Part shown: positions 1 through 64,000 of the stretch, piece after piece
Position numbering within the stretch: position 1 is the first letter of the stretch
How the letters are laid out: every line of letters starts with the position of its first letter
Source of the DNA: an uncultured beta proteobacterium
Lineage (GTDB): Bacteria; Pseudomonadota; Gammaproteobacteria; Burkholderiales; Burkholderiaceae_C
Assembly (NCBI GenBank): GCA_963750815.1
Contig: CAVVRS010000002.1
Span: forward strand, 381,442-445,441
Direction of reading: 5' to 3'
Length of the DNA stretch: 64,000 nt
The notes under the pieces: model-generated
The model's input: the letters and a program-made list of their open reading frames with translations, nothing else
Database searches by the model: none
Told to the model about the DNA's origin: nothing
Position numbers and translations under genes: made by a program

Positions 1-81
1 AAAACGTTGAACGTCGGGCTCCAGACGCTGGTTGAAAGGCGTCAGGACCGGGGCGAATACGCCCCGCAGTCGGGTGCTCAT
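1..81 (-). CDS. Dihydrodipicolinate synthase (DapA) family protein, N-terminal 27 codons only; the gene runs off the left edge
   Basis: The reverse strand reads ATG at 81-79, then MSTRLRGVFAPVLTPFNQRLEPDVQRF. This resembles the N-terminus of DapA/HpaI-type aldolases. A GAGGAA Shine-Dalgarno-like motif lies 8 nt upstream. Confidence 0.4.
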   Translation of the reverse strand, partial: MSTRLRGVFAPVLTPFNQRLEPDVQRF

Positions 82-209
82 GATGCGTTTTCCTCAACGG
101 AGAATGAAACCGGGGGCAGATGCGCCAATGTAGCACCCCGACGCAAGGCGCCGTGCCCGTCAAAAAACCCCCGAAACGCTCAAAAAACACTCAAAATATA
201 TACAAAACA

Positions 210-258
210 GGGCTGTAAGCCCCGTCTGGTATGCGTAGACAGCTATCTATTTTATAGC
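210..258 (-). repeat. Copy A of a ~49-bp double-hairpin repeat (REP/MITE-like)
   Basis: GGGCTGTAAGCCCCGTCTGGTATGCGTAGACAGCTATCTATTTTATAGC. Its reverse complement matches copy B at roughly 84%. Terminal hairpins are GGGCT.gta.AGCCC and AGCTAT.ctatttt.ATAGCT. It overlaps the stop codon at 252-254. Confidence 0.7.
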
Positions 259-866
259 TTGCCGAATTTGGTCTGGGCTGCGGTGACGCAGCTGCCTTTG
301 GCCGCGCCAGCCAAAGCGTCGCATTTTTCGATGGCGACAGCGTAATTGGCGTCGGTCTTTTCAGCCGTTGCGTCTTTGCGTGCGTCAACGCCTTTTTTGC
401 TGGCGGTGCTTTGCGCATTACTGGTTTTTTCAGTGGCCACTGCGTTTGCGTCAACCGTCTTGAGTTGTGCCTTGGCGTCGGCTTTGGCGGCTACCTCTAT
501 CGCCTTGGCTTCCTTCACACAGACGTCTTTCACGTTGCCCGCCTTGTCATTGCATTTTTGCCTGGCCAGCAGGTAGTCGGCGTCAGCCCTGGCAACACGC
601 AGTTTGTAGCTGGCGTTGTCTGAAGGTTTGAACCGCGACCGCAACTCGGCCTTGGCGACTTTGTCTTTGCCACTGGCATCTGCCTGACAGATGTCTTTGG
701 CATTGCCGGACAGCGCGGCGCAGGTGGCCTTGGCGCTCTTGTACTCGGCGGCAATGCTGCTCTTGCCCGCCTTGTATTGGTCGCGCGACATGCTCTGCGC
801 CATGGCGCCGGCACTGAATGCGAGACTGATGGCCACTGCAATGACCTTGATATTGAACTTGTTCAT
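252..866 (-). CDS. Secreted Ala/Lys-rich protein with three internal Cys-pair repeats; function unknown
   Basis: Signal peptide MNKFNIKVIAVAISLAFSAGAMA. Three copies of a Y-x6-C-x9-10-C module are present (ATCAALSGNAKDIC, QKCNDKAGNVKDVC, EKCDALAGAAKGSC). Confidence 0.6.
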   Translation of the reverse strand: MNKFNIKVIAVAISLAFSAGAMAQSMSRDQYKAGKSSIAAEYKSAKATCAALSGNAKDICQADASGKDKVAKAELRSRFKPSDNASYKLRVARADADYLLARQKCNDKAGNVKDVCVKEAKAIEVAAKADAKAQLKTVDANAVATEKTSNAQSTASKKGVDARKDATAEKTDANYAVAIEKCDALAGAAKGSCVTAAQTKFGKL

Positions 867-945
867 GTGATTTTCCTTGGTTGGTTAATTTGGTGGACAC
901 CCCCTGCGGGCCCAGGTCCGAGATGGCGCCCGGCGGGTTGCCGGG

Positions 946-1164
946 TTATCTGAGGTTGTTGCTTGCCTTGAGGCGTTTGTTCCAGTTGCTGAGCTGCTTG
1001 TGCTGCTCGTCCCGGGAAACACCCAGGCGCTCCTGAATCCTGCCGGCCAGTTGATCACGCCGACCGGCCAGCACATGCAGGTGATCGTCGGTGAGCTTGC
1101 CCCATTGCTGCTGGACACTGCCCTTGAGTTGATGCCAGTTGCCTTCAATGCGATCCATGTTCAT
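946..1164 (-). CDS. CsbD-family general stress protein
   Basis: MNMDRIEGNWHQLKGSVQQQWGKLTDDHL..AGRRDQLAGRIQERLG is a typical CsbD signature. I chose the internal ATG at 1164; the upstream part of the ORF has no homology-like sequence. Confidence 0.85.
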   Translation of the reverse strand: MNMDRIEGNWHQLKGSVQQQWGKLTDDHLHVLAGRRDQLAGRIQERLGVSRDEQHKQLSNWNKRLKASNNLR

Positions 1165-1432
1165 GTCGGTGTCCTTCAGGTGCGGAGTGGATGGGCCTGG
1201 CGCCAGTGCGGCTGGTGCCTTGCTTGCCCGCAACTTTAGGGCGCGGGCCAGCCGCTGTCTGTTGGCCAGCACACAGAACAGTTCACCGCCGGCGCAACGC
1301 ACGCTGGCGCCACAGCGCCGGGTTACAGATGTTTTGGTTATTTGGAACTGAAAAATCAGTAGTTCCAGATTTGAATGCGTCGCTACAGAATTCGCCCCAT
1401 CGCAACTTTGCTATGAATTCAGGGAATCTGCC

Positions 1433-2442
1433 ATGCGCACCAATCGTCGTCTGTTCACTCTCACCGCCGCCGCGTTGCTGGCGGGCGCCGCCCTGACTGC
1501 CAGCGCCCACCGGCGGTCTCGCTGCTCAATGTTTCCTACGACCCGACGCGGGAACTGTACGTCGAGTTCAACAGCGCTTTTTCCAGACACTGGAAAGCCA
1601 AAACCGGCCAGGAGGTGAGCATCAAACAGTCGCATGGCGGTTCGGGCAAACAGGCGCGCTCGGTCATTGACGGACTGGACGCCGACGTCGTCACCCTGGC
1701 CCTGGCCGGCGACATTGACGCCCTGTACAAAAATGGCCAGTGGCTGGCACCAGACTGGCAAAAGCGCCTGCCTCACAATGCGGCGCCCTACACCTCGACC
1801 ATCGTGCTGGTGGTGCGTGCCGGCAACCCGAAAGGCATCAAGGATTGGGACGACCTGATCAAGCCGGGGGTCAGCGTCATTACGCCCAACCCGAAAACCT
1901 CGGGCGGCGCACGCTGGAACTACCTGGCGGCGTGGGAATTTGCCAAACGCAAGCTGGGCGGCGAAGCCAGGGCGAAGGACTTTGTGCAGGCCTTGTACAA
2001 GAACGTGCCGGTGCTCGACACCGGTGCTCGCGGCTCGTCCATTACCTTTGCCCAGCGCAACCAGGGTGACGCATTTATCAGCTGGGAAAACGAGGCGCAC
2101 CTGCTGGAAAAGGAATTTGGCAACAAGGTCGACATCATTTACCCGTCCATCAGCATCCTGGCCGAGCCGCCGGTTTCCGTAGTGGACAAAAACGTGGACC
2201 GCAAAGGTACCCGGGCCGTGGCCCAGGCCTATCTGGAGTACCTGTACAGCGACGAAGGTCAAGACATTGCCGGAAAGAACTTCTACCGCCCGATCTCTGA
2301 AAAGTTTCAGGCCAAGTACGTCAAGCAGCTGCCCAAGATCAATTTATTCACCATCGAACAAGCCTTTGGCGGCTGGACCAAAGCCGACAAGGATCATTTT
2401 GCCGATGGTGGCAGTTTCGATCAGATATACCTGAAGAAGTAG
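1433..2442 (+). pseudogene. Sulfate/thiosulfate-binding protein (Sbp/CysP family), apparently frameshifted near 1505-1515
   Basis: The signal peptide [25 protein letters not shown] is in frame 2 starting at 1433. The mature domain ([22 protein letters not shown]...[19 protein letters not shown]...) is in frame 1 and runs to the stop at 2442. It aligns with the intact paralog at 16385-17386. Frame 1 has a stop at 1414-1416 and no ATG or GTG between that stop and the GTG at 1615. Confidence 0.75.
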
Positions 2443-2506
2443 AGTGAATTACGCAGCCCGTGATTGCCCGCAGCCCTCCGTGCCGCGCTTGGCCTGGGCC
2501 ATCGAT

Positions 2507-3313
2507 TCAGCTGGCCACCCAGCCCGAGGCTCGGGCCAGCATCAGCAAGGCCACCAGCAAACTGAACCAGGCAAACGCTCGCTGCAAAATTTTGGCATCA
2601 AGTTTTTGGGCGAGCTGTTGTCCGGCCAGCAAGGCCAACACAGCGCCTGATGCAAACGGCAGTGCCACATCCCAGCGCACTGGCCCGTGCAGGGTCGCCG
2701 CTACCACGCCGCTCAGGGAGACCAGCGCAATCACCGCCAGTGAGGTGACCTGGACGCTGCGTATCTCCAGATCGGTGTAACGCGTCAGCGCGGGAATGAT
2801 GACAAAGCCGCCGCCCACGCCAAGCAGCCCGCTGAGAAGCCCGGCAATCACGCCAGTACCGGCCAGCGCGCGGGCGCACGGCAGCGTCCAGGTCAGGCGC
2901 TGATCAACGCTGCTGACCCGACATAGCGCCGCTGGCGCAAGCGGAGTTGACAGGACCGGCCGCTTGAGCATGCGCCAGGCGGTGTACATCAGCACGGCTG
3001 CAAAAGCGGCCAGTAAAGGCCGGTTCGGCAGTCGCTGCGCGAGGTAGACACCCACGGGCGCCATCAGCATGCTGACGGTGCCAATCAGGGCTGCGGCCCG
3101 GTAGCGCACGATGCGCTGACGCAAGCCCAGTGCTGCGCCCAGGGTGGCCGCCATGCCGACCGCCACCAGACCCACCGGTGCCGCCTGCTGTAGTGGCAAC
3201 TGCAGTCCAAACACCAGCATGGGTATGGCCAGCACGCCACCGCCAGCGCCGGTGAGGGCCATCACCAGACCGATGACACTGCCCAATGCAATAGCGATGA
3301 CGGCCGGGTCCAT
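2507..3313 (-). CDS. TauE/SafE family sulfite/anion exporter (DUF81 membrane protein)
   Basis: Polytopic membrane protein with duplicated GxGGG motifs (LTGAGGGVLAIP and LLGVGGGFVIIPAL). Start taken at MDPAVIAIALG, the ATG at 3313. Confidence 0.8.
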   Translation of the reverse strand: MDPAVIAIALGSVIGLVMALTGAGGGVLAIPMLVFGLQLPLQQAAPVGLVAVGMAATLGAALGLRQRIVRYRAAALIGTVSMLMAPVGVYLAQRLPNRPLLAAFAAVLMYTAWRMLKRPVLSTPLAPAALCRVSSVDQRLTWTLPCARALAGTGVIAGLLSGLLGVGGGFVIIPALTRYTDLEIRSVQVTSLAVIALVSLSGVVAATLHGPVRWDVALPFASGAVLALLAGQQLAQKLDAKILQRAFAWFSLLVALLMLARASGWVAS

Positions 3314-3323
3314 TTGTTGAAAG

Positions 3324-4184
3324 TCACAGTGCGTTGAGCGGGATCTTGAGGTAACTGATACCGTTGTCTTCGGCTGGCGGAAAACAACCGGCGCGCACAT
3401 TGACCTGCACGGCGGGCAGGATCAGCATGGGCATGGCCAGCGTCTTGTCGCGCGCAGTTCGCATGCTGACAAATTCGGCCTCGGTGATGCCATCGTGAAC
3501 ATGAATATTCATTTGCCGCTGCTCGCTCACCGTTGTGACCCAGGCCGGTCGGCGCCCGGCTGGCGGGTAGTCGTGGCACAAATGGAGGCGCGTATCGGGG
3601 GCCAGTGCCAGTACTTTTTGAATCGAGCGGTACAGCGTCGCCGCATCGCCACCCGGAAAATCGCAACGCGCCGAGCCGTAGTCGGGCATGAACAGCGTAT
3701 CGCCCACGAAGGCGTCCTGGCCGACCACAAATGTCAGGCAGGCCGGTGTGTGGCCCGGTGTGTGCATCACACGGACTTCCATTTGTCCGATCCTGAACAG
3801 CTCGCCATCGTCAAACAGGTGGTCAAACCCGGCGCCTTCGGTATTCATGTCTTTGGCATTGAATATCTTTTTGAATACCGTCTGTACCGCGCAGATATGG
3901 CGACCGATGGCCACTTTGCCACCCAGCTTCTCTTTCAGGTACGGTGCTGCGGAAAAGTGGTCGGCATGGGCATGGGTTTCCAGCAGCCACTCCAGTGTCA
4001 AGCCCTGTTGCCCGATGTAGCCAATCACCTCGTCAGCACTGGCGTACGAGGTTCGGCCAGCCTTCGGATCGTAGTCCAGCACACTGTCGATGATGGCCGC
4101 GCGCCGTGTCACCGGATCTGAAACGACATGTGTCACGGTGAACGTTTCCGGATCAAAAAAGGACTGAATCGAGGCGTTTTGCAT
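3324..4184 (-). CDS. MBL-fold metallo-hydrolase, persulfide-dioxygenase-like (Blh/ETHE1-type)
   Basis: HxHxDH motif (THAHADHF), HTPGHTP, and GDTLFMPDYGSARCDFPGGD. About 286 aa. Sits immediately upstream of the TauE gene on the same strand. Confidence 0.75.
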   Translation of the reverse strand: MQNASIQSFFDPETFTVTHVVSDPVTRRAAIIDSVLDYDPKAGRTSYASADEVIGYIGQQGLTLEWLLETHAHADHFSAAPYLKEKLGGKVAIGRHICAVQTVFKKIFNAKDMNTEGAGFDHLFDDGELFRIGQMEVRVMHTPGHTPACLTFVVGQDAFVGDTLFMPDYGSARCDFPGGDAATLYRSIQKVLALAPDTRLHLCHDYPPAGRRPAWVTTVSEQRQMNIHVHDGITEAEFVSMRTARDKTLAMPMLILPAVQVNVRAGCFPPAEDNGISYLKIPLNAL

Positions 4185-4272
4185 ATGGAAGTGATGACGA
4201 ATGTTGAGCAGTATGCTACGCCAAAGCACTAAGCAGCGGCGGCAGACTTTGATCACGCCGGGTGGCTTTCGA

Positions 4273-4301
4273 TTGACATTATCGATATATCCGCATACAA
4301 T
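4273..4301 (+). promoter_or_regulatory. Candidate sigma70 promoter for the MlaC-like gene
   Basis: TTGACA (4273-4278), a 17-nt spacer, then TACAAT (4296-4301), 27 nt upstream of the ATG at 4328. Confidence 0.45.
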
Positions 4302-4327
4302 GATATGTATTACCCTGAAAGATCGCC

Positions 4328-4966
4328 ATGCATCGTCATTTTCTGGCCCGCCTGCTTGCTGTTCTCGTGGTGGCTGCGTCATTCCTGCCGGCCTTGCCGG
4401 CGCGCGCGCAGGACGAAACGCCCGATGCCCTGGTCAAACGCCTGTCGACCGGGGTGCTGGCCAGCATCAAGGCCGATCCGTCGCTGCGCAGCGGCGATGT
4501 GTCAAAGATCATCGCCCTGGTGGATGCGCAACTTATGCCCCACGTCAATTTCGGGCGCATGACTGCTTCGGCAGTCGGCCCGGCCTGGCGCCAGATCAGC
4601 CCTGAACAGCAAAAGCGCCTGCAGGACGAATTCAAGATATTGCTGGTACGCACCTATGCCGGCGCGGTAGCCCAGGTCAGTGAATTGACCTTGACAGTCA
4701 AGCCGCTGCGCGCTTCGCCGGAGGACAAAGAAGTGGTGGTTCGCACCGAAGTCAAAGGTCGCGGCGACCCCATTGGGCTCGACTACCGAATGGAAAAAAC
4801 ACCGGGTGAGGGCGCCGGCTGGAAAATTTACAACCTGAATATCATGGGTGTCTGGCTGGTGGAAACGTATCGCAGCCAGTTTGCACAGGAAATCAACGTC
4901 AAAGGTATTGACGGTCTTATTGCGGCTTTGACCGAGCGCAACAACGCCAACGCCCGCAAGGGATGA
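4328..4966 (+). CDS. MlaC/Ttg2D-family periplasmic phospholipid-binding protein
   Basis: Signal peptide ending ALPARAQDE. MlaC-like segments FGRMTASAVGPAWRQISPEQQKRLQDEFKILLVRTYA and WKIYNLNIMGVWLVETYRSQF. Confidence 0.75.
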   Translation: MHRHFLARLLAVLVVAASFLPALPARAQDETPDALVKRLSTGVLASIKADPSLRSGDVSKIIALVDAQLMPHVNFGRMTASAVGPAWRQISPEQQKRLQDEFKILLVRTYAGAVAQVSELTLTVKPLRASPEDKEVVVRTEVKGRGDPIGLDYRMEKTPGEGAGWKIYNLNIMGVWLVETYRSQFAQEINVKGIDGLIAALTERNNANARKG

Positions 4967-4975
4967 CCCTCTGGT

Positions 4976-5719
4976 TCATTCCAGCGCCCGGCCTTCACCC
5001 GCTTCCTCTACCGTCTGCCCTTCACGGATGTGATAGATCCGCTTGAACGTCGGCATGATCTTTTCATCGTGCGTGACCACGATGATGGCTGCCTGCGACT
5101 GTTGCGCCATCCGGTTCAGGATTCGCATCACCCCCAGCGCCCGTTCACTATCGAGCGGCGCCGTCGGCTCGTCAGCGAGTATCACAGGGGGGCGATTGGC
5201 CAACGCGCGCGCAATGGAAACGCGCTGCTGCTCGCCACCGGAAAGCTTTGACGGTTCAGCCCGCGCGCGATGGGCAACATCGAGTGCGCCCAACAGCTCC
5301 AGCGCACGTGCACGAGCTTTGGCGTTGGGCAGGCCGGCCAGCATCGGCAGCAGGGCAACGTTGTCGGTAACGTCCAGAAACGGAATCAGATAAGGTGCCT
5401 GGAACACAAACCCGATGCTGTCGCGCCGCAGCGTGCGCAGGTCCGGTATTTTCCAGGCACCGTCATAAATCACTTTTCCGCCCAGCACCATGCGTCCGGC
5501 GGTCGGCTCGATGATGGCACCCAGACATTTAAGCAATGTGCTTTTACCTGAGCCGGAAGGCCCGACCAGTCCGACCACTTCGCCCGGTCCGACCGTCATG
5601 TTGACGCTTTTGAGTGCTTCAACCGCCGTGTCTCCCTGGCCATAAACCTTGCGCAGGCCTTCGATGATGATGCCCCCCTGGCTGCCGGGGGCGAACTGTG
5701 TATCGGGACGATTGCTCAT
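4976..5719 (-). CDS. ABC transporter ATP-binding protein (MacB/DevA-like)
   Basis: Walker A GPSGSGKST, signature LSGGEQQRV, Walker B ILADEPT. Confidence 0.9.
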   Translation of the reverse strand: MSNRPDTQFAPGSQGGIIIEGLRKVYGQGDTAVEALKSVNMTVGPGEVVGLVGPSGSGKSTLLKCLGAIIEPTAGRMVLGGKVIYDGAWKIPDLRTLRRDSIGFVFQAPYLIPFLDVTDNVALLPMLAGLPNAKARARALELLGALDVAHRARAEPSKLSGGEQQRVSIARALANRPPVILADEPTAPLDSERALGVMRILNRMAQQSQAAIIVVTHDEKIMPTFKRIYHIREGQTVEEAGEGRALE

Positions 5720-5725
5720 GGCTCT

Positions 5726-6919
5726 TTACCCGCCAATGGCCGCAGCCGGGTCGACACTCAGGGCAACCCGGATCGCCAGCGTGCTGGCCAGAGCGCAGAT
5801 CAGCATGGTGACGATAAATCCGGTGACTGCATCGCCTTGCTCCAGCAGCACATATTTTGGAAAAATGGGCGCCCACAAGGTGGCGGCGACCTTGCCGACG
5901 ACAAACCCGATCAGTCCCAAACCCAGTGCCTGCTGCAGGATCATCCCGGCAATGGTCCGGTTGCGGGTTCCGATGAGCTTGAGAACGGCAATCTCGCGGA
6001 TCTTGCCCAAGGTCATGGTATAGATGATGAAAGCAACAATCGCTGCACTGACGATGGCCAGGATCACCAGAAACATGCCTATCTGTTTGGCCGAGTTTGC
6101 AATCAGCTTGGCGACCAGGATGTCTTCCATACCGTCACGGGTAAATACCTGCAGGTGCTTCCAGCGGCGAATAGGTTCAGCCACCTGTTCGGGCAGGAAG
6201 CCCGCCTGAATTTGCACCAGAATTGCATTCACGTTGTGACTGCTGGTTTGCGACGCTTGCACCGCCTCGAGCAAACCTGGCGTACCAGGGCGGTTGTAGG
6301 CCGGGTTGGCAGCAGTACGGACCCGGTCACTCAGAATGGCGTCGTTGTCCTTGAGAAACTGGGCCTCCTGAGCGTCTTTCAACGAAATGAAAACCATCGG
6401 ATCCCCGCCTGAAGACACCATGCGCCGGGTTAGCCCGACAACGGCATAGTCATGGCGGCGGATGCGGATTTTGTCGCCTAACGCAAAACCGGTTTTGATA
6501 TCAACGACAGCCTCATAGTGGCTGCGCGTCAGGTGGCGCCCCGCCACCAGGTAGCCCGGCCCGCCCGGTTGGCCCGGCTCAATGCCCACCACCATGGCAC
6601 GTACCTCGTCCTGGCCTTGCTGCACCTGCATGGTGAAGTAAGTTACATTGGCCGCACGCGACACACCGGCCATGCCCAGGACACCACGTACCAGATCATC
6701 CTTGATGCTGGAAGATTCCGCGTAAGGGCCTTGCGTATCTTTTTGTACCACCCACAAATCTGCACCGCTGTTGGTGAGCAGGGCGCGCGCATCATCGACC
6801 ATGCCCCGATAGACACCGGCCATGCTCAGTGTGACGCCGATCAGCAAACCCAGTCCGAGTCCGGTAAAGACGAACTTTGGCCACGCATGAAGAATGTCGC
6901 GGCCGGCAAGACTGATCAT
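5726..6919 (-). CDS. ABC transporter permease, FtsX/DevC-like
   Basis: N-terminal TM segment, a large periplasmic domain, then a C-terminal 3-TM FtsX-like domain (KLIGTRNRTIAGMILQQAL). Confidence 0.85.
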   Translation of the reverse strand: MISLAGRDILHAWPKFVFTGLGLGLLIGVTLSMAGVYRGMVDDARALLTNSGADLWVVQKDTQGPYAESSSIKDDLVRGVLGMAGVSRAANVTYFTMQVQQGQDEVRAMVVGIEPGQPGGPGYLVAGRHLTRSHYEAVVDIKTGFALGDKIRIRRHDYAVVGLTRRMVSSGGDPMVFISLKDAQEAQFLKDNDAILSDRVRTAANPAYNRPGTPGLLEAVQASQTSSHNVNAILVQIQAGFLPEQVAEPIRRWKHLQVFTRDGMEDILVAKLIANSAKQIGMFLVILAIVSAAIVAFIIYTMTLGKIREIAVLKLIGTRNRTIAGMILQQALGLGLIGFVVGKVAATLWAPIFPKYVLLEQGDAVTGFIVTMLICALASTLAIRVALSVDPAAAIGG

Positions 6920-8121
6920 GGCGTGGCGTCGGCGCTGGCCGGTTTGACCAGTGCGTCGACGATCTCGACACGGCTGTTGTTGCTCAATGCCTTCTGGCTG
7001 TAAAGCACCACCTCAGCACCGGCCTTCAACCCGTCCAGAATCTGGACTTGCCCGTCAAGGCTGCTGGCCCCGAGCCGGACTGGAACGAATACCGGCTTGC
7101 CCGATTCGAGCCGCCAGACACCGGTGTTGGTGCCCAGTCGTTGAATGCTGGCGCCTGGCACCAGTGGTGCGCTCAGGGTGGCCGGCAATTGAAGCGTCAC
7201 TTCCGCCATTTCACCGACAGAGATACCTACCGGCAACTGATTGAATGCGACCTGCGCGATACGCTCTTCGGTCACGCTGTCACTCAACAGCTCGACCCGT
7301 GCCACATTGCCGGCAATGGGCATCTGTGACTGGGAACGCAACACAATTTGCGCTTTCAAGCCGGGTATCAAGCCGGCCGAGCGCCCCTGGTCCACCCGCA
7401 ATTTGATCCACAGACTGGCCGGATCAATCAGACGCAGTACGGGTTGGCCCGCCACGACCGTGGAGCCCGCCTCAGCATCGCGAGTTGTCACAATGCCGTC
7501 GGCTGGCGCCAGCAAACGCACGTTACCGCGCTGTTGTAGCAGCGCGGCCCGATCTGCCTTCAGGCGCGCTACATCCTGGCCTGCCCCTTTCAGGTTGGCC
7601 TGAGCCGCTTGCAGCGCCGCATCGGCCGAGGCATTTTCCTGCAAGCGGGCTTCGAGTGCGCCAGAACTGATGAAGTTCCGTTCGGCCAAATCCTGATTGC
7701 GGCGAAAATTGACCGCCGCCAGTTCACGCCGTGCCGTCGCGTCAAGGTGCTGGGCTGCGGCTCCTGCCTGGGCACTGACCGCCCGCTCGATGGACGCCTC
7801 CAGCGAGGCCAGACGCTGATCCAGATCAACCGGGTCCATCTCGGCCAATAGCTGGCCCGTTTTGACAGCATCACCGACGTCGACCTTGACACTCAGCACC
7901 CGGCCCGCCACCGTCGGGCCTATCATCCAGCTACGGCGCGCCTCCACCGTACCAATGCCAAACAAAGCCGGATTGAATGTGCCCTCTTTGACCTTGGTAA
8001 TTGTGACCCGTGTCGGTGCCAACGGACCGGAACGCAGGAGCACAAAGGCCAGCGCCGCCAGAAGCAGCAAAGCCAGGCTGATCAACAGCAGGCGACGTTT
8101 CATTTGAGGGGAGATGTTCAT
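6916..8121 (-). CDS. HlyD/efflux periplasmic adaptor subunit (DevB-like)
   Basis: N-terminal anchor, coiled-coil hairpin region and beta-barrel domain. A 4-nt overlap with the permease gene indicates an operon. Confidence 0.85.
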   Translation of the reverse strand: MNISPQMKRRLLLISLALLLLAALAFVLLRSGPLAPTRVTITKVKEGTFNPALFGIGTVEARRSWMIGPTVAGRVLSVKVDVGDAVKTGQLLAEMDPVDLDQRLASLEASIERAVSAQAGAAAQHLDATARRELAAVNFRRNQDLAERNFISSGALEARLQENASADAALQAAQANLKGAGQDVARLKADRAALLQQRGNVRLLAPADGIVTTRDAEAGSTVVAGQPVLRLIDPASLWIKLRVDQGRSAGLIPGLKAQIVLRSQSQMPIAGNVARVELLSDSVTEERIAQVAFNQLPVGISVGEMAEVTLQLPATLSAPLVPGASIQRLGTNTGVWRLESGKPVFVPVRLGASSLDGQVQILDGLKAGAEVVLYSQKALSNNSRVEIVDALVKPASADATP

Positions 8122-8212
8122 GCGGGCTCACCAAATAGCGGAACATCGTATTCAGGAAGTCGCTGCCCGAACTGAAAAATGGAATTGGTCATAAAGCGTT
8201 ATTTCTTCAGCA

Positions 8213-8902
8213 ATGGCGAAAGTATTGATGAAAAAGACCAAACCTCGGTATGATCAAAATCATATGAACACAGGCTTTACTCAACTTCACCATGAACTGG
8301 CTGAACTGCTTCCCGCCAGCCTGCGCCCGGTTTGCGTCACTTCAAGCTATGCAAAAGGTGAGCGGTTGTTCGGGGTTGGCGAAAAACCGCGTTACATGTT
8401 CTTTATCGGCAGCGGTGAAGTGCTGCTGGAACGACTGGGCGTACAGGGTGAGTTCATCGTATTGCAGCGCACAAGATATGGCATCGTCAGCGAAGCGAGC
8501 CTTCAATCAGCACGTTATCACTGCGATTGCAAGGCCATTGCGCCATCCGAAATTACAGCGGTGCCGATTCGGAACATCGAAGCCGCTCTGGCGCAGGACC
8601 CTGCGTTTTCAGGTCGCTGGATTGGCATGCTGAACCGGGAGGTCAAGCGGCTCCGGTTGCAGTGCGAGCGGCTGTCCCTGTACAAAGTGCAAGACCGCCT
8701 GCTGCACTTTCTGGAAACCGAGGGACAGAAAGGAAAATATCCTTTGCGTTCTGGCTTGAAGTCATTGGCCGGGGAATTGGGCGTTACCCACGAGGCGCTT
8801 TACCGCTGTGTGTCTGCCATGGAAAAAGCGAATCTCCTGCAGCGCGATGGCGGGTATTTGACTACTCTGCCAACCACTGCAATAGCCCGGGCTACTCTTT
8901 GA
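8213..8902 (+). CDS. Crp/Fnr family transcriptional regulator
   Basis: cNMP-binding-like beta-roll (RYMFFIGSGEVLLER) and a C-terminal HTH (LKSLAGELGVTHEALYRCVSAMEKANLL). An alternative start at MNTGF is possible. Confidence 0.8.
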   Translation: MAKVLMKKTKPRYDQNHMNTGFTQLHHELAELLPASLRPVCVTSSYAKGERLFGVGEKPRYMFFIGSGEVLLERLGVQGEFIVLQRTRYGIVSEASLQSARYHCDCKAIAPSEITAVPIRNIEAALAQDPAFSGRWIGMLNREVKRLRLQCERLSLYKVQDRLLHFLETEGQKGKYPLRSGLKSLAGELGVTHEALYRCVSAMEKANLLQRDGGYLTTLPTTAIARATL

Positions 8903-10163
8903 TCACTACCTTGTTGCCAGACCCGAATTCGACGCTGGCCCGAAGGTAGCGCGACTTGATTCCTTTTTCCTTCAGGATGTCGTAGACCATTTCGGCCCTG
9001 GTACCGGTAGAACAATGAACTACCGCCAGCTTTCCAGCCGGAATTTCGGCGTAGCGGACTGCCATTTCCTCGGCCGGAATATTCACCGCACCGGGGAAAT
9101 GCGCCTTTGCGAATTCGTCTGCGGTCCTGGCATCAATGACAGCATGTGAAGCCGTAATGACGATTTCCTCAAACTCCTTGATGGATACTTCACCCTCAAC
9201 GAGTTTGCGCACGTAGTTGATTTTCGTTGGCGTCGGACCGACAAGCAGCTGGTTTCCAGCAGCTTGCCAGGCTTTGACACCACCTGGGAATACCGTGGCG
9301 TTGCGATATTCCCATTCCCGCGCCCACTCCATGGCACTGTCCAGATCCTGGTCTCTGTCGGCGTAGAAGACGATAGCGGCGCTGTGGGAGTCAGGAAACT
9401 GCTTTTCTGCACTGCCCATAACCGCTGCCGGGATATTTACTGCACGCGGGATGTAGCCCGCAGCGGCCTTTTCAGGGCTCCTGAGGTCAACCAGAACGAT
9501 GTTGCCGTTCTTGATGAAAGACAGGCTAGCCTCAGTCGCATAGTCGAGCTTCTTCCAGCCGGGTTCACCCTCCGGGTAGACGCGTACATCCTTGAAACCA
9601 AGCTTCACCGCAATGGCGGCTGATTTCGGACTCAGCATGCAAGACAACCCGCCGCAGTAGAACACCAGAGTTTTTGATTTGTCTGTCGGCAATAGCTTCT
9701 CACCCTCTTTTTCCAGTTCGTTGAGGGGGACAGACACCGCTTTCGGCAGGTGCCCCTGGATGTAGCGGCCAGCCGGACGCGAATCGAGCAGCACAAAATT
9801 CTCGCCTCCCTTGTTTACCAGCTCGTGCAGTTCTGCCGACGCAATGCGGGTCGCACCAGCCGGAAGTTGCGCAATAACTTTGGTAACAGTCCTGGCACGG
9901 TTTTCCGGGCCGACTTGAGAAAAATCAACCGTGACCACCTCATCAGGGATGATGTTTTGGGCGGACACTGCATTTTTGAACTGTGTCGCCGCATCGAATT
10001 TGAAAACCAGCACGCCTTTGTTTGCAACCTCGACCGCGATGGTGCTGGCCTGACCGGACACCGCCTTGACGCTTCCGGTTATTTCGTCGGCATTTGCTGC
10101 TTGTGCCAAGCCCAAGCCAAGGGCGATGGCCAGGGCAACACTCGTTAAGTGAAATTTCTTCAT
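8892..10163 (-). CDS. Periplasmic three-domain rhodanese (sulfurtransferase) protein
   Basis: Signal peptide MKKFHLTSVALAIALGLGLAQAANA. Rhodanese repeats 1 and 3 have active-site-like loops (FYCGGLSC and VHCSTGTRAE). The middle repeat has Asp where the catalytic Cys would be (FYADRDQD). Confidence 0.85.
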   Translation of the reverse strand: MKKFHLTSVALAIALGLGLAQAANADEITGSVKAVSGQASTIAVEVANKGVLVFKFDAATQFKNAVSAQNIIPDEVVTVDFSQVGPENRARTVTKVIAQLPAGATRIASAELHELVNKGGENFVLLDSRPAGRYIQGHLPKAVSVPLNELEKEGEKLLPTDKSKTLVFYCGGLSCMLSPKSAAIAVKLGFKDVRVYPEGEPGWKKLDYATEASLSFIKNGNIVLVDLRSPEKAAAGYIPRAVNIPAAVMGSAEKQFPDSHSAAIVFYADRDQDLDSAMEWAREWEYRNATVFPGGVKAWQAAGNQLLVGPTPTKINYVRKLVEGEVSIKEFEEIVITASHAVIDARTADEFAKAHFPGAVNIPAEEMAVRYAEIPAGKLAVVHCSTGTRAEMVYDILKEKGIKSRYLRASVEFGSGNKVVIKE

Positions 10164-10174
10164 GTTGTTTGTGC

Positions 10175-10495
10175 TCAGCAGCCGGCTGTCTTCTTGAAGG
10201 ATTTGCTGGTGTTTTTGCCGTCCTTGTCGAAACGGGCACGGATTTCGTCACCTTCAACAATGCGTTTATCCTTGAATTTGTCCAGGGTCAGATCATCGGT
10301 AACGGTCACAGTAACTGCCTCGCCGGTCTTGGCATCTTTCAAAATGGCGGTAGCGGATTTGCCGTCGGCTGCCAGTTTGATCTTGGTGACGGGACCGACC
10401 ATCTTGCCCTCGTCGGCGGCGGCGTGGCCCGCAAAAGTTGCACACGACACCGCAATTGCGGCAGTCAGGATAAGCGTTGAGAATTTCGATTTCAT
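10175..10495 (-). CDS. Small secreted protein ending in ...KKTAGC-COOH; function unknown
   Basis: Signal peptide MKSKFSTLILTAAIAVSCATFAGHAAA. AGGAG Shine-Dalgarno upstream. Lies 29 nt after the barrel gene and 11 nt before the rhodanese gene. The codon before TGA is TGC (Cys). Confidence 0.65.
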   Translation of the reverse strand: MKSKFSTLILTAAIAVSCATFAGHAAADEGKMVGPVTKIKLAADGKSATAILKDAKTGEAVTVTVTDDLTLDKFKDKRIVEGDEIRARFDKDGKNTSKSFKKTAGC

Positions 10496-10524
10496 TTTTA
10501 ACTCCTAAGAAAATATGTAGTGGT

Positions 10525-12327
10525 TCAGAACTTGACTTCAAATGTGGCGTAAACATTGGTAGCGTCTTCCAGCGGCGTCATCGTCATCATCTGACCATTG
10601 ACGCTATTGATCTCCACCGGTGCGCCAACCCAGTTGTTGCTGCCGGTGTACTTGAAGTTGTAGCGCTGAACACCAAGGCGAAAATAGGCTCGGCTGACAA
10701 ATGACGAGATCGGCATGCGATCGAGTTCCTGGATCATGTAGGCCTCATAGACATCACCACGTGTACCAACCTTCGATGTCCACATGTCGTCGGCGGCCGG
10801 GGCGAAGGTGATCCAGTCCTTGGAGCCATGGTTGTACTCAAAGCCAAGCTTGGTTCTGGATGGCAAGTCGTAGCGTATGCCGAGAGCAACCGCTGTTCCA
10901 GTCTTGCCAGTAGCAGCTTCGGGGCCAAAGAAAGAGCCCGTCATCAACCCCTGAAAGCCGAACTGTGCGGAGACATTGTTGTTCGGATGTGTGCGACTCA
11001 TGCCCCAGTCAGCAAACAGCTGCAGATCGCCGGGTCCAACTTTCTTGAACGTGCTCATGAAACCCAGACCGAGCCAGTCAATGTCGCCCAGATTGGTCCT
11101 GGCTCCGGTATTGCCGAAGTAGGTATTGTTCATGGTCGGTGCGTCAAAAATATTGATGCCACGGTTCCACTGAAACCAGACGCGCAGCGGATCGGTGTCA
11201 ATGGGTATCACCGCCAGACCAATCATGTCGGTATCGGCCAGCGAATTGCCTGGCGCGGCACTAAAGCCGCTCTCAAAGCCGCGGCCATAGCAAATTTTGG
11301 CGTAAGCCCCCGGCAGTGTGTCGAAGTCGGGGGCGTAGCCAACAGTCATACCGTCAAAAGCGTAGTCGACCAGCAACGAAGGCGTGCCACCATTACCAGG
11401 GCGCGGATTGTTCAGGCGCAAATTGCTCGGGGCACCACTGGTCGATGGGCGTCGTCCAACCGACAGCCAGACTTCCTTGTCGGCAATATTGCTCCAGGTG
11501 GCGTAGGCACGGTCGACGTTCAGGTAGCTGTTCGATGGCACGTGACTCAGTGTCCCGTCAAAGACGCCGACACGGTCAGCAAAGAACGGCGCGCTACCGG
11601 CATTGGTGACCGCTGCGTCGTTCTGCGCGCCAAACACTTTGTACATTGCCAAATGCGCGTTGACACTAACGTCTTGCGTCGCCTTGGCGCCAATATCCAG
11701 ACCAAATCGGTTGCTGTACAGGCTGTTGTTCTTCGGCTTGTAGGCCGGTACCGTAGCGGCAAAGGCACCCATCGCCCCGACCATGCCAGCATTCATTGGA
11801 TTGCTCAGGAATGCATTCGCCTGGTCGTAGGTTGCGACCCGGCCCATCGCCTGGGAGAACCCCATCAAACCGGACAGGGCTTGTCCGGTGGTCCAACCGG
11901 GGTTGAGCGACGAAGGCGCTGCGGGATTGGCGAAGAACTCGCTCTGCAGGGTATTTTGCGCATTGGCAAAGGTCGCATTGACGTCGGTGAAGGTTTTGCT
12001 TTGTCCTTCCAGATAGTCGTAGCGGAAGCGGTAGTCGCCGCCCACGGTCAACCACTTGCCGAGCGACTTGTCTTCCAGCTTCTTGACCTGGCCTTTGAGC
12101 TCATCCAGTGCCACGGCCTCAGACTTGCCAGCCACCGCCTTGACCTGCTCGGCTGTCTGAGCCGCCTTTTCCTCGTTTGCCTTGACCTGCTTTTTCAGGG
12201 CTTCAAGCTCGCGCGACATGGACTCGATTTTGTTCATCAGGTCGGCGTCCGCAGCATTGGCGGCGATCGGCAGCAGCAGGCTGGCGATCAGGGCAACCAA
12301 TAGTTTCTTCTTAAACATCTTGTCCAT
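10525..12327 (-). CDS. Outer-membrane beta-barrel protein with an N-terminal coiled coil (DUF3373-like by recollection)
   Basis: Signal peptide ...LLLPIAANA, then a ~70-aa heptad-like region (MNKIESMSRELEALKKQVKANEEKAAQ...VKKLEDK). A long Gly/Tyr/Asn/Phe-rich alternating region follows, and the protein ends in ...YATFEVKF, the terminal Phe being typical of OMPs. AGGAGA Shine-Dalgarno sits before the ATG at 12327. Confidence 0.7.
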   Translation of the reverse strand: MDKMFKKKLLVALIASLLLPIAANAADADLMNKIESMSRELEALKKQVKANEEKAAQTAEQVKAVAGKSEAVALDELKGQVKKLEDKSLGKWLTVGGDYRFRYDYLEGQSKTFTDVNATFANAQNTLQSEFFANPAAPSSLNPGWTTGQALSGLMGFSQAMGRVATYDQANAFLSNPMNAGMVGAMGAFAATVPAYKPKNNSLYSNRFGLDIGAKATQDVSVNAHLAMYKVFGAQNDAAVTNAGSAPFFADRVGVFDGTLSHVPSNSYLNVDRAYATWSNIADKEVWLSVGRRPSTSGAPSNLRLNNPRPGNGGTPSLLVDYAFDGMTVGYAPDFDTLPGAYAKICYGRGFESGFSAAPGNSLADTDMIGLAVIPIDTDPLRVWFQWNRGINIFDAPTMNNTYFGNTGARTNLGDIDWLGLGFMSTFKKVGPGDLQLFADWGMSRTHPNNNVSAQFGFQGLMTGSFFGPEAATGKTGTAVALGIRYDLPSRTKLGFEYNHGSKDWITFAPAADDMWTSKVGTRGDVYEAYMIQELDRMPISSFVSRAYFRLGVQRYNFKYTGSNNWVGAPVEINSVNGQMMTMTPLEDATNVYATFEVKF

Positions 12328-12371
12328 GAATTTCTCCTGGAAACGGTGACGTAAAAATTTGTTCTTTTGCA

Positions 12372-12992
12372 CTAACCGTGCTTGCCGTGCACGGCTTCGT
12401 CACCAAGGTCTTCCCAGCCGGTGATCATGGCCTTGACCTGTGACGTGAGCCTGTGGCCGGTGGTGGCCAGATAAAGGTGCGAGATCAGGAATGCGAGCAT
12501 CAGGAACGCGCCCAGCGTGTGGCCGGTGGCAATCCACTGCAATTGAAGTCTGCCCAGTCCCCATGCCGGCCAGTTGGCATAAAAAAGGTAGAGCCAGCCG
12601 GTAAACCATATCAACGGACTGAGAAGCGTCAGCACCGCCAGATAGGTCAGCCGCTGCAACGGGTTGTGTTTGTTGCTCAGACTGGGCCTGAACGGATGCA
12701 GCTCGTGTTTGAAGATTCCGGACGAATAGTATTTCGCGATTGCAACAACGTTATGCGTCGTCGGAATGTAGTGCCGCCATTCGCCAGTCGTGAGATGCCA
12801 GAAGATGGCGAAAATCCACAACCCGACCAGCGACCAGGCAGCGTTGGTGTGGTAGTTCACTGCCTTTTCGAATCCAAAGAGTTGATATGTGCCGTGGACC
12901 TCAAAGCCGGTCAGCAGCATGAAGATGATCAATACCGCCTGACACCAATGCCAGAAGCGTTCGAAGGGCTTGAAGAGATAGACGCGTGACAT
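12372..12992 (-). CDS. Membrane di-heme cytochrome b (cytochrome b561 / Ni-Fe hydrogenase b-subunit-like)
   Basis: Four predicted TM helices with conserved His residues (FWHWCQAV, FWHLTTGEW, TGHTLGAFLMLAFLISHLY). Start ATG at 12992 with GGAGA Shine-Dalgarno, 13 nt after the cytochrome c stop. Confidence 0.8.
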   Translation of the reverse strand: MSRVYLFKPFERFWHWCQAVLIIFMLLTGFEVHGTYQLFGFEKAVNYHTNAAWSLVGLWIFAIFWHLTTGEWRHYIPTTHNVVAIAKYYSSGIFKHELHPFRPSLSNKHNPLQRLTYLAVLTLLSPLIWFTGWLYLFYANWPAWGLGRLQLQWIATGHTLGAFLMLAFLISHLYLATTGHRLTSQVKAMITGWEDLGDEAVHGKHG

Positions 12993-13005
12993 GAGGATTC
13001 TCCGG

Positions 13006-14607
13006 TTAGCTGTTGCGTTTGCGCGCGATGACGCGGCCGATGCCGTGCCCGAAAGCAAAGAGCAGAGTTAGCATTGCCATAGCCCAGCCGCCAATTTCAA
13101 GCCACTGGGCGTGATCGCGGCTGCGCCCCGGCATGTAGACGCCGTCAATCTTGTCCAGGCGGCTGACTGCGGCGTGACACTCGACACAGCTCAGCGCTTT
13201 TTCCTTTGGAGCCACCATGTGGGTGATCGGCCACATGCTCTCGGTTTCAATGAAGTCAACCTTGCCGGAAAACTTGACGCCACCTGCCGCCATACCCGCA
13301 GTGACGGCTTTCTCCCAATCCAGGTTTTTCCAGAAGGCGGTACCGTCGCTACCTGCCAGATGGGTGATGACCAGCGACTTATTGACGGGATCGTATTGCT
13401 GCTTGCCGCGGAACAGTTTGATTGGCCAGATCATGGACTTGCCGTCACTGGCACTGCCTTCAAAGTGATTGATCTGCGTCGGCTTGTCACCCTTCTCTAT
13501 CTTGTCGCCAACCAGGGTGTACTTGTTGGTGCCGTTGAACCAGACGTAGTCGGGTTTGACATTTTCTTTCCAGACAAAGTTGCCCTTGATGGTCATGTAG
13601 GTGTCGTAGCCGTCCTCATCCTTGATAACCATCGGCTTGCCATCCTTGCCGAGCTTGCCGGCGGTGGACCAGTCCCACGACATCTTGGTCGGGACTCCGC
13701 CACGCGCAAAGGCCGGTATGTGGCAGGTCTGGCAAGCAATTTTTGCCGTGTGCTCATTGAGTCTGACGATCTGGTGCGGTGCTTGTCCATGGCAGGCCTG
13801 GCAGGTGTCCGGATTTGACTTGTTGGCCTCGCCGCGCATGTGAGCCGGCGCTTTGTCTCTGGCAGTGGGGGCATAACGGCTGCCAGAGACCTTGTGATCA
13901 TCGGTCTTATGGCAGGTGGCGCACGAAAAATTCAATCCTTTGGCGTCCATGTGAACGTCTAGCGCTTTATCGGGTGACTCAAGCGAAGTGTCAAGATCGC
14001 CATGCTTGACACCGTCGCCACCACCGCCGTTAAAGTGACAGGCGCCACAGGTTGTGCGCTTGGTCGGCCCCACCTTCTGGGCTATCTCCTTCAGGTTGAT
14101 GCCTCTGACGATCTTGCCAGAGCCAGCCGGGAACTCGGTGTCCTTGGTGACCGGCAGGCCGGCAAATCCGGAAGGTTTCGTGTACTTGCCGGTGTGGTCG
14201 TGACAAACCAGGCAGTCGACATTCTCTTCAACGCTGAAATCAAACTTGTCGTCGCGCCAGCCGTAACCAATGTGGCAACTATTGCAAGCCGCCTCATTGG
14301 ACCTCACCGAAGTGCAGAAATTGTTGACGATGTGCTTCTTACCCAGCACTTGCTTGGTATCCGGATTGACAAACTCCCATTTCCAGTGCTGCGTCTGGTG
14401 GACCTGTTTGGCAGCCTCGGTATGGCAGCTCAGGCAGGCCTTGGTCACCTCAGGGCCGGAGGCAAATTCACGATCAAGCTCCTTGAACTTGCTGTGATCG
14501 GCAGTTGATTTCAGCAACTTGACCGGAGCCGTCACGACCGTGGCCGGAGCCCCCGCGACAAAAAAAATGGCCACCATAGCGGCGGCCATCACATATCGAA
14601 TACGCAT
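13006..14607 (-). CDS. Octaheme c-type cytochrome, tetrathionate-reductase (OTR) family-like, with a C-terminal membrane anchor
   Basis: Eight CxxCH motifs (CLSCH, CNSCH, CLVCH, CGACH, CATCH, CQACH, CQTCH, CVECH). N-terminal signal/anchor, and a C-terminal hydrophobic helix WAMAMLTLLFAFGHGIG. AAGGAA Shine-Dalgarno before the ATG at 14607. Confidence 0.85.
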   Translation of the reverse strand: MRIRYVMAAAMVAIFFVAGAPATVVTAPVKLLKSTADHSKFKELDREFASGPEVTKACLSCHTEAAKQVHQTQHWKWEFVNPDTKQVLGKKHIVNNFCTSVRSNEAACNSCHIGYGWRDDKFDFSVEENVDCLVCHDHTGKYTKPSGFAGLPVTKDTEFPAGSGKIVRGINLKEIAQKVGPTKRTTCGACHFNGGGGDGVKHGDLDTSLESPDKALDVHMDAKGLNFSCATCHKTDDHKVSGSRYAPTARDKAPAHMRGEANKSNPDTCQACHGQAPHQIVRLNEHTAKIACQTCHIPAFARGGVPTKMSWDWSTAGKLGKDGKPMVIKDEDGYDTYMTIKGNFVWKENVKPDYVWFNGTNKYTLVGDKIEKGDKPTQINHFEGSASDGKSMIWPIKLFRGKQQYDPVNKSLVITHLAGSDGTAFWKNLDWEKAVTAGMAAGGVKFSGKVDFIETESMWPITHMVAPKEKALSCVECHAAVSRLDKIDGVYMPGRSRDHAQWLEIGGWAMAMLTLLFAFGHGIGRVIARKRNS

Positions 14608-14703
14608 CACAATTTCCTTCGCTAAACAAGCCGGTACACCTGAGTGCGGCAAGCAGTTACCAGCACTACGGGTTTATCCTATTGCGAGCGGCGAAGGTTT
14701 ATG

Positions 14704-14717
14704 CTGATTTATATCAA
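14704..14717. promoter_or_regulatory. FNR/CRP-family-type box upstream of the cytochrome operon
   Basis: CTGATTTATATCAA matches TTGAT-N4-ATCAA at 13 of 14 positions. It sits in an AT-rich stretch about 100 nt upstream of the octaheme cytochrome start. Confidence 0.4.
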
Positions 14718-14829
14718 TATATTGTTATTTGCTTATTAATAGATTAGAGGTGGGTCTCTAGCACTTCCTGTTTTTCAACGCGATTCGATAGCACTGGCAA
14801 GGCTTGCGGCCCGATGACGTGATTTCTTG

Positions 14830-15165
14830 TCAGAGACTTCCTTTGCTCTCCACCTGCGTGCATACCGCACGACAAAGCGCCGCGACCCGATCATCAATGA
14901 TTCGGTAGAGGATCTGAACGCCTTCACGGCGCTTGCCGAGCACGCCCGCTTTGTAAAGCGTGTTCAGGTGCTGCGACATATTAGGCTGGGTGGTATTTAT
15001 TTTGGTAAGCATATAGCTCACGTTTTGCTCGCCGTCACGCAGACAACTGATGATTTTCAACCGCATTGGCGCGGACATGATTTGAAACAGCTCGGCTGCC
15101 AATTCAAAAACTTCGTCTGGTCGGGCCAGTTCGGAGTGGGGTTCTTTTACGGAAAGCTTTTTCAT
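14830..15165 (-). CDS. ArsR/SmtB family transcriptional regulator (BigR/SqrR-like Cys arrangement)
   Basis: Winged-HTH core SAPMRLKIISCLRDGEQNVSYMLTKINTTQPNMSQHLNTLYKAGVL. Cys in helix 2 (ISCL) plus a C-terminal LCRAVC. Start at MKKLSV (15165). Confidence 0.85.
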   Translation of the reverse strand: MKKLSVKEPHSELARPDEVFELAAELFQIMSAPMRLKIISCLRDGEQNVSYMLTKINTTQPNMSQHLNTLYKAGVLGKRREGVQILYRIIDDRVAALCRAVCTQVESKGSL

Positions 15166-15265
15166 GGAAAGTTGATTTTCTGTGTCGATCCAGCGGCCAT
15201 GAGAATTATTGTGAAGATGCAATTGTGCACTCTGGAGGCCGCCGCCGCTCGCCGGCGACGGACAG

Positions 15266-15640
15266 CTACTCGTCCCGCTTTGCCAATGCCCCAAGTTTGA
15301 CCACCAGGTCCGCCACATACCGATCCACTACAGCGGGTGTGGTCGCATCCGACGTCTGGGCGCGTATCAAGCGCTCCAGCGTCTCCGCCTGAGGTGTTAC
15401 GGTGCCAAAAAAACGCGGCTGACCGGCTACGGCCAGCAACAGGGTTGGAAAATTTTCCACTTCCAGCGGATCCAGCAACTCGGCCTCATCTTCCACGTCA
15501 ATCCAGAGAAATTGCGCCCGGGGGAACAAAGCCCGCACTTGCATGAAGCGACTGCGATAGTCACGGCAAACGCCGCACCACTCGGCGCACAGACAGACGA
15601 CTAACACCGAAGCCGGTGACGCCAGAGGTTCAACATTCAT
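15266..15640 (-). CDS. Thioredoxin-family protein (WCGVC active site)
   Basis: LCAEWCGVCRDY redox motif and a thioredoxin-fold length of 124 aa. Confidence 0.8.
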   Translation of the reverse strand: MNVEPLASPASVLVVCLCAEWCGVCRDYRSRFMQVRALFPRAQFLWIDVEDEAELLDPLEVENFPTLLLAVAGQPRFFGTVTPQAETLERLIRAQTSDATTPAVVDRYVADLVVKLGALAKRDE

Positions 15641-15649
15641 GGGCTGATG

Positions 15650-15680
15650 ATCGCAAAATTCGTTATGTGAATTTTGCGAT
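15650..15680. promoter_or_regulatory. Perfect 12-7-12 inverted repeat; candidate operator of the trx-arsR unit
   Basis: ATCGCAAAATTC-gttatgt-GAATTTTGCGAT begins 10 nt upstream of the thioredoxin start, in the divergent region shared with the hydrolase-sbp-cysTWA operon. Confidence 0.4.
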
Positions 15681-15797
15681 AAACAAATGCGAAATAAGTA
15701 GTTTGAGTTTTAAGTGATGCCCTTCACAATCCCCCGGCAATGCGCAAGCAGCCACGTTCAAGCACCCTTGCTACCCACTATCTGTATTGACTAATCC

Positions 15798-16388
15798 ATG
15801 GTCCCCATCATCATTGTTCCCGGCTGGCGAGATTCCGGCCCCGGCCACTGGCAAAGCCTGTGGGCTGATCAGCTGCCGGGAGCGGTGCGGGTACAGCAGG
15901 ATGACTGGATTGCACCGTCGCGCAGCGCCTGGGTGACGTCGATCGGGCGGACTATCCTCGAACAGCATGGCCCGGTCGTCATCGCCGCACACAGTCTGGG
16001 CTGCATTGCCACCACCCATTTGCCGCCGGAGGCAATTGAACGCATCCTTGGCGCATTGCTGGTCGCACCAGCGGACCCCGAGCGCCGTGGCGTGCTAGCC
16101 GACTTCGCCCCGGTACCCTGCCAGGCGTTGCCGTACCGCAGCATTATTGTGGCCAGCAGCAACGACTCCTATTGCCCGATTCGCACGGCTGGCGCATATG
16201 CCCGGGCCTGGGGATCCGAGTTTGTGCGATTGCAGAATGCCGGACATATCAATCGCGAGGCCGGCTTTGGCGCCTGGCCACTGGGGTTGGCGTTGCTGCA
16301 GTCTCTGACTGGCGACAACCATACCCACCCTGTTTCCAATGTCAACGCTGCCTCCACCCTTTCAACTTCGCTCCTGGAATCCGCATGA
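15798..16388 (+). CDS. RBBP9/YdeN-family alpha/beta serine hydrolase
   Basis: IIIVPGWRDSGPGHWQSLW and the nucleophile elbow AHSLGC. The stop overlaps the sbp ATG (ATGA at 16385-16388). Confidence 0.75.
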   Translation: MVPIIIVPGWRDSGPGHWQSLWADQLPGAVRVQQDDWIAPSRSAWVTSIGRTILEQHGPVVIAAHSLGCIATTHLPPEAIERILGALLVAPADPERRGVLADFAPVPCQALPYRSIIVASSNDSYCPIRTAGAYARAWGSEFVRLQNAGHINREAGFGAWPLGLALLQSLTGDNHTHPVSNVNAASTLSTSLLESA

Positions 16389-17386
16389 AATTTAGACATA
16401 AAGTGACGTCAACCCTTGCTGTACTAGCGTTAACGGCTACTAATTTTGTAGCAGCACAAACCACGCTGCTAAACGCTTCGTATGACGTGGCGCGCGAGTT
16501 CTATAAGGACTACAACGCCGCCTTTGTGGTGCACTACAAAAAGACCAGTGGCAAGGAAGTCAAGATCGACCAGGCACACGGCGGCTCCAGTGCCCAGGCG
16601 CGCGCCGTCAATGACGGGCTGGAAGCCGATGTGGTCACCATGAACACCACCACCGACATTGAGTTTCTGGCCGGCACTGGCGTCGTGGCCAAAGACTGGG
16701 CCAGGCGCTTTCCCGGCAATGCCTCTCCTACCACTTCCACCATGCTGTTTCTCACGCGCAACGGCAACCCGAAAAACATCAAGGATTGGGATGACCTGGT
16801 GAAGCCTGGCATGCAGGTCATTGTGGTCAACCCGAAGACTGGCGGCAACGGTCGAATGGCCTATCTGGCGGCCTGGGGCTACGTGCGCAAAAAAGGTGGC
16901 ACTGACGCACAAGCGGCCGAATTTGTGACCAAATTGTTCAAAAACGTGCCGGTGCTGGCGAAGGGCGGGCGCGATGCCACCACCATCTTTTTGCAGCGCA
17001 ATATTGGCGACGTGCTGGTAACGTTTGAGTCTGAGGTGCTGTCGGTGGACCGCGAGTTTGGTGCCGGCAAGGTGGACGCCGTGTACCCGTCAGTCAGCAT
17101 CGTGGCGGAAAACCCGGTGGCGGTGGTGGAGCGTACTGTCGCCAAAAAAGGCACCGGCGAGTTGGCCAAAGCCTATCTGGATTATCTGTATTCCGACGAA
17201 GCACAGGAGATTGCCGCCAAACATGCGCTGCGTCCGCGCTCGGCTGCCCTCCTCAAAAAGTACGCCAACACCTTCAAGGCGATTCAACTCTTCACGGTGG
17301 GTGAATACTTTGGCTCCCAGTCCGAAGCGCAAAAAGTCCATTTCAATGATGGTGGCCAGTTCGACAAAATTTACACCGTCAAGTAA
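16385..17386 (+). CDS. sbp: Sulfate/thiosulfate ABC transporter substrate-binding protein
   Basis: Signal peptide MKFRHKVTSTLAVLALTATNFVAA, then LLNASYDVAREFYKDYN...IDQAHGGSSAQARAVNDGLEADVV. Followed directly by cysTWA. Confidence 0.9.
   Translation: MKFRHKVTSTLAVLALTATNFVAAQTTLLNASYDVAREFYKDYNAAFVVHYKKTSGKEVKIDQAHGGSSAQARAVNDGLEADVVTMNTTTDIEFLAGTGVVAKDWARRFPGNASPTTSTMLFLTRNGNPKNIKDWDDLVKPGMQVIVVNPKTGGNGRMAYLAAWGYVRKKGGTDAQAAEFVTKLFKNVPVLAKGGRDATTIFLQRNIGDVLVTFESEVLSVDREFGAGKVDAVYPSVSIVAENPVAVVERTVAKKGTGELAKAYLDYLYSDEAQEIAAKHALRPRSAALLKKYANTFKAIQLFTVGEYFGSQSEAQKVHFNDGGQFDKIYTVK
16427..16452 (-). repeat. Partial repeat-like segment F inside the sbp signal-peptide coding region
   Basis: GCGTTAACGGCTACTAATTTTGTAGC. 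19 of 26 positions are identical to copy A, and the hairpin is preserved by a compensatory change (GCTAC..GTAGC versus GCTAT..ATAGC). Confidence 0.3.
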
Positions 17387-18271
17387 ATGACCGTTGCCAC
17401 TATGACTGCCCCCTTGGTGGCCGCTGGTGCACCGGTGCGCCAACGACCGGCGCGCCAGGTGCTGCCGGGATTCGGATTGACGCTGGGCTACACCCTGCTG
17501 TACCTGAGCTTGATCGTGCTGATTCCGCTGTCCGCCCTGGTGTTCAAGACTTTCACGCTGACCTGGGCCCAATTCTGGACGGCAGTGGCCAGCCCGCGCG
17601 TTGTTGCGTCGTATCAGCTAACCTTTGGCGCGTCCTTTGTTGCAGCGCTGGTGAATGTATTTTTTGGACTGCTGGTGGCCTGGGTGCTGGTGCGCTACCC
17701 GTTCCCCGGCAAGAAATTCGTTGACGCTCTGGTGGACTTGCCGTTTGCGCTACCGACTGCCGTGGCTGGCATCGCGCTTACCGCCTTGCTGGCCGACAAC
17801 GGCTGGGTCGGCCAGGTGCTGCAGCCTCAAGGTATCCAGCTGGCCTTTAACCGCAACGGCATTGTTATTGCGCTGATCTTCATCGGTCTGCCGTTTGTGG
17901 TGCGCACTGTCCAGCCGGTGCTGGAAGACGCCGAAAAAGAACTGGAAGAAGCCGCCACCTGCCTGGGAGCAACACGCTGGCAAACTTTTCGCCATGTCAT
18001 TTTCCCCACCATCGCACCGGCGCTGCTGACCGGTTTTGCCATGGCTTTTGCGCGCGCCATCGGTGAGTACGGTTCGGTTATTTTCATTGCCGGCAACATG
18101 CCCATGATCTCGGAAATCACGCCGCTGATCATCATTGGCAAGCTGGAGCAATACGACTATGCCGGTGCCACCGCCGTGGCGGTGGTGATGCTGGTCATCT
18201 CTTTCATCCTGCTGCTGCTCATCAACGCCTTGCAGGCCTGGCAACGTCGGCGCTCGGGGGCTGGAGTATGA
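17387..18271 (+). CDS. cysT: Sulfate ABC transporter permease CysT
   Basis: Polytopic permease containing the EAA-loop region. Its position is first of the two permease genes after sbp. Confidence 0.9.
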
Positions 18272-19224
18272 GTACCCCCCTTAGCCAGGTGCACGCCGTG
18301 CGCCCGTCCTCCCAAAGGGGGGAGGACGCCAGCGGCCTGGTAAAGCCGGTTCCGCGGCGTTCCGCGCGCAACGCCCCCACCGTCGAAGCTGCATGGGTGA
18401 AATGGACACTGATCGGCCTGGCGTTGGGCTTTGTCTTTTTGTTCCTTGTGCTGCCGCTGGCCGCTGTATTCACCGAGGCGCTGCGTAAGGGAATGGGCGC
18501 TTACCTGGAAGCGCTCAAGGAACCCGACGCCTGGACCGCCATTCGCCTGACACTGATTACGGCCGCCATTGCGGTGCCGCTTAACCTGGTGTTTGGTGTG
18601 GCAGCGGCCTGGGCCATTGCCAAGTTTGAATTCCGCGGCAAAGCGTTCCTGACGACCCTGGTGGACCTTCCGTTTTCGGTGTCGCCGGTAGTCGCCGGAC
18701 TGGTTTATGTGCTGCTGTTTGGTGCCCACGGCTGGACCGGACCCTGGCTGCAGGCGCACGACATCAAAATCGTGTTTGCGGTACCGGGCATTGTGCTGGC
18801 CACGGTCTTTGTTACTTTTCCATTTATCGCCCGCGAACTGATTCCACTCATGCAGGCGCAGGGCACCGAAGAAGAGCAGGCCGCCATGGTGCTGGGCGCC
18901 AGTGGCTGGCAGATCTTCTGCCATGTGACGCTACCGAACATCAAGTGGGGGCTGGTTTATGGCGTCATCCTGTGCAACGCACGGGCCATGGGCGAATTTG
19001 GCGCGGTCTCGGTGGTGTCGGGTCATATCCGCGGCCAGACCAACACCATGCCGCTGCATGTCGAAATTTTGTACAACGAGTACCAGTCGGTGGCTGCGTT
19101 TGCGGTTGCCTCTCTGCTGGCGCTGCTGGCGGTGGTTACGCTGGTCATCAAGTCCGTTGTCGAGTGGCAATTTGAACGTGAGCAAAAAGCCGCCGCCCAA
19201 TTGCCGCCGGAACGGCCTGTGTGA
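18268..19224 (+). CDS. cysW: Sulfate ABC transporter permease CysW
   Basis: Second permease. 4-nt overlap with cysT. Contains [28 protein letters not shown]. Confidence 0.9.
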
Positions 19225-19231
19225 GAAAACC

Positions 19232-20335
19232 ATGAGCATTGAAATACGCAACGTCAGCAAAGCCGTCGGCAACTTCCACGCCCTGCGTGATGTATCACTG
19301 GATATCAACTCCGGGGAGCTGGTGGCACTGCTGGGGCCTTCGGGCTGCGGCAAAACGACCCTGTTGCGCATCATTGCCGGCCTGGAGACGCCGGATGGTG
19401 GCAGTATTTTGTTCAGCGGCGAAGACACTACCGAAGTACATGTCCGTGAACGCAACGTCGGCTTTGTGTTTCAGCATTACGCGCTGTTTCGCCACATGAG
19501 CGTATTTGACAATGTCGCCTTCGGTCTGCGCATGAAGTCGCGCGCCACCCGTCCGAGCGAAGCCGTCATCAAGCAAAAGGTGCACGAGTTGTTGGGTCTG
19601 GTGCAACTCGACTGGCTGGCCGACCGCTATCCGGCGCAGCTTTCGGGTGGCCAGCGTCAGCGAATCGCCCTGGCGCGCGCCCTGGCGGTAGAACCCAAGG
19701 TATTGCTGCTGGACGAGCCGTTTGGCGCACTGGACGCCAAGGTACGCAAGGAATTGCGCCGCTGGCTGCGCCGGCTGCACGATGACTTGCATGTAACCAG
19801 CATATTTGTTACCCACGACCAGGAAGAAGCGCTCGAAGTAGCCGACCGGGTGGTTCTGATGAACAGCGGCGAAGTGGAACAAATTGGCTCGCCGCAGGAT
19901 GTGTGGGACCACCCGGCCAGCCCATTTGTCTACGGCTTTCTGGGCGACGTCAACCTGTTCCATGGCCGCGCTCACGAAGGCGAGATGCTGATCGGTGAAG
20001 ACCACCACGCGCTGCGTCTGGCCACACCTGAGCATGGAGATGCGCAGGATGCAAAGGCCTTCGCCTACGTGCGCCCACACGATCTCGAAGTGCAGCGCTA
20101 CACCCCAGCACTGGGCACAGCGGATCGGCCCAAAGGCATCATGGCCCGACTGACGCGGGCCATTGTGGTCGGGCCTATTGCGCGGCTCGAATTGCTGCCG
20201 CTTGATGCCGCAACGGCCGGTGGCAGCGACCTCATCGAAGCGCATATTTCTGCGCAACAATTTCAGACGCTTGACTTGAAAACGGATGAAATACTGGTCC
20301 TGACACCACGCAAGGCACGGGTCTTTGTTGCTTGA
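19232..20335 (+). CDS. cysA: Sulfate ABC transporter ATP-binding protein CysA
   Basis: [10 protein letters not shown]..., Walker [10 protein letters not shown], signature [15 protein letters not shown], Walker B LLLDEPF, and a C-terminal TOBE-like domain. Confidence 0.9.
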
Positions 20336-20370
20336 GAAAACAGGGCTGCCGGCAGCGCCGGACTTTGCGC

Positions 20371-20655
20371 CTACGTGTGTTTACGCGGATGAAATACCAG
20401 CACCTGCGCCGGAGATACTGATGCCCTTGCGCCACCAGCAACCGGGCCGACTTTGGGTTGCGCCTTATCGCAGCCACTGCAATGACAACCGGCACTGGCG
20501 CTCACGGCTTTTTCCAGCGCGGGGCGCAGCCCCTGCGGCAACGGCAATTGCAGCAAGCGGCTTGCCAGCCAGCGCCGGGCGACCTGAGGCATCAGGCTCC
20601 AGGCCGCGTAGGCAAAACAGCTGGCAACGACAATGAACGCGATGAGAGATTGCAT
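20371..20655 (-). CDS. Small membrane-anchored Cys-rich protein downstream of feoB (DUF6587-like by recollection)
   Basis: MQSLIAFIVVASCFAYAAWSLMP forms a TM helix, followed by AGCHCSGCDK. The start is 10 nt after the feoB stop on the same strand. Confidence 0.5.
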   Translation of the reverse strand: MQSLIAFIVVASCFAYAAWSLMPQVARRWLASRLLQLPLPQGLRPALEKAVSASAGCHCSGCDKAQPKVGPVAGGARASVSPAQVLVFHPRKHT

Positions 20656-20665
20656 GTCCGGGCTC

Positions 20666-22561
20666 TTATGTCCCCAGCCACGTGGCAACCCTGAAGGTTG
20701 CAAAGGCTGCTATGTAGGCCAGGGCAAACAGATACGAGGCCATGAAGATGGGGTAACGCCAGGAGTTGGTCTCGCGCCGTACCACCGCCAGCGTGGAGAG
20801 ACATTGCGGCGCAAACACAAACCAGGCCAGCAACGCATAAGCGGTGGCCAGCGACCATCCCTGAGCGATCACCGGCGACAGGGCATCGGCGACGGACTTG
20901 TCGGCTGCAGACAGCGAATAGACGGTTCCCAGGGCTCCGACGGCGATCTCGCGCGCGGCCATGCCGGGCACAAGAGCAATGGAAATTTGCCAGTTAAAGC
21001 CAATCGGTGCAAACAACACCTGCAGTGCCTGGCCCAACATGCCGGCCACACTGTACTGGATGGCAGGGCCTTGACTCACTTCCCAACCGACAGGTGGCGC
21101 CGGGTAGGTAGACAAAAACCAGAGCACCACCATCAACGAAAAGATAATGCCGCCGACCCGGCGCAAAAAGATGCGGGCCCGTTCCCACAAACCCAGACCA
21201 AGATTGCGCAGGCTGGGGACACGATAGGGTGGCAACTCCAGCATCAGGGGTTGATAAGCACTTTTCATCCAGACCCGCTTGAAAACCCAGGCGACTGCCA
21301 TCGCGGAAACGACCCCGGCGACATACAGGCCAAAGAGCGTAAGACCACGCAGACTGAGCCAGCCAATGTCGCGTTGTGGCACAAAGGCGCCAATCAACAA
21401 GGCATAGACCGGCAGGCGGGCCGAACAGGTCATGAGGGGTGCCACCATGATGGTGGCCAGCCGGTCTTTCCAGTTGGCAATGGTGCGCGTAGCCATGATG
21501 CCCGGAATGGCGCAGGCAAAGCTCGACAGCAAGGGAATGAAGGCTCGACCCGACAAGCCCACTTTACCCATCAGCGAATCGAGCAAAAAAGCGGCACGTG
21601 GCAGATAACCCGAGTCTTCCAGCAACAGGATGAAGAAAAACAGAATCAGAATTTGCGGCAGGAACACCAGCACGCCACCGACACCGGCAATGACGCCATC
21701 AACCAGCAGACTGCGCAGCGGTCCGGCCGTCATATGCTGGAGAGTCCAGCCCCCAACCACGGTCATCAACCCCTTGATAGCATCCATGGGCAGGCTGGCC
21801 CATGAAAAAACCGCCTGAAAAATCAGAAACAGCACGGCCGCCAGCACCACCAGCCCCCCCACCGGATGCATAACCACGGCGTCCAGCCGGTGCTGGAAGC
21901 GGTTCAGGGTCGGTACTACGGGCGCCACCAACGCCAGTATGCGGCGCACCTCACGCTGCAATTGCGCGGAAGTGGCGGGCGGCATATCGACCAGTGCGGC
22001 GCGCGGCGTTACCAGCGGACCGGTGAATTGCTTCTCCAGCTGGGCAAGCAGTTTTTCATGCCCATTATGTCTGACCGCCACGGTTTCCACCACCGGGCAA
22101 CCCAGCTCCGCTGCCAGGCGATTCAGGTCCAGCTTCAAGCCCTGGGAGCGCGCCACGTCGGCCATGTTGACCGCCACCAGCAACGGTTTGCCCAGGCTCT
22201 TGAGTTCCAGCACCAAGCGCAGATTCATGCGCAAGTTGGTGGCATCCACTACAGCAACAATGACATCCGGTGCATCTTCACCGGCCCGGCTTCCCTCAAT
22301 CACTTCAAGCATCACCTGTTCGTCGGGTGTGGCTGGGGTCAGGCTGTACGAGCCGGGTAAATCCACCACCGACACGGTCTGGCCATTTCGCAGGCGGGCC
22401 AGACCCACTTTGCGCTCAACCGTTACGCCGGCGTAATTGGCGACTTTCTGGCGCGCCCCGGTAAGAAGATTGAAGAGCGCGGTTTTGCCACAATTGGGGT
22501 TACCCACCAAGGCAATGCTTTTGATGGCCGCAAATGGGTCGGCCGCGAGCGTGTTGGACAT
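20666..22561 (-). CDS. feoB: Ferrous iron transporter FeoB
   Basis: N-terminal G-domain (GNPNCGKTALFN, DLPG) followed by a large polytopic membrane domain. Start at MSNTLAADPF. Confidence 0.9.
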   Translation of the reverse strand: MSNTLAADPFAAIKSIALVGNPNCGKTALFNLLTGARQKVANYAGVTVERKVGLARLRNGQTVSVVDLPGSYSLTPATPDEQVMLEVIEGSRAGEDAPDVIVAVVDATNLRMNLRLVLELKSLGKPLLVAVNMADVARSQGLKLDLNRLAAELGCPVVETVAVRHNGHEKLLAQLEKQFTGPLVTPRAALVDMPPATSAQLQREVRRILALVAPVVPTLNRFQHRLDAVVMHPVGGLVVLAAVLFLIFQAVFSWASLPMDAIKGLMTVVGGWTLQHMTAGPLRSLLVDGVIAGVGGVLVFLPQILILFFFILLLEDSGYLPRAAFLLDSLMGKVGLSGRAFIPLLSSFACAIPGIMATRTIANWKDRLATIMVAPLMTCSARLPVYALLIGAFVPQRDIGWLSLRGLTLFGLYVAGVVSAMAVAWVFKRVWMKSAYQPLMLELPPYRVPSLRNLGLGLWERARIFLRRVGGIIFSLMVVLWFLSTYPAPPVGWEVSQGPAIQYSVAGMLGQALQVLFAPIGFNWQISIALVPGMAAREIAVGALGTVYSLSAADKSVADALSPVIAQGWSLATAYALLAWFVFAPQCLSTLAVVRRETNSWRYPIFMASYLFALAYIAAFATFRVATWLGT

Positions 22562-22568
22562 GGCAAGG

Positions 22569-22811
22569 TCAGGTGGTACAAACTTCGATGCACTGCGCTT
22601 CCAGTAAACGCAGCGCAAACAGTGTCTCACCGACCTGGACGGCGAGTGGCTCACGGCCGCCCGGGCCGCGCCGCAACATGTGTACTGGCTCGCCCGCAAT
22701 GAATCCGATCTCACCCAGACGACGCAAAGTGGCCGCCCCCACCCCATCAAAATGGGGCACCACACGCTCTACCAAGGCGCGGGCACCGTTCGGAAGTTGA
22801 GACAAAAGCAT
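22569..22811 (-). CDS. feoA: Ferrous iron transport protein FeoA
   Basis: An 80-aa SH3-like FeoA (LRRLGEIGFIAGEPVHMLRRGPGGREPLAVQVGETLFALR) directly upstream of feoB. Confidence 0.85.
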   Translation of the reverse strand: MLLSQLPNGARALVERVVPHFDGVGAATLRRLGEIGFIAGEPVHMLRRGPGGREPLAVQVGETLFALRLLEAQCIEVCTT

Positions 22812-22855
22812 GGGGCCAACCTCTGGAAATTTAACAGACAGGACTTTAACAACTC

Positions 22856-22883
22856 AAATGCAAATGAGATTCTATCGCATTTA
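22856..22883. promoter_or_regulatory. Candidate Fur box upstream of feoAB
   Basis: AAATGCAAATGAGATTCTATCGCATTT resembles the GATAATGATAATCATTATC-type Fur operator. It lies 45-70 nt upstream of the feoA start. Confidence 0.4.
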
Positions 22884-22966
22884 GAACGGATGGCAAGCAG
22901 CTAAATCAAACCGTTTGTGCGGCCAAGTTTTTGGCGATTGAAAGCCTGCGCCGCCGGTAACGTCCG

Positions 22967-24700
22967 CTAGCCTGTCACTTTTCGCACGACCGCGCGGCTC
23001 AGGGCTCGCGCTTTCTGGGCCAGGGTAAAGCGCTGGAAGTTGGTCTTGACCACACCCTCGGTAAAAGCCGTGCGCTTGCTGTAGTCAATGGCAACTTCCA
23101 CAATCACCGGCTGGCCGGTTTTGGCTGCGGCGCTGGCGACACTGATCTGCCGGCTCAAATCCGCGTCTTTGTCGATCTTGAGGTAGAGCGCTCCCACCGC
23201 CCGGGCCACGCCATCGATAGCCACCGCCGCCAGCACCGTGCACGGCTTGCGGTTGTAGGGAATCTCCTGAGCCTGGGCGATCTGCGACAACTCGCCGTCA
23301 CAAAAAACGTAATACACCACACCTAACTGATATTGCGTGGCGGTGATGATTTCCATGCACGTCATGCGAAAGCAGCCGTCGCCCACGATGCAATTGACTG
23401 GCACGTCGGGCCGCGCCAGCTTGGCGCCAATCGCCGCCGGCACTGAATACCCCATGGCATTGAAGTCGGTCGGGACGATGGCCAACTTGGCGCTGAGAAT
23501 GGGCATCAGCTCGGCGGTCAGGTAGGTGTGGTTGCCGTCGTCGACCACCGTCACTGCCTCGGCTGGATTGGCCGCTCGCAGTGCGTCAAAAAAGCGCGCC
23601 GGATTGACCCGACCCTTGCTGTTATGTGAGTACCAGCTTTCGCGGTAAACCTTTTTATCAAAGGCTATTTTTGCCTGCAAAACGGTATTAACTCCTTTCT
23701 CAGGCATCGCTTTGCGTAGCGCCGCCAGCAGTTGCGGTAGCACCACACGGGCATCACCCGCAATGGCCACCTGCGCCGGATAATTGGCGTTCAGCGCTTG
23801 CGGATTGATGTCAATGTGAATCAGCTTAGCTGGCACCGTAACGCCAAAACTGCCAGTCGCAATTTCACCAAAGCGGGTGCCAATGGCCAGCATCACATCG
23901 CAATCGGCAAACGCGTTGCGTGCTGCCGGTACTGCCGCCGGGCCAAAGCCAAAACCCACATGCAAGGGGTGACTGGCCGGGAACATAGAAAAACCTTGCA
24001 GTGTTGTGGAGACCGGCGCTTGCACGTGCTCCGCCAGCGCCGTAACGTCTGCCAGGCAATCGCGCGCGCCCCAGCCGACAAAGAAGCCGGGATGTCTGGC
24101 GCCCTTGAGTAGCGCCACCGCCGCATCGATCTGGCTACTGTCCGCCGGCGCGGGCAAATCAGGCGGCACCCAGAGCGGCAAATCGCCCACCTCCTCGGGG
24201 AACAATTGCAGGTTGGCCGGCAGCTCAATGAACACCGGCCCGGGCTCACCGGTGGTCGCGGTGCGATAGGCTTCAAACAGCATCGGAACGATATCAGCAT
24301 GGCGTTCAATCAGGTAAGTGGCCTTGGTAATGCCGCTCATGAACTTCTGCAAATCCATCTGGTGCAGCTGAAACTTCCAGGGAATGTCGGTGCGCACTCC
24401 GCCGCAAATCACCAGCATTGGCACGCCGTCCAGAAACGCTTCGCCAATGCCGCTGGCGGCGTGGGTCAGTCCGGCGGCGGGCACCACGACCAGTGTGCCG
24501 ACGGTGTCAGACAGGCGGCTCAAACCGTCGGCCATGAAAGCGCCACCGCCCTCGTGACTGACCAGCATGGGGGTGATCAGTTCCGAATTGTTGAGCTCGT
24601 CATACAGCTCGGTGTTCTGCACCCCGGGTATGCCAAAGGTATAGCGAATACCCAGTTGTTCCAGGGCGTAGCGGGCCAGCCAGGCGCCGGTTTTTTTCAT
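22967..24700 (-). CDS. Thiamine pyrophosphate-dependent enzyme (acetolactate synthase large-subunit-like)
   Basis: N-terminal TPP-Pyr domain (YTFGIPGVQNTELYDEL, HEGGGAFMADG) and a C-terminal GDG...N TPP-binding motif (IVGDGCFRM). Confidence 0.85.
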   Translation of the reverse strand: MKKTGAWLARYALEQLGIRYTFGIPGVQNTELYDELNNSELITPMLVSHEGGGAFMADGLSRLSDTVGTLVVVPAAGLTHAASGIGEAFLDGVPMLVICGGVRTDIPWKFQLHQMDLQKFMSGITKATYLIERHADIVPMLFEAYRTATTGEPGPVFIELPANLQLFPEEVGDLPLWVPPDLPAPADSSQIDAAVALLKGARHPGFFVGWGARDCLADVTALAEHVQAPVSTTLQGFSMFPASHPLHVGFGFGPAAVPAARNAFADCDVMLAIGTRFGEIATGSFGVTVPAKLIHIDINPQALNANYPAQVAIAGDARVVLPQLLAALRKAMPEKGVNTVLQAKIAFDKKVYRESWYSHNSKGRVNPARFFDALRAANPAEAVTVVDDGNHTYLTAELMPILSAKLAIVPTDFNAMGYSVPAAIGAKLARPDVPVNCIVGDGCFRMTCMEIITATQYQLGVVYYVFCDGELSQIAQAQEIPYNRKPCTVLAAVAIDGVARAVGALYLKIDKDADLSRQISVASAAAKTGQPVIVEVAIDYSKRTAFTEGVVKTNFQRFTLAQKARALSRAVVRKVTG

Positions 24701-24726
24701 GATGTCTGTCTCCTCAAATTTCCGAA

Positions 24727-26349
24727 TCAGATGTCCAGCAGGATGCGCCCAGCGACGGAGGCCGCCGCAGCGCGCGCCGTCAATACACAACCGCCCAGGA
24801 ATGTGCCTTCCAGTGCGCGCAGGCCATGCACACCGCCACCACCAAAACCGGCCGCTTCACCAATCGCAAACAAGCCGGGAATTGGCTGCCCGGCAGCGTC
24901 CAGCGCGCGGCTTTGCAGATCGGTCTGGATGCCGCCCAAACTCTTGCGGCTGATGACAAATTCACGAATGGCTATCAGCGGCATCGCCTTAGCATCGAGA
25001 ATGGGCTGGCTGGCGCAGGTCCGAATCTTGTCACCAGAATACCCGCGGGTATAGGCAATGCGGCGCAATTGTTCGTCATTGCGAAATTTGGGTTTCAGGC
25101 GCACCTGCGCATCAAAGCGCGACACCGCCTGCTGCAGCGCGTCCAGTTGCACCGCATCGTCACGCTGCAGGGCGTTCATCTTCTCCACCAGTTCGGGCAG
25201 ACTTTGCGCCACGCAGAAGTCTTTGCAATTGTCCACCAGGGTGCGCACCAGCCAGCGGTTACCAAAGAGCAGGTCGAGCACAAAAGCACCCCACTTTTGG
25301 TCACGAATACTCGGGTTGTGCGAGGAACCCGACACCGCCAGCTCCTTAAGCGCAATCTTGTGGTTGAGCACTTGCCAGGAGTAGCCGCCCGGCTGACGGC
25401 AAATTTGCGTCACCAGATCGCGCGTGTCAAAGCCGGTGACCAGCGGCTGCGGCCCGATGCGTTCACCACTGGCATTCAGCCACAGCGCTGACTTTGGCGG
25501 CACCAGGCTCAAACCGGCATGCGGCTTGCTCGACGCATAGTGGTGCACACCGGCGGCGTAGTTCCACATCTTGTCCAGGTGTGTGAGTTGCGCACCCGCC
25601 GCCTGCGCTGCGTCATGCAGGCGTCCATCGGCGTACTGATGCGAGCCGTTCAGGATGGTCTGTGGCGCAGGCTGCCAATCGGCATGCCAGTTGGCGCGCA
25701 CGCGGTCGATGCTGCCATTGATACCGCCGGCCGCAATCACCACCACGTCGGCGCCCTCCTCAAACGGTTTTCCGTCAAGCTGGCCGACACCGTGACAACC
25801 GACCACGCGGCCGGCCTGAATTGACAAGCCCTCCACGCGCTGGTCGAAACGCAGCACCAACCGTCCGCTCCCAAGATGCGGTTGTAAGTGCGCGATCAAG
25901 GTGGTCACCAGCTTGTCGCCGGTGCCCCACACCAGATGAAAGCGGGGTACCGAGTTGCCCGGTGTGAACTGACCGCGCTCAACCCAGTGCGGCACCGGAA
26001 AATACTTCACCCCCTTACCACGCAACCACCAGTACATGTGTTGCGTGCAGTGCGTCACGTAAGCCTGCGCCCAACGACGCGGCCAGTGCGCATCCGGTGA
26101 AAACTCGGCAAACGAATGCCAGTCGGCTAGCGCCAGTGCGACACTGTCCCACGCCCCGGCACGGCGTTGCTCAGGCGTATCCACGGCAAACATGCCGCCC
26201 ATGCTCTCACGCGCCAGGCCACCGAATTTTTCCGGCCGATCCCGGTCGAGCATAAGCACCCGGCGCCCCTGCTCCAGCAATTCCAGCGCGCAAACAATAC
26301 CGGCGATGCCGGCGCCGACAACAATGACCTCGGCAGACTGTGCTGACAT
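24727..26349 (-). CDS. FAD-binding dehydrogenase (fumarate reductase / KstD-like flavoprotein fold)
   Basis: Dinucleotide-binding motif VIVVGAGIAGIVCALEL. C-terminal GLFAIGEAAGFGGGGVHG. Confidence 0.8.
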   Translation of the reverse strand: MSAQSAEVIVVGAGIAGIVCALELLEQGRRVLMLDRDRPEKFGGLARESMGGMFAVDTPEQRRAGAWDSVALALADWHSFAEFSPDAHWPRRWAQAYVTHCTQHMYWWLRGKGVKYFPVPHWVERGQFTPGNSVPRFHLVWGTGDKLVTTLIAHLQPHLGSGRLVLRFDQRVEGLSIQAGRVVGCHGVGQLDGKPFEEGADVVVIAAGGINGSIDRVRANWHADWQPAPQTILNGSHQYADGRLHDAAQAAGAQLTHLDKMWNYAAGVHHYASSKPHAGLSLVPPKSALWLNASGERIGPQPLVTGFDTRDLVTQICRQPGGYSWQVLNHKIALKELAVSGSSHNPSIRDQKWGAFVLDLLFGNRWLVRTLVDNCKDFCVAQSLPELVEKMNALQRDDAVQLDALQQAVSRFDAQVRLKPKFRNDEQLRRIAYTRGYSGDKIRTCASQPILDAKAMPLIAIREFVISRKSLGGIQTDLQSRALDAAGQPIPGLFAIGEAAGFGGGGVHGLRALEGTFLGGCVLTARAAAASVAGRILLDI

Positions 26350-27026
26350 TACTTTGCTCCTGAAACCTGATGCGACAAACCGCAGCCACGCAAAATCAGC
26401 GACACCACATGCTCGGTGGCGCGGGCGTGGTCTTTTGCGCTCAGGGCCTCGCATCCCAGTACGGCGCTGACTTGTACGCCAAAGTCGGCATAGGTCTGGG
26501 TGGCGGCCCAGATGGTGAAAAACAGATGCACCGAGTCCACCGGCGCCATGCGTCCGGCCGCAATCCAGCCGTCTATTACCGCCGCCTTGGCCAGCACCAG
26601 CGCACGCAGCTCGGTCCCCAGCAGGACCTTCACTACAGGAGCGCCGTGCAACAACTCGTTGGCGAATACCCGTGAAGCGTGGGGTCGCTGCTCGGACAAA
26701 GTCATCTTGGCTCGGATGTAGCCCTCAATGGCGGTCTGCGGGTCGGCTTGGGGCGTAATGCCGTGAGTGGGTGCCAGCCAGTCTTGCAGGGTACGTGCCA
26801 GCACAGCGCGGTAGAGCGCCTGCTTGGCGCCAAAGTAGTAGTGCAGATTGGCCTTGGGCAGGCCGGCTGCCTCGGCAATGGCGGCCATGGTGGCGCCAGC
26901 AAAACCGGCACCGGCAAAGACGCGCTCGGCGGCGGCCAGAATATGGGCTTCGTTGGCCTGGCGGATCTGTCCTTTGGATGCCTCGTCAACGACCGGTGCC
27001 GATGGGCTGGTGGGCAACGGAATCAT
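26349..27026 (-). CDS. TetR/AcrR family transcriptional regulator
   Basis: N-terminal HTH ILAAAERVFAGAGFAGATMAAIAEAAGLPKANLHYYF. Confidence 0.85.
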   Translation of the reverse strand: MIPLPTSPSAPVVDEASKGQIRQANEAHILAAAERVFAGAGFAGATMAAIAEAAGLPKANLHYYFGAKQALYRAVLARTLQDWLAPTHGITPQADPQTAIEGYIRAKMTLSEQRPHASRVFANELLHGAPVVKVLLGTELRALVLAKAAVIDGWIAAGRMAPVDSVHLFFTIWAATQTYADFGVQVSAVLGCEALSAKDHARATEHVVSLILRGCGLSHQVSGAK

Positions 27027-29128
27027 GCTGCAGGCTTTTCAATTCCGGCGCTGGCGCGTGCCTGCGCCAGCGCCACATACCAATCCAGACAGGCCGGATT
27101 GGCCATCGCTTCACGATTGACCACTTTTTCAATCGGCTGCCCCAGCAACAGCTTCTTGATCGGTAACTCCTGCTTTTTGCCCGACAGGGTGCGCGGTATC
27201 TCAGCGACCTGAAAAATCTCGTTTGGTACAAAGCGCGGTGACAGCGCGGTCTTGATCGCCTCAACGATCCTGCTGCGCACGGCATCGTTGAGCGTTCCAC
27301 CCTCGCGCAGCACCACAAACAGTGGCATATAGCTTTCGCGTCCCAGATACTCCAGATCGACCACCATGGAGTCGAGTACCTCGGGCAGCGCTTCCACCGC
27401 GCTGTAGAGCTCGCTGGTACCCATGCGCAAGCCGTAGCGGTTGATGGTGGCGTCACTGCGGCCATAGATGATGCAGCCACCGTGACGCGCTATCTTGAGC
27501 CAGTCACCATGTCGCCAGACCCCCGGGTACATATCAAAATAGCTGGCCAGGTAACGCTGATTTCCGGTGTCGCCCCAAAAATACAGGGGCATGCTGGGTA
27601 TCGGCTGGGTACACACCAGCTCGCCCACTTCATCCAGCACCGGCTCTCCCTGCTCGTTCCACGCCTCGACGGCACAGCCCAGCAAGCGGCATTGCATCTC
27701 GCCGGGCACTTGTGGCAACTCCCGGTTGCCGCCGATGAAGGCGCCACAAAAATCAGTGCCCCCGGAAATGTTGCACCACCAGATCTCGCCCCCACGCGCC
27801 CCCGCTGTGTGTGCGGTGTTGACGCTCAGGCGGGCAAACTGTCCGGTGCCCCAGGCTTGGGCTTCGGTGCTCAGGGGTGAGCCGGTCGTACCCAGCGCCC
27901 GGATCGAGGACAGATCGCCGCAGGCGCCCAGGTCCACACCGGCCTTCTGGCAGTTGGCATAGAACGCGGCACCGGCACCAAAAAAGGTGACGCCGAGCTC
28001 TGCGGCAAAGCGCCACAGCGTGGTCCAGTCGGGAGTAAGCTTGTTGCCGTCGGCGTCTACCGTTCGCCCGCCCGGATTACCATCGAAAATGCAGCAGGTG
28101 GTCCCGCTGAGCAGACCGCTGGCCTGCGCATTCCACATCACCCAGCCGGTCGAGCTGTACCAGTGGTAGCGCTCGCCACGCGAGTTTGCGGCGTAGCTGC
28201 AGCCAATGTCGTTGTGCAGGTTTTTCAGCGCCAGCGCCACCAGCACGGTACCGCCATGGCCATGCACGATCGGCTTGGGCAGACCGGTGGTGCCGCTGGA
28301 GTAGACAATCCAGAGTGGGTGGTCAAACGCCAGCCAAAGTGGCTCAAATGCCTCTGTTTTTGCATCATTTCGGCCTGTAGCACCCGCGTAGTCTGCGTAA
28401 CCAGCTATTTTTTTTATAGCACTATGATCTATGCCCAGGTTCGCCTGCAGCAACAGATGCCGCACCGAGGGCAACGCGGCGCAAAGCTCGGTCACCACAC
28501 TGGTCCGGTCAATGTCACGGCCGCCATAGGTCATGCCATCGCAGGCAATCAACACCTTGGGTTCGATCTGCCTGAAGCGGTCGAGCACTGCAGGAGTCCC
28601 CATGTCGGGCGCACAGATGCTCCACACGCCACCGATGCTCACCGTCGCGAGAAACGCCACCAGGGCGTGCGGCGTGTTGGGCAGGTAGGCTGCCACGCGG
28701 TCGCCCGGTTGCACCCCCTGGGCCTGCAGGTGCAAGGCCAGTGAAGCCACTTGGCGGCGCAACTCGGGCCAGCTCAACTGGCTGGCCGGTGCGCGACCCA
28801 GGCTTTTTTCGTTGTGACTGATGATGGCTGGCTGGCCGGCGGCGTGCGCCGCGCTGGCGTGGCGAAAAACCTGCTGCGCGTAGTTGAACTGGGCGCCAGC
28901 GAACCACCGGGTGGCGGGCATGGCGGCGCCGTCACACACCACGCGGTGCGGTGTGGGCGACTGCAAATCAAAGAAGTCCCAGATACTTTGCCAGAAGGCA
29001 TTGAGGTCCGTCGTAGACCAGCGCCACAGGGCGTCATAAGAATCAAACGACAGGCCGCGCTGTTCAAGCAACCAGTTTTGGTAGAGTCTGATCTGCGGCA
29101 CAAAAGGCGTTAAGGTGGCTTGGGTCAT
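27023..29128 (-). CDS. Acetoacetate-CoA ligase (acetoacetyl-CoA synthetase)
   Basis: N-terminal ...YQNWLLEQRGLSFDSYDALWRWSTTDLNAFWQSIWDFF. AMP-binding motif YSSGTTGLPKPIVH. About 700 aa. Confidence 0.9.
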   Translation of the reverse strand: MTQATLTPFVPQIRLYQNWLLEQRGLSFDSYDALWRWSTTDLNAFWQSIWDFFDLQSPTPHRVVCDGAAMPATRWFAGAQFNYAQQVFRHASAAHAAGQPAIISHNEKSLGRAPASQLSWPELRRQVASLALHLQAQGVQPGDRVAAYLPNTPHALVAFLATVSIGGVWSICAPDMGTPAVLDRFRQIEPKVLIACDGMTYGGRDIDRTSVVTELCAALPSVRHLLLQANLGIDHSAIKKIAGYADYAGATGRNDAKTEAFEPLWLAFDHPLWIVYSSGTTGLPKPIVHGHGGTVLVALALKNLHNDIGCSYAANSRGERYHWYSSTGWVMWNAQASGLLSGTTCCIFDGNPGGRTVDADGNKLTPDWTTLWRFAAELGVTFFGAGAAFYANCQKAGVDLGACGDLSSIRALGTTGSPLSTEAQAWGTGQFARLSVNTAHTAGARGGEIWWCNISGGTDFCGAFIGGNRELPQVPGEMQCRLLGCAVEAWNEQGEPVLDEVGELVCTQPIPSMPLYFWGDTGNQRYLASYFDMYPGVWRHGDWLKIARHGGCIIYGRSDATINRYGLRMGTSELYSAVEALPEVLDSMVVDLEYLGRESYMPLFVVLREGGTLNDAVRSRIVEAIKTALSPRFVPNEIFQVAEIPRTLSGKKQELPIKKLLLGQPIEKVVNREAMANPACLDWYVALAQARASAGIEKPAA
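28372..28420 (-). repeat. Copy E of the repeat, inside the acetoacetyl-CoA synthetase coding region
   Basis: GGCCTGTAGCACCCGCGTAGTCTGCGTAACCAGCTATTTTTTTTATAGC. 37 of 49 positions are identical to copy A without gaps. It encodes residues AIKKIAGYADYAGATG. Confidence 0.55.
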
Positions 29129-29243
29129 GGTCCGAGGTTAATCCGGCATTTGCTTTTTAAATAGTAGCGGGTGACACCAGTTTGACATGGGCAGACAGCC
29201 ATTTTTGCTTATAGTTGCCTGAACTTGTTGTTTTGGAGCCCCG

Positions 29244-29666
29244 ATGAGCATCTGGAAGTTACCGGTTACGGTCGAGCACCTGACCACCGTCAGCGCCAAC
29301 ACTGCGGCATCGCATCTGGGTATCGAATTCCTGGAAGTCGGTGACGACTTCATCCGCGCCCGTGTGCCGGTGGACCCACGAACCCGACAACCGTACGGCT
29401 TGCTGCACGGTGGCGTGAGCGTGGTACTGGCTGAAACACTGGGCTCCAGCGCCGCTGCCTGTGCGGCCCCACCGGGCAGTCTGGCGGTCGGGCTAGACAT
29501 CAACGCCAACCACATCAAGGGCGTGCGCAGCGGCTGGGTCACCGGCACGGCGCGAGCGGTGCACATTGGCCGCACCACTCAGGTCTGGCAGATTGACATG
29601 CACAACGACGCCGGTGAACTGAGCTGCGTGTCGCGCCTGACGGTGGCGATTCAGGCGCCGCGCTAA
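29244..29666 (+). CDS. PaaI-family hotdog-fold thioesterase
   Basis: LGIEFLEVGDDFIRARVPVD..QPYGLLHGGVSVVLAETLGS. Confidence 0.8.
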   Translation: MSIWKLPVTVEHLTTVSANTAASHLGIEFLEVGDDFIRARVPVDPRTRQPYGLLHGGVSVVLAETLGSSAAACAAPPGSLAVGLDINANHIKGVRSGWVTGTARAVHIGRTTQVWQIDMHNDAGELSCVSRLTVAIQAPR

Positions 29667-29701
29667 GCTGCGCCATTTCATCACCCCAAAGAAAGACTGC
29701 C

Positions 29702-29965
29702 ATGGCCTATCCCCCCGAATTCCTCAAGCGTGTCGACGAGTTCATCGCCTTTGCCAACCGCATGGCCGATGGCGGACTGCAGGGCGAGGCCAGCGCCGCC
29801 ATCCTGTTCGCCGCCGGTCGCTACAACGCCTTCAATTTTCTGTCCAACGGGGGCACCGCACAAGACCAGGAAAAAGCTGTCGAATTTTATGTCTCGGAGT
29901 ACCGCAAGGCTTTTATCTCGAACCTGGAAGGTGCGGTGGGCCCGGTAGTGAGCCCTCAGGGGTAA
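29702..29965 (+). CDS. Small conserved hypothetical protein (DUF3144-like by recollection)
   Basis: An 87-aa ORF with good codon periodicity, containing FLKRVDEFIAFANRMADGG...AILFAAGRYNAF. Confidence 0.5.
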   Translation: MAYPPEFLKRVDEFIAFANRMADGGLQGEASAAILFAAGRYNAFNFLSNGGTAQDQEKAVEFYVSEYRKAFISNLEGAVGPVVSPQG

Positions 29966-30536
29966 TTGCGGCTTGTGCCAGACGTTCACTCTTCCAGTAC
30001 ACATCGTCCCCCGGCGTGCCGTCCAGGCGATGCCGGTTGAGCACCCGGGCCAGCACAAACATCAGGTCCGAGAGGCGGTTCAGGTACTGGCGTGGCGTGT
30101 CCTTGAGCGCCTCCTGGCCCTCCAGAGCGACCACGGCGCGCTCGGCACGCCTTGCCACAGTGCGGCACACGTGGGCCAATGACGCGGCGCGGGTACCCGC
30201 GGGCAGGATGAACTCCTGCAGGCGTGGCAGTGTGTCGTTGTGCGCGGCCAGGGCGGCGTCGAGCCCCAGCACAGCCTCGGGTTTGAGCAGCTCAAAACCA
30301 GGAATTGACAGCTCGCCACCAAGGTTGAAAAGCTGGTGCTGAACTTCGACCAGCAAAGCGCGTACCGCCGGCGGCATGTCTTCACACAGCAGCACGCCCA
30401 GGCTGGAGTTGAGCTCGTCGACATCGCCCATGGCGTGCACGCGCAAGCTGTTTTTGGAAACGCGGGTGTTGTCACCCAGGCCGGTCGTGCCGTTGTCACC
30501 CGTGCGGGTGGCAATCTGTGTCAGTCGTTGTCCCAT
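29913..30536 (-). CDS. PduO-type ATP:cob(I)alamin adenosyltransferase
   Basis: TRTGDNGTTGLGDNTRVSKNSLRVHAMGDVDELNSSLG. The 3' end overlaps the convergent small ORF by 53 nt. Confidence 0.85.
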   Translation of the reverse strand: MGQRLTQIATRTGDNGTTGLGDNTRVSKNSLRVHAMGDVDELNSSLGVLLCEDMPPAVRALLVEVQHQLFNLGGELSIPGFELLKPEAVLGLDAALAAHNDTLPRLQEFILPAGTRAASLAHVCRTVARRAERAVVALEGQEALKDTPRQYLNRLSDLMFVLARVLNRHRLDGTPGDDVYWKSERLAQAAITPEGSLPGPPHLPGSR

Positions 30537-30593
30537 GCGCAGACTCCTTGATTGGTGCTATTGTTGCAGCTTAGTCATTGCCCTGCCAGTACC

Positions 30594-32018
30594 ATGAATG
30601 CTCCAGCCCCCCTGTCCCATCTGTCGTCTGCCGCTGCGGCGCGCGCCGTCACTCCAGCGCTGCTTGAGGCACTCAAGAAGCGCTTTGCCGCGCGCTGCTC
30701 AACCGCTCTGGTGGTGCGCGAGCAGCACGGGCGCGACGAGTCGTCATTTGTGGCACCACCCCCTGCGGCGGTGGTGTTTGCTGAAAGTACCCAGGATGTG
30801 GCAGACGCCGTCAAGCTGGCTGGTGACTTCGATGCGCCGGTGATCGCCTTTGGTGTCGGTACCTCGCTCGAAGGTCATTTGCTGGCTGTCCAGGGCGGCA
30901 TCAGTCTGGATGTGAGCCGCATGAACCGGGTGCTCAGCATCAATGCCGAAGACCTGACGGTGACGGTGCAGGCCGGTGTAACCCGCAAGCAGCTCAATGA
31001 AGAAATCCGCTCCACCGGTCTGTTCTTCCCGATTGATCCGGGGGCCGACGCAACCATCGGCGGTATGTGCGCCACCCGCGCCAGCGGCACCAACGCAGTG
31101 CGCTATGGCACCATGCGCGAGAACGTGCTGGCGCTCGAAGTGGTCACCGCCAGCGCCGAGGTGATCCGTACCGGCACCCGCGCCAGAAAAAGCAGTGCCG
31201 GCTACGACCTGACACGCCTGCTGGTTGGCTCCGAGGGCACACTGGGCGTGATCACTGAAGTGACACTCAAGCTTTACCCCTTGCCGGAAGCCATTTCAGC
31301 GGCGATCTGTTCGTTCCCCAGTATTGAAGCCGCTGTGCGCAGCACCATCCAGATCATCCAGCTGGGCATCCCGATCGCCCGTGTGGAACTGATTGACGCC
31401 CACACCGTCAGACTGGTCAACGCTTATGCCAAACTGGGGCTGCGCGAGGAGCCGCTGCTGCTGATGGAGTTTCACGGCTCGCCAGCCAGTGTGAAAGAAC
31501 AGGCCGAATTGGTGCAGGATATTGCCAGCGGGTTTGGCGGCAATGCGTTTGAATGGGCGACCACGCCCGAAGAGCGCACCCGGTTGTGGACGGCCCGCCA
31601 CAATGCCTACTTTGCCGCCATCCAGAGCAAGCCCGGTTGCCGCGCTATTTCAACCGACACCTGCGTGCCCATTTCCAGACTGGCCGATTGCCTGCTGGAC
31701 TCGGTGGCCGAAGCGGACGCCAGTGGCATCCCGTACTTTCTGGTCGGCCATGTGGGTGACGGCAATTTTCACTTTGGCTATCTGATCGATCCTGCCCTGC
31801 CGCAAGAACGCGAAGTGGCCGAAAAACTCAATCACTCCCTGGTGGCGCGCGCGCTGCGGCTGGAGGGCACCTGCACCGGCGAGCATGGCGTGGGCTTGCA
31901 CAAAATGGATTTTCTGGTCAGCGAGACCGGCGCCGGTGCTGTAGAAATGATGCGCACCATCAAACGCGCACTGGACCCGAAAAACATCATGAATCCGGGC
32001 AAGATATTTACGCTTTAG
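30594..32018 (+). CDS. FAD-linked oxidase (D-lactate dehydrogenase / GlcD-like)
   Basis: FAD-binding PCMH domain (VIAFGVGTSLEGH) and a C-terminal GTCTGEHGVGLHK motif. Start at MNAPAPL (30594). Confidence 0.85.
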   Translation: MNAPAPLSHLSSAAAARAVTPALLEALKKRFAARCSTALVVREQHGRDESSFVAPPPAAVVFAESTQDVADAVKLAGDFDAPVIAFGVGTSLEGHLLAVQGGISLDVSRMNRVLSINAEDLTVTVQAGVTRKQLNEEIRSTGLFFPIDPGADATIGGMCATRASGTNAVRYGTMRENVLALEVVTASAEVIRTGTRARKSSAGYDLTRLLVGSEGTLGVITEVTLKLYPLPEAISAAICSFPSIEAAVRSTIQIIQLGIPIARVELIDAHTVRLVNAYAKLGLREEPLLLMEFHGSPASVKEQAELVQDIASGFGGNAFEWATTPEERTRLWTARHNAYFAAIQSKPGCRAISTDTCVPISRLADCLLDSVAEADASGIPYFLVGHVGDGNFHFGYLIDPALPQEREVAEKLNHSLVARALRLEGTCTGEHGVGLHKMDFLVSETGAGAVEMMRTIKRALDPKNIMNPGKIFTL

Positions 32019-32020
32019 TC

Positions 32021-32779
32021 TCAGGATAAAAGCGGCATATATTGGGAGGTTTCCTCGGCAATCGCGTTGGCCGTGTACTCGATCATCTTCTGCATATCAA
32101 GATCGGTATCGGCGTAGCGTTGTGCAATGACTTGAAATTCACCTTCTATTTCCAGGAACGCATCGACGACGTCGGGGTCGAAATGGCTGCCCCGGTTCTG
32201 AAAAATGATGACTACCGCCTGTTCATGCGCCACGCCGGCCTTGTACACCTGGTTCGAAACGAGCGCGTCGTAGACGTCGGCAACCGCCAGCAGCCGCGCC
32301 GCCAGAGGGATTTGTGTTCCCACCAAGCCTTGCGGATAGCCACTGCCGTCCCACTTTTCATGGTGGGAGCAGGCCAGTTCCTTGAGCGTCCTGACTCTTT
32401 CTACCGGGAATCCCAGGGCTTTTTCAGCTTGCTCGATTGCATCGCGTGCCATCGTCGTGTGTGTTTTCATGATTTCAAACTCGGCCGGCGTCAATCGGCC
32501 GGGTTTGAGCAAAATCCGGTCCGGAATGCCAATCGTGCCCATGTCATAAAGGGCGGCCGCCTGGAACAGTATCTGGATATACGGTTCCGTCAAAATCGGG
32601 GCAAATTGGCGCAGTCTCTGGAGTCGCAGTGCCAGCGTGCGGATGTAGTACTGAATACGCAGGATGTGCGGCCCGCTTCGCACGCCGACCAGCATGGTCA
32701 TGGCAAATGCCCCAACCGCCATGGTGGCAAGCACAGGATCGGCCGTAGCCTTCGGGTCACTGTTAGTTGAATTCAACAT
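32021..32779 (-). CDS. HD-GYP domain phosphohydrolase (cyclic-di-GMP phosphodiesterase-like)
   Basis: HHEKWDGSGYPQGL and ADVYDAL motifs. No receiver domain. Short hydrophobic N-terminus. Confidence 0.8.
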   Translation of the reverse strand: MLNSTNSDPKATADPVLATMAVGAFAMTMLVGVRSGPHILRIQYYIRTLALRLQRLRQFAPILTEPYIQILFQAAALYDMGTIGIPDRILLKPGRLTPAEFEIMKTHTTMARDAIEQAEKALGFPVERVRTLKELACSHHEKWDGSGYPQGLVGTQIPLAARLLAVADVYDALVSNQVYKAGVAHEQAVVIIFQNRGSHFDPDVVDAFLEIEGEFQVIAQRYADTDLDMQKMIEYTANAIAEETSQYMPLLS

Positions 32780-32849
32780 GGGGGCTCATATTCAAAATAT
32801 CTCCAGGCCAACAGTTTAGGCGACTCTGGTTGGCGATGAAACTATAAAT

Positions 32850-33791
32850 TCAATAATTGGCGCTCCGGCCAAGCCGGTCAATCAAGCCATTGAGTTCATC
32901 GAGCGAGCCAAACTGGATACTGACTTCACCCATCTCCTCCAGGCGCCCGGAACGTTTGACACGTTTTTTTATTCGCACCTCGACCTGCGCCGCCAGCAGG
33001 TCAGACAACTCTTCCTCGACACGTTTTGTGTCGCGTGATTTTTCCTTTTTGGGTTTGCTTGACGTCAGTGCGAACTCGGCGTTGAGTTTTTTCACCAGGC
33101 GCTCAGACTCGCGCACTGACATTTTTTTGGCGCTGATCTGGTTCGCCGCCGTGATCTGGCCGGCCCGGTCCAGCGCCAGCAAAGCCCGCGCATGGCCCAT
33201 GTCCAAGTCACCCGCCATCAACATGGTCTGCACCGGATCGGCCAGATTGAGCAACCGCAACAGGTTGCTGGCAGCACTGCGCGAACGCCCGACGGCCTGC
33301 GCTGCCAGCTCGTGAGTGAGCCCAAACTCCTTTACCAGGCGCTGTAATCCTTGAGCTTCTTCCAGCGGATTGAGATTTTCCCGCTGAATGTTTTCAATCA
33401 AGGCCATTGCAGCGGCGTCCGAATTGGAGACGTCGCGCACCAACACAGGCACGCTGCTCAGCCCTGCCAGCCTGGCCGCCCGAAAGCGCCTCTCACCGGC
33501 AATAATCTCGTACTTGCCCTGGTTGGCCCCCTCTTGCAGCTGACGAACCAAAATCGGTTGCAGGATACCTTGCGCCTTGATCGACTCTGCCAGTTCATAC
33601 AACGCGCCTTCATCCATGCGCGTGCGTGGCTGGTACAAGCCAGGAAGCATATCGACCAGCAACAGAGAAGCGGGTAACCCCGGGCTGACGGGGTTGCCGT
33701 CGGACGCATCAAAAGACGCTCCCTCATTCACTTTGGGCCCAAGCAAGGCTTCGAGTCCGCGGCCCAGGCCTTTGGGTTTTTTGGTGACCAT
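32850..33791 (-). CDS. parB: Chromosome partitioning protein ParB
   Basis: KGLGRGLEALLG, the GERRFRAA ParB box, and an HTH region. Confidence 0.9.
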   Translation of the reverse strand: MVTKKPKGLGRGLEALLGPKVNEGASFDASDGNPVSPGLPASLLLVDMLPGLYQPRTRMDEGALYELAESIKAQGILQPILVRQLQEGANQGKYEIIAGERRFRAARLAGLSSVPVLVRDVSNSDAAAMALIENIQRENLNPLEEAQGLQRLVKEFGLTHELAAQAVGRSRSAASNLLRLLNLADPVQTMLMAGDLDMGHARALLALDRAGQITAANQISAKKMSVRESERLVKKLNAEFALTSSKPKKEKSRDTKRVEEELSDLLAAQVEVRIKKRVKRSGRLEEMGEVSIQFGSLDELNGLIDRLGRSANY

Positions 33792-34373
33792 CTAATACTC
33801 CTGATATTTTGTGGGGTCGCTCTTCTGCACCTGTCCCCGAGCGGCTAATTGAAGCAGCATTTCATGGCCTTCGGACCAATGGCCCAAGCCCGACCCGGCG
33901 TTGATATGACTTGCATTGCCAGCATCGACAAAATCAGACCCCCAGGCACTGGCGAACTGTCCGGCCCGCTCGAAACTGCAATAGGGATCATTACGACTAC
34001 CCACCAAAATACTTTTGAATGGCAACTTCAGCAAAGGAATCGGCGACCAGCCAGGCAGGACTGGACGCAACTCGTCGCACTGGGCATCGCCGGGTGCCAC
34101 CAGCAGCGCAGCGCTGACACGATCCGTGTTGCGCGAATGCGTGGCCCATGCCGCCACCAATAGGCAACCCAGGCTGTGCGCGACCAGCAGCGCCGGTTCG
34201 TCGCACTGCAACACGACTTCTTCCAGCCGGGCCATCCAGTCGCCCCGCAATGGACGAATCCAGTCGTGCTGTTCCACCCGCGCATAACCATATTCAACCT
34301 GCCATCGACTTTGCCAATGGTCAGGCCCGGAATTTTGCCAGCCCGGCAGAATGAGGACGTTGACAGGGTTCAT
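33792..34373 (-). CDS. RBBP9/YdeN-family alpha/beta serine hydrolase (second paralog)
   Basis: VLILPGWQNSGPDHWQSRW and AHSLGC. Its stop directly abuts the parB start. Confidence 0.75.
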   Translation of the reverse strand: MNPVNVLILPGWQNSGPDHWQSRWQVEYGYARVEQHDWIRPLRGDWMARLEEVVLQCDEPALLVAHSLGCLLVAAWATHSRNTDRVSAALLVAPGDAQCDELRPVLPGWSPIPLLKLPFKSILVGSRNDPYCSFERAGQFASAWGSDFVDAGNASHINAGSGLGHWSEGHEMLLQLAARGQVQKSDPTKYQEY

Positions 34374-34375
34374 TT

Positions 34376-34423
34376 GCTATAAGTTATGTAGCTATTTACG
34401 CTTGACAAACGGGGGTTAAAAGC
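34376..34423 (+). repeat. Copy C of the repeat (diverged, about 65% identical to B)
   Basis: GCTATAAGTTATGTAGCTATTTACGCTTGACAAACGGGGGTTAAAAGC. It fills the parA-hydrolase intergenic gap. Confidence 0.55.
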
Positions 34424-34430
34424 GAATTTG

Positions 34431-35216
34431 TTACATGATCCCGATGCGTTCGACCATCTCCTGGGCAAAGGCCACGAAAGCCTGCGCACCCTTGGAGGCC
34501 GGGTCAAACACAACACCCGGAACGCCGTAGCTGGGCGCCTCGGCCAGCCGCACGTTGCGCGGAATAACAGTATTGAAAACCTTGCTGCCAAAATGCGTCT
34601 TGAGCTGTTCGCTGACCTGTTGTTGCAGCGTAATTCGGGGATCAAACATGACGCGCAGCAAGCCAATGATGGCCAGCTCTTTGTTCAGGTTGGCGTGTAC
34701 CTGCTTGATGGTGTTGACCAGATCCGTGAGGCCTTCCAGAGCAAAATACTCACACTGCATGGGAACTATCACGCCATGCGCGCAGCACAGGCCATTGAGC
34801 GTCAGCATGGAGAGGCTGGGCGGGCAGTCGATCAAAATGAAATCATAGTCTTGCGCCACTCCGGCCAGCGCGAGCTTGAGGCGTTTTTCGCGGCGCTCAA
34901 CGTCAACCAACTCAACCTCGGCGCCGGCCAGCTCCCGATTTGCGCCGAGTATGTCGTAACCGCAGCCGGCGGCCAGCAACTTGTCGCTTTTGACGCGCGC
35001 CTCTGCCACTGAAGCTGACTCCAGCAACACATCGTATATCGTCAGTTCAAGCTTGCGCTTGTCAACACCCGACCCCATCGTGGCATTGCCCTGTGGATCC
35101 AGGTCAACCATCAATACGCGCTGGCCAACCTTGGCCAGCCCGGCCGCCAGATTGACTGTAGTCGTGGTTTTGCCAACACCGCCTTTTTGATTGGCGACAC
35201 AGAAAATTTTGGTCAT
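34431..35216 (-). CDS. parA: Chromosome partitioning ATPase ParA (Soj)
   Basis: MTKIFCVANQKGGVGKTTTTVNLA carries the deviant Walker A motif. Confidence 0.9.
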   Translation of the reverse strand: MTKIFCVANQKGGVGKTTTTVNLAAGLAKVGQRVLMVDLDPQGNATMGSGVDKRKLELTIYDVLLESASVAEARVKSDKLLAAGCGYDILGANRELAGAEVELVDVERREKRLKLALAGVAQDYDFILIDCPPSLSMLTLNGLCCAHGVIVPMQCEYFALEGLTDLVNTIKQVHANLNKELAIIGLLRVMFDPRITLQQQVSEQLKTHFGSKVFNTVIPRNVRLAEAPSYGVPGVVFDPASKGAQAFVAFAQEMVERIGIM

Positions 35217-35256
35217 GAAGTGTTGCCTGCGGGTGAAAGTGAAAACCAGCTGAAAT

Positions 35257-35871
35257 TCAGCGAGACAGCGCCAGTTTGACGCCGAAGCCAACCAGAAAAA
35301 GACCGGCGAGTTTCCCGAGCACACGCGAAATTATCGGGTTTGCCCGCAGCCGTTCGGCCAGAAAATGGGTGAGTAATACGACGGTCAGACCGTAGGCAAA
35401 GGTCAACAAGGCAATGGTCACCGCCATCACGGCAAAAGTATTCAACCCCTGATGCCGGGCCGGGTCGACGAACAGAGGGAAAAATGCCATGTAAAAAACT
35501 ATGGCCTTGGGATTGAGGAGCGTAATCGTGAGCGCCTGGCGCAGGTAGTGATGGGGCTTGATGTTCAGCACCGGCGCGGCGCCCGGTTTGGCCAGCAGCA
35601 TTTGGGCGCCCAGCCAGGCCAGATAGGCGGCACCCATCCACTGCACAGCATTGAACGCAGCGGGATAGGCGGCCAGCAATGCCGCCACACCGGCCACCGC
35701 CAGCCACATCAGCACCTGATCGCCCAGTATCACTCCCAGCGTAGCCGACAAGCCAGCCTTGACGCCACCTTTACTGGTCGACGTAATCAAAGCCAGATTC
35801 CCGGGACCGGGAATCAACAAAAAAACGATGATTGCAACAACAAATGCACCGTAATCAACTATGCCAAACAT
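35257..35871 (-). CDS. LysE/RhtB family amino-acid exporter
   Basis: IPGPGNLALI motif. Six-TM layout, about 204 aa. Confidence 0.8.
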   Translation of the reverse strand: MFGIVDYGAFVVAIIVFLLIPGPGNLALITSTSKGGVKAGLSATLGVILGDQVLMWLAVAGVAALLAAYPAAFNAVQWMGAAYLAWLGAQMLLAKPGAAPVLNIKPHHYLRQALTITLLNPKAIVFYMAFFPLFVDPARHQGLNTFAVMAVTIALLTFAYGLTVVLLTHFLAERLRANPIISRVLGKLAGLFLVGFGVKLALSR

Positions 35872-35905
35872 GGAGGTTTCTTTATGAATGAGGGGTGAGT
35901 TTACG

Positions 35906-36595
35906 TTAGGTTCTGCGCAACCAGACAATACACCGCTCTGCCCCCAACCCGGGCACCCTCAATTGTTCCACGTGAAACACCTTTATTTCGTCGGGCAAAG
36001 CTGCAATCTCATCCTCAGGACACCTGCCCTTCATGGCCAGCCAGACGCCTGCGCTGGCGATTACCGGCGCGGACCAGCGCGTGAAGTCCGCCAGGGAGGC
36101 AAAAGCACGGGAACTGATGACTGTGTATTTTTCAGTCATGGTCTCCACCCTGGCATGCACTCCCCGCAAATTGGACAGGCCCAGGGTGACTGCCACTTGT
36201 CGGATAAACGCCGCTTTTTTGGACACGGCATCCACACAATCCACCCCAAGTTGCGGACAGCAAATGGCAATCACAACACCCGGCAATCCAGCGCCCGAAC
36301 CAACATCAAGCAGTTGCGCTCTTGAAACCCCTGCATTGGCCACACCATCTCCAGGCGTCAACGAATGTGATTGCAGCGTTGCCAGCACGCGGCGAAGCGG
36401 AGCAATCACCGCCAGACTGTCCAGCAGATGGTGCGTTAGCATCTCGGCCGGATCCCGCACTGCCGTCAGGTTATAAACCCGGGTCCACTTTGCAATGAGA
36501 TCAAGATAATTCAGGAGTTGATCGATTTTGACGTCATTCAGGTCAAGCGCAAGATTGTGCAAGCCCTGGCGCAATTCATGTTCAAGAGCGCGCAT
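35906..36595 (-). CDS. rsmG: 16S rRNA (guanine527-N7)-methyltransferase RsmG
   Basis: IAKWTRVYNLTAVRDPAEMLTHHLLDSL and the SAM motif LLDVGSGAGLPG. Directly follows mnmG. Confidence 0.9.
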   Translation of the reverse strand: MRALEHELRQGLHNLALDLNDVKIDQLLNYLDLIAKWTRVYNLTAVRDPAEMLTHHLLDSLAVIAPLRRVLATLQSHSLTPGDGVANAGVSRAQLLDVGSGAGLPGVVIAICCPQLGVDCVDAVSKKAAFIRQVAVTLGLSNLRGVHARVETMTEKYTVISSRAFASLADFTRWSAPVIASAGVWLAMKGRCPEDEIAALPDEIKVFHVEQLRVPGLGAERCIVWLRRT

Positions 36596-38646
36596 CAGGC
36601 GAGCGTCCTGTTGCCAGAGGCGGTCTTGTTGAGTGTTGCAAAACCCTTGAACCTGCTTTTTTTCAAGTGAATCATCAACAAAGAGATTGTTGCCGGCGTG
36701 ATGCCCGAGATACGGGACGCCTGTCCCAACGTTTCGGGGCGGAGTTGGCTCAACTTCTGCCGCGCCTCAATACTCAAGGCTGTCACCTGCATATAGTCAA
36801 GTTCCATTGGCAACTTGAGGTGTTCAAAATTCGCTGCCCGGTGTACCTCGTCCTTTTGGCGGTCAATATAGCCGGCGTACTTGGCCGCAATTTCCACCTG
36901 CTCAATTACCGTCGCCGCGAAGATGGCCTCATCCGATGGCGCCGCATTGACGTCAGAAATGGCTGCAACCCCGAGTTCCGGACTGACATATTTACCCTCG
37001 TCCAGTGACAGCAGACTCAAATAACTGATGCCCGGTCGGCGCAACAAATCGGCCAGGCTGTGTTCGTGTTCAATCGCCTTGCCCAACACCCGCTCCGACT
37101 CGGCGCCTGCCAGGTTTTTGGGACTGATCCAGATCGAACGCAGACGTTCTGTTTCACGTGAAACAGCCTCCTGCTTGCGGCTGAAAGCGGCCCAACGCAC
37201 ATCATCCACCAACCCGAGCTGTCGCCCGGTTTGCGTCAGCCTCAAGTCGGCATTGTCCTCGCGCAGTTGCAGGCGAAACTCGGCCCGGCTGGTAAACATG
37301 CGGTAGGGTTCGGTCACGCCTTTGGTAATCAGGTCATCCACCAGTACGCCCAGATAGGCTTCGTCCCGACCTGGAACCCAGGTGTCTTTCGGCCAGGTGG
37401 TTTTGGCACCCGCCTGCAGTGCCGCATTGATGCCGGCGAACATGCCTTGAGCCGCAGCCTCTTCATAGCCCGTAGTGCCGTTGATCTGCCCTGCAAAGAA
37501 CAAGCCACCAATCGCCCTGGTTTCGAAACTGCTCTTGAGCTGCTGCGGGTCAAAGTAGTCATATTCAATGGCATAGCCCGGGCGCAGGATGTGCGCGTTC
37601 TCCAGCCCGACCATGCTGCGAACCAGCGCGTACTGAATGTCAAAAGGTAAACTGGTACTGATGCCGTTAGGGTAATACTCGTTCGTCGTCAGGCCTTCGG
37701 GCTCGAGAAAAATCTGGTGGCTGTCTTTGTCGGCAAAGCGGTTGATCTTGTCTTCCACACTGGGGCAATAACGCGGGCCAACGCCTTCAATCCTGCCGGT
37801 GAACATGGGGCTGCGATCAAAGCCGCTACGAATGATGTCATGGGTACGCTCGTTGGTACTCGTTATCCAGCACGACATTTGTTGAGGGTGCTGTTGCGCC
37901 AGTCCCAAGTAACTGAACACCGGCACGTTTGGGCCGCATGGCACGCCGCCAGGCAGGCAGGCCACGCCTTGCGCAATCATTCCGTCGCCCGCTTGCTCAA
38001 CGCACTTGCTGAAGTCAATCGACCGGCCATCCAGTCTCGGCGGTGTGCCGGTTTTCAACCGGCCTTGCGGTAACCGCAACTCTTTCAAGCGCGCCGACAA
38101 TCTCGCCGCTGGCGGGTCACCGGCCCGACCGGCCCCATAGTTGTTCAACCCCACATGGATCTTGCCATCAAGAAAAGTCCCTGCTGTCAGCACGACGGTG
38201 CTGGCGCGAAACCTGATGCCCACTTGGGTAACGGCGCCCACCACCCGATCGCCCTCCACCATCAAGTCTTCGACGGCCTGCTGGAAAAGCCACAAATTGG
38301 GCTGGTTTTCCAGGCGATGCCGGATAGCCGCTTTGTACAGAACCCGGTCCGCTTGCGCGCGCGTGGCACGCACCGCTGGCCCTTTGCTGGAGTTGAGGAT
38401 ACGGAACTGAATGCCTGCCTCATCCGTCGCCATCGCCATGGCGCCACCCATGGCATCCACCTCCTTGACCAAGTGGCCCTTGCCGATACCGCCAATTGAC
38501 GGGTTGCAGCTCATCTGGCCGAGTGTCTCGATGTTGTGACTCAGCAGTAAGGTCCTGCGACCCATGCGCGCTGCTGCCAGGGCAGCCTCGGTTCCAGCGT
38601 GGCCGCCACCAACAACAATGACATCAAAATTCTGTGGGAAAAACAT
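36595..38646 (-). CDS. mnmG: tRNA uridine-5-carboxymethylaminomethyl modification enzyme MnmG (GidA)
   Basis: [23 protein letters not shown]...[26 protein letters not shown]. Confidence 0.95.
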
Positions 38647-38787
38647 AAGGCCTTGGCTTTGGGTAAGAGCTGAGGGTGGAAACTCGTTACGCCGTTTACT
38701 GAGTGGTGAATTTTACCGGGTGACTCAAAATATTGCGGAAAATACCTCCTTTTATTACAAAAAACACCGGGAAGCCTTATAAACAAA

Positions 38788-38813
38788 GCACAAACAGCTA
38801 TATTTTATATAGC
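38788..38813 (-). repeat. Partial copy D of the repeat (hairpin half only)
   Basis: GCACAAACAGCTATATTTTATATAGC. 20 of 26 positions are identical to the corresponding part of copy A. Located in the mnmG upstream intergenic region. Confidence 0.4.
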
Positions 38814-38941
38814 AACACAGGAGTCTCGATGTTTGGAATATGCTCCCTATTTCGGCCCGGTGATTACCCTTAATTGTCGGATTTTGGACAGCTGTACTGC
38901 CAAAGCAGGCTTACCCTTGGCCACAGCAACATTCAGGCGTC

Positions 38942-40402
38942 ATGCCAGACCGCCATTTTCGGGAACTCATGGACACTACTTCAACCTCAACCGCCGATCA
39001 GGTCCGCAGCAAACTTGAGGCCGCCCTCACACTGCAACGCACCGCCTACTTTGCCCGTCCGGTACCGACGCTGGCAGAACGCAGGCATGACCTTTTGAAG
39101 CTGCAGTCATTTATCCGCGACAACCGCGAAGCGCTGGTGGCCGCAGTCAACGCCGACTATGGCAACCGTTCCCGCCACGAAACTCTTTTTACCGAAATTT
39201 TTACCGTGATCGATGGCGTTGATCACGTCCTCAAACACCTGAAAAGGTGGATGAAGCCGCAACGCCGCAGCGTCGATCTGCGCAACTTTTTTGGCGCCAG
39301 CAACCGGGTCATTCCCCAGCCTCTGGGTGTCGTCGGCGCCATCGTGCCCTGGAACTTCCCGATCAACCTCAGCTTTACCGGTCTGATCTATACCTTTGCG
39401 GCGGGTAACCGGGCAATGGTCAAGATGTCCGAAAACTCACGCCACCTGGCCCGGTTGCTTATCGACAAAATCCCTTCCTATTTTCCCGCAGACAAGCTTG
39501 CGTTTTTTGATGAAACCGGCGGTGTCGGACTTGAATTTTCCCAACTCAAATTCGACCATCTGCTGTTCACCGGCTCCGGCCAGACCGGGCGTGCCGTAAT
39601 GACCGCCGCCGCGCAAAATCTGTGTCCGGTAACGCTTGAAATGGGTGGCAAATCGCCCGCCATCATCTGTGACGACTACCCCTTGCAAAAGGCCGCCGAA
39701 CGGCTGCTTTTTGTCAAACTTCTGAACGCCGGGCAAATTTGCACCACTGTTGACCACGTCTATTTACCAAAGGGAAAAGTCACTGCGTTTGTATCCGCGG
39801 CCAGGCAAATTGTTTCTGCCCGTTATCCCCAGTTGGCCTCGGCGGACTACACGTCGATCATCGATGAACGAGCCTTCAATCGACTCACCGCAGCGCTGGA
39901 TGAAGCCCGGACCAACGGCGCCACGCTGGTGCAACTGATCCCCGGCCAGCCGTGGGATGCCACCAGTCGCAAGATCGCGCCGCATATTGTTTTAAATGCC
40001 CGGTCCGACAGTGTCTTGCTCAAGCGGGAAATTTTTGGTCCGATATTGCCGGTCATTGAGTACAGTTCACTGGAAGAACCGATTGCCGCGATTAACAACG
40101 GCCCGCGCCCACTGGCATTTTACCCTTTTAGCAATGACAAACAAGTCATTCAGCACTTGCTGGACCACGTGATGTCGGGCGGTGTAAGTGTCAACGATGC
40201 GCTGTTTCACGTGGGCCAGCACGACCTGCCGTTTGGCGGTGTTGGAGAAAGTGGTATGGGGCATTACCACGGCTATGAAGGATTCGTCACCTTTTCCAAG
40301 ATGCGCCCGGTGTTCTACCAGGCCTCTTTCAGTGCCGTGAAGTTCATGTGGCCCCCTTACGGGAAATTTGCCACCCGGTACCTGAATTTCCTCACCAAAT
40401 AA
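38942..40402 (+). CDS. Aldehyde dehydrogenase family protein (coniferyl-aldehyde dehydrogenase-like)
   Basis: ALDH catalytic region LEMGGKSP and the EIFGPILPV motif. An alternative start at 38969 (MDTTS) is possible. Confidence 0.85.
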   Translation: MPDRHFRELMDTTSTSTADQVRSKLEAALTLQRTAYFARPVPTLAERRHDLLKLQSFIRDNREALVAAVNADYGNRSRHETLFTEIFTVIDGVDHVLKHLKRWMKPQRRSVDLRNFFGASNRVIPQPLGVVGAIVPWNFPINLSFTGLIYTFAAGNRAMVKMSENSRHLARLLIDKIPSYFPADKLAFFDETGGVGLEFSQLKFDHLLFTGSGQTGRAVMTAAAQNLCPVTLEMGGKSPAIICDDYPLQKAAERLLFVKLLNAGQICTTVDHVYLPKGKVTAFVSAARQIVSARYPQLASADYTSIIDERAFNRLTAALDEARTNGATLVQLIPGQPWDATSRKIAPHIVLNARSDSVLLKREIFGPILPVIEYSSLEEPIAAINNGPRPLAFYPFSNDKQVIQHLLDHVMSGGVSVNDALFHVGQHDLPFGGVGESGMGHYHGYEGFVTFSKMRPVFYQASFSAVKFMWPPYGKFATRYLNFLTK

Positions 40403-40424
40403 TTAGTAAATAAGGTAATCCAAA

Positions 40425-42035
40425 ATGCAAGTTCAGGAATTTGATTTCGTGGTGATCGGCGGCGGTGCCGGCGGTTGTGTAGTGGCCAGCCGACTGTCGG
40501 AAGACCCGAAGGTGTCGGTCTGCCTGCTTGAGGCCGGTGGGCCTGACACCTCGGCCTTCATTCAGGCACCGCTGGGTTTTGCCGCCACTGCAGCCCTGGG
40601 TATCCACAACTGGAACTACAACACCGTGCCACAGCCCGGACTCAATGGGCGTCGCGGGTTCCAGCCGCGCGGCAAAGTGATGGGTGGAAGCAGTTCGGTC
40701 AATGCCATGGTTTACACACGCGGCAACCCACTGGATTACGACCATTGGGCCGAGCTGGGCAACCCTGGCTGGTCCTATCAGGATGTATTACCGCTGTTCA
40801 AACGCTCAGAGAACAATGAATGCTTCGGCGCAAATGAGTACCGCGGCGTCGGCGGCCCCCTCAACGTAACTTATTTGCGCAGCCCCAGCGCCATCAACGC
40901 CGCCTTTCTGGAGGCCTGTACCGAGCAAGGCGTGCCCCAAACCAATGACTACAACGGAGCCTCCCAGTTTGGTTGTGCGCCAGCCCAGGTAACACAAAAA
41001 AATGGTGAACGCTGTAGTGCCGCCAAAGCTTACATCACACCGCACCTGGCACGGACCAACCTGACCGTCATCACTCAAGCACACACTCAGCGCGTCGTCC
41101 TGGAAGGCAAGCGTGCCGTTGGTGCCGAGTTCATCAAGGGCGGGCAAACCCGGCAAGTCAATGCCAGGCGAGAAGTAATTTTGTCGAGTGGCGCCTTTGG
41201 CTCGCCGCAATTGCTGATGCTGTCAGGTATCGGTCCGGCGGCCCATTTGCAACAGCATGGCATCAAGGTTGTGCATGACCTGCCAGGCGTCGGTCAGAAC
41301 CTGCACGATCACGTAACCGCCGTTCTGATCTACCGCACACAACGCAAAGAATCCACTTTCGGTCTGTCATGGACCGGACTTGTCAAAATCGTTTCCAGCA
41401 TCTTTGAATGGCGAAAACAGCGCAAAGGCATTATCACCAGCAACGTTGCCGAGTCTCAAGCCTTTCTATTTGCCGAGAAAGCTGAAAAATCCCCCGATAT
41501 CCAGCTCGCACTCTGCACCGGCATTGTGGATGACCATACGCGTAAAAATCATCTGGGTCATGGCTACACATTGCATGTGACACTGATGCGCCCCAAGAGT
41601 CGGGGCAGTGTCACGTTGCAAAGCGCTAACGCCAACGATGCGCCTTTGATCAACCCGAATTTTTTAACTGCCCCACAGGACATGGCCGTCCTCATCAAAG
41701 CAACCCAGATCGGTTACGACATCATGCAGGGTAATGCCTTTGCGCCCTACCGCGGCGACATGCTCTATCCAATCGAGAGAAACAACCCGGCTCAAATCGA
41801 GCAGTTTCTGCGCGACCGTGCCGACACTGAATACCATCCCTGCAGCACCTGCAAAATGGGTCCCGCCAGCGACCCAATGGCTGTCGTGGATTCAAGCCTG
41901 AAAGTCTACGGTGTTCAAAACCTGCGCGTCGTGGATGCCTCCATCATGCCGCAGCTCGTATCGGGCAATACCAATGCTCCTACCATCATGATTGCGGAGA
42001 AGGCAGCCGATATGATCAAAGCCGGGACTGCCTGA
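40425..42035 (+). CDS. GMC-family FAD oxidoreductase (choline/alcohol dehydrogenase-like)
   Basis: FDFVVIGGGAGGCVVASRLSED and GMC signature regions GKVMGGSSSVNAMVYTRG and HPCSTCKMG. Confidence 0.9.
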   Translation: MQVQEFDFVVIGGGAGGCVVASRLSEDPKVSVCLLEAGGPDTSAFIQAPLGFAATAALGIHNWNYNTVPQPGLNGRRGFQPRGKVMGGSSSVNAMVYTRGNPLDYDHWAELGNPGWSYQDVLPLFKRSENNECFGANEYRGVGGPLNVTYLRSPSAINAAFLEACTEQGVPQTNDYNGASQFGCAPAQVTQKNGERCSAAKAYITPHLARTNLTVITQAHTQRVVLEGKRAVGAEFIKGGQTRQVNARREVILSSGAFGSPQLLMLSGIGPAAHLQQHGIKVVHDLPGVGQNLHDHVTAVLIYRTQRKESTFGLSWTGLVKIVSSIFEWRKQRKGIITSNVAESQAFLFAEKAEKSPDIQLALCTGIVDDHTRKNHLGHGYTLHVTLMRPKSRGSVTLQSANANDAPLINPNFLTAPQDMAVLIKATQIGYDIMQGNAFAPYRGDMLYPIERNNPAQIEQFLRDRADTEYHPCSTCKMGPASDPMAVVDSSLKVYGVQNLRVVDASIMPQLVSGNTNAPTIMIAEKAADMIKAGTA

Positions 42036-42076
42036 ACAACAGGCTCTGCTGTTTTCGTAGCTGTAGCATGGCGGCC

Positions 42077-42106
42077 AACTTCGACGTCGAGAAGTCCTTG
42101 TTTTTT
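42077..42106 (+). terminator. Weak intrinsic terminator after the GMC oxidoreductase gene
   Basis: Imperfect hairpin ACTTCGAC/GTCGAGAAGT followed by CCTTGTTTTTT. Confidence 0.4.
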
Positions 42107-42133
42107 GGATCAGTGAGCGCGTAACTTGCCTTG

Positions 42134-42946
42134 TTAAAATTGTGCCGCTTGAGGCGCGCCATCCGGTTTGTGAACGACTGAATCCAGCACCTGGGCCAGC
42201 GCAACAACGGCCTTAGATGCGGGGGCTTCCGGTGCATCCACAAACAGCAGTTGACGTTTTCTCGCAGCGCCACTTACGGCTGGATCAACTGGAATGTGGC
42301 CCAGATACTCAAGCCTCATCGACCTCGGGGTTTGGGTGTTGACAAACTTCTCTACAACTTGCTGCAACTGTTCGGTAAGCTTTTGGCTATCAACTGCGTT
42401 TCTGGCCTGATTGAACACCAGATAGAGCGAAGTTCTCTGCTGCATAAGGGCCAGAATTTTGATCGTTGCATAAGCATCGGCAATCGACGCTGGTTCGGGC
42501 GTGGCGACGACCATCACTTCTTTGGCGAGCGACGCAACATAAAGTACCAAATCTGAAATACCTGCACCGGTGTCGAGCAACAGATAGTCATACTGGTCGC
42601 TCAAGTCATCAATGATCTGGCGCAGCTCGACCTGCACGTCACTGGTAAGTCGGGAATACTCAATCAGGCCCGAGGCTGCGGGCAGAACCCAGAACCCGCC
42701 CGGAGCGGCCAATATGATGTCCTTGATGCGGCATTTCCCGGTTAACGCGTCATGCAGCGTTGCCTTTGGATTGAGGTTCAAGACGATGTCCAGGTTTGCC
42801 AATCCCAGGTCCGTGTCAAGCACCAGCACGCGCCTGCCGCGACGGGCCAGCGCGGCTGCCAGATTGGCGGCGACGAATGTTTTGCCAACACCGCCCTTGC
42901 CACTTGTAATGGCCAATATCCTCGCCGTCGAGTCTGCACTATTCAT
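42134..42946 (-). CDS. MinD/ParA-family P-loop ATPase (FlhG/FleN-like)
   Basis: ILAITSGKGGVGKTFVAANLA carries the deviant Walker A motif. Also DTDLGLANLD and LLLDTGAG. Confidence 0.8.
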   Translation of the reverse strand: MNSADSTARILAITSGKGGVGKTFVAANLAAALARRGRRVLVLDTDLGLANLDIVLNLNPKATLHDALTGKCRIKDIILAAPGGFWVLPAASGLIEYSRLTSDVQVELRQIIDDLSDQYDYLLLDTGAGISDLVLYVASLAKEVMVVATPEPASIADAYATIKILALMQQRTSLYLVFNQARNAVDSQKLTEQLQQVVEKFVNTQTPRSMRLEYLGHIPVDPAVSGAARKRQLLFVDAPEAPASKAVVALAQVLDSVVHKPDGAPQAAQF

Positions 42947-43659
42947 TTGTGTCCTGTCCGAAAGATATCGAGAAGTTGATGTTTTTCATCAACGGACACC
43001 GGCATCGGCACCGGTCGATCCATCGACACGCGGTTGCGGCCCAGCGACTTGGCCCGGTAGAGTTCCTGATCCGCCAACTTCAGGACTTCTTCGGCAACAA
43101 GTTTGTATCCGGTAAAAATGTGGCTGCCCCCAATACTGATGGTGACGTGAATTTTTTTCCCATCTGGCATCGTAATACGGGTCTGCTCAACCTGCTCGCG
43201 TATTCGCTCGGCAACCATGATGCCAACGTCGGGTCGGGAGTTAGGCAAAATCGCAGCAAATTCATCTCCACCATTTCGAGCTATGGTATCCATTGGACGC
43301 ACATTCCTTGCCAATACTTGTGCGACCTCGCGCAGAGCCTGGTCACCCGCCATGTGTCCGTGCGAGTCGTTTATATGTTTGAAGTTGTCAATGTCAATGA
43401 GCAACAGCAACGCAACGCCTCCCGAGCGCAAAACACGATCAATCTCCTGCTCCAGCGCCACCTTGAAATAGCGAGAATTGGCCAACCCGGTCAGCCCGTC
43501 ATGCAACGAAATCTCACACAACAAGTCAATGATGGTCTGCAAATTCGCCATCGACTTAGTTGGCACATCTGAGAAACTTTTTAATGAATCGGAATATCCT
43601 TGCTGGCGCAGCAGTTGAATCGCGGCCTGAAGGTCAAGTTGGCCATCTTCAGAGGTCAT
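42943..43659 (-). CDS. Diguanylate cyclase (GGDEF domain) with a short N-terminal region
   Basis: DGLTGLANSRYF, NGGDEFA, RAKSLGRNRV. 4-nt overlap with the downstream MinD-like gene. Confidence 0.85.
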   Translation of the reverse strand: MTSEDGQLDLQAAIQLLRQQGYSDSLKSFSDVPTKSMANLQTIIDLLCEISLHDGLTGLANSRYFKVALEQEIDRVLRSGGVALLLLIDIDNFKHINDSHGHMAGDQALREVAQVLARNVRPMDTIARNGGDEFAAILPNSRPDVGIMVAERIREQVEQTRITMPDGKKIHVTISIGGSHIFTGYKLVAEEVLKLADQELYRAKSLGRNRVSMDRPVPMPVSVDEKHQLLDIFRTGHK

Positions 43660-43811
43660 AGGGAAGTAATGACGTATTTGGTTTGATTCGGCGTAACCGG
43701 TAAATGGTCGGGTTCAGCACAAGGGTATATCGACCTATTTTCAAGAAAGGTTGAACGTGTCTGTGCGACTTTTCTTGTTTATATTTTTTAACTAAAGTCA
43801 ATTGATAACTC

Positions 43812-43966
43812 TGTGAATAGTTCTTTGATATACGAGTACTTATCCACAGAAAATTTTTATTTTAAAAATTATCCCTGTTGCCGCTACAGCACGGAAGCAC
43901 AGTCACACACATGGCCTGAGCTTCTATAGAGTCTTGATTTTGAGGGCTTTTTTGCGTTTATCCCCA
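43812..43966. promoter_or_regulatory. DnaA-box cluster with an AT-rich core, inside a 382-bp AT-rich intergenic region
   Basis: TGTGAATAG (43812-43820), a perfect TTATCCACA (43840-43848), the AT tract GAAAATTTTTATTTTAAAAATT (43849-43870), and TTATCCCCA (43958-43966). Confidence 0.4.
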
Positions 43967-44037
43967 AAGAGAGGGTTCCCTCTATCTACTACTACTATCT
44001 TTAACTTAGTAAATTAGATGAATAAACGAAACAAAGT

Positions 44038-44059
44038 AAACCTAAAAATTTTTAGGTTT
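44038..44059 (-). terminator. Perfect 22-bp palindrome spanning the copA stop codon; candidate terminator hairpin
   Basis: AAACCTAAAAATTTTTAGGTTT. On the copA strand it is followed by the T-rich ACTTTGTTTCGTTTATT. Confidence 0.4.
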
Positions 44060-46282
44060 CCACCGTTTGAGCAAGAGAGCATTGCCCATGACGCAGATTG
44101 AACTCAAGGCCATGGCAGCGCCGGCCAGAACCGGATTCAAAAAACCAAAGGCTGCCAGCGGGATGCCAGCAATGTTGTAGACAAACGCCCAGAACAGGTT
44201 TTGTCGAATCTTGGCAACTGTACGGTTTGAAATATCAAGTGCCGCCAGGATAAGGGTCGGATCCCCGCGCATCAAGGTGATGCCTGCTGCATGCATGGCG
44301 ACGTCGGTACCTCCGCCATTTGGATTGGCCATTGCCATACTGACGTCGGCTGCAGCCAGTGCCGGCGCGTCATTGATACCGTCGCCGACCATGGCGACCG
44401 TATGACCTCCTGTTTTCAGTGCCAGGACTTTCGTGGCCTTTTCCCCTGGCAGGACGTCAGCCATAACTTCACCTTCGTTCGGGTGCAATCCTAAGCGATG
44501 AGCCATGGACACTGCAGCACCCAGGTTGTCACCGGAAATCATGACGGTCTTGATACCGCGCGCACGAAGGTCTGCCAGCGTTTTTTGTGCGTCTGGTTTA
44601 GGTTCATCGCCAAAAGCCAGTAGAGCACGTGCCAACCATTTATGGTCCATTTTTTGAACCATAACGGATACCGTGTCTCCTTGCGCCTGAAATTGCTCTG
44701 CCTGAAGTATTAGAGCACCCAGATCGAGATTCAACTCCCGCATCCAGCGCAAGCTGCCTATCATGAAATTTTTCGACTGTACTTGACCTTCTGTTCCCCG
44801 TCCCGGGACTGATTTTAAATTTTCTGGTGGTGTAAATGAAATATTACGCTCTTTGGCACAAGTCAATACCGCGCGTGCCAGGGGATGCTCACTACCACTT
44901 TGCAGACTGGCCGCTATCGCCAGTAATTCATTTTCGTCACCCGCTGTTGCTGAAAGTAAAGTTTTCAGACGCGGTTGTCCGAGTGTCAAGGTGCCGGTTT
45001 TGTCAAATGCAATGACATCAACTTTATGCGCCAGTTCCAGGGACTGTGCATCCTTGATCAAAATGCCAAATTTTGCTGCCACTCCAGTGCCGGTCATGAT
45101 GGCGGCAGGCGTGGCCAGCCCCAATGCGCAGGGGCAGGCAATTACCAAAACCGCTACCGCGCGGATGACTGCAATTTCAAAAGGCTGACCACTCAAATAC
45201 CAACCCAGCAGGGTGATCAGCGCAATCACCAGTACTACCGGCACAAAAACCGCACTAACCTGATCAACCAGACGTTGAATAGGTGCCTTGGCGGCCTGTG
45301 CGTCTTCTACCAACCGGATAATGTGGGCAAGCAGGGTTTCACTGCCCACCGCGTGCACTTGCATCACAATACGGCCGTCGCCATTGATGGAGCCACCAGT
45401 CAATGAGGCATTCAAGTCTTTGACTACCGGCAGTGGCTCGCCGGTAAGCATGGATTCATCAACCTGTGTTTGACCTTGCAGCAATGAACCATCCACCGGA
45501 ATGCTCTCACCAGGCTTGATCACCAGATGGTCACCAACCAATACTTCGGTTACCGGCACATCAACTTCACCCTCCGGACCCATCAAGTGTGCTGTATCTG
45601 GCCGCAGCGCCCGTAGTGCCCGAATGGCCGAGGTTGTCTGACGTTTGGCACGCGCTTCCAGCCACTTGCCAAGCAGGACCAGTGTTACTACCACCGCTGA
45701 ACCTTCAAAATAGAGGTGCATCTGGACACCCGGACCGGCGCCTAGCCAGAGCCAGACCGACAACATCCACCCGGCCGTGGTACCAATGGCTACGAGCAAA
45801 TCCATATTTCCGGTAAAGGCCTTGAGCGCGTGCCAGCCAGCTTTGTAAAACCGCGCTCCCAAAATGAATTGAACAGGTGTCGCCAGCGCAAATTGAATCC
45901 ACGCCGGCAACATCCAGTGTCGATTCAATAAATCTCCCAGCATAGGCAAGGCCAACGGTGCCGACAACAAAAGCCCGACGGCAATCGGCATGAATCCCTC
46001 CCAGGAGGAGGTTTGCGCCCGATCAATAGCAGTGCTTGCCGCGACCGGTTCATAGCCCGCGTCACGCACGGCCCGACGCAGTCGGGCTTCCATTTGTTCT
46101 GATGGCGCAAATGTAATTCGGGCTGATTCAGTTGCCAGGTTCACAGCAACTTCCTGTACACCAGGCACTTTTTTCAGGGCGCGCTCGACCCGCGCAACGC
46201 ACGAGGCGCAGGTCATGCCACCAATGCCAATGTCAATGTCAAGTGGAATAGAGGAGTTCAGGGAAGTCACGGCGGTATTCAT
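44042..46282 (-). CDS. copA: Copper-translocating P1B-type ATPase CopA
   Basis: N-terminal HMA domain GMTCASC, CPC in the TM helix (ACPCALGLATP), DKTGTLT, GDGINDAP. Confidence 0.95.
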   Translation of the reverse strand: MNTAVTSLNSSIPLDIDIGIGGMTCASCVARVERALKKVPGVQEVAVNLATESARITFAPSEQMEARLRRAVRDAGYEPVAASTAIDRAQTSSWEGFMPIAVGLLLSAPLALPMLGDLLNRHWMLPAWIQFALATPVQFILGARFYKAGWHALKAFTGNMDLLVAIGTTAGWMLSVWLWLGAGPGVQMHLYFEGSAVVVTLVLLGKWLEARAKRQTTSAIRALRALRPDTAHLMGPEGEVDVPVTEVLVGDHLVIKPGESIPVDGSLLQGQTQVDESMLTGEPLPVVKDLNASLTGGSINGDGRIVMQVHAVGSETLLAHIIRLVEDAQAAKAPIQRLVDQVSAVFVPVVLVIALITLLGWYLSGQPFEIAVIRAVAVLVIACPCALGLATPAAIMTGTGVAAKFGILIKDAQSLELAHKVDVIAFDKTGTLTLGQPRLKTLLSATAGDENELLAIAASLQSGSEHPLARAVLTCAKERNISFTPPENLKSVPGRGTEGQVQSKNFMIGSLRWMRELNLDLGALILQAEQFQAQGDTVSVMVQKMDHKWLARALLAFGDEPKPDAQKTLADLRARGIKTVMISGDNLGAAVSMAHRLGLHPNEGEVMADVLPGEKATKVLALKTGGHTVAMVGDGINDAPALAAADVSMAMANPNGGGTDVAMHAAGITLMRGDPTLILAALDISNRTVAKIRQNLFWAFVYNIAGIPLAAFGFLNPVLAGAAMALSSICVMGNALLLKRWKPKNF

Positions 46283-46296
46283 ACCCGGAGCCTAAT

Positions 46297-46360
46297 CCTT
46301 CCCACCATGGAAAGGTCAAGGAGTTGTCTTTTGATACTTGACCTTTCCATGGTGGGAAGG
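46297..46360. promoter_or_regulatory. Two mirrored CueR/MerR-type promoter-operators, one facing copA and one facing copZ-cueR
   Basis: Two 24-bp arms, CCTTCCCACCATGGAAAGGTCAAG (46297-46320) and its exact reverse complement (46337-46360). Each carries TTGACC, a 19-nt spacer containing a CCTTTCC..GGGAAGG dyad, and a -10-like hexamer (CAGAAT toward copZ, TAGGCT toward copA). Confidence 0.65.
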
Positions 46361-46415
46361 TTCAGAATAGAATTGTATTCAGGGATTTTTTACATTTTCA
46401 TTCAGGAGTGTTTCG

Positions 46416-46613
46416 ATGAACCAAACCTTTAGCGTCGCTGGCATGACCTGCGGGCATTGCGAAAAAGCCGTTACGCGGGCCGTGAAACTAGCCGATCCAC
46501 TCGCCGAAGTCACCATTGATCGCAGCAGCGGCAAAGTTGAAGTGACCTCGAAGCAACCACGGGAGTTGTTGGCCAAAGCCATTGCCGATGAAGGTTACGC
46601 CGTTGCAGCATGA
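46416..46613 (+). CDS. copZ: Copper chaperone CopZ (heavy-metal-associated domain)
   Basis: FSVAGMTCGHCEKAV. 65 aa. AGGAG Shine-Dalgarno. Confidence 0.85.
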   Translation: MNQTFSVAGMTCGHCEKAVTRAVKLADPLAEVTIDRSSGKVEVTSKQPRELLAKAIADEGYAVAA

Positions 46614-47029
46614 GCAGCACCACCTCGTGGCCGGTGGCGATTGGTGTCGCGGCGCGCCTCTCGAAGGTCTCGGCCAAAATGGTGCGTCACTACGAGTTGT
46701 TGGGTCTGCTTGCGCCCGTGGCTCGCACCGATAGTGGTTACCGGCAGTATGGTGAGGCAGACGTTCGCACCCTGCAATTCATCAAACGTGGACGCGATCT
46801 GGGTTTTTCCATGGTCGAGATTGCTGAACTGGTGGGCTTGTGGCACAACCGCAAACGCGCCAGTGCCAGCGTCAAGCGCATTGCCCAGAAGCATGTGAGT
46901 GATCTCACCCAGCGCATCGAAGCCATGCAGGCCATGCAGCGCACGCTTGCGGACCTGCTTCATCACTGTCATGGAGATGAGCGACCGGATTGCCCCATAC
47001 TGGACGACCTGGCCGGACAATGTTGCTAG
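46610..47029 (+). CDS. cueR: Cu(I)-responsive MerR-family regulator CueR
   Basis: MerR HTH IGVAARLSKVSAKMVRHYELLGLL and the C-terminal metal loop HHCHGDERPDCP. Confidence 0.9.
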   Translation: MSSTTSWPVAIGVAARLSKVSAKMVRHYELLGLLAPVARTDSGYRQYGEADVRTLQFIKRGRDLGFSMVEIAELVGLWHNRKRASASVKRIAQKHVSDLTQRIEAMQAMQRTLADLLHHCHGDERPDCPILDDLAGQCC

Positions 47030-47073
47030 TATATTGATAGCTGTCTACGCATATCAGACGGTGGCTTGAAGCC
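47025..47073 (+). repeat. Copy B of the ~49-bp double-hairpin repeat
   Basis: GCTAGTATATTGATAGCTGTCTACGCATATCAGACGGTGGCTTGAAGCC. Begins within the last codons of cueR and overlaps its stop codon. Confidence 0.7.
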
Positions 47074-47131
47074 AATAGGCCTCATAATTTACCGATTTTC
47101 AAGGTGATTTTCAATAATTGAACCCTGCTGA

Positions 47132-47791
47132 ATGACGTTTTTTCCACTCTCTGTCGCCCTGTATCCGGCCTTGATGCAAGTGCATCCTGTACTGGCGGAG
47201 TCAAACCCGGTGCTGGTGCCCATACAAGTGCCGGCCGGTACGATTCTTTTCTGCGAAAACTCCCCTTGTCAGGGTTTTCCGCTGGTGCTGGAAGGAGAGA
47301 TCAAGGTCTCCCGCAGCTCGGCAGATGGGCGCTCGCTGGAGCTATACCGTGTCGTTCCGGGCGAACTGTGTCTGGTGTCATCAGCCTGTCTTTTTCAGAC
47401 CCAGCCGATGTCGGCGCGTGGCGTCACCACCAAGCCCAGCACCTTGATGATGATCCCTCCGGCAATCTTCAGGCAGTGGCTTGAAACGCCGGTTTTTCGC
47501 GACGAGGTGCTAGGCCTGTTTGCCGAACGCATGGCTGATCTCACCAGTCTGGTCGACGCGGTGGCTTTTCACAAACTCGACCAGCGCCTTGCCGCTGCGC
47601 TTCTGGGGCGCGGCCGTCACCTCGCCTTGACGCACCAGGCGCTGGCCGATGAATTGGGTACCGTGCGTGAAATCATCACCCGGCTGTTGCGCCGTTTTGA
47701 GTGCGAAGGCTGGATTGCGCTGGGACGTGAGCAGATAAAGATTGTCAACAGTGCAGCATTGCGGTCACTGGCCGCAGGGCTTGGCGCTTGA
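47132..47791 (+). CDS. Crp/Fnr family transcriptional regulator
   Basis: cNMP-binding-like domain (GFPLVLEGEIKVSR) and a C-terminal HTH (HQALADELGTVREIITRLLRRFECEGWI). Confidence 0.75.
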   Translation: MTFFPLSVALYPALMQVHPVLAESNPVLVPIQVPAGTILFCENSPCQGFPLVLEGEIKVSRSSADGRSLELYRVVPGELCLVSSACLFQTQPMSARGVTTKPSTLMMIPPAIFRQWLETPVFRDEVLGLFAERMADLTSLVDAVAFHKLDQRLAAALLGRGRHLALTHQALADELGTVREIITRLLRRFECEGWIALGREQIKIVNSAALRSLAAGLGA

Positions 47792-47908
47792 ATCCGCTGC
47801 ATCGAGGGACCCTTTCGGGGCCGAGCAATCGCTGAGTGACTTCTGTCACAGACAGAAGGCTCGGCGAAAGCGCCCAATCCAGCGCTTAACAACCTTCAAG
47901 GAACTCCC

Positions 47909-48106
47909 ATGAAACTTAACGTCGGCGGCATGGACCGTATTTTGCGCATTGTGCTGGGCTTGGTGCTGATTGGCATGACCGTCACTGGTTACGTTGGCGT
48001 GTGGGGTTGGCTGGGTGTAGTGCTGCTGGCCACTGGTGCCATTGGCTGGTGCCCGCCGTATGCCCTTTTTGGCTGGAATACCTGCTCGGCAAAGAACAAT
48101 AGTTAA
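47909..48106 (+). CDS. YgaP-like small membrane protein (DUF2892)
   Basis: NVGGMDRILRIVLGLVLIG...ATGAIGWCPPYALFGWNTC. Confidence 0.7.
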   Translation: MKLNVGGMDRILRIVLGLVLIGMTVTGYVGVWGWLGVVLLATGAIGWCPPYALFGWNTCSAKNNS

Positions 48107-49038
48107 ACGGGTTTCCGGTCTGTCGCCATCTCGCCGCCGAGCGCTTGCAGCAAGTCCGGCAGCAATCGGCGCAGTTCGCCGGTTGCAATGGCGACATCGG
48201 TGTCAAAACTGTCGTCCTGACCGGTCGTAGCGCTGGCGAATGCTCCATCCAGAAACACCAGTTTTTTGAGTTGCAGGGTGTCAGTCAATACGAAAGACAC
48301 GCGGCCGTCCCAGGTCAGTGCCAGTCGGGCTGCCAACTTGCCGCCCTCCACATGTTTCTTCACTTCGTCATTGTCCAGTGGGTGACGCGAATATCGCACC
48401 ACCGCCTTTGATTCATCGGGCGCCTTGAGCTCGCATTCGCGGTCAATACTGAATCCCGCTGGAGCCTGCTGGTTGAGCAACCACGCAGACATCGCCGTAG
48501 TGGGTGAAACCTGGGTGTCCAGTAACCTCAAGGCCAGCCCGTCGAGGGACTTCACCAGCGCCGTCACGACCTCGTCCGATTTACCCTGGCTGGCCGCATC
48601 AATCACCAGCATCCGTGCCTTGGGATCGATCCACACGAGGATAGTCGCTTGTTTGGAAAATGCCTTGGGCAACAGTTCAAGTCGCAAGTCGTCCTTGAGG
48701 GTACGCGTTTCCTTTTTACCGGGCTTTCTTCCGGTGCTGGACTCAATCTGGAGGAGCCGTTCTTTGGCTTTGCGGGCTACCACGGCAGTCGGAACGGCGC
48801 GGGTTTCAATCATCAGCTTAAGCACCAGTTGTCCGTCAATCACTTCAACCAGCGGACCATGCGCTACGCCGCGCGGCTCTACCCAACCGATCGATTTCTC
48901 CTGGCTGGCACCACACTCGACAAAGCGCGCGGCAGCGATACATTTTTCCGTCTGCGCTACGCGTGCGGGCCACCCTGGCTCGATCCGGTACACGACTACA
49001 TTCTTGAACACAGGCATCCCTTTAGGCAATTGAAACAA
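48103..49038 (-). CDS. rdgC: Recombination-associated protein RdgC
   Basis: FKNVVVYRI...RFVECGASQEKSIGWVEPRG. An alternative start at 49017 is possible. Confidence 0.85.
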   Translation of the reverse strand: MFQLPKGMPVFKNVVVYRIEPGWPARVAQTEKCIAAARFVECGASQEKSIGWVEPRGVAHGPLVEVIDGQLVLKLMIETRAVPTAVVARKAKERLLQIESSTGRKPGKKETRTLKDDLRLELLPKAFSKQATILVWIDPKARMLVIDAASQGKSDEVVTALVKSLDGLALRLLDTQVSPTTAMSAWLLNQQAPAGFSIDRECELKAPDESKAVVRYSRHPLDNDEVKKHVEGGKLAARLALTWDGRVSFVLTDTLQLKKLVFLDGAFASATTGQDDSFDTDVAIATGELRRLLPDLLQALGGEMATDRKPV

Positions 49039-49199
49039 TTTCTGAAGCGTTCATCATCCCATCAAAAACCACGGGATATTTAACCGAACTTTACAAACCC
49101 TTTTCGGTGTTTCATGCAGCGGATACACAGAACCGGCAAACTTGACCCCAAGCTGATGCCAAGTTCTGTGTGTCAGGCTTAACAAAAAGGAATCCGCAC

Positions 49200-49724
49200 A
49201 TGAAATCAGTCATTAAACCCCTTTTGCTTGCGGCCATTCTGGCCACGGCAGGCGTTACCGCATTTTCACAAATGCCGTCCATGGGCGACCATGCTGGCAT
49301 GATGGGTGCCGGCGGCCCACCGCACGCAGGCATGGGTCACGAACGCATGGGCAAAATGGACCCAGCCAAAATGCAGGCACGCATGGAGAAGCGTCAAGCT
49401 GCCCTGAAAGCGGCACTCAAGCTGACAGCGAATCAGGAAGGTGCCTGGACCACGTTTACCGCAGCCATGAAACCGCCGGCCGACATGATGGGTAAACGCC
49501 CTGACCACGCCGAGCTGGCCAAACTGCCAACGCCCGAGCGAATTGACAAAATGAAAGTTTTACACGCCCAGCACTCGGCCGAAATGAACGCCGTCATGGA
49601 CAGGCGCGGCGATGCCACCAAAGCCTTTTATGCCACGCTGACACCCGAGCAGCAAAAGGTGTTCGACGCCATCACCATGCAGCATCATGGCCGTGCTGGT
49701 CGCATGGGGGGGGCCAAGCTGTAA
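49200..49724 (+). CDS. Spy/CpxP-family periplasmic chaperone-like protein
   Basis: Signal peptide MKSVIKPLLLAAILATAGVTAFS, a Met/His-rich segment, and two LTxxQ motifs (LTANQ, LTPEQ). Confidence 0.7.
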   Translation: MKSVIKPLLLAAILATAGVTAFSQMPSMGDHAGMMGAGGPPHAGMGHERMGKMDPAKMQARMEKRQAALKAALKLTANQEGAWTTFTAAMKPPADMMGKRPDHAELAKLPTPERIDKMKVLHAQHSAEMNAVMDRRGDATKAFYATLTPEQQKVFDAITMQHHGRAGRMGGAKL

Positions 49725-49749
49725 GTCTATCGACTGGTCACAGTCAGTC

Positions 49750-49784
49750 AGGTCCGGGTTTTGCTGAGAGCGAAACCCGGACCT
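49750..49784. terminator. Hairpin between convergent genes (possibly a bidirectional terminator)
   Basis: AGGTCCGGGTTT-tgctgagagcg-AAACCCGGACCT. A 12-bp stem with an 11-nt loop. Confidence 0.5.
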
Positions 49785-49791
49785 GTTGCAT

Positions 49792-50157
49792 TTAAGACAG
49801 TGATTTTTTGAGTTCGCCGCTGTCAATCAACAACATCAGGTCATTGGCACCGCCGACCAGCGTTCCCTTTACAAATACCAACGGCATGGTTGGCCAGCCG
49901 GTCCACAGCTTGAGTGCATTGCGCTGGCGCCAATGGTTGAAATAACTGCCGTATTCCAGATATTGATACGGCACGCCGGCAGTGTCCAGTGCCTTGCATG
50001 CCTTCTTTGGGAACGGGTTCATGGCCATACCGACTACGACCACCGGATGTTTGGCCACTGCGGCCTGAACTTCGCGCACAATGGTTTGTTCGTGATTGGC
50101 AATTTTTTCCCGTATGGCGGGGTGAATGTTTGATTCGTCAAGTATTGGACGTGGCAT
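49792..50157 (-). CDS. Glutaredoxin-fold protein lacking the canonical CGFS/CPYC active site
   Basis: Grx4-like C-terminal part WPTMPLVFVKGTLVGGANDLMLLIDSGELKKSL. At the expected active-site position it reads NPFPKKACKAL. Confidence 0.65.
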   Translation of the reverse strand: MPRPILDESNIHPAIREKIANHEQTIVREVQAAVAKHPVVVVGMAMNPFPKKACKALDTAGVPYQYLEYGSYFNHWRQRNALKLWTGWPTMPLVFVKGTLVGGANDLMLLIDSGELKKSLS

Positions 50158-50229
50158 GAAAGTTTTCCTGAAGCTGAGTAGCAGGCATTATGCGTCGTAG
50201 GTTTCGATACTGGATGTGGCTCACGGACA

Positions 50230-51093
50230 ATGACCAAACTGGCAACTCTTATGCAAATGTCATCGCCCCAACCTACCCAAGCTGCTATTGATCGCGCCCT
50301 GCCCGGCGTACGCACCATCACCCTGACCCGACCACTGCACTGGCTGCGGTGGGGATGGCGGGATATGACGCGCTGTGGCTGGATCAGTTACGTCCATGGG
50401 CTGGCACTGGTGTTGTTTGGCGCGGTGATCATAGTGGTGGCCCAAAACCGTTTTTGGCTGCTGGCGGGGGCCGTTTCCGGCTTTCTGCTCGTGGCCCCGG
50501 TGTTGGCTACCAGCCTGTACGCTTTGAGCCGGGCGCTGGAGCGCGGTCAAACCGCAGATGTAAGCGTGGTGCTGAAAACCTGGTTGAACTGGCAGGACAA
50601 TCACTTTAACAAGTTTGGCAATGATTATTGGTGCCTGGTGCAATTTGGCGCCTTGCTGGCGCTGGCCGGCACCGGTTGGGTAATCACTTCAGCATCCCTC
50701 ATTACCTTGCTCGCGCCTGTGCCAATCAGCATGCCACTCGACTTTGTCCAGCACGTCATACTGGCGAAAAATGGATTATTGTTTGAACTCTGGCTGTTGC
50801 TTGGTGGCATGCTGGCCGCGCCCATCTTTGCGTCGACCGTTATCGCCATACCGCTGCTGCTGGATCGACGGCTGTCGCTGCTGCAAGCGGTTTTGACCAG
50901 TTGGCGCGTGGTGCTTGCCAACCCGGTGCCGATGGCATTTTGGGCGACTCTCATCATGGGCATCACCCTGTTGGGCCTGGCTTCTGCCATGCTCGGTCTG
51001 ATTGTGCTGATTCCGTTGCTGGGTCATGCAAGCTGGCATGCCTATCGCGAGCTGGTCAATGTATCGGGTTTGCCGGAACGGGAGCCGCACTGA
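50230..51093 (+). CDS. Integral membrane protein (DUF2189-like by recollection)
   Basis: Polytopic protein with an N-terminal PLHWLRWGWRDM motif. Confidence 0.55.
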   Translation: MTKLATLMQMSSPQPTQAAIDRALPGVRTITLTRPLHWLRWGWRDMTRCGWISYVHGLALVLFGAVIIVVAQNRFWLLAGAVSGFLLVAPVLATSLYALSRALERGQTADVSVVLKTWLNWQDNHFNKFGNDYWCLVQFGALLALAGTGWVITSASLITLLAPVPISMPLDFVQHVILAKNGLLFELWLLLGGMLAAPIFASTVIAIPLLLDRRLSLLQAVLTSWRVVLANPVPMAFWATLIMGITLLGLASAMLGLIVLIPLLGHASWHAYRELVNVSGLPEREPH

Positions 51094-51305
51094 TGTTCGG
51101 TTACTCCGAGGAACAAATCGCCGCCTTCGGACTGACTTTTGGCGTTGGTGGTTTTATGCTCTATATGCTGTTTATCATCGGCCATCTGGCGTGGGAGTCC
51201 AAAGCCGGTAAATTTGGCACTTTTGTCCTGTTTTTGGGCTTGGCTTTCGGCATGACAGGCTTTGTCGCGAAATACCTGATTCAATGGGCTATCGGCATCA
51301 AGTAA
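51093..51305 (+). CDS. Small two-TM membrane protein (DUF2788-like by recollection)
   Basis: MFGYSEEQIAAFGLTFGVGGFMLYMLFIIGHLAWESKAGKFG. The ATG overlaps the upstream stop (TGATG). Confidence 0.5.
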   Translation: MFGYSEEQIAAFGLTFGVGGFMLYMLFIIGHLAWESKAGKFGTFVLFLGLAFGMTGFVAKYLIQWAIGIK

Positions 51306-51434
51306 GAGGCCCGATTGCGCAAATGGGGATGCGGGCAACCAGCGCGAGGGCACACTGTGAAGCACCGAAAACACGATAGAAACCGGATCAAGGAACCAGG
51401 GTGGGAATGCTCATTGATCACCCGGGCTTTTTAA

Positions 51435-52013
51435 TCAGCCCATGGGGCGAACACCAATCAACAAGCCATGCAACCACAAAGCGAAAGCAACCCACAGGCC
51501 AACGCCCAGGGCCACGGTAATGCCGGTAGCGCCAGCCGTACCACCGGGGTAACGCGTACCCACTGCCCGATCACGCCGGCGCGCAGCAGTGAAGTCAAAA
51601 ATGGACCATGCCAGAAATGAGCCGAACAGTACAACATGGCTGACGTTGCCATTGGCCAGCAAATGTGCCAGGGCCCAGACCTTGACCGCCAACACCATGG
51701 GATGGTGAAGACGCGACTTGATGCCATTGCCAGGAACGTAGGCCGCTGCCAACAGGACAAAGGCTATCAGGGTCAGGAGCGAGGCCAGGTGACGCATGCC
51801 CACCGGTGGACTCCACAATTGGACAGGTTGCTGGCGCGCAAGACTGAAACCCCAAACCAGCAAACTGAAACCCAGCAACGATACCACCGAATAAAGCGTC
51901 TTCCACCTTAACTCACCGAGGCCTGACCGGGTTTTTGTGCGCCAGTCATCGGCCACGATGCGTATCGAATGAGCACCCAGAAAAATAATTAAACCGAGAA
52001 TCAGATAAGTCAT
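51435..52013 (-). CDS. NnrU-family membrane protein
   Basis: MTYLILGLIIFLGAHSIRIV...HHPMVLAVKVWALAHLLANG. Confidence 0.75.
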   Translation of the reverse strand: MTYLILGLIIFLGAHSIRIVADDWRTKTRSGLGELRWKTLYSVVSLLGFSLLVWGFSLARQQPVQLWSPPVGMRHLASLLTLIAFVLLAAAYVPGNGIKSRLHHPMVLAVKVWALAHLLANGNVSHVVLFGSFLAWSIFDFTAARRRDRAVGTRYPGGTAGATGITVALGVGLWVAFALWLHGLLIGVRPMG

Positions 52014-52148
52014 ACAAGCCCTTGTTTTGGTCACCGAACCTCTGGACGGTATCTGGCGGCAAGCCCGTCCGGCCGGAGCGACCGCCATTGCAATACAAAA
52101 AAGTTTGTTTACACTGTGGTTCAGTGTAATAAATTAACTGGAGCTTTG

Positions 52149-52577
52149 ATGAAACCCGTTTCCGAATTATTGAAGAATCGTAACTCAACGGTCTTTCAGG
52201 TGGGTCCTAAGGTTACTGTTTTTGAGGCGCTGCGTCTGTTGGCTGACTATGAAGTAGGCGCCATGACGGTGATGGATCAGGGCAAGTTGCTGGGCGTCGT
52301 GTCGGAGCGCGATTACACGCGAAAAATTGCCTTGCAGGGCAAAAATTCGAAAGAAACTACCGTGGCCGACATTATGACCCGTGACGTCATTACCGTGACA
52401 CCGAATACCGGTACGCGTGCCTGCATGACCCTGATGAGTCAGAACAAGATACGTCACCTGCCGGTGATGGAAGGAGCGACGGTACTGGGCATGATCTCCA
52501 TACGCGACCTGCTGGACGACATCATTGCGGATCACGAACAAACGATCTCGCAACTGACAAGTTACATCAGCAGTTAG
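52149..52577 (+). CDS. CBS-domain pair protein
   Basis: Two CBS repeats (VGAMTVMDQGKLLGVVSERD and IRHLPVMEGATVLGMISIRD). GGAG Shine-Dalgarno. Confidence 0.8.
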   Translation: MKPVSELLKNRNSTVFQVGPKVTVFEALRLLADYEVGAMTVMDQGKLLGVVSERDYTRKIALQGKNSKETTVADIMTRDVITVTPNTGTRACMTLMSQNKIRHLPVMEGATVLGMISIRDLLDDIIADHEQTISQLTSYISS

Positions 52578-52578
52578 A

Positions 52579-55200
<2,622 letters not shown>

Positions 55201-55270
55201 TTAAGGACAGAGTCCTGCAACGCCGGTCTGTCCAGCAAAATTTCAATAATTTCGGGAACGCTTGAATGAC

Positions 55271-55295
55271 CAAACCCCCGAAGGTCGGGGGTTTG
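55271..55295. other. 11-bp-stem hairpin between dnaN and gyrB
   Basis: CAAACCCCCGA-agg-TCGGGGGTTTG. No clear U-tract on either strand. Confidence 0.45.
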
Positions 55296-55325
55296 CGTCG
55301 GATCGCGCTACTTATTTTTGGAGCA

Positions 55326-56432
55326 TCAAATTCTCATTGGCATCACTACATATTTGAACGTGGCGTTGTCGGGGATGGTAAACAAGGCAGAGCTATTGCC
55401 GTCAGACAACTCCAGCCTCACCATTTCCTGGTTCATATTGGCAAGTGCATCAATAAGGTAGGTCACGTTGAAGCCAATTTCGATACTGTCACCGGCGTAA
55501 TCAATATCGATTTCGTCGACGGCCTCTTCCTGCTCGGCATTATTGGATGCAACACGCAGGGTGCCTGGCTCGATATTCAGGCGGACGCCCTTGAATTTGT
55601 CGCTGGTCAGAATGGCGGTGCGCTGTAGCGTAGCCAGCAGTGCCGAACGACCCAGTGTGATCGAATTCTTGTGGTTCTTTGGAATCACGCGGTTGTAGTC
55701 CGGAAACTTGCCTTCAACCAATTTTGTGACGAATTCCATGCCATCGAAACTGAATTTAGCCTGGTTGTTGGCAAATTGCATTTCAATAGCCCCCTCGTTA
55801 TCGGACAGCAGACGCTGTAATTCGAGGACGGTTTTACGCGGCAATATGACTTCCTGCTTTGGTACATCGACATCCAGTGTGGCGGAAGCGAAAGCCAAAC
55901 GGTGGCCATCTGTTGCTACCAGGCTGAGTTGTTTTCCCTCTGCCACGAACAAAATGCCGTTAAGGTAATAGCGGATGTCATGCACTGCCATGGAAAAAGA
56001 TACCTGGCTCAGCAGGTCCTTCAATGTTTTTTGCGGCACGCTGAACACCGGACCGAAACTGGCGGCTTCCTGTACCAGGGGAAAGTCTTCGGCGGCCAGG
56101 GTTTGCAGGGTGAACTTGCTCTTGCCACCTCGGAGGATCAGTTTGGCAGCACTCGACTCCAGCGACACTGTCTGATCGGCTGGCATGGTGCGCAGGATAT
56201 CAATCATCTTGCGCGCGCCTACAGTGGTGGTGAAGTCGCCGCTATCTCCTTCGAGTTCTGTAGTGGTTCGAATCTGGATTTCGAGATCGCTGGTGGTGAG
56301 TTGCAGGGATTTACCCGTTTTGCGAATCAATAAATTAGCCAGAATAGGCAAGGTGTGTCGACGCTCGACAATGCCAGCTACCGATTGGAGTACCGATAAA
56401 ACTTTATCCTGTGTGGCCTTCAGTACGATCAT
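55326..56432 (-). CDS. dnaN: DNA polymerase III beta sliding clamp
   Basis: MIVLKATQDKVLSVLQSVAGIVERRHTLPILANLLI...KYVVMPMRI. Confidence 0.95.
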   Translation of the reverse strand: MIVLKATQDKVLSVLQSVAGIVERRHTLPILANLLIRKTGKSLQLTTSDLEIQIRTTTELEGDSGDFTTTVGARKMIDILRTMPADQTVSLESSAAKLILRGGKSKFTLQTLAAEDFPLVQEAASFGPVFSVPQKTLKDLLSQVSFSMAVHDIRYYLNGILFVAEGKQLSLVATDGHRLAFASATLDVDVPKQEVILPRKTVLELQRLLSDNEGAIEMQFANNQAKFSFDGMEFVTKLVEGKFPDYNRVIPKNHKNSITLGRSALLATLQRTAILTSDKFKGVRLNIEPGTLRVASNNAEQEEAVDEIDIDYAGDSIEIGFNVTYLIDALANMNQEMVRLELSDGNSSALFTIPDNATFKYVVMPMRI

Positions 56433-56523
56433 GTCAACCTCTTGTTTAATGTCTTTGATGTAAACCAGCAATGGATGGGAGCTTGTCTTTCAAAACCCGC
56501 ATTTTCCCATTTTTATTTCTGTT

Positions 56524-57936
56524 TCAGCCTTTTAGCGTTTGCTCCAGTACATGAAGTTGCTGATTTAATTCGGTCATTTGCTGGCGTTCGCCGCCAATCT
56601 TTCGAACCGCATGCAAAACGGTGGTGTGATCGCGCCCGCCAAACAATTCTCCAATTTCGGGAAGACTTTTCTGTGTCAGTTCCTTGGCCAGATACATTGC
56701 AATCTGGCGCGGTCGGGCAATGCTGGCCGGGCGCTTTTTTGAATACATGTCGGCAATTTTTATCTTGTAGTAGTCGGCTACTGTTTTCTGGATGTTTTCC
56801 ACCGAAATCTGGCGGTTCTGGATCGACAGCAAATCGCGCAGAGCTTCCCGCGCCAGCAATATCGAGATTTCCTTCTGGTTAAAGCGCGAATAAGCCAGGA
56901 TCTTGCGCAAAGCGCCTTCCAACTCGCGCACATTGGAACGTACATTTTTGGCCACAAAGAACGCAACTTCTTCTGGCATCACAATACCTTCAACCTGTGC
57001 CTTGTTGATCAGGATGGCAACTCGCATCTCCAGTTCGGGGGGCTCGATTGCCACCGTCAATCCTGAATCAAAACGTGAAACAAGGCGTTCATGAATATCT
57101 GTCAGACCCTTTGGGTAGGTGTCACTGGTCATTACGATATGCGATTTTTTCGCCAGCAAGGCTTCAAACGCGTTGAAAAACTCTTCCTGGGTGCGTTCCT
57201 TGTTAGCGAAGAACTGAACGTCGTCAATCAGCAGTAAATCGAGAGAGTGATAACGTTCCTTGAATTCATCAAAAGTTTTGCGTTGATAGGCCTTAACCAC
57301 ATCCGATACGAATTGTTCTGCATGGATGTAGAGAACTTTCGCGTTGGGCAGGTTGGCCAGCAACTTGTTGCCCACGGCGTGCATCAAGTGTGTTTTGCCC
57401 AAACCGACACCACCGTAAATGAAGAGAGGGTTGTACAGGTGCCCGGGCATGCCAGCGACATGCATGGCTGCGGCGCGCGCCATGCGATTGGCACTACCTT
57501 CAATCAAGGTGTCAAAAGTCAAGGCTGTGTTGAGTCGGTTCTTGAGGCTGCTGAGGATTCGCTCTTCGCCCAACTCAGTAGCGTCCTCCATCGGTATCGA
57601 CTCAACGGAGCGTGCAAGAGAATTCAACCTAACGGGAGCTTCTTTCGGAGCGAGCACTAACTCCAAATAAACCGGTTGGCCAGAAAATCGTCCCAAAAGA
57701 CTGGTAATGCGGGCGCTGTACTGCGCCCTGACCCAGTCCAGTTTGAATCGGTTGGCGACAAAAATGGTGACTTTGGAAAGGTCGTCTGAGATCAGCGCAG
57801 ACAATGGCTTTATCCAGGTATTGAACTGTTGCTCCGGGAGCTCCTGAGCCAATTGGTCGACACAGGTTTGCCACAGACTTTGTCCCGCGCCGTGAGCGTC
57901 AGAACCTGACTTTTCCCTGTAGTGTCCCTCTGTCAT
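56524..57936 (-). CDS. dnaA: Chromosomal replication initiator protein DnaA
   Basis: AAA+ Walker [20 protein letters not shown], and the C-terminal DNA-binding [11 protein letters not shown]. Confidence 0.95.
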
Positions 57937-57952
57937 TGTTGTTGCCGGCTTC

Positions 57953-58010
57953 TGTGGATAGTTTGGAATTGTTCTTGCTGGGATTGTAATTTATGAAGAA
58001 TTTATCCACA
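57953..58010. promoter_or_regulatory. DnaA boxes in the dnaA-rpmH divergent intergenic region
   Basis: TGTGGATAG (57953-57961, 8 of 9 to the consensus complement) and a perfect TTATCCACA (58002-58010). Confidence 0.55.
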
Positions 58011-58066
58011 AGCTGAAAGAATCGGGCCGTACCTCCGGTATTACACGCTTTAAGCGATGTAAGGTG

Positions 58067-58095
58067 TTGCCGGCATTCGGAAAATTTGCGATAAT
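58067..58095 (+). promoter_or_regulatory. Candidate rpmH promoter
   Basis: TTGCCG, a 17-nt spacer, then GATAAT. About 95 nt upstream of the rpmH ATG. Confidence 0.35.
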
Positions 58096-58189
58096 CGTCG
58101 GTTCCCCTGATTGTCCAGGGGAGACAAGACAATGGCCCGCTGTCAGTGATTGGTGGTGGGTCGCCATTGAGCCATTTAGGATTTCCAAT

Positions 58190-58324
58190 ATGAAACGCAC
58201 TTACCAACCCTCCAAGATTCGCCGCGCCCGCACTCATGGCTTTCTGATTCGCATGAAAACCCGTGGTGGTCGCGCTGTGATTAACGCCCGTCGCGCTAAA
58301 GGCCGCAAGCGTCTGGCGGTTTGA
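58190..58324 (+). CDS. rpmH: 50S ribosomal protein L34
   Basis: [44 protein letters not shown]. Confidence 0.95.
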
Positions 58325-58354
58325 TTCTGTCTGCCCGGATGGCGAGCACCTGAC

Positions 58355-58825
58355 TTGCAGTTTTGGCGCCTATTCAAATTGCAGCGACTAAAAAACCGGA
58401 ACCAGTTCCAGGTAGTACTGGCCGGTGGGACCGTGGCGCGAACATCCCATTTTGCTTTGCATCGTAGTGCACTGGATGGTCCTTTGGTCAAGCAAGGGCC
58501 GTCCCCGGATCCCATCGGAGCATCATCGGCGTTGTTTGCGGTGAAGGACGTATGGATTGGAGCCATAGTGCCAAAGCGATGGGCCAAACGGGCCGTTACG
58601 CGTAACGCCATCAAGCGCCAGATTTACAGCGTCAGTACCGAGTTCGAATCAATGCTTGCGTTGACCGCACACGTAGTGCGCTTGCGGGCCGGTTTTGAAC
58701 GCACCCAATTTATCAGCGCAACATCCGGACTGTTTAAAACCGCCGTTCGACAAGAGTTGCAGCAGTTGTTTGAGAGCAGCGTGGCACGGCCAACAGCATC
58801 GATTATCCGGGTTGGTTTGACATGA
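58355..58825 (+). CDS. rnpA: Ribonuclease P protein component
   Basis: LQRLKNRNQFQVVL... directly after rpmH. The start is non-ATG (TTG at 58355 or 58379), so its position is uncertain. Confidence 0.8.
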   Translation: MQFWRLFKLQRLKNRNQFQVVLAGGTVARTSHFALHRSALDGPLVKQGPSPDPIGASSALFAVKDVWIGAIVPKRWAKRAVTRNAIKRQIYSVSTEFESMLALTAHVVRLRAGFERTQFISATSGLFKTAVRQELQQLFESSVARPTASIIRVGLT

Positions 58826-59094
58826 TCAAAGTCTGGCTGATCGGGATGGTTAAAGGTTACCGCTTGTTGCTCAGTCCCTGGCTGGGCTCGGCTTGCCGGT
58901 TTGAGCCCACATGCTCCGAATATTCGTTACAGGCTTTGCGACTGCACGATGCAACAGCGGGCACTTATTTGACCCTGAAGCGTCTGGCTCGCTGTCATCC
59001 CTGGTGTGCAGGTGGCACTGATCCGGTGCCGACTGAAAAACCCCGGCTTTTTACCCAGCTGTTCCCCTCTTCCACTCAAAAGAAGTCTTCATGA
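58822..59094 (+). CDS. yidD: Membrane protein insertion efficiency factor YidD
   Basis: YRLLLSPWLGSACRFEPTCSEYSLQAL...RCHPW. Confidence 0.9.
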   Translation: MIKVWLIGMVKGYRLLLSPWLGSACRFEPTCSEYSLQALRLHDATAGTYLTLKRLARCHPWCAGGTDPVPTEKPRLFTQLFPSSTQKKSS

Positions 59095-60785
59095 ATGATA
59101 TTCGCCGCACCATTTTGTGGGTGATTTTTGGCTTTTCCATGGTGTTGCTATGGGATCAATGGCAGGTTTACAACGGCCATAAAGCCACTTTTTTTCCGGG
59201 CCAATCAAAAATTGCGACGGCAATCACGGTCCCGGCTGCGCCTTCAAGTGTTCCAACACTTGTTTCGGCTGTAAATGCAGTAGCTGGCGTCACAACCCCA
59301 ATATCTTCTGGTTTGGGTGTTTCGGCTATGCCGCACGAGCGGCTGGTTGTTGTGACCGATGTGCTCAAGCTGACGTTTGATACAGAGGGGGGGTCTCTGT
59401 TGCAGACGGAATTCCTCCGGCATGCCGATATGGCGGACAAGAACAAAAATTTTGTCTTGCTTGATGAGAATAAGGACCGTACCTACGTTGCCCAAACGGG
59501 CTTGATTGCCGGAGCTGCAGGAGGAGCTTTTCCAACGCACAAAACAGTTATGACGGTGGCGCCGGGTGAACGAACTCTGAAGGAAGGCGTCAATGAACTG
59601 GTCGTCCGGTTTGTGTCTCCTGAATTGGGAGGTGTCAAACTCGTGAAAACGTTTGTCCTGACTCGTGGTTCCTACGCCGTAGCGGTCAAGCACGAGGTAA
59701 TCAACAGCAGTGCTGTCGCACAGTCGCCCCAGCTCTATCTGCAATTGGTACGTGATGGAAACAAGCCTTTGGGGGAATCTTCTTTTTATTCCACATTTAC
59801 CGGTCCGGCAATTTATACCGACGCCAAGAAATACCAGAAAGTGGAATTTAAGGACATCGAAAACAACAAGGTCGACATAGAGAAAACTGCCGAAAACGGC
59901 TATGTCGCCATGGTGCAGCATTACTTCGCCAGCGCCTGGTTGCTGGGCGATGGCATCAAACGCGATCTATTCATGCGCAAGGTTGATGCCAACCTGTATG
60001 CCGTTGGCATGATTACCTCGCTGAACGATATCGCGCCAGGTGCCAGTAGGACGATAGAGGCCAAATTTTTCGCCGGTCCACAGGAAGAAAAAGTGCTTGA
60101 ATCGTTGGCGCCCGGGCTGGAGTTGGTGAAGGACTACGGTTGGTTGACCATCATTGCCAAGCCCTTGTACTGGCTGCTCGACAAAATAGAGCATTTCATC
60201 GGCAATTGGGGCTGGTCGATCATGGCATTGGTGTTGCTGCTGAAAGCTGCTTTTTACTGGCTCAACGCCAAAGCCTATGCCAGTATGGCGAAAATGAAGG
60301 CGATCAACCCGAAAATCAGCGAAATGCGGGAGCGGTTGAAGGAGAGCCCGCAACAGATGCAGCAAGAAATGATGCGAATCTATCGTGAAGAAAAAGTCAA
60401 TCCGATGGGCGGCTGTTTTCCAATCATGATTCAGATTCCGGTGTTTATTGCCTTGTACTGGGTATTACTGTCCAGTGTCGAGATGCGCAACGCGCCATGG
60501 GTCATGTGGATTCATGATCTCTCGTCGCCCGATCCCTTTTATATCCTGCCGATCGTCATGACCCTAACCACGGTGCTGCAAACGGCGCTGAATCCGGCGC
60601 CACCAGACCCGATGCAGGCCAAAATGATGTGGTTCATGCCATTGGCGTTCAGTGTGATGTTCTTCTTCTTCCCGGCAGGTCTGGTGTTGTACTGGATCAC
60701 CAATAACGTTTTGTCGATCGCCCAGCAATGGGTTATCAACACCCGCATGGGCGTGCCACCGCAATTCAACCTGCCTAAGTTCTAA
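59091..60785 (+). CDS. yidC: Membrane protein insertase YidC
   Basis: N-terminal anchor, a large periplasmic domain, and the C-terminal 60-kDa inner membrane protein core ([29 protein letters not shown]). Confidence 0.95.
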
Positions 60786-60814
60786 AGCCTGCCTCCGGCG
60801 GCAACGGATCTTTC

Positions 60815-62224
60815 ATGGTATTGCCACGCTACCGGGACCCCATTGCGGCGATTGCTACCGCCTCTGGACGGGGTGCTGTCGGCATTGTGCGGGTCAGCGG
60901 CAAAAAAATAGGCGCACTGGTTCAGGCACTCTGTGGCCGACAACTCAAGCCGCGCGAGGCGACCTACCTGCCATTTCTTGACCGGGCTGGCCTGGGGATT
61001 GACCAGGGCCTGGCCCTTTACTTCGCGGCGCCACACTCATTCACTGGCGAGGATGTGCTTGAGTTGCAGGCGCATGGTGGACCAGTGGTGCTGCAACTTC
61101 TGCTGGCCAGGTGCCTGCAAGCCGGCGCCGAACCTGATCCAGACACTCAAAAACCCCGGTTGGCAGGATTGCGCATCGCCCTGCCCGGTGAATTTTCCGA
61201 ACGCGCTTTCCTCAACGGAAAAATTGATTTGGCGCAAGCCGAGGCCATTGCGGATCTGATTGATGCCAGTACCGAAGCCGCGGCTCGCAGTGCCGGGCGC
61301 TCCTTGTCGGGCGTGTTTTCCAAAGAAATCCATGGCCTGCGTGACGCATTGGTTCGATTGCGCGTACTGGTCGAGGCGACGCTGGACTTTCCTGAAGAAG
61401 AAATCGACTTTCTTACAAAGGCAGATGCACGTGGTCAGCTATCAAAATTGAAGCAAACTGTGGATGCCGTGTTGCAACGAGCGCGCCAGGGGGCGTTGTT
61501 GCGAGAAGGCATCAAGGTGGTCATCGTGGGACAGCCAAACGCTGGCAAGTCGTCGCTGCTCAACGCACTCGCTGGGGCCGAGCTGGCAATCGTGACTCCG
61601 TTTGCCGGTACGACGCGTGACATGGTGCAGCAAACCATCCAGATCGAGGGGGTACCAATACATGTGATCGACACTGCTGGCCTGCGCCATAGTGATGACG
61701 AAATTGAAAAAATCGGCATTGGGCGCGCTTGGGATGCCATAGCGACGGCTGACGTGGTTCTGTTTATGCATGATTTGACGCAAAACCATGCTATCGATTA
61801 CATAGTTGCTGACACTCGAATTGCGGGCGCCATCATCCAAAAGTTGCCTGTAGAAGTGCCAGTCATCGATGTCTGGAACAAGGCCGATGCCGTATTGAGT
61901 TCTGAGCGCCACGTGGGTTTGACGGTGTCGGCCAAATCGGGGTCGGGTCTGGACGCATTGCGTCAGAAACTGCTGGCGGTGGTCGGTTGGCAGTCAGCGC
62001 CGGAGGGTCTCTTCATCGCACGTGAGCGCCATGTTCAGGCGTTGCGGCAAGTGGATGAGCATTTAAGATTGGCCGGTAGCCATTTTGCGGCAGATGCTCA
62101 GGCGCTGGATCTGCTGGCGGAAGAACTTCGACTGGCGCAAAACGCCTTAAGCGAAATTACCGGTGAATTCACTTCCGATGACCTGCTCGGGGCCATTTTT
62201 TCAAATTTCTGCATTGGCAAATAA
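60815..62224 (+). CDS. mnmE: tRNA modification GTPase MnmE (TrmE)
   Basis: [23 protein letters not shown]-domain [12 protein letters not shown], and the C-terminal FCIGK. Confidence 0.95.
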
Positions 62225-62239
62225 ATGTACAGTCAAGAT

Positions 62240-62794
62240 TCAAGGCCCGGCGAAATCAATCAGGGTGAAAAGCGGCAGTCCGGAGGCCCTGAGTCTGTCA
62301 GAGCCGCCCAATTCCGGCAGGTCAACGATGGCCGCTCCTTCCATAACTTGCGCACCAAGTTTTTCAAGTAATTTTTTGCCTGCCATCATGGTGCCACCGG
62401 TGGCAATCAAATCATCAATCAGCAGTACGCGCTGTCCTGGCTGGACGGCGTCGGTATGTAACTCGACGGTTGCGCTACCGTATTCCAGCTCGTAGGTTTC
62501 AGCCACAGTTGTGAAGGGCAACTTGCCTTTTTTGCGGATTGGCACGAAGCCCACATTCAATTCATATGCCACCACAGCGCCCAAAATAAAGCCCCGCGCA
62601 TCCAGCCCCGCCACCACATCAGGTCGCATGGCAGGCTCCATGTAACGATGGACAAAGGCGTCGATCAAAACACGGAACACCCTGGCTTCCTGCAACAAAG
62701 GGGTGATATCACGAAACTGAACCCCTGGTGCTGGCCAATCAGGCACAGTTCGGATGTGATCTCTGAGGTACTGGTTGACACTGAGGTTTTGCAT
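62240..62794 (-). CDS. apt: Adenine phosphoribosyltransferase
   Basis: [21 protein letters not shown] and the PRPP motif [13 protein letters not shown]. Start at MQNLSV (62794). Confidence 0.9.
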
Positions 62795-62859
62795 GGTAGA
62801 TCGATGTCGCGTTAATACTGTATTGTGCATTGAGCCGAACCGCTGTACCGGGTCTGAAA

Positions 62860-64000
62860 TCAGCCCTTGAAGAATGTTTGTTCGACCTGCGCCAGCGACT
62901 CGGCCTGTCCAGAGAGTAGCAGCGAATCGCCATCTTCAATCAGCGGGTCCTGCGTGATCGGCACCACCTTGCCGCTGCTGCGCCGCAAGCTGACGATGCG
63001 AACATTGGGTATGTGAAGAGCCAGCTGGCTGAGTGGTTGGCCAATGGAGCTGGCGCCCGGTGGCAAAGTCAGCGCCGACAATCGCTCCTGGTGCAGTTCG
63101 TCCAATGAATCATCGTCTGCTCCGTGGAAGTAGCCACGCAGTAGTTGGTAACGCGCATCACGCTGATCCTGCACAATGCGAATCACGCGTCGCATCGGTA
63201 CGCCGACCAGGGCGAGTGCGTGGCTGGCCAACATAAGCGAACCTTCAATCGCTTCTGGAACCACTTCGGTGGCGCCTGCCTGCTGCAGCGCTTCCAGATC
63301 ATGGTCGTCCTGCGTTCGTACAATGACCGGAACCTGTGGTGCATGGGTCCGGGTATGGGACAGTACCCTGACGGCGCCCGGCACTTCAAGATAGGTGATG
63401 ACGACGGCACTAGCACGTGCCAGCCCTGCGGCCATTAGTGCCTGAAGACGGGTGGCGTCGCCGAAGACAACCGAGTCTCCGGCTGCTGCTGCCTGGCGTA
63501 CCCGGTCCGGATCGAGGTCCAGCGCCATGTAGGGAATGCCCTCGAGATCCAGTATGCGCGCCAGGTTTTGCCCGCAGCGGCCAAAACCGCAGATGATTAC
63601 ATGCTTGTTGACGTTAATTGATCTGCGGGCAATTTTGGTCATTTGCAGCGACTGTTGCAGCCACTCACTGCTCACCAGCTTCATCACAATGCGGTTGCTG
63701 TACAGAACGATGAAGGGCGTGGCCAGCATCGAGAGCACCATGCTCGCCAGAATCGGGTTCAGCAACTCCGGTGGTACAAGTGCGTTGGCTTGGGCGAGCG
63801 TCAGCAACACAAATCCGAATTCCCCAGCCTGTGCCAGGTACAGGCCGGTGCGCAGGGACACGCCAGGCGGCGCACCCAGGCCGCGTGCGAGCAAGGTCAC
63901 CAGTGCGGCCTTGAACAACACCGGCAGAGTGACCAGCAATAACACCAGGCTCCAGTGCTCCAGCACCAATCGCCAATCGAGCATCATGCCTATGCTGATA
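62860..64000 (-). CDS. Monovalent cation:proton antiporter-2 (KefB/KefC-like), C-terminal part; the gene continues beyond the window
   Basis: Last TM helices, then a TrkA-N Rossmann domain ([14 protein letters not shown]) and a TrkA-C domain. The reading frame stays open to the right edge. Confidence 0.8.

What the first reader, a model, noticed from the sequence alone, without database searches (positions are those of the whole stretch)
10175..10495. Small periplasmic protein ending in ...KKTAGC-COOH: a possible SoxY-like swinging-arm carrier
Seen in sequence: the ORF has an AGGAG Shine-Dalgarno and a signal peptide. The mature part is about 80 aa and beta-rich. The only Cys in the mature protein, assuming signal-peptidase I cleavage after AGHA, is the very last residue, preceded by Gly.

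Established knowledge: SoxY carries sulfur intermediates covalently on a Cys in a C-terminal GGCGG peptide.

Inference: a C-terminal Gly-Cys next to rhodanese and an octaheme redox enzyme could act as a persulfide or polysulfide carrier arm. The N-terminal ~70 aa of the adjacent rhodanese protein (ITGSVKAVSGQASTIAVEV...VTVDF) has a similar beta-strand pattern and may be a related domain.
Basis: partly seen in the sequence, partly recalled or inferred. Interest (0 to 1): 0.6.

Follow-up and report, generated by a model that had tools for sequence, protein, structure and literature searches.

The report
Periplasmic OB-fold protein ending in cysteine
A small secreted protein that almost always ends in glycine-cysteine is encoded with an outer-membrane pore, a sulfur-transferase and a multi-haem reductase, and it is most likely an undescribed thiol carrier for sulfur respiration.

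Summary
Window 10175-10495 (-) encodes a 106-aa protein with a Shine-Dalgarno site and a signal-peptidase-I signal. The 79-aa mature part is beta-rich, and its only Cys is the last residue, after Gly.

- **Conservation:** 79 of 79 complete genomic copies end in (T/A)AGC plus a stop. So do 68 of 79 distant representatives whose tail aligns. The signal-peptide Cys18 is not conserved, so there is no lipobox.
- **Fold:** the predicted fold is an OB barrel with a four-residue basic tail. It is not SoxY, and no Pfam or NCBIfam family matches.
- **Context:** the gene always follows one DUF3373 porin subfamily. It usually sits with an Otr octahaem cytochrome, cytochrome b and rhodanese, and elsewhere with Otr-like cytochromes or PhsA-like molybdoenzymes.
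- **Parallel system:** Geobacteraceae ExtJ shows no detectable homology and has a different modelled barrel, yet it also ends in Gly-Cys. It lies beside a porin, a rhodanese and the polysulfide reductase MccSep.

Best reading (about 45%): a protein-thiol carrier of sulfane sulfur, or possibly selenium, that feeds a periplasmic reductase. No biochemistry supports this yet. The claimed kinship with the rhodanese N-terminal domain is not supported.

This scan noted the same operon type in another genome (e1-3025576) and read it the same way.

The parts
10175..10495 (-). Gene for the 106-aa secreted OB-fold protein ending in Gly-Cys (stop codon included)
   Evidence: ORF. 1820 homologue clusters. 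OB-fold model with mean pLDDT 80.5 and core about 92.
10415..10495 (-). Signal peptide, residues 1-27, cleaved after A-x-A before DEGK
   Evidence: 118 of 120 homologues have A-x-A before (D/E)EG(K/R). No lipobox. Cys18 is present in only 4 of 120.
10178..10189 (-). Codons for the conserved C-terminal tail Thr-Ala-Gly-Cys. Cys106 is TGC at 10178-10180.
   Evidence: In the curated alignment Gly105 is invariant and Cys106 is at least 90% conserved.
10502..10506 (-). Shine-Dalgarno AGGAG
   Evidence: Read directly from the sequence.
10525..12327 (-). DUF3373 outer-membrane barrel with an N-terminal coiled coil, the invariant upstream neighbour. The ATG start is used here; the longest ORF reaches 12372.
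   Evidence: - PF11853 match at 500 bits.
- Directly upstream of the small gene in 78 of 80 loci.
- Subfamily-specific pairing: 13 of 13 against 0 of 21.
11290..11292 (-). The only Cys of the DUF3373 protein. It is Cys361 counted from the 12372 start and sits in the motif CYGRGF.
   Evidence: Invariant in 36 of 36 subfamily members. Also present in 33 of 34 DUF3373 proteins of all subfamilies that were aligned.
8892..10163 (-). Secreted protein with three rhodanese domains and an extra N-terminal beta domain. The active-site loops are at Cys170/175 and Cys384; the middle domain lacks a Cys.
   Evidence: PF00581 matches three times. Loops read. A rhodanese follows the small gene in 46 of 80 loci.
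12372..12992 (-). Di-haem cytochrome b, PhsC-like quinol-oxidising subunit
   Evidence: PF01292, and NF011582 at 114 bits. Present in 59 of 80 loci.
13006..14607 (-). Otr-family octahaem cytochrome c with a C-terminal membrane anchor
   Evidence: - TIGR04315 match at 639 bits.
- E = 3e-117 to Shewanella OTR, PDB 1SP3.
- Eight CxxCH motifs plus the conserved extra Cys113.
14704..14717 (+). FNR/CRP-like box CTGATTTATATCAA, about 100 nt upstream of the Otr start
   Evidence: There are 3 one-mismatch matches in the window against 1.5 expected, so only its position speaks for it.

Best explanation
The gene encodes a periplasmic OB-fold protein of about 8.5 kDa. Its working part is the thiol of the last residue, carried on a short lysine-rich tail (F-K-K-T-A-G-C-COOH).

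**Proposed mechanism (inferred).**
1. A sulfur substrate such as polysulfide, elemental sulfur or thiosulfate enters through the DUF3373 outer-membrane channel.
2. The rhodanese loads sulfane sulfur onto Cys106, or the substrate reacts with Cys106 directly. This gives a protein persulfide or polysulfide.
3. The small protein docks on the inner-membrane-anchored Otr octahaem cytochrome.
4. Otr draws electrons from quinol through the PhsC-like cytochrome b and reduces the bound sulfur to sulfide. The free thiol is regenerated.

The protein would thus be the reductive, periplasmic counterpart of carriers such as SoxY or DsrC, built on a different fold. Selenium bound as a selenotrisulfide could use the same route.

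**Shown here:** the gene, its export signal, the fold model, the conservation of the Cys and the gene associations.

**Inferred:** every chemical step.
For: 1. **The terminal Gly-Cys is nearly universal.** It holds down to about 35% identity, while Cys is otherwise absent from most mature sequences. A minority class that ends in ...GE instead carries a Cys at position 97, nine residues upstream. That position is a conserved Ser in the canonical proteins. So a thiol in the C-terminal region is what is kept.

2. **15 of the 68 Cys-terminal representatives have a second Cys at position 87** on the neighbouring strand. This recalls two-Cys carriers such as DsrC.

3. **Company in the window's operon type.** In 80 genome loci the gene is preceded by DUF3373 in 78. 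Otr is present in 61, cytochrome b in 59 and rhodanese in 46.

4. **Company elsewhere.**
- The gene abuts, or overlaps by 7 nt, distant Otr-like octahaem cytochromes (L049, L193).
- A copy of the Cys97 variant class (ends ...GE) follows a pentahaem cytochrome (L195).
- It lies in clusters with PhsA-like molybdoenzyme, FeS and NrfD subunits (L066, L051).

5. **Genome-level co-occurrence.** In one sample of 301 Desulfobacterota genomes, the 11 genomes with a strong hit are exactly the 11 that carry this DUF3373 subfamily.

6. **Independent parallel in Geobacteraceae.**
- ExtJ (NF040942) also ends in Gly-Cys in 11 of 11 members.
- ExtJ shows no detectable homology to the window's family (hhalign probability about 2% for the mature parts).
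- Its model is a different six-stranded barrel with a disordered tail.
- It sits after a porin, next to a rhodanese and next to ExtKL/MccSep. MccSep was shown in 2026 to be a polysulfide reductase essential for S0 respiration (PMC13510729; PMC5877670; PMC6148476).
- ExtH-type rhodaneses in those clusters also end in Gly-Cys, 4 of 4 seen.

7. **No metal-site signature.** The alignment has no conserved His, Met or Trp.
Against: - There is no biochemical evidence for any adduct.
- The tail beyond the last strand is only four residues and is modelled with moderate confidence (pLDDT about 76). It is much shorter than the arms of SoxY or DsrC. It may not reach a buried haem site unless the OB body docks closely.
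- A distant subgroup (45-50% identity, still ending RKTAGC) is encoded alone beside pheT or metG, with no sulfur genes within 8 kb. Operon linkage is therefore not universal.
- About 11 of 79 tail-aligned representatives lack a Cys at the aligned last position. This count includes two alignment artefacts, two long fused proteins without it (P0213, P0226) and two sequences with no Cys at all.
- The physiological substrate of Otr is unknown. In vitro the Shewanella enzyme reduces tetrathionate, nitrite and hydroxylamine (my own knowledge, not tested here).
Confidence: 0.45

Rival explanations
1. The protein is an accessory subunit of the porin. Cys106 forms an intermolecular disulfide with the single invariant Cys of the DUF3373 barrel. 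The OB protein would be tethered as a plug, gate or periplasmic adaptor, so the Cys would be structural rather than a cargo site.
For: - The DUF3373 gene is directly upstream in 78 of 80 loci.
- Pairing is subfamily-specific, 13 of 13 against 0 of 21.
- Genome-level co-occurrence is perfect, 11 of 11.
- Each protein has exactly one conserved Cys.
Against: - The barrel's Cys (CYGxGF) is conserved in all DUF3373 subfamilies, including the 21 with no small-protein gene nearby. It does not co-vary with the partner.
- Copies of the small gene lie next to Otr-like or pentahaem cytochromes without any DUF3373 (L060, L193, L195).
- The stand-alone subgroup also exists.
- ExtJ keeps Gly-Cys beside an unrelated porin family, Porin_O_P.
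Confidence: 0.2
2. The protein is a periplasmic chaperone or buffer for a soft metal or metalloid. It would bind Cu(I), Ag(I), or Se/Te species through the terminal thiolate, like the small-barrel chaperones CusF and SilF. It would protect the cytochrome module or feed it.
For: - The model aligns with SilF (Z 8.4) and with the SilB C-terminal domain (Z 8.3).
- Geobacter extI mutants are defective in selenite and tellurite reduction (PMC5877670).
- NCBIfam names ExtJ a selenite/tellurite reduction operon protein.
Against: - No conserved His, Met or Trp ligands.
- A single thiol is a poor metal site unless the protein dimerises.
- The structural similarity is generic OB. SSB and PriB score higher, at Z 10-11.
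- The neighbours are sulfur-redox enzymes, not metal efflux genes.
Confidence: 0.1
3. The protein is a trans-acting redox thiol for the enzymes rather than a cargo carrier. Cys106 would act as a resolving cysteine that clears persulfide or mixed-disulfide intermediates on the rhodanese or on Otr Cys113. Alternatively it would transiently ligate a haem.
For: - Otr keeps an extra Cys113 (NNFC) that is shared with Shewanella OTR.
- MccSep catalysis uses a Cys-ligated haem plus selenocysteine (PMC13510729, abstract).
- Two-Cys variants of the small protein exist.
- The gene abuts Otr-like genes.
Against: - On present data this reading cannot be told apart from the carrier model.
- No contact model is available.
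- The stand-alone subgroup argues for a more general role.
Confidence: 0.15
4. The terminal Cys has no function. It would be a chance or hitch-hiking feature, or an annotation artefact with a wrong stop or frame.
For: None found. The only point in this direction is that longer spurious ORFs overlap the gene on the opposite strand.
Against: - The same end is followed by all three stop codons in 79 of 79 loci.
- It is conserved down to 35% identity.
- The background rate of Gly-Cys ends is 0.2%.
- The same ending has arisen in a second, unrelated family, ExtJ.
Confidence: 0.02

Closest known systems
ExtJ of Geobacter sulfurreducens (GSU2938; NCBIfam NF040942), function unknown
   Same: - Small secreted beta-barrel protein of about 70-80 mature residues ending in Gly-Cys, 11 of 11 members.
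- Encoded just downstream of an outer-membrane porin gene; in several clusters a small lipoprotein gene lies between them.
- Sits in a cluster with a rhodanese and a periplasmic multihaem reductase (PMC6148476).
   Different: - The window's protein scores 9.5 bits against a cut-off of 52.5.
- The mature domains show no profile similarity (probability about 2%).
- The models differ: OB fold against a six-stranded riboflavin-synthase-like barrel with a longer disordered tail.
- The porin is Porin_O_P rather than DUF3373.
- The reductase is the pentahaem selenoprotein MccSep rather than Otr.
SoxY, the sulfur carrier of the Sox thiosulfate-oxidising system
   Same: - Periplasmic.
- A single functional Cys next to Gly near the C-terminus.
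- Proposed to present covalently bound sulfur to partner enzymes.
   Different: - SoxY ends in GGCGG, has an immunoglobulin-like sandwich fold, pairs with SoxZ and works in oxidation (my own knowledge).
- Here the Cys is the very last residue and the fold is OB.
- There is no SoxZ and no PF13501 hit.
- The context is reductive: quinol, cytochrome b, then Otr.
DsrC / TusE
   Same: - A conserved Cys at or next to the C-terminus.
- Many homologues here have a second Cys about 19 residues upstream. This recalls the CysB-X10-CysA pair of DsrC, which carries sulfur as a trisulfide to a membrane reductase complex.
   Different: - DsrC is cytoplasmic and helical and has a longer arm (my own knowledge).
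- There is no sequence or fold relation.
- The window's own protein has only one mature Cys.
CcmE haem chaperone
   Same: - Periplasmic OB-fold body. The Desulfovibrio CcmE OB domain aligns at Z 9.1.
- A flexible C-terminal tail whose single nucleophilic residue carries cargo covalently.
   Different: - CcmE is membrane-anchored and uses His (Cys in some lineages) in an HxxxY motif to carry haem (my own knowledge).
- There is no PF03100 hit.
- The signal peptide here is cleavable.
- The tail here is far shorter.
Sud / SbdP-type periplasmic sulfurtransferases that feed polysulfide reductases
   Same: The proposed role is the same: a soluble periplasmic protein thiol that hands sulfane sulfur to a membrane-bound reductase. 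The link with PhsA/PsrA-like enzymes in L066, L051 and L104 fits this.
   Different: Those proteins are rhodanese-fold enzymes with an active-site loop Cys. This one is an OB fold with a terminal Cys, and it is encoded in addition to a rhodanese.

Membership tests
SoxY | Match to the SoxY sequence family (Pfam PF13501) | tested here: not met
   No hit at E <= 0.1 for the window's protein or for any of 59 family members.
SoxY | C-terminal GGCGG carrier motif | tested here: not met
   The family ends in (K/R)(K/T)(A/G)GC-COOH, with Cys as the last residue.
SoxY | Immunoglobulin-like beta-sandwich fold | tested here: inconclusive
   The model has the strand-strand-strand-helix-strand-strand topology of an OB fold. 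All top matches are OB domains, with SSB at Z 11.1.
SoxY | Adjacent SoxZ partner gene and Sox enzymes | tested here: not met
   The neighbours are DUF3373, rhodanese, cytochrome b and Otr.
SoxY | Covalent sulfur adduct on the Cys | not testable with these tools
   Needs mass spectrometry of the purified protein.
ExtJ (NF040942) | HMM score above the curated cut-off of 52.5 bits | tested here: not met
   9.5 bits, E = 1.3.
ExtJ (NF040942) | Profile-profile similarity of the mature domains | tested here: not met
   hhalign probability is 1-2% once signal peptides are removed. The 86% obtained with full-length sequences came from the signal peptides.
ExtJ (NF040942) | Terminal Gly-Cys, and a gene position after a porin and beside a rhodanese and a multihaem reductase | tested here: met
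   This is a functional or architectural likeness, not evidence of common descent.
OB-fold superfamily | Five-stranded barrel with a helix between strands 3 and 4 | tested here: met
   - AlphaFold2 model with core pLDDT about 92.
- VIA-align Z 11.1, rmsd 2.2 A over 81 residues to an SSB.
- Foldseek TM 0.5-0.6 to LysRS, SSB and Stn1 OB domains.
- This rests on a prediction, not on a solved structure.
CcmE | PF03100 match, N-terminal membrane anchor, HxxxY haem-binding tail | tested here: not met
   No Pfam hit. The signal peptide is cleavable at A-x-A. The tail is KKTAGC.
Bacterial lipoprotein | Lipobox [LVI][ASTVI][GAS]C at the end of the signal peptide | tested here: not met
   0 of 120 homologues have a lipobox. 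Cys18 is present in only 4 of 120.

The most novel reading that the evidence does not exclude
The operon encodes a cysteine bucket-brigade across the cell envelope. It would be a sulfur-atom counterpart of the porin-cytochrome electron conduits.

In this reading, insoluble or polymeric sulfur is picked up at the outer-membrane barrel, whose one invariant Cys lies in the motif CYGRGF. It is then passed as a persulfide to the terminal Cys of the OB protein (or of ExtJ and ExtH in Geobacter). From there it goes to the rhodanese and finally to the multihaem reductase.

Two unrelated small barrels would then have converged on a Gly-Cys end because that end must thread into a channel or an active site.
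Probability: 0.12. Interest if true: 0.9.

Novelty: new variant of a known kind. Interest (0 to 1): 0.65.

Why it matters
- **Otr's role is open.** Otr-family octahaem cytochromes have had a crystal structure for about twenty years, but their physiological role is not settled.
- **Elemental-sulfur respiration is only now being worked out.** Its molecular basis in Geobacter was clarified in 2026 (PMC13510729).
- **A conserved partner gives a direct test.** A Cys-terminated partner protein, found in at least 1800 sequence clusters and mirrored by ExtJ, suggests that the true substrate of these reductases may be a protein-bound persulfide rather than a free ion.
- **The experiments are short.** The hypothesis can be checked with mass spectrometry, C-to-S mutants and reductase assays using the loaded carrier.
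- **Two further gains.** It defines an uncurated protein family. It also points to an unremarked shared feature, Gly-Cys ends on ExtJ and on ExtH-type rhodaneses.

Tried and rejected
1. **Complex prediction.** The mature small protein was folded with mature DUF3373, using alignments A1 and A5. Scores were 0.36, 0.08 and 0.24 against a mark of 0.32, so there is no verdict. This is not used as evidence either way.

2. **Homology to ExtJ.** The full-length hhalign probability of 86% came from the signal peptides. The mature parts give about 2%.

3. **Homology to the rhodanese N-terminal domain.** hhalign probability is 2%. The whole-genome profile hit is only E = 0.48. The NF040942 hit to the rhodanese N-terminus (E = 6e-4) covers mostly the signal peptide.

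4. **Selenocysteine variants (...AG-TGA).** None seen. All three stop codons follow the Cys.

5. **Tso selenoprotein system.** Only its rhodanese domain matches. The other Tso components are unrelated.

6. **Co-variation of the DUF3373 Cys with the small gene.** Rejected, because that Cys is family-wide.

7. **Fusions as Rosetta stones.**
- P0214 is a frameshift artefact.
- P0213 and P0226 carry the OB domain before long regions with no Pfam match.

8. **Searches that found nothing.**
- The look-up of encoding contigs on P0188 and P0179 gave only short contigs.
- The PDB sequence search with the family profile found nothing.

9. The 'atlas' fold library gave no answer.

10. **First locus search.** The search for related loci with the wide alignment failed for lack of a conserved stretch. 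It was repeated with a narrower alignment.

Full report
**1. The observation**

The minus-strand ORF at 10175-10495 encodes 106 residues ending ...KNTSKSFKKTAGC, followed by TGA. AGGAG lies at 10502-10506. Residues 1-27 form a typical Sec signal.

In 118 of 120 close homologues an A-x-A triplet directly precedes (D/E)EG(K/R). The mature protein therefore starts at Asp28 and has 79 residues. Cys18 in the signal peptide occurs in only 4 of 120 homologues and none has a lipobox, so the lipoprotein alternative is excluded. The only mature Cys is the last residue.

Two longer ORFs overlap the gene on the opposite strand (10094-10480 and 10149-10508). My own crude longest-ORF gene caller dropped the real gene because of them.

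**2. Conservation**

The family is large and has no curated name.
- There are 1820 clusters at 90% identity, all labelled 'hypothetical'.
- There are 113 representatives at 50% identity in a library of 1.8 billion proteins.
- No Pfam or NCBIfam model reaches threshold for any of 59 members.

The terminal Gly-Cys is the most conserved feature.
- 117 of 120 close homologues end in KKTAGC.
- All 79 complete copies in 80 genome loci end in (T/A)AGC, followed by TGA, TAA or TAG.
- Among the 112 fetched representatives, 33 are fragments or frameshifts whose tail does not align.
- Of the other 79, 68 have Cys at the last aligned position, 63 of them as the final residue.
- 15 of these 68 also carry a second Cys at position 87, on the neighbouring strand.
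- Among those that lack the terminal Cys, one small class ends in ...GE and has a Cys at position 97. That position is a conserved Ser in the canonical proteins.
- In the window's own genome only 0.2% of crude ORFs end in Gly-Cys.

**3. Fold**

An AlphaFold2 model built on 59 sequences has mean pLDDT 80.5 and a core near 92. It shows strands 29-41, 48-53 and 60-65, a helix at 68-75, then strands 84-90 and 96-102. This is the OB topology.
- Foldseek finds the OB domains of LysRS, SSB, Stn1 and Teb1.
- VIA-align gives Z 11.1 to an SSB, Z 9.1 to the CcmE OB domain and Z 8.4 to SilF.
- The four residues after the last strand are unstructured and have pLDDT about 76.
- The tail region is basic: five Lys in the last 13 residues.
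- The most conserved internal stretch is the helix region, DDLTLDKFKDKRI-x-GDEIR. I read this as a likely docking surface. That is an inference.

The protein is therefore not a SoxY relative. Its short tail is an exposed peptide rather than a long arm.

**4. Genomic company**

In the window the gene is the fourth of five tightly spaced minus-strand genes.
- Otr-family octahaem cytochrome: TIGR04315 at 639 bits, and E = 3e-117 to Shewanella OTR (PDB 1SP3), with a C-terminal anchor.
- PhsC-like cytochrome b.
- DUF3373 outer-membrane barrel with an N-terminal coiled coil.
- The small protein.
- A secreted protein with three rhodanese domains.

In 80 loci from species-representative genomes, DUF3373 lies directly upstream in 78. 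These genomes are mostly Burkholderiales and Rhodocyclales, with some Geobacterales. Otr is present in 61 loci, cytochrome b in 59 and a rhodanese in 46. The rhodanese comes in three architectures.

The pairing is specific to one DUF3373 subfamily.
- All 13 barrels that score above 575 bits against this subfamily's profile have the small gene next to them.
- None of 21 barrels from other subfamilies does.
- In one sample of 301 Desulfobacterota genomes, the 11 with a strong small-protein hit are exactly the 11 with that barrel subfamily.
- DUF3373 is rare in Pseudomonadota, at 5 of 401 sampled genomes. It was not found in 12 genomes of the window's own family, so the distribution is patchy.

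The reductase partner varies.
- A distant Otr-like octahaem gene abuts or overlaps the small gene in L049 and L193.
- A pentahaem cytochrome precedes it in L195. That copy belongs to the Cys97 variant class that ends ...GE.
- PhsA-like molybdoenzyme, FeS and NrfD genes follow in L066 and L051.
- L060 has Otr, cytochrome b and the small gene without a barrel.

A more distant subgroup from metagenomes, still ending RKTAGC, stands alone beside pheT or metG, with two paralogues per contig.

**5. The Geobacter parallel**

The rhodanese N-terminus gave a weak hit to NCBIfam ExtJ, which led me to the extHIJKL cluster. That cluster encodes a rhodanese lipoprotein, a porin, a small periplasmic protein of unknown function, and ExtKL (PMC6148476, PMC5877670). 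ExtKL is now characterised as MccSep, a pentahaem selenoprotein polysulfide reductase essential for S0 respiration (PMC13510729).
- I retrieved 11 ExtJ-family sequences from 10 Geobacteraceae genomes. Seven of those genomes hold a match above the curated cut-off. All 11 sequences end in Gly-Cys.
- With signal peptides removed, ExtJ and the window's family show no profile similarity (probability about 2%).
- The ExtJ model is a six-stranded barrel. Its best match is the riboflavin-synthase N-domain at Z 9.5, and its C-terminal tail is disordered.
- ExtI belongs to Porin_O_P, not DUF3373.
- The four ExtH-type rhodaneses I could read also end in Gly-Cys (L103, L105, L180, L194).
- One ExtJ paralogue sits directly upstream of a PhsA-like enzyme (L104).

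Two apparently unrelated small barrels thus share the same ending and the same kind of neighbours. This is the strongest argument that the terminal thiol is the functional element. None of the three papers read here mentions the ExtJ terminal Cys.

**6. Mechanism and rivals**

I favour a protein-thiol carrier at about 45%. In this model Cys106 takes sulfane sulfur from the rhodanese or directly from the substrate. It presents that sulfur to the membrane-anchored Otr, which is fed by quinol through cytochrome b.

Against this reading:
- The tail is short.
- A stand-alone subgroup exists.
- There is no biochemistry at all.

The main rival, at about 20%, is a disulfide tether to the barrel's single Cys. 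That Cys is conserved in every DUF3373 subfamily, whether or not the small gene is present. The small gene also occurs beside cytochromes without a barrel. Both points weaken the rival.

A trans-acting redox thiol for Otr or the rhodanese (about 15%) cannot be separated from the carrier model on present data. A metal or metalloid chaperone (about 10%) lacks a ligand signature. A chance feature is excluded.

**7. Novelty and scoring**

Cysteine-arm sulfur carriers are a known kind. An OB-fold, periplasmic, reductive version paired with Otr and a porin has not been described in the papers I searched. The Gly-Cys ends of ExtJ and ExtH are not remarked on in those papers either. I therefore rate it a new variant of a known kind, with interest 0.65.

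This scan had already noted the same operon type in another genome and read it as a cysteine carrier (e1-3025576). That agrees with my reading but is not independent evidence.

Noticed in passing
window 11290-11292 (-); also L142-L175: The DUF3373 outer-membrane protein has a single Cys in the motif CYG(R/Q/L)GF. It is invariant in 36 of 36 close homologues. It is also present in 33 of 34 DUF3373 proteins of all subfamilies from two phyla. An invariant lone Cys is unusual for an outer-membrane barrel.
   Followed up: partly
L103:9928-11325 (-), L105:2239-4179 (+), L180:3024-4328 (+), L194:4385-6013 (-): ExtH-type rhodanese proteins of Geobacteraceae ext clusters end in ...GSGC, ...GGGC, ...PSGC and ...ASGC. 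These are the same Gly-Cys ending as ExtJ. Only four were examined.
   Followed up: partly
L007, L010, L012, L013, L015 and about 30 other loci, in the gene after the small gene: Three rhodanese architectures follow the small gene.
- Type A (about 420 aa) has an N-terminal beta domain, as in the window.
- Type B (about 350 aa) ends in x-C-(T/S)-I-K-E, with a conserved Cys five residues from the end.
- Type C (about 460 aa) has a CxxCH haem motif fused in front of the rhodanese domains (L051, L054, L066, L067, L077).
   Followed up: no
L104:7442-7768 (-) and L104:5182-7374 (-): An ExtJ paralogue ending in ...VVAGC lies directly upstream of a Tat-exported PhsA-like molybdopterin oxidoreductase (541 bits to NF012032, below its cut-off). 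A two-component sigma-54 regulator pair lies upstream of it.
   Followed up: partly
L176:605-943 (-), L177:706-999 (-), L178:5381-5719 (+), L179:5781-6095 (+): A conserved gene for a protein of about 100-112 aa lies between the ExtI-like porin gene and extJ. The N-terminus looks like a lipoprotein (...TCQADSLVIT) and the protein ends in NAKPIPD. The papers I read do not name it in the ext cluster.
   Followed up: no
L108-L131 (metagenome contigs): A distant subgroup of the family (45-50% identity, ending RKTAGC) is encoded alone beside pheT or metG. It occurs as two paralogues about 100 kb apart on the same long contigs. The organisms were not identified.
   Followed up: partly
window 14704-14717: An FNR/CRP-like box, CTGATTTATATCAA, lies about 100 nt upstream of the Otr start. 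A Crp/Fnr-family gene (8213-8902, +) converges on the other end of the operon. The window holds 3 one-mismatch matches against 1.5 expected, so the motif alone is not significant.
   Followed up: partly
window 14830-15640 (-): An ArsR-family regulator and a thioredoxin gene lie just upstream of the operon on the same strand (Pfam HTH_5 and Thioredoxin). A persulfide-sensing BigR/SqrR-type role was not tested.
   Followed up: no
window 10094-10480 (+) and 10149-10508 (+): Two opposite-strand ORFs of 128 and 119 aa are longer than the real 106-aa gene and cover it completely. Gene callers based on the longest ORF can miss the real gene.
   Followed up: yes
P0213 and P0226 (protein ids): In two long proteins (422 and 466 aa) the OB domain sits at the N-terminus and continues as ...KTSGE / ...KTDGS, without the Cys. 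It is followed by Cys-rich or low-complexity regions with no Pfam match.
   Followed up: partly
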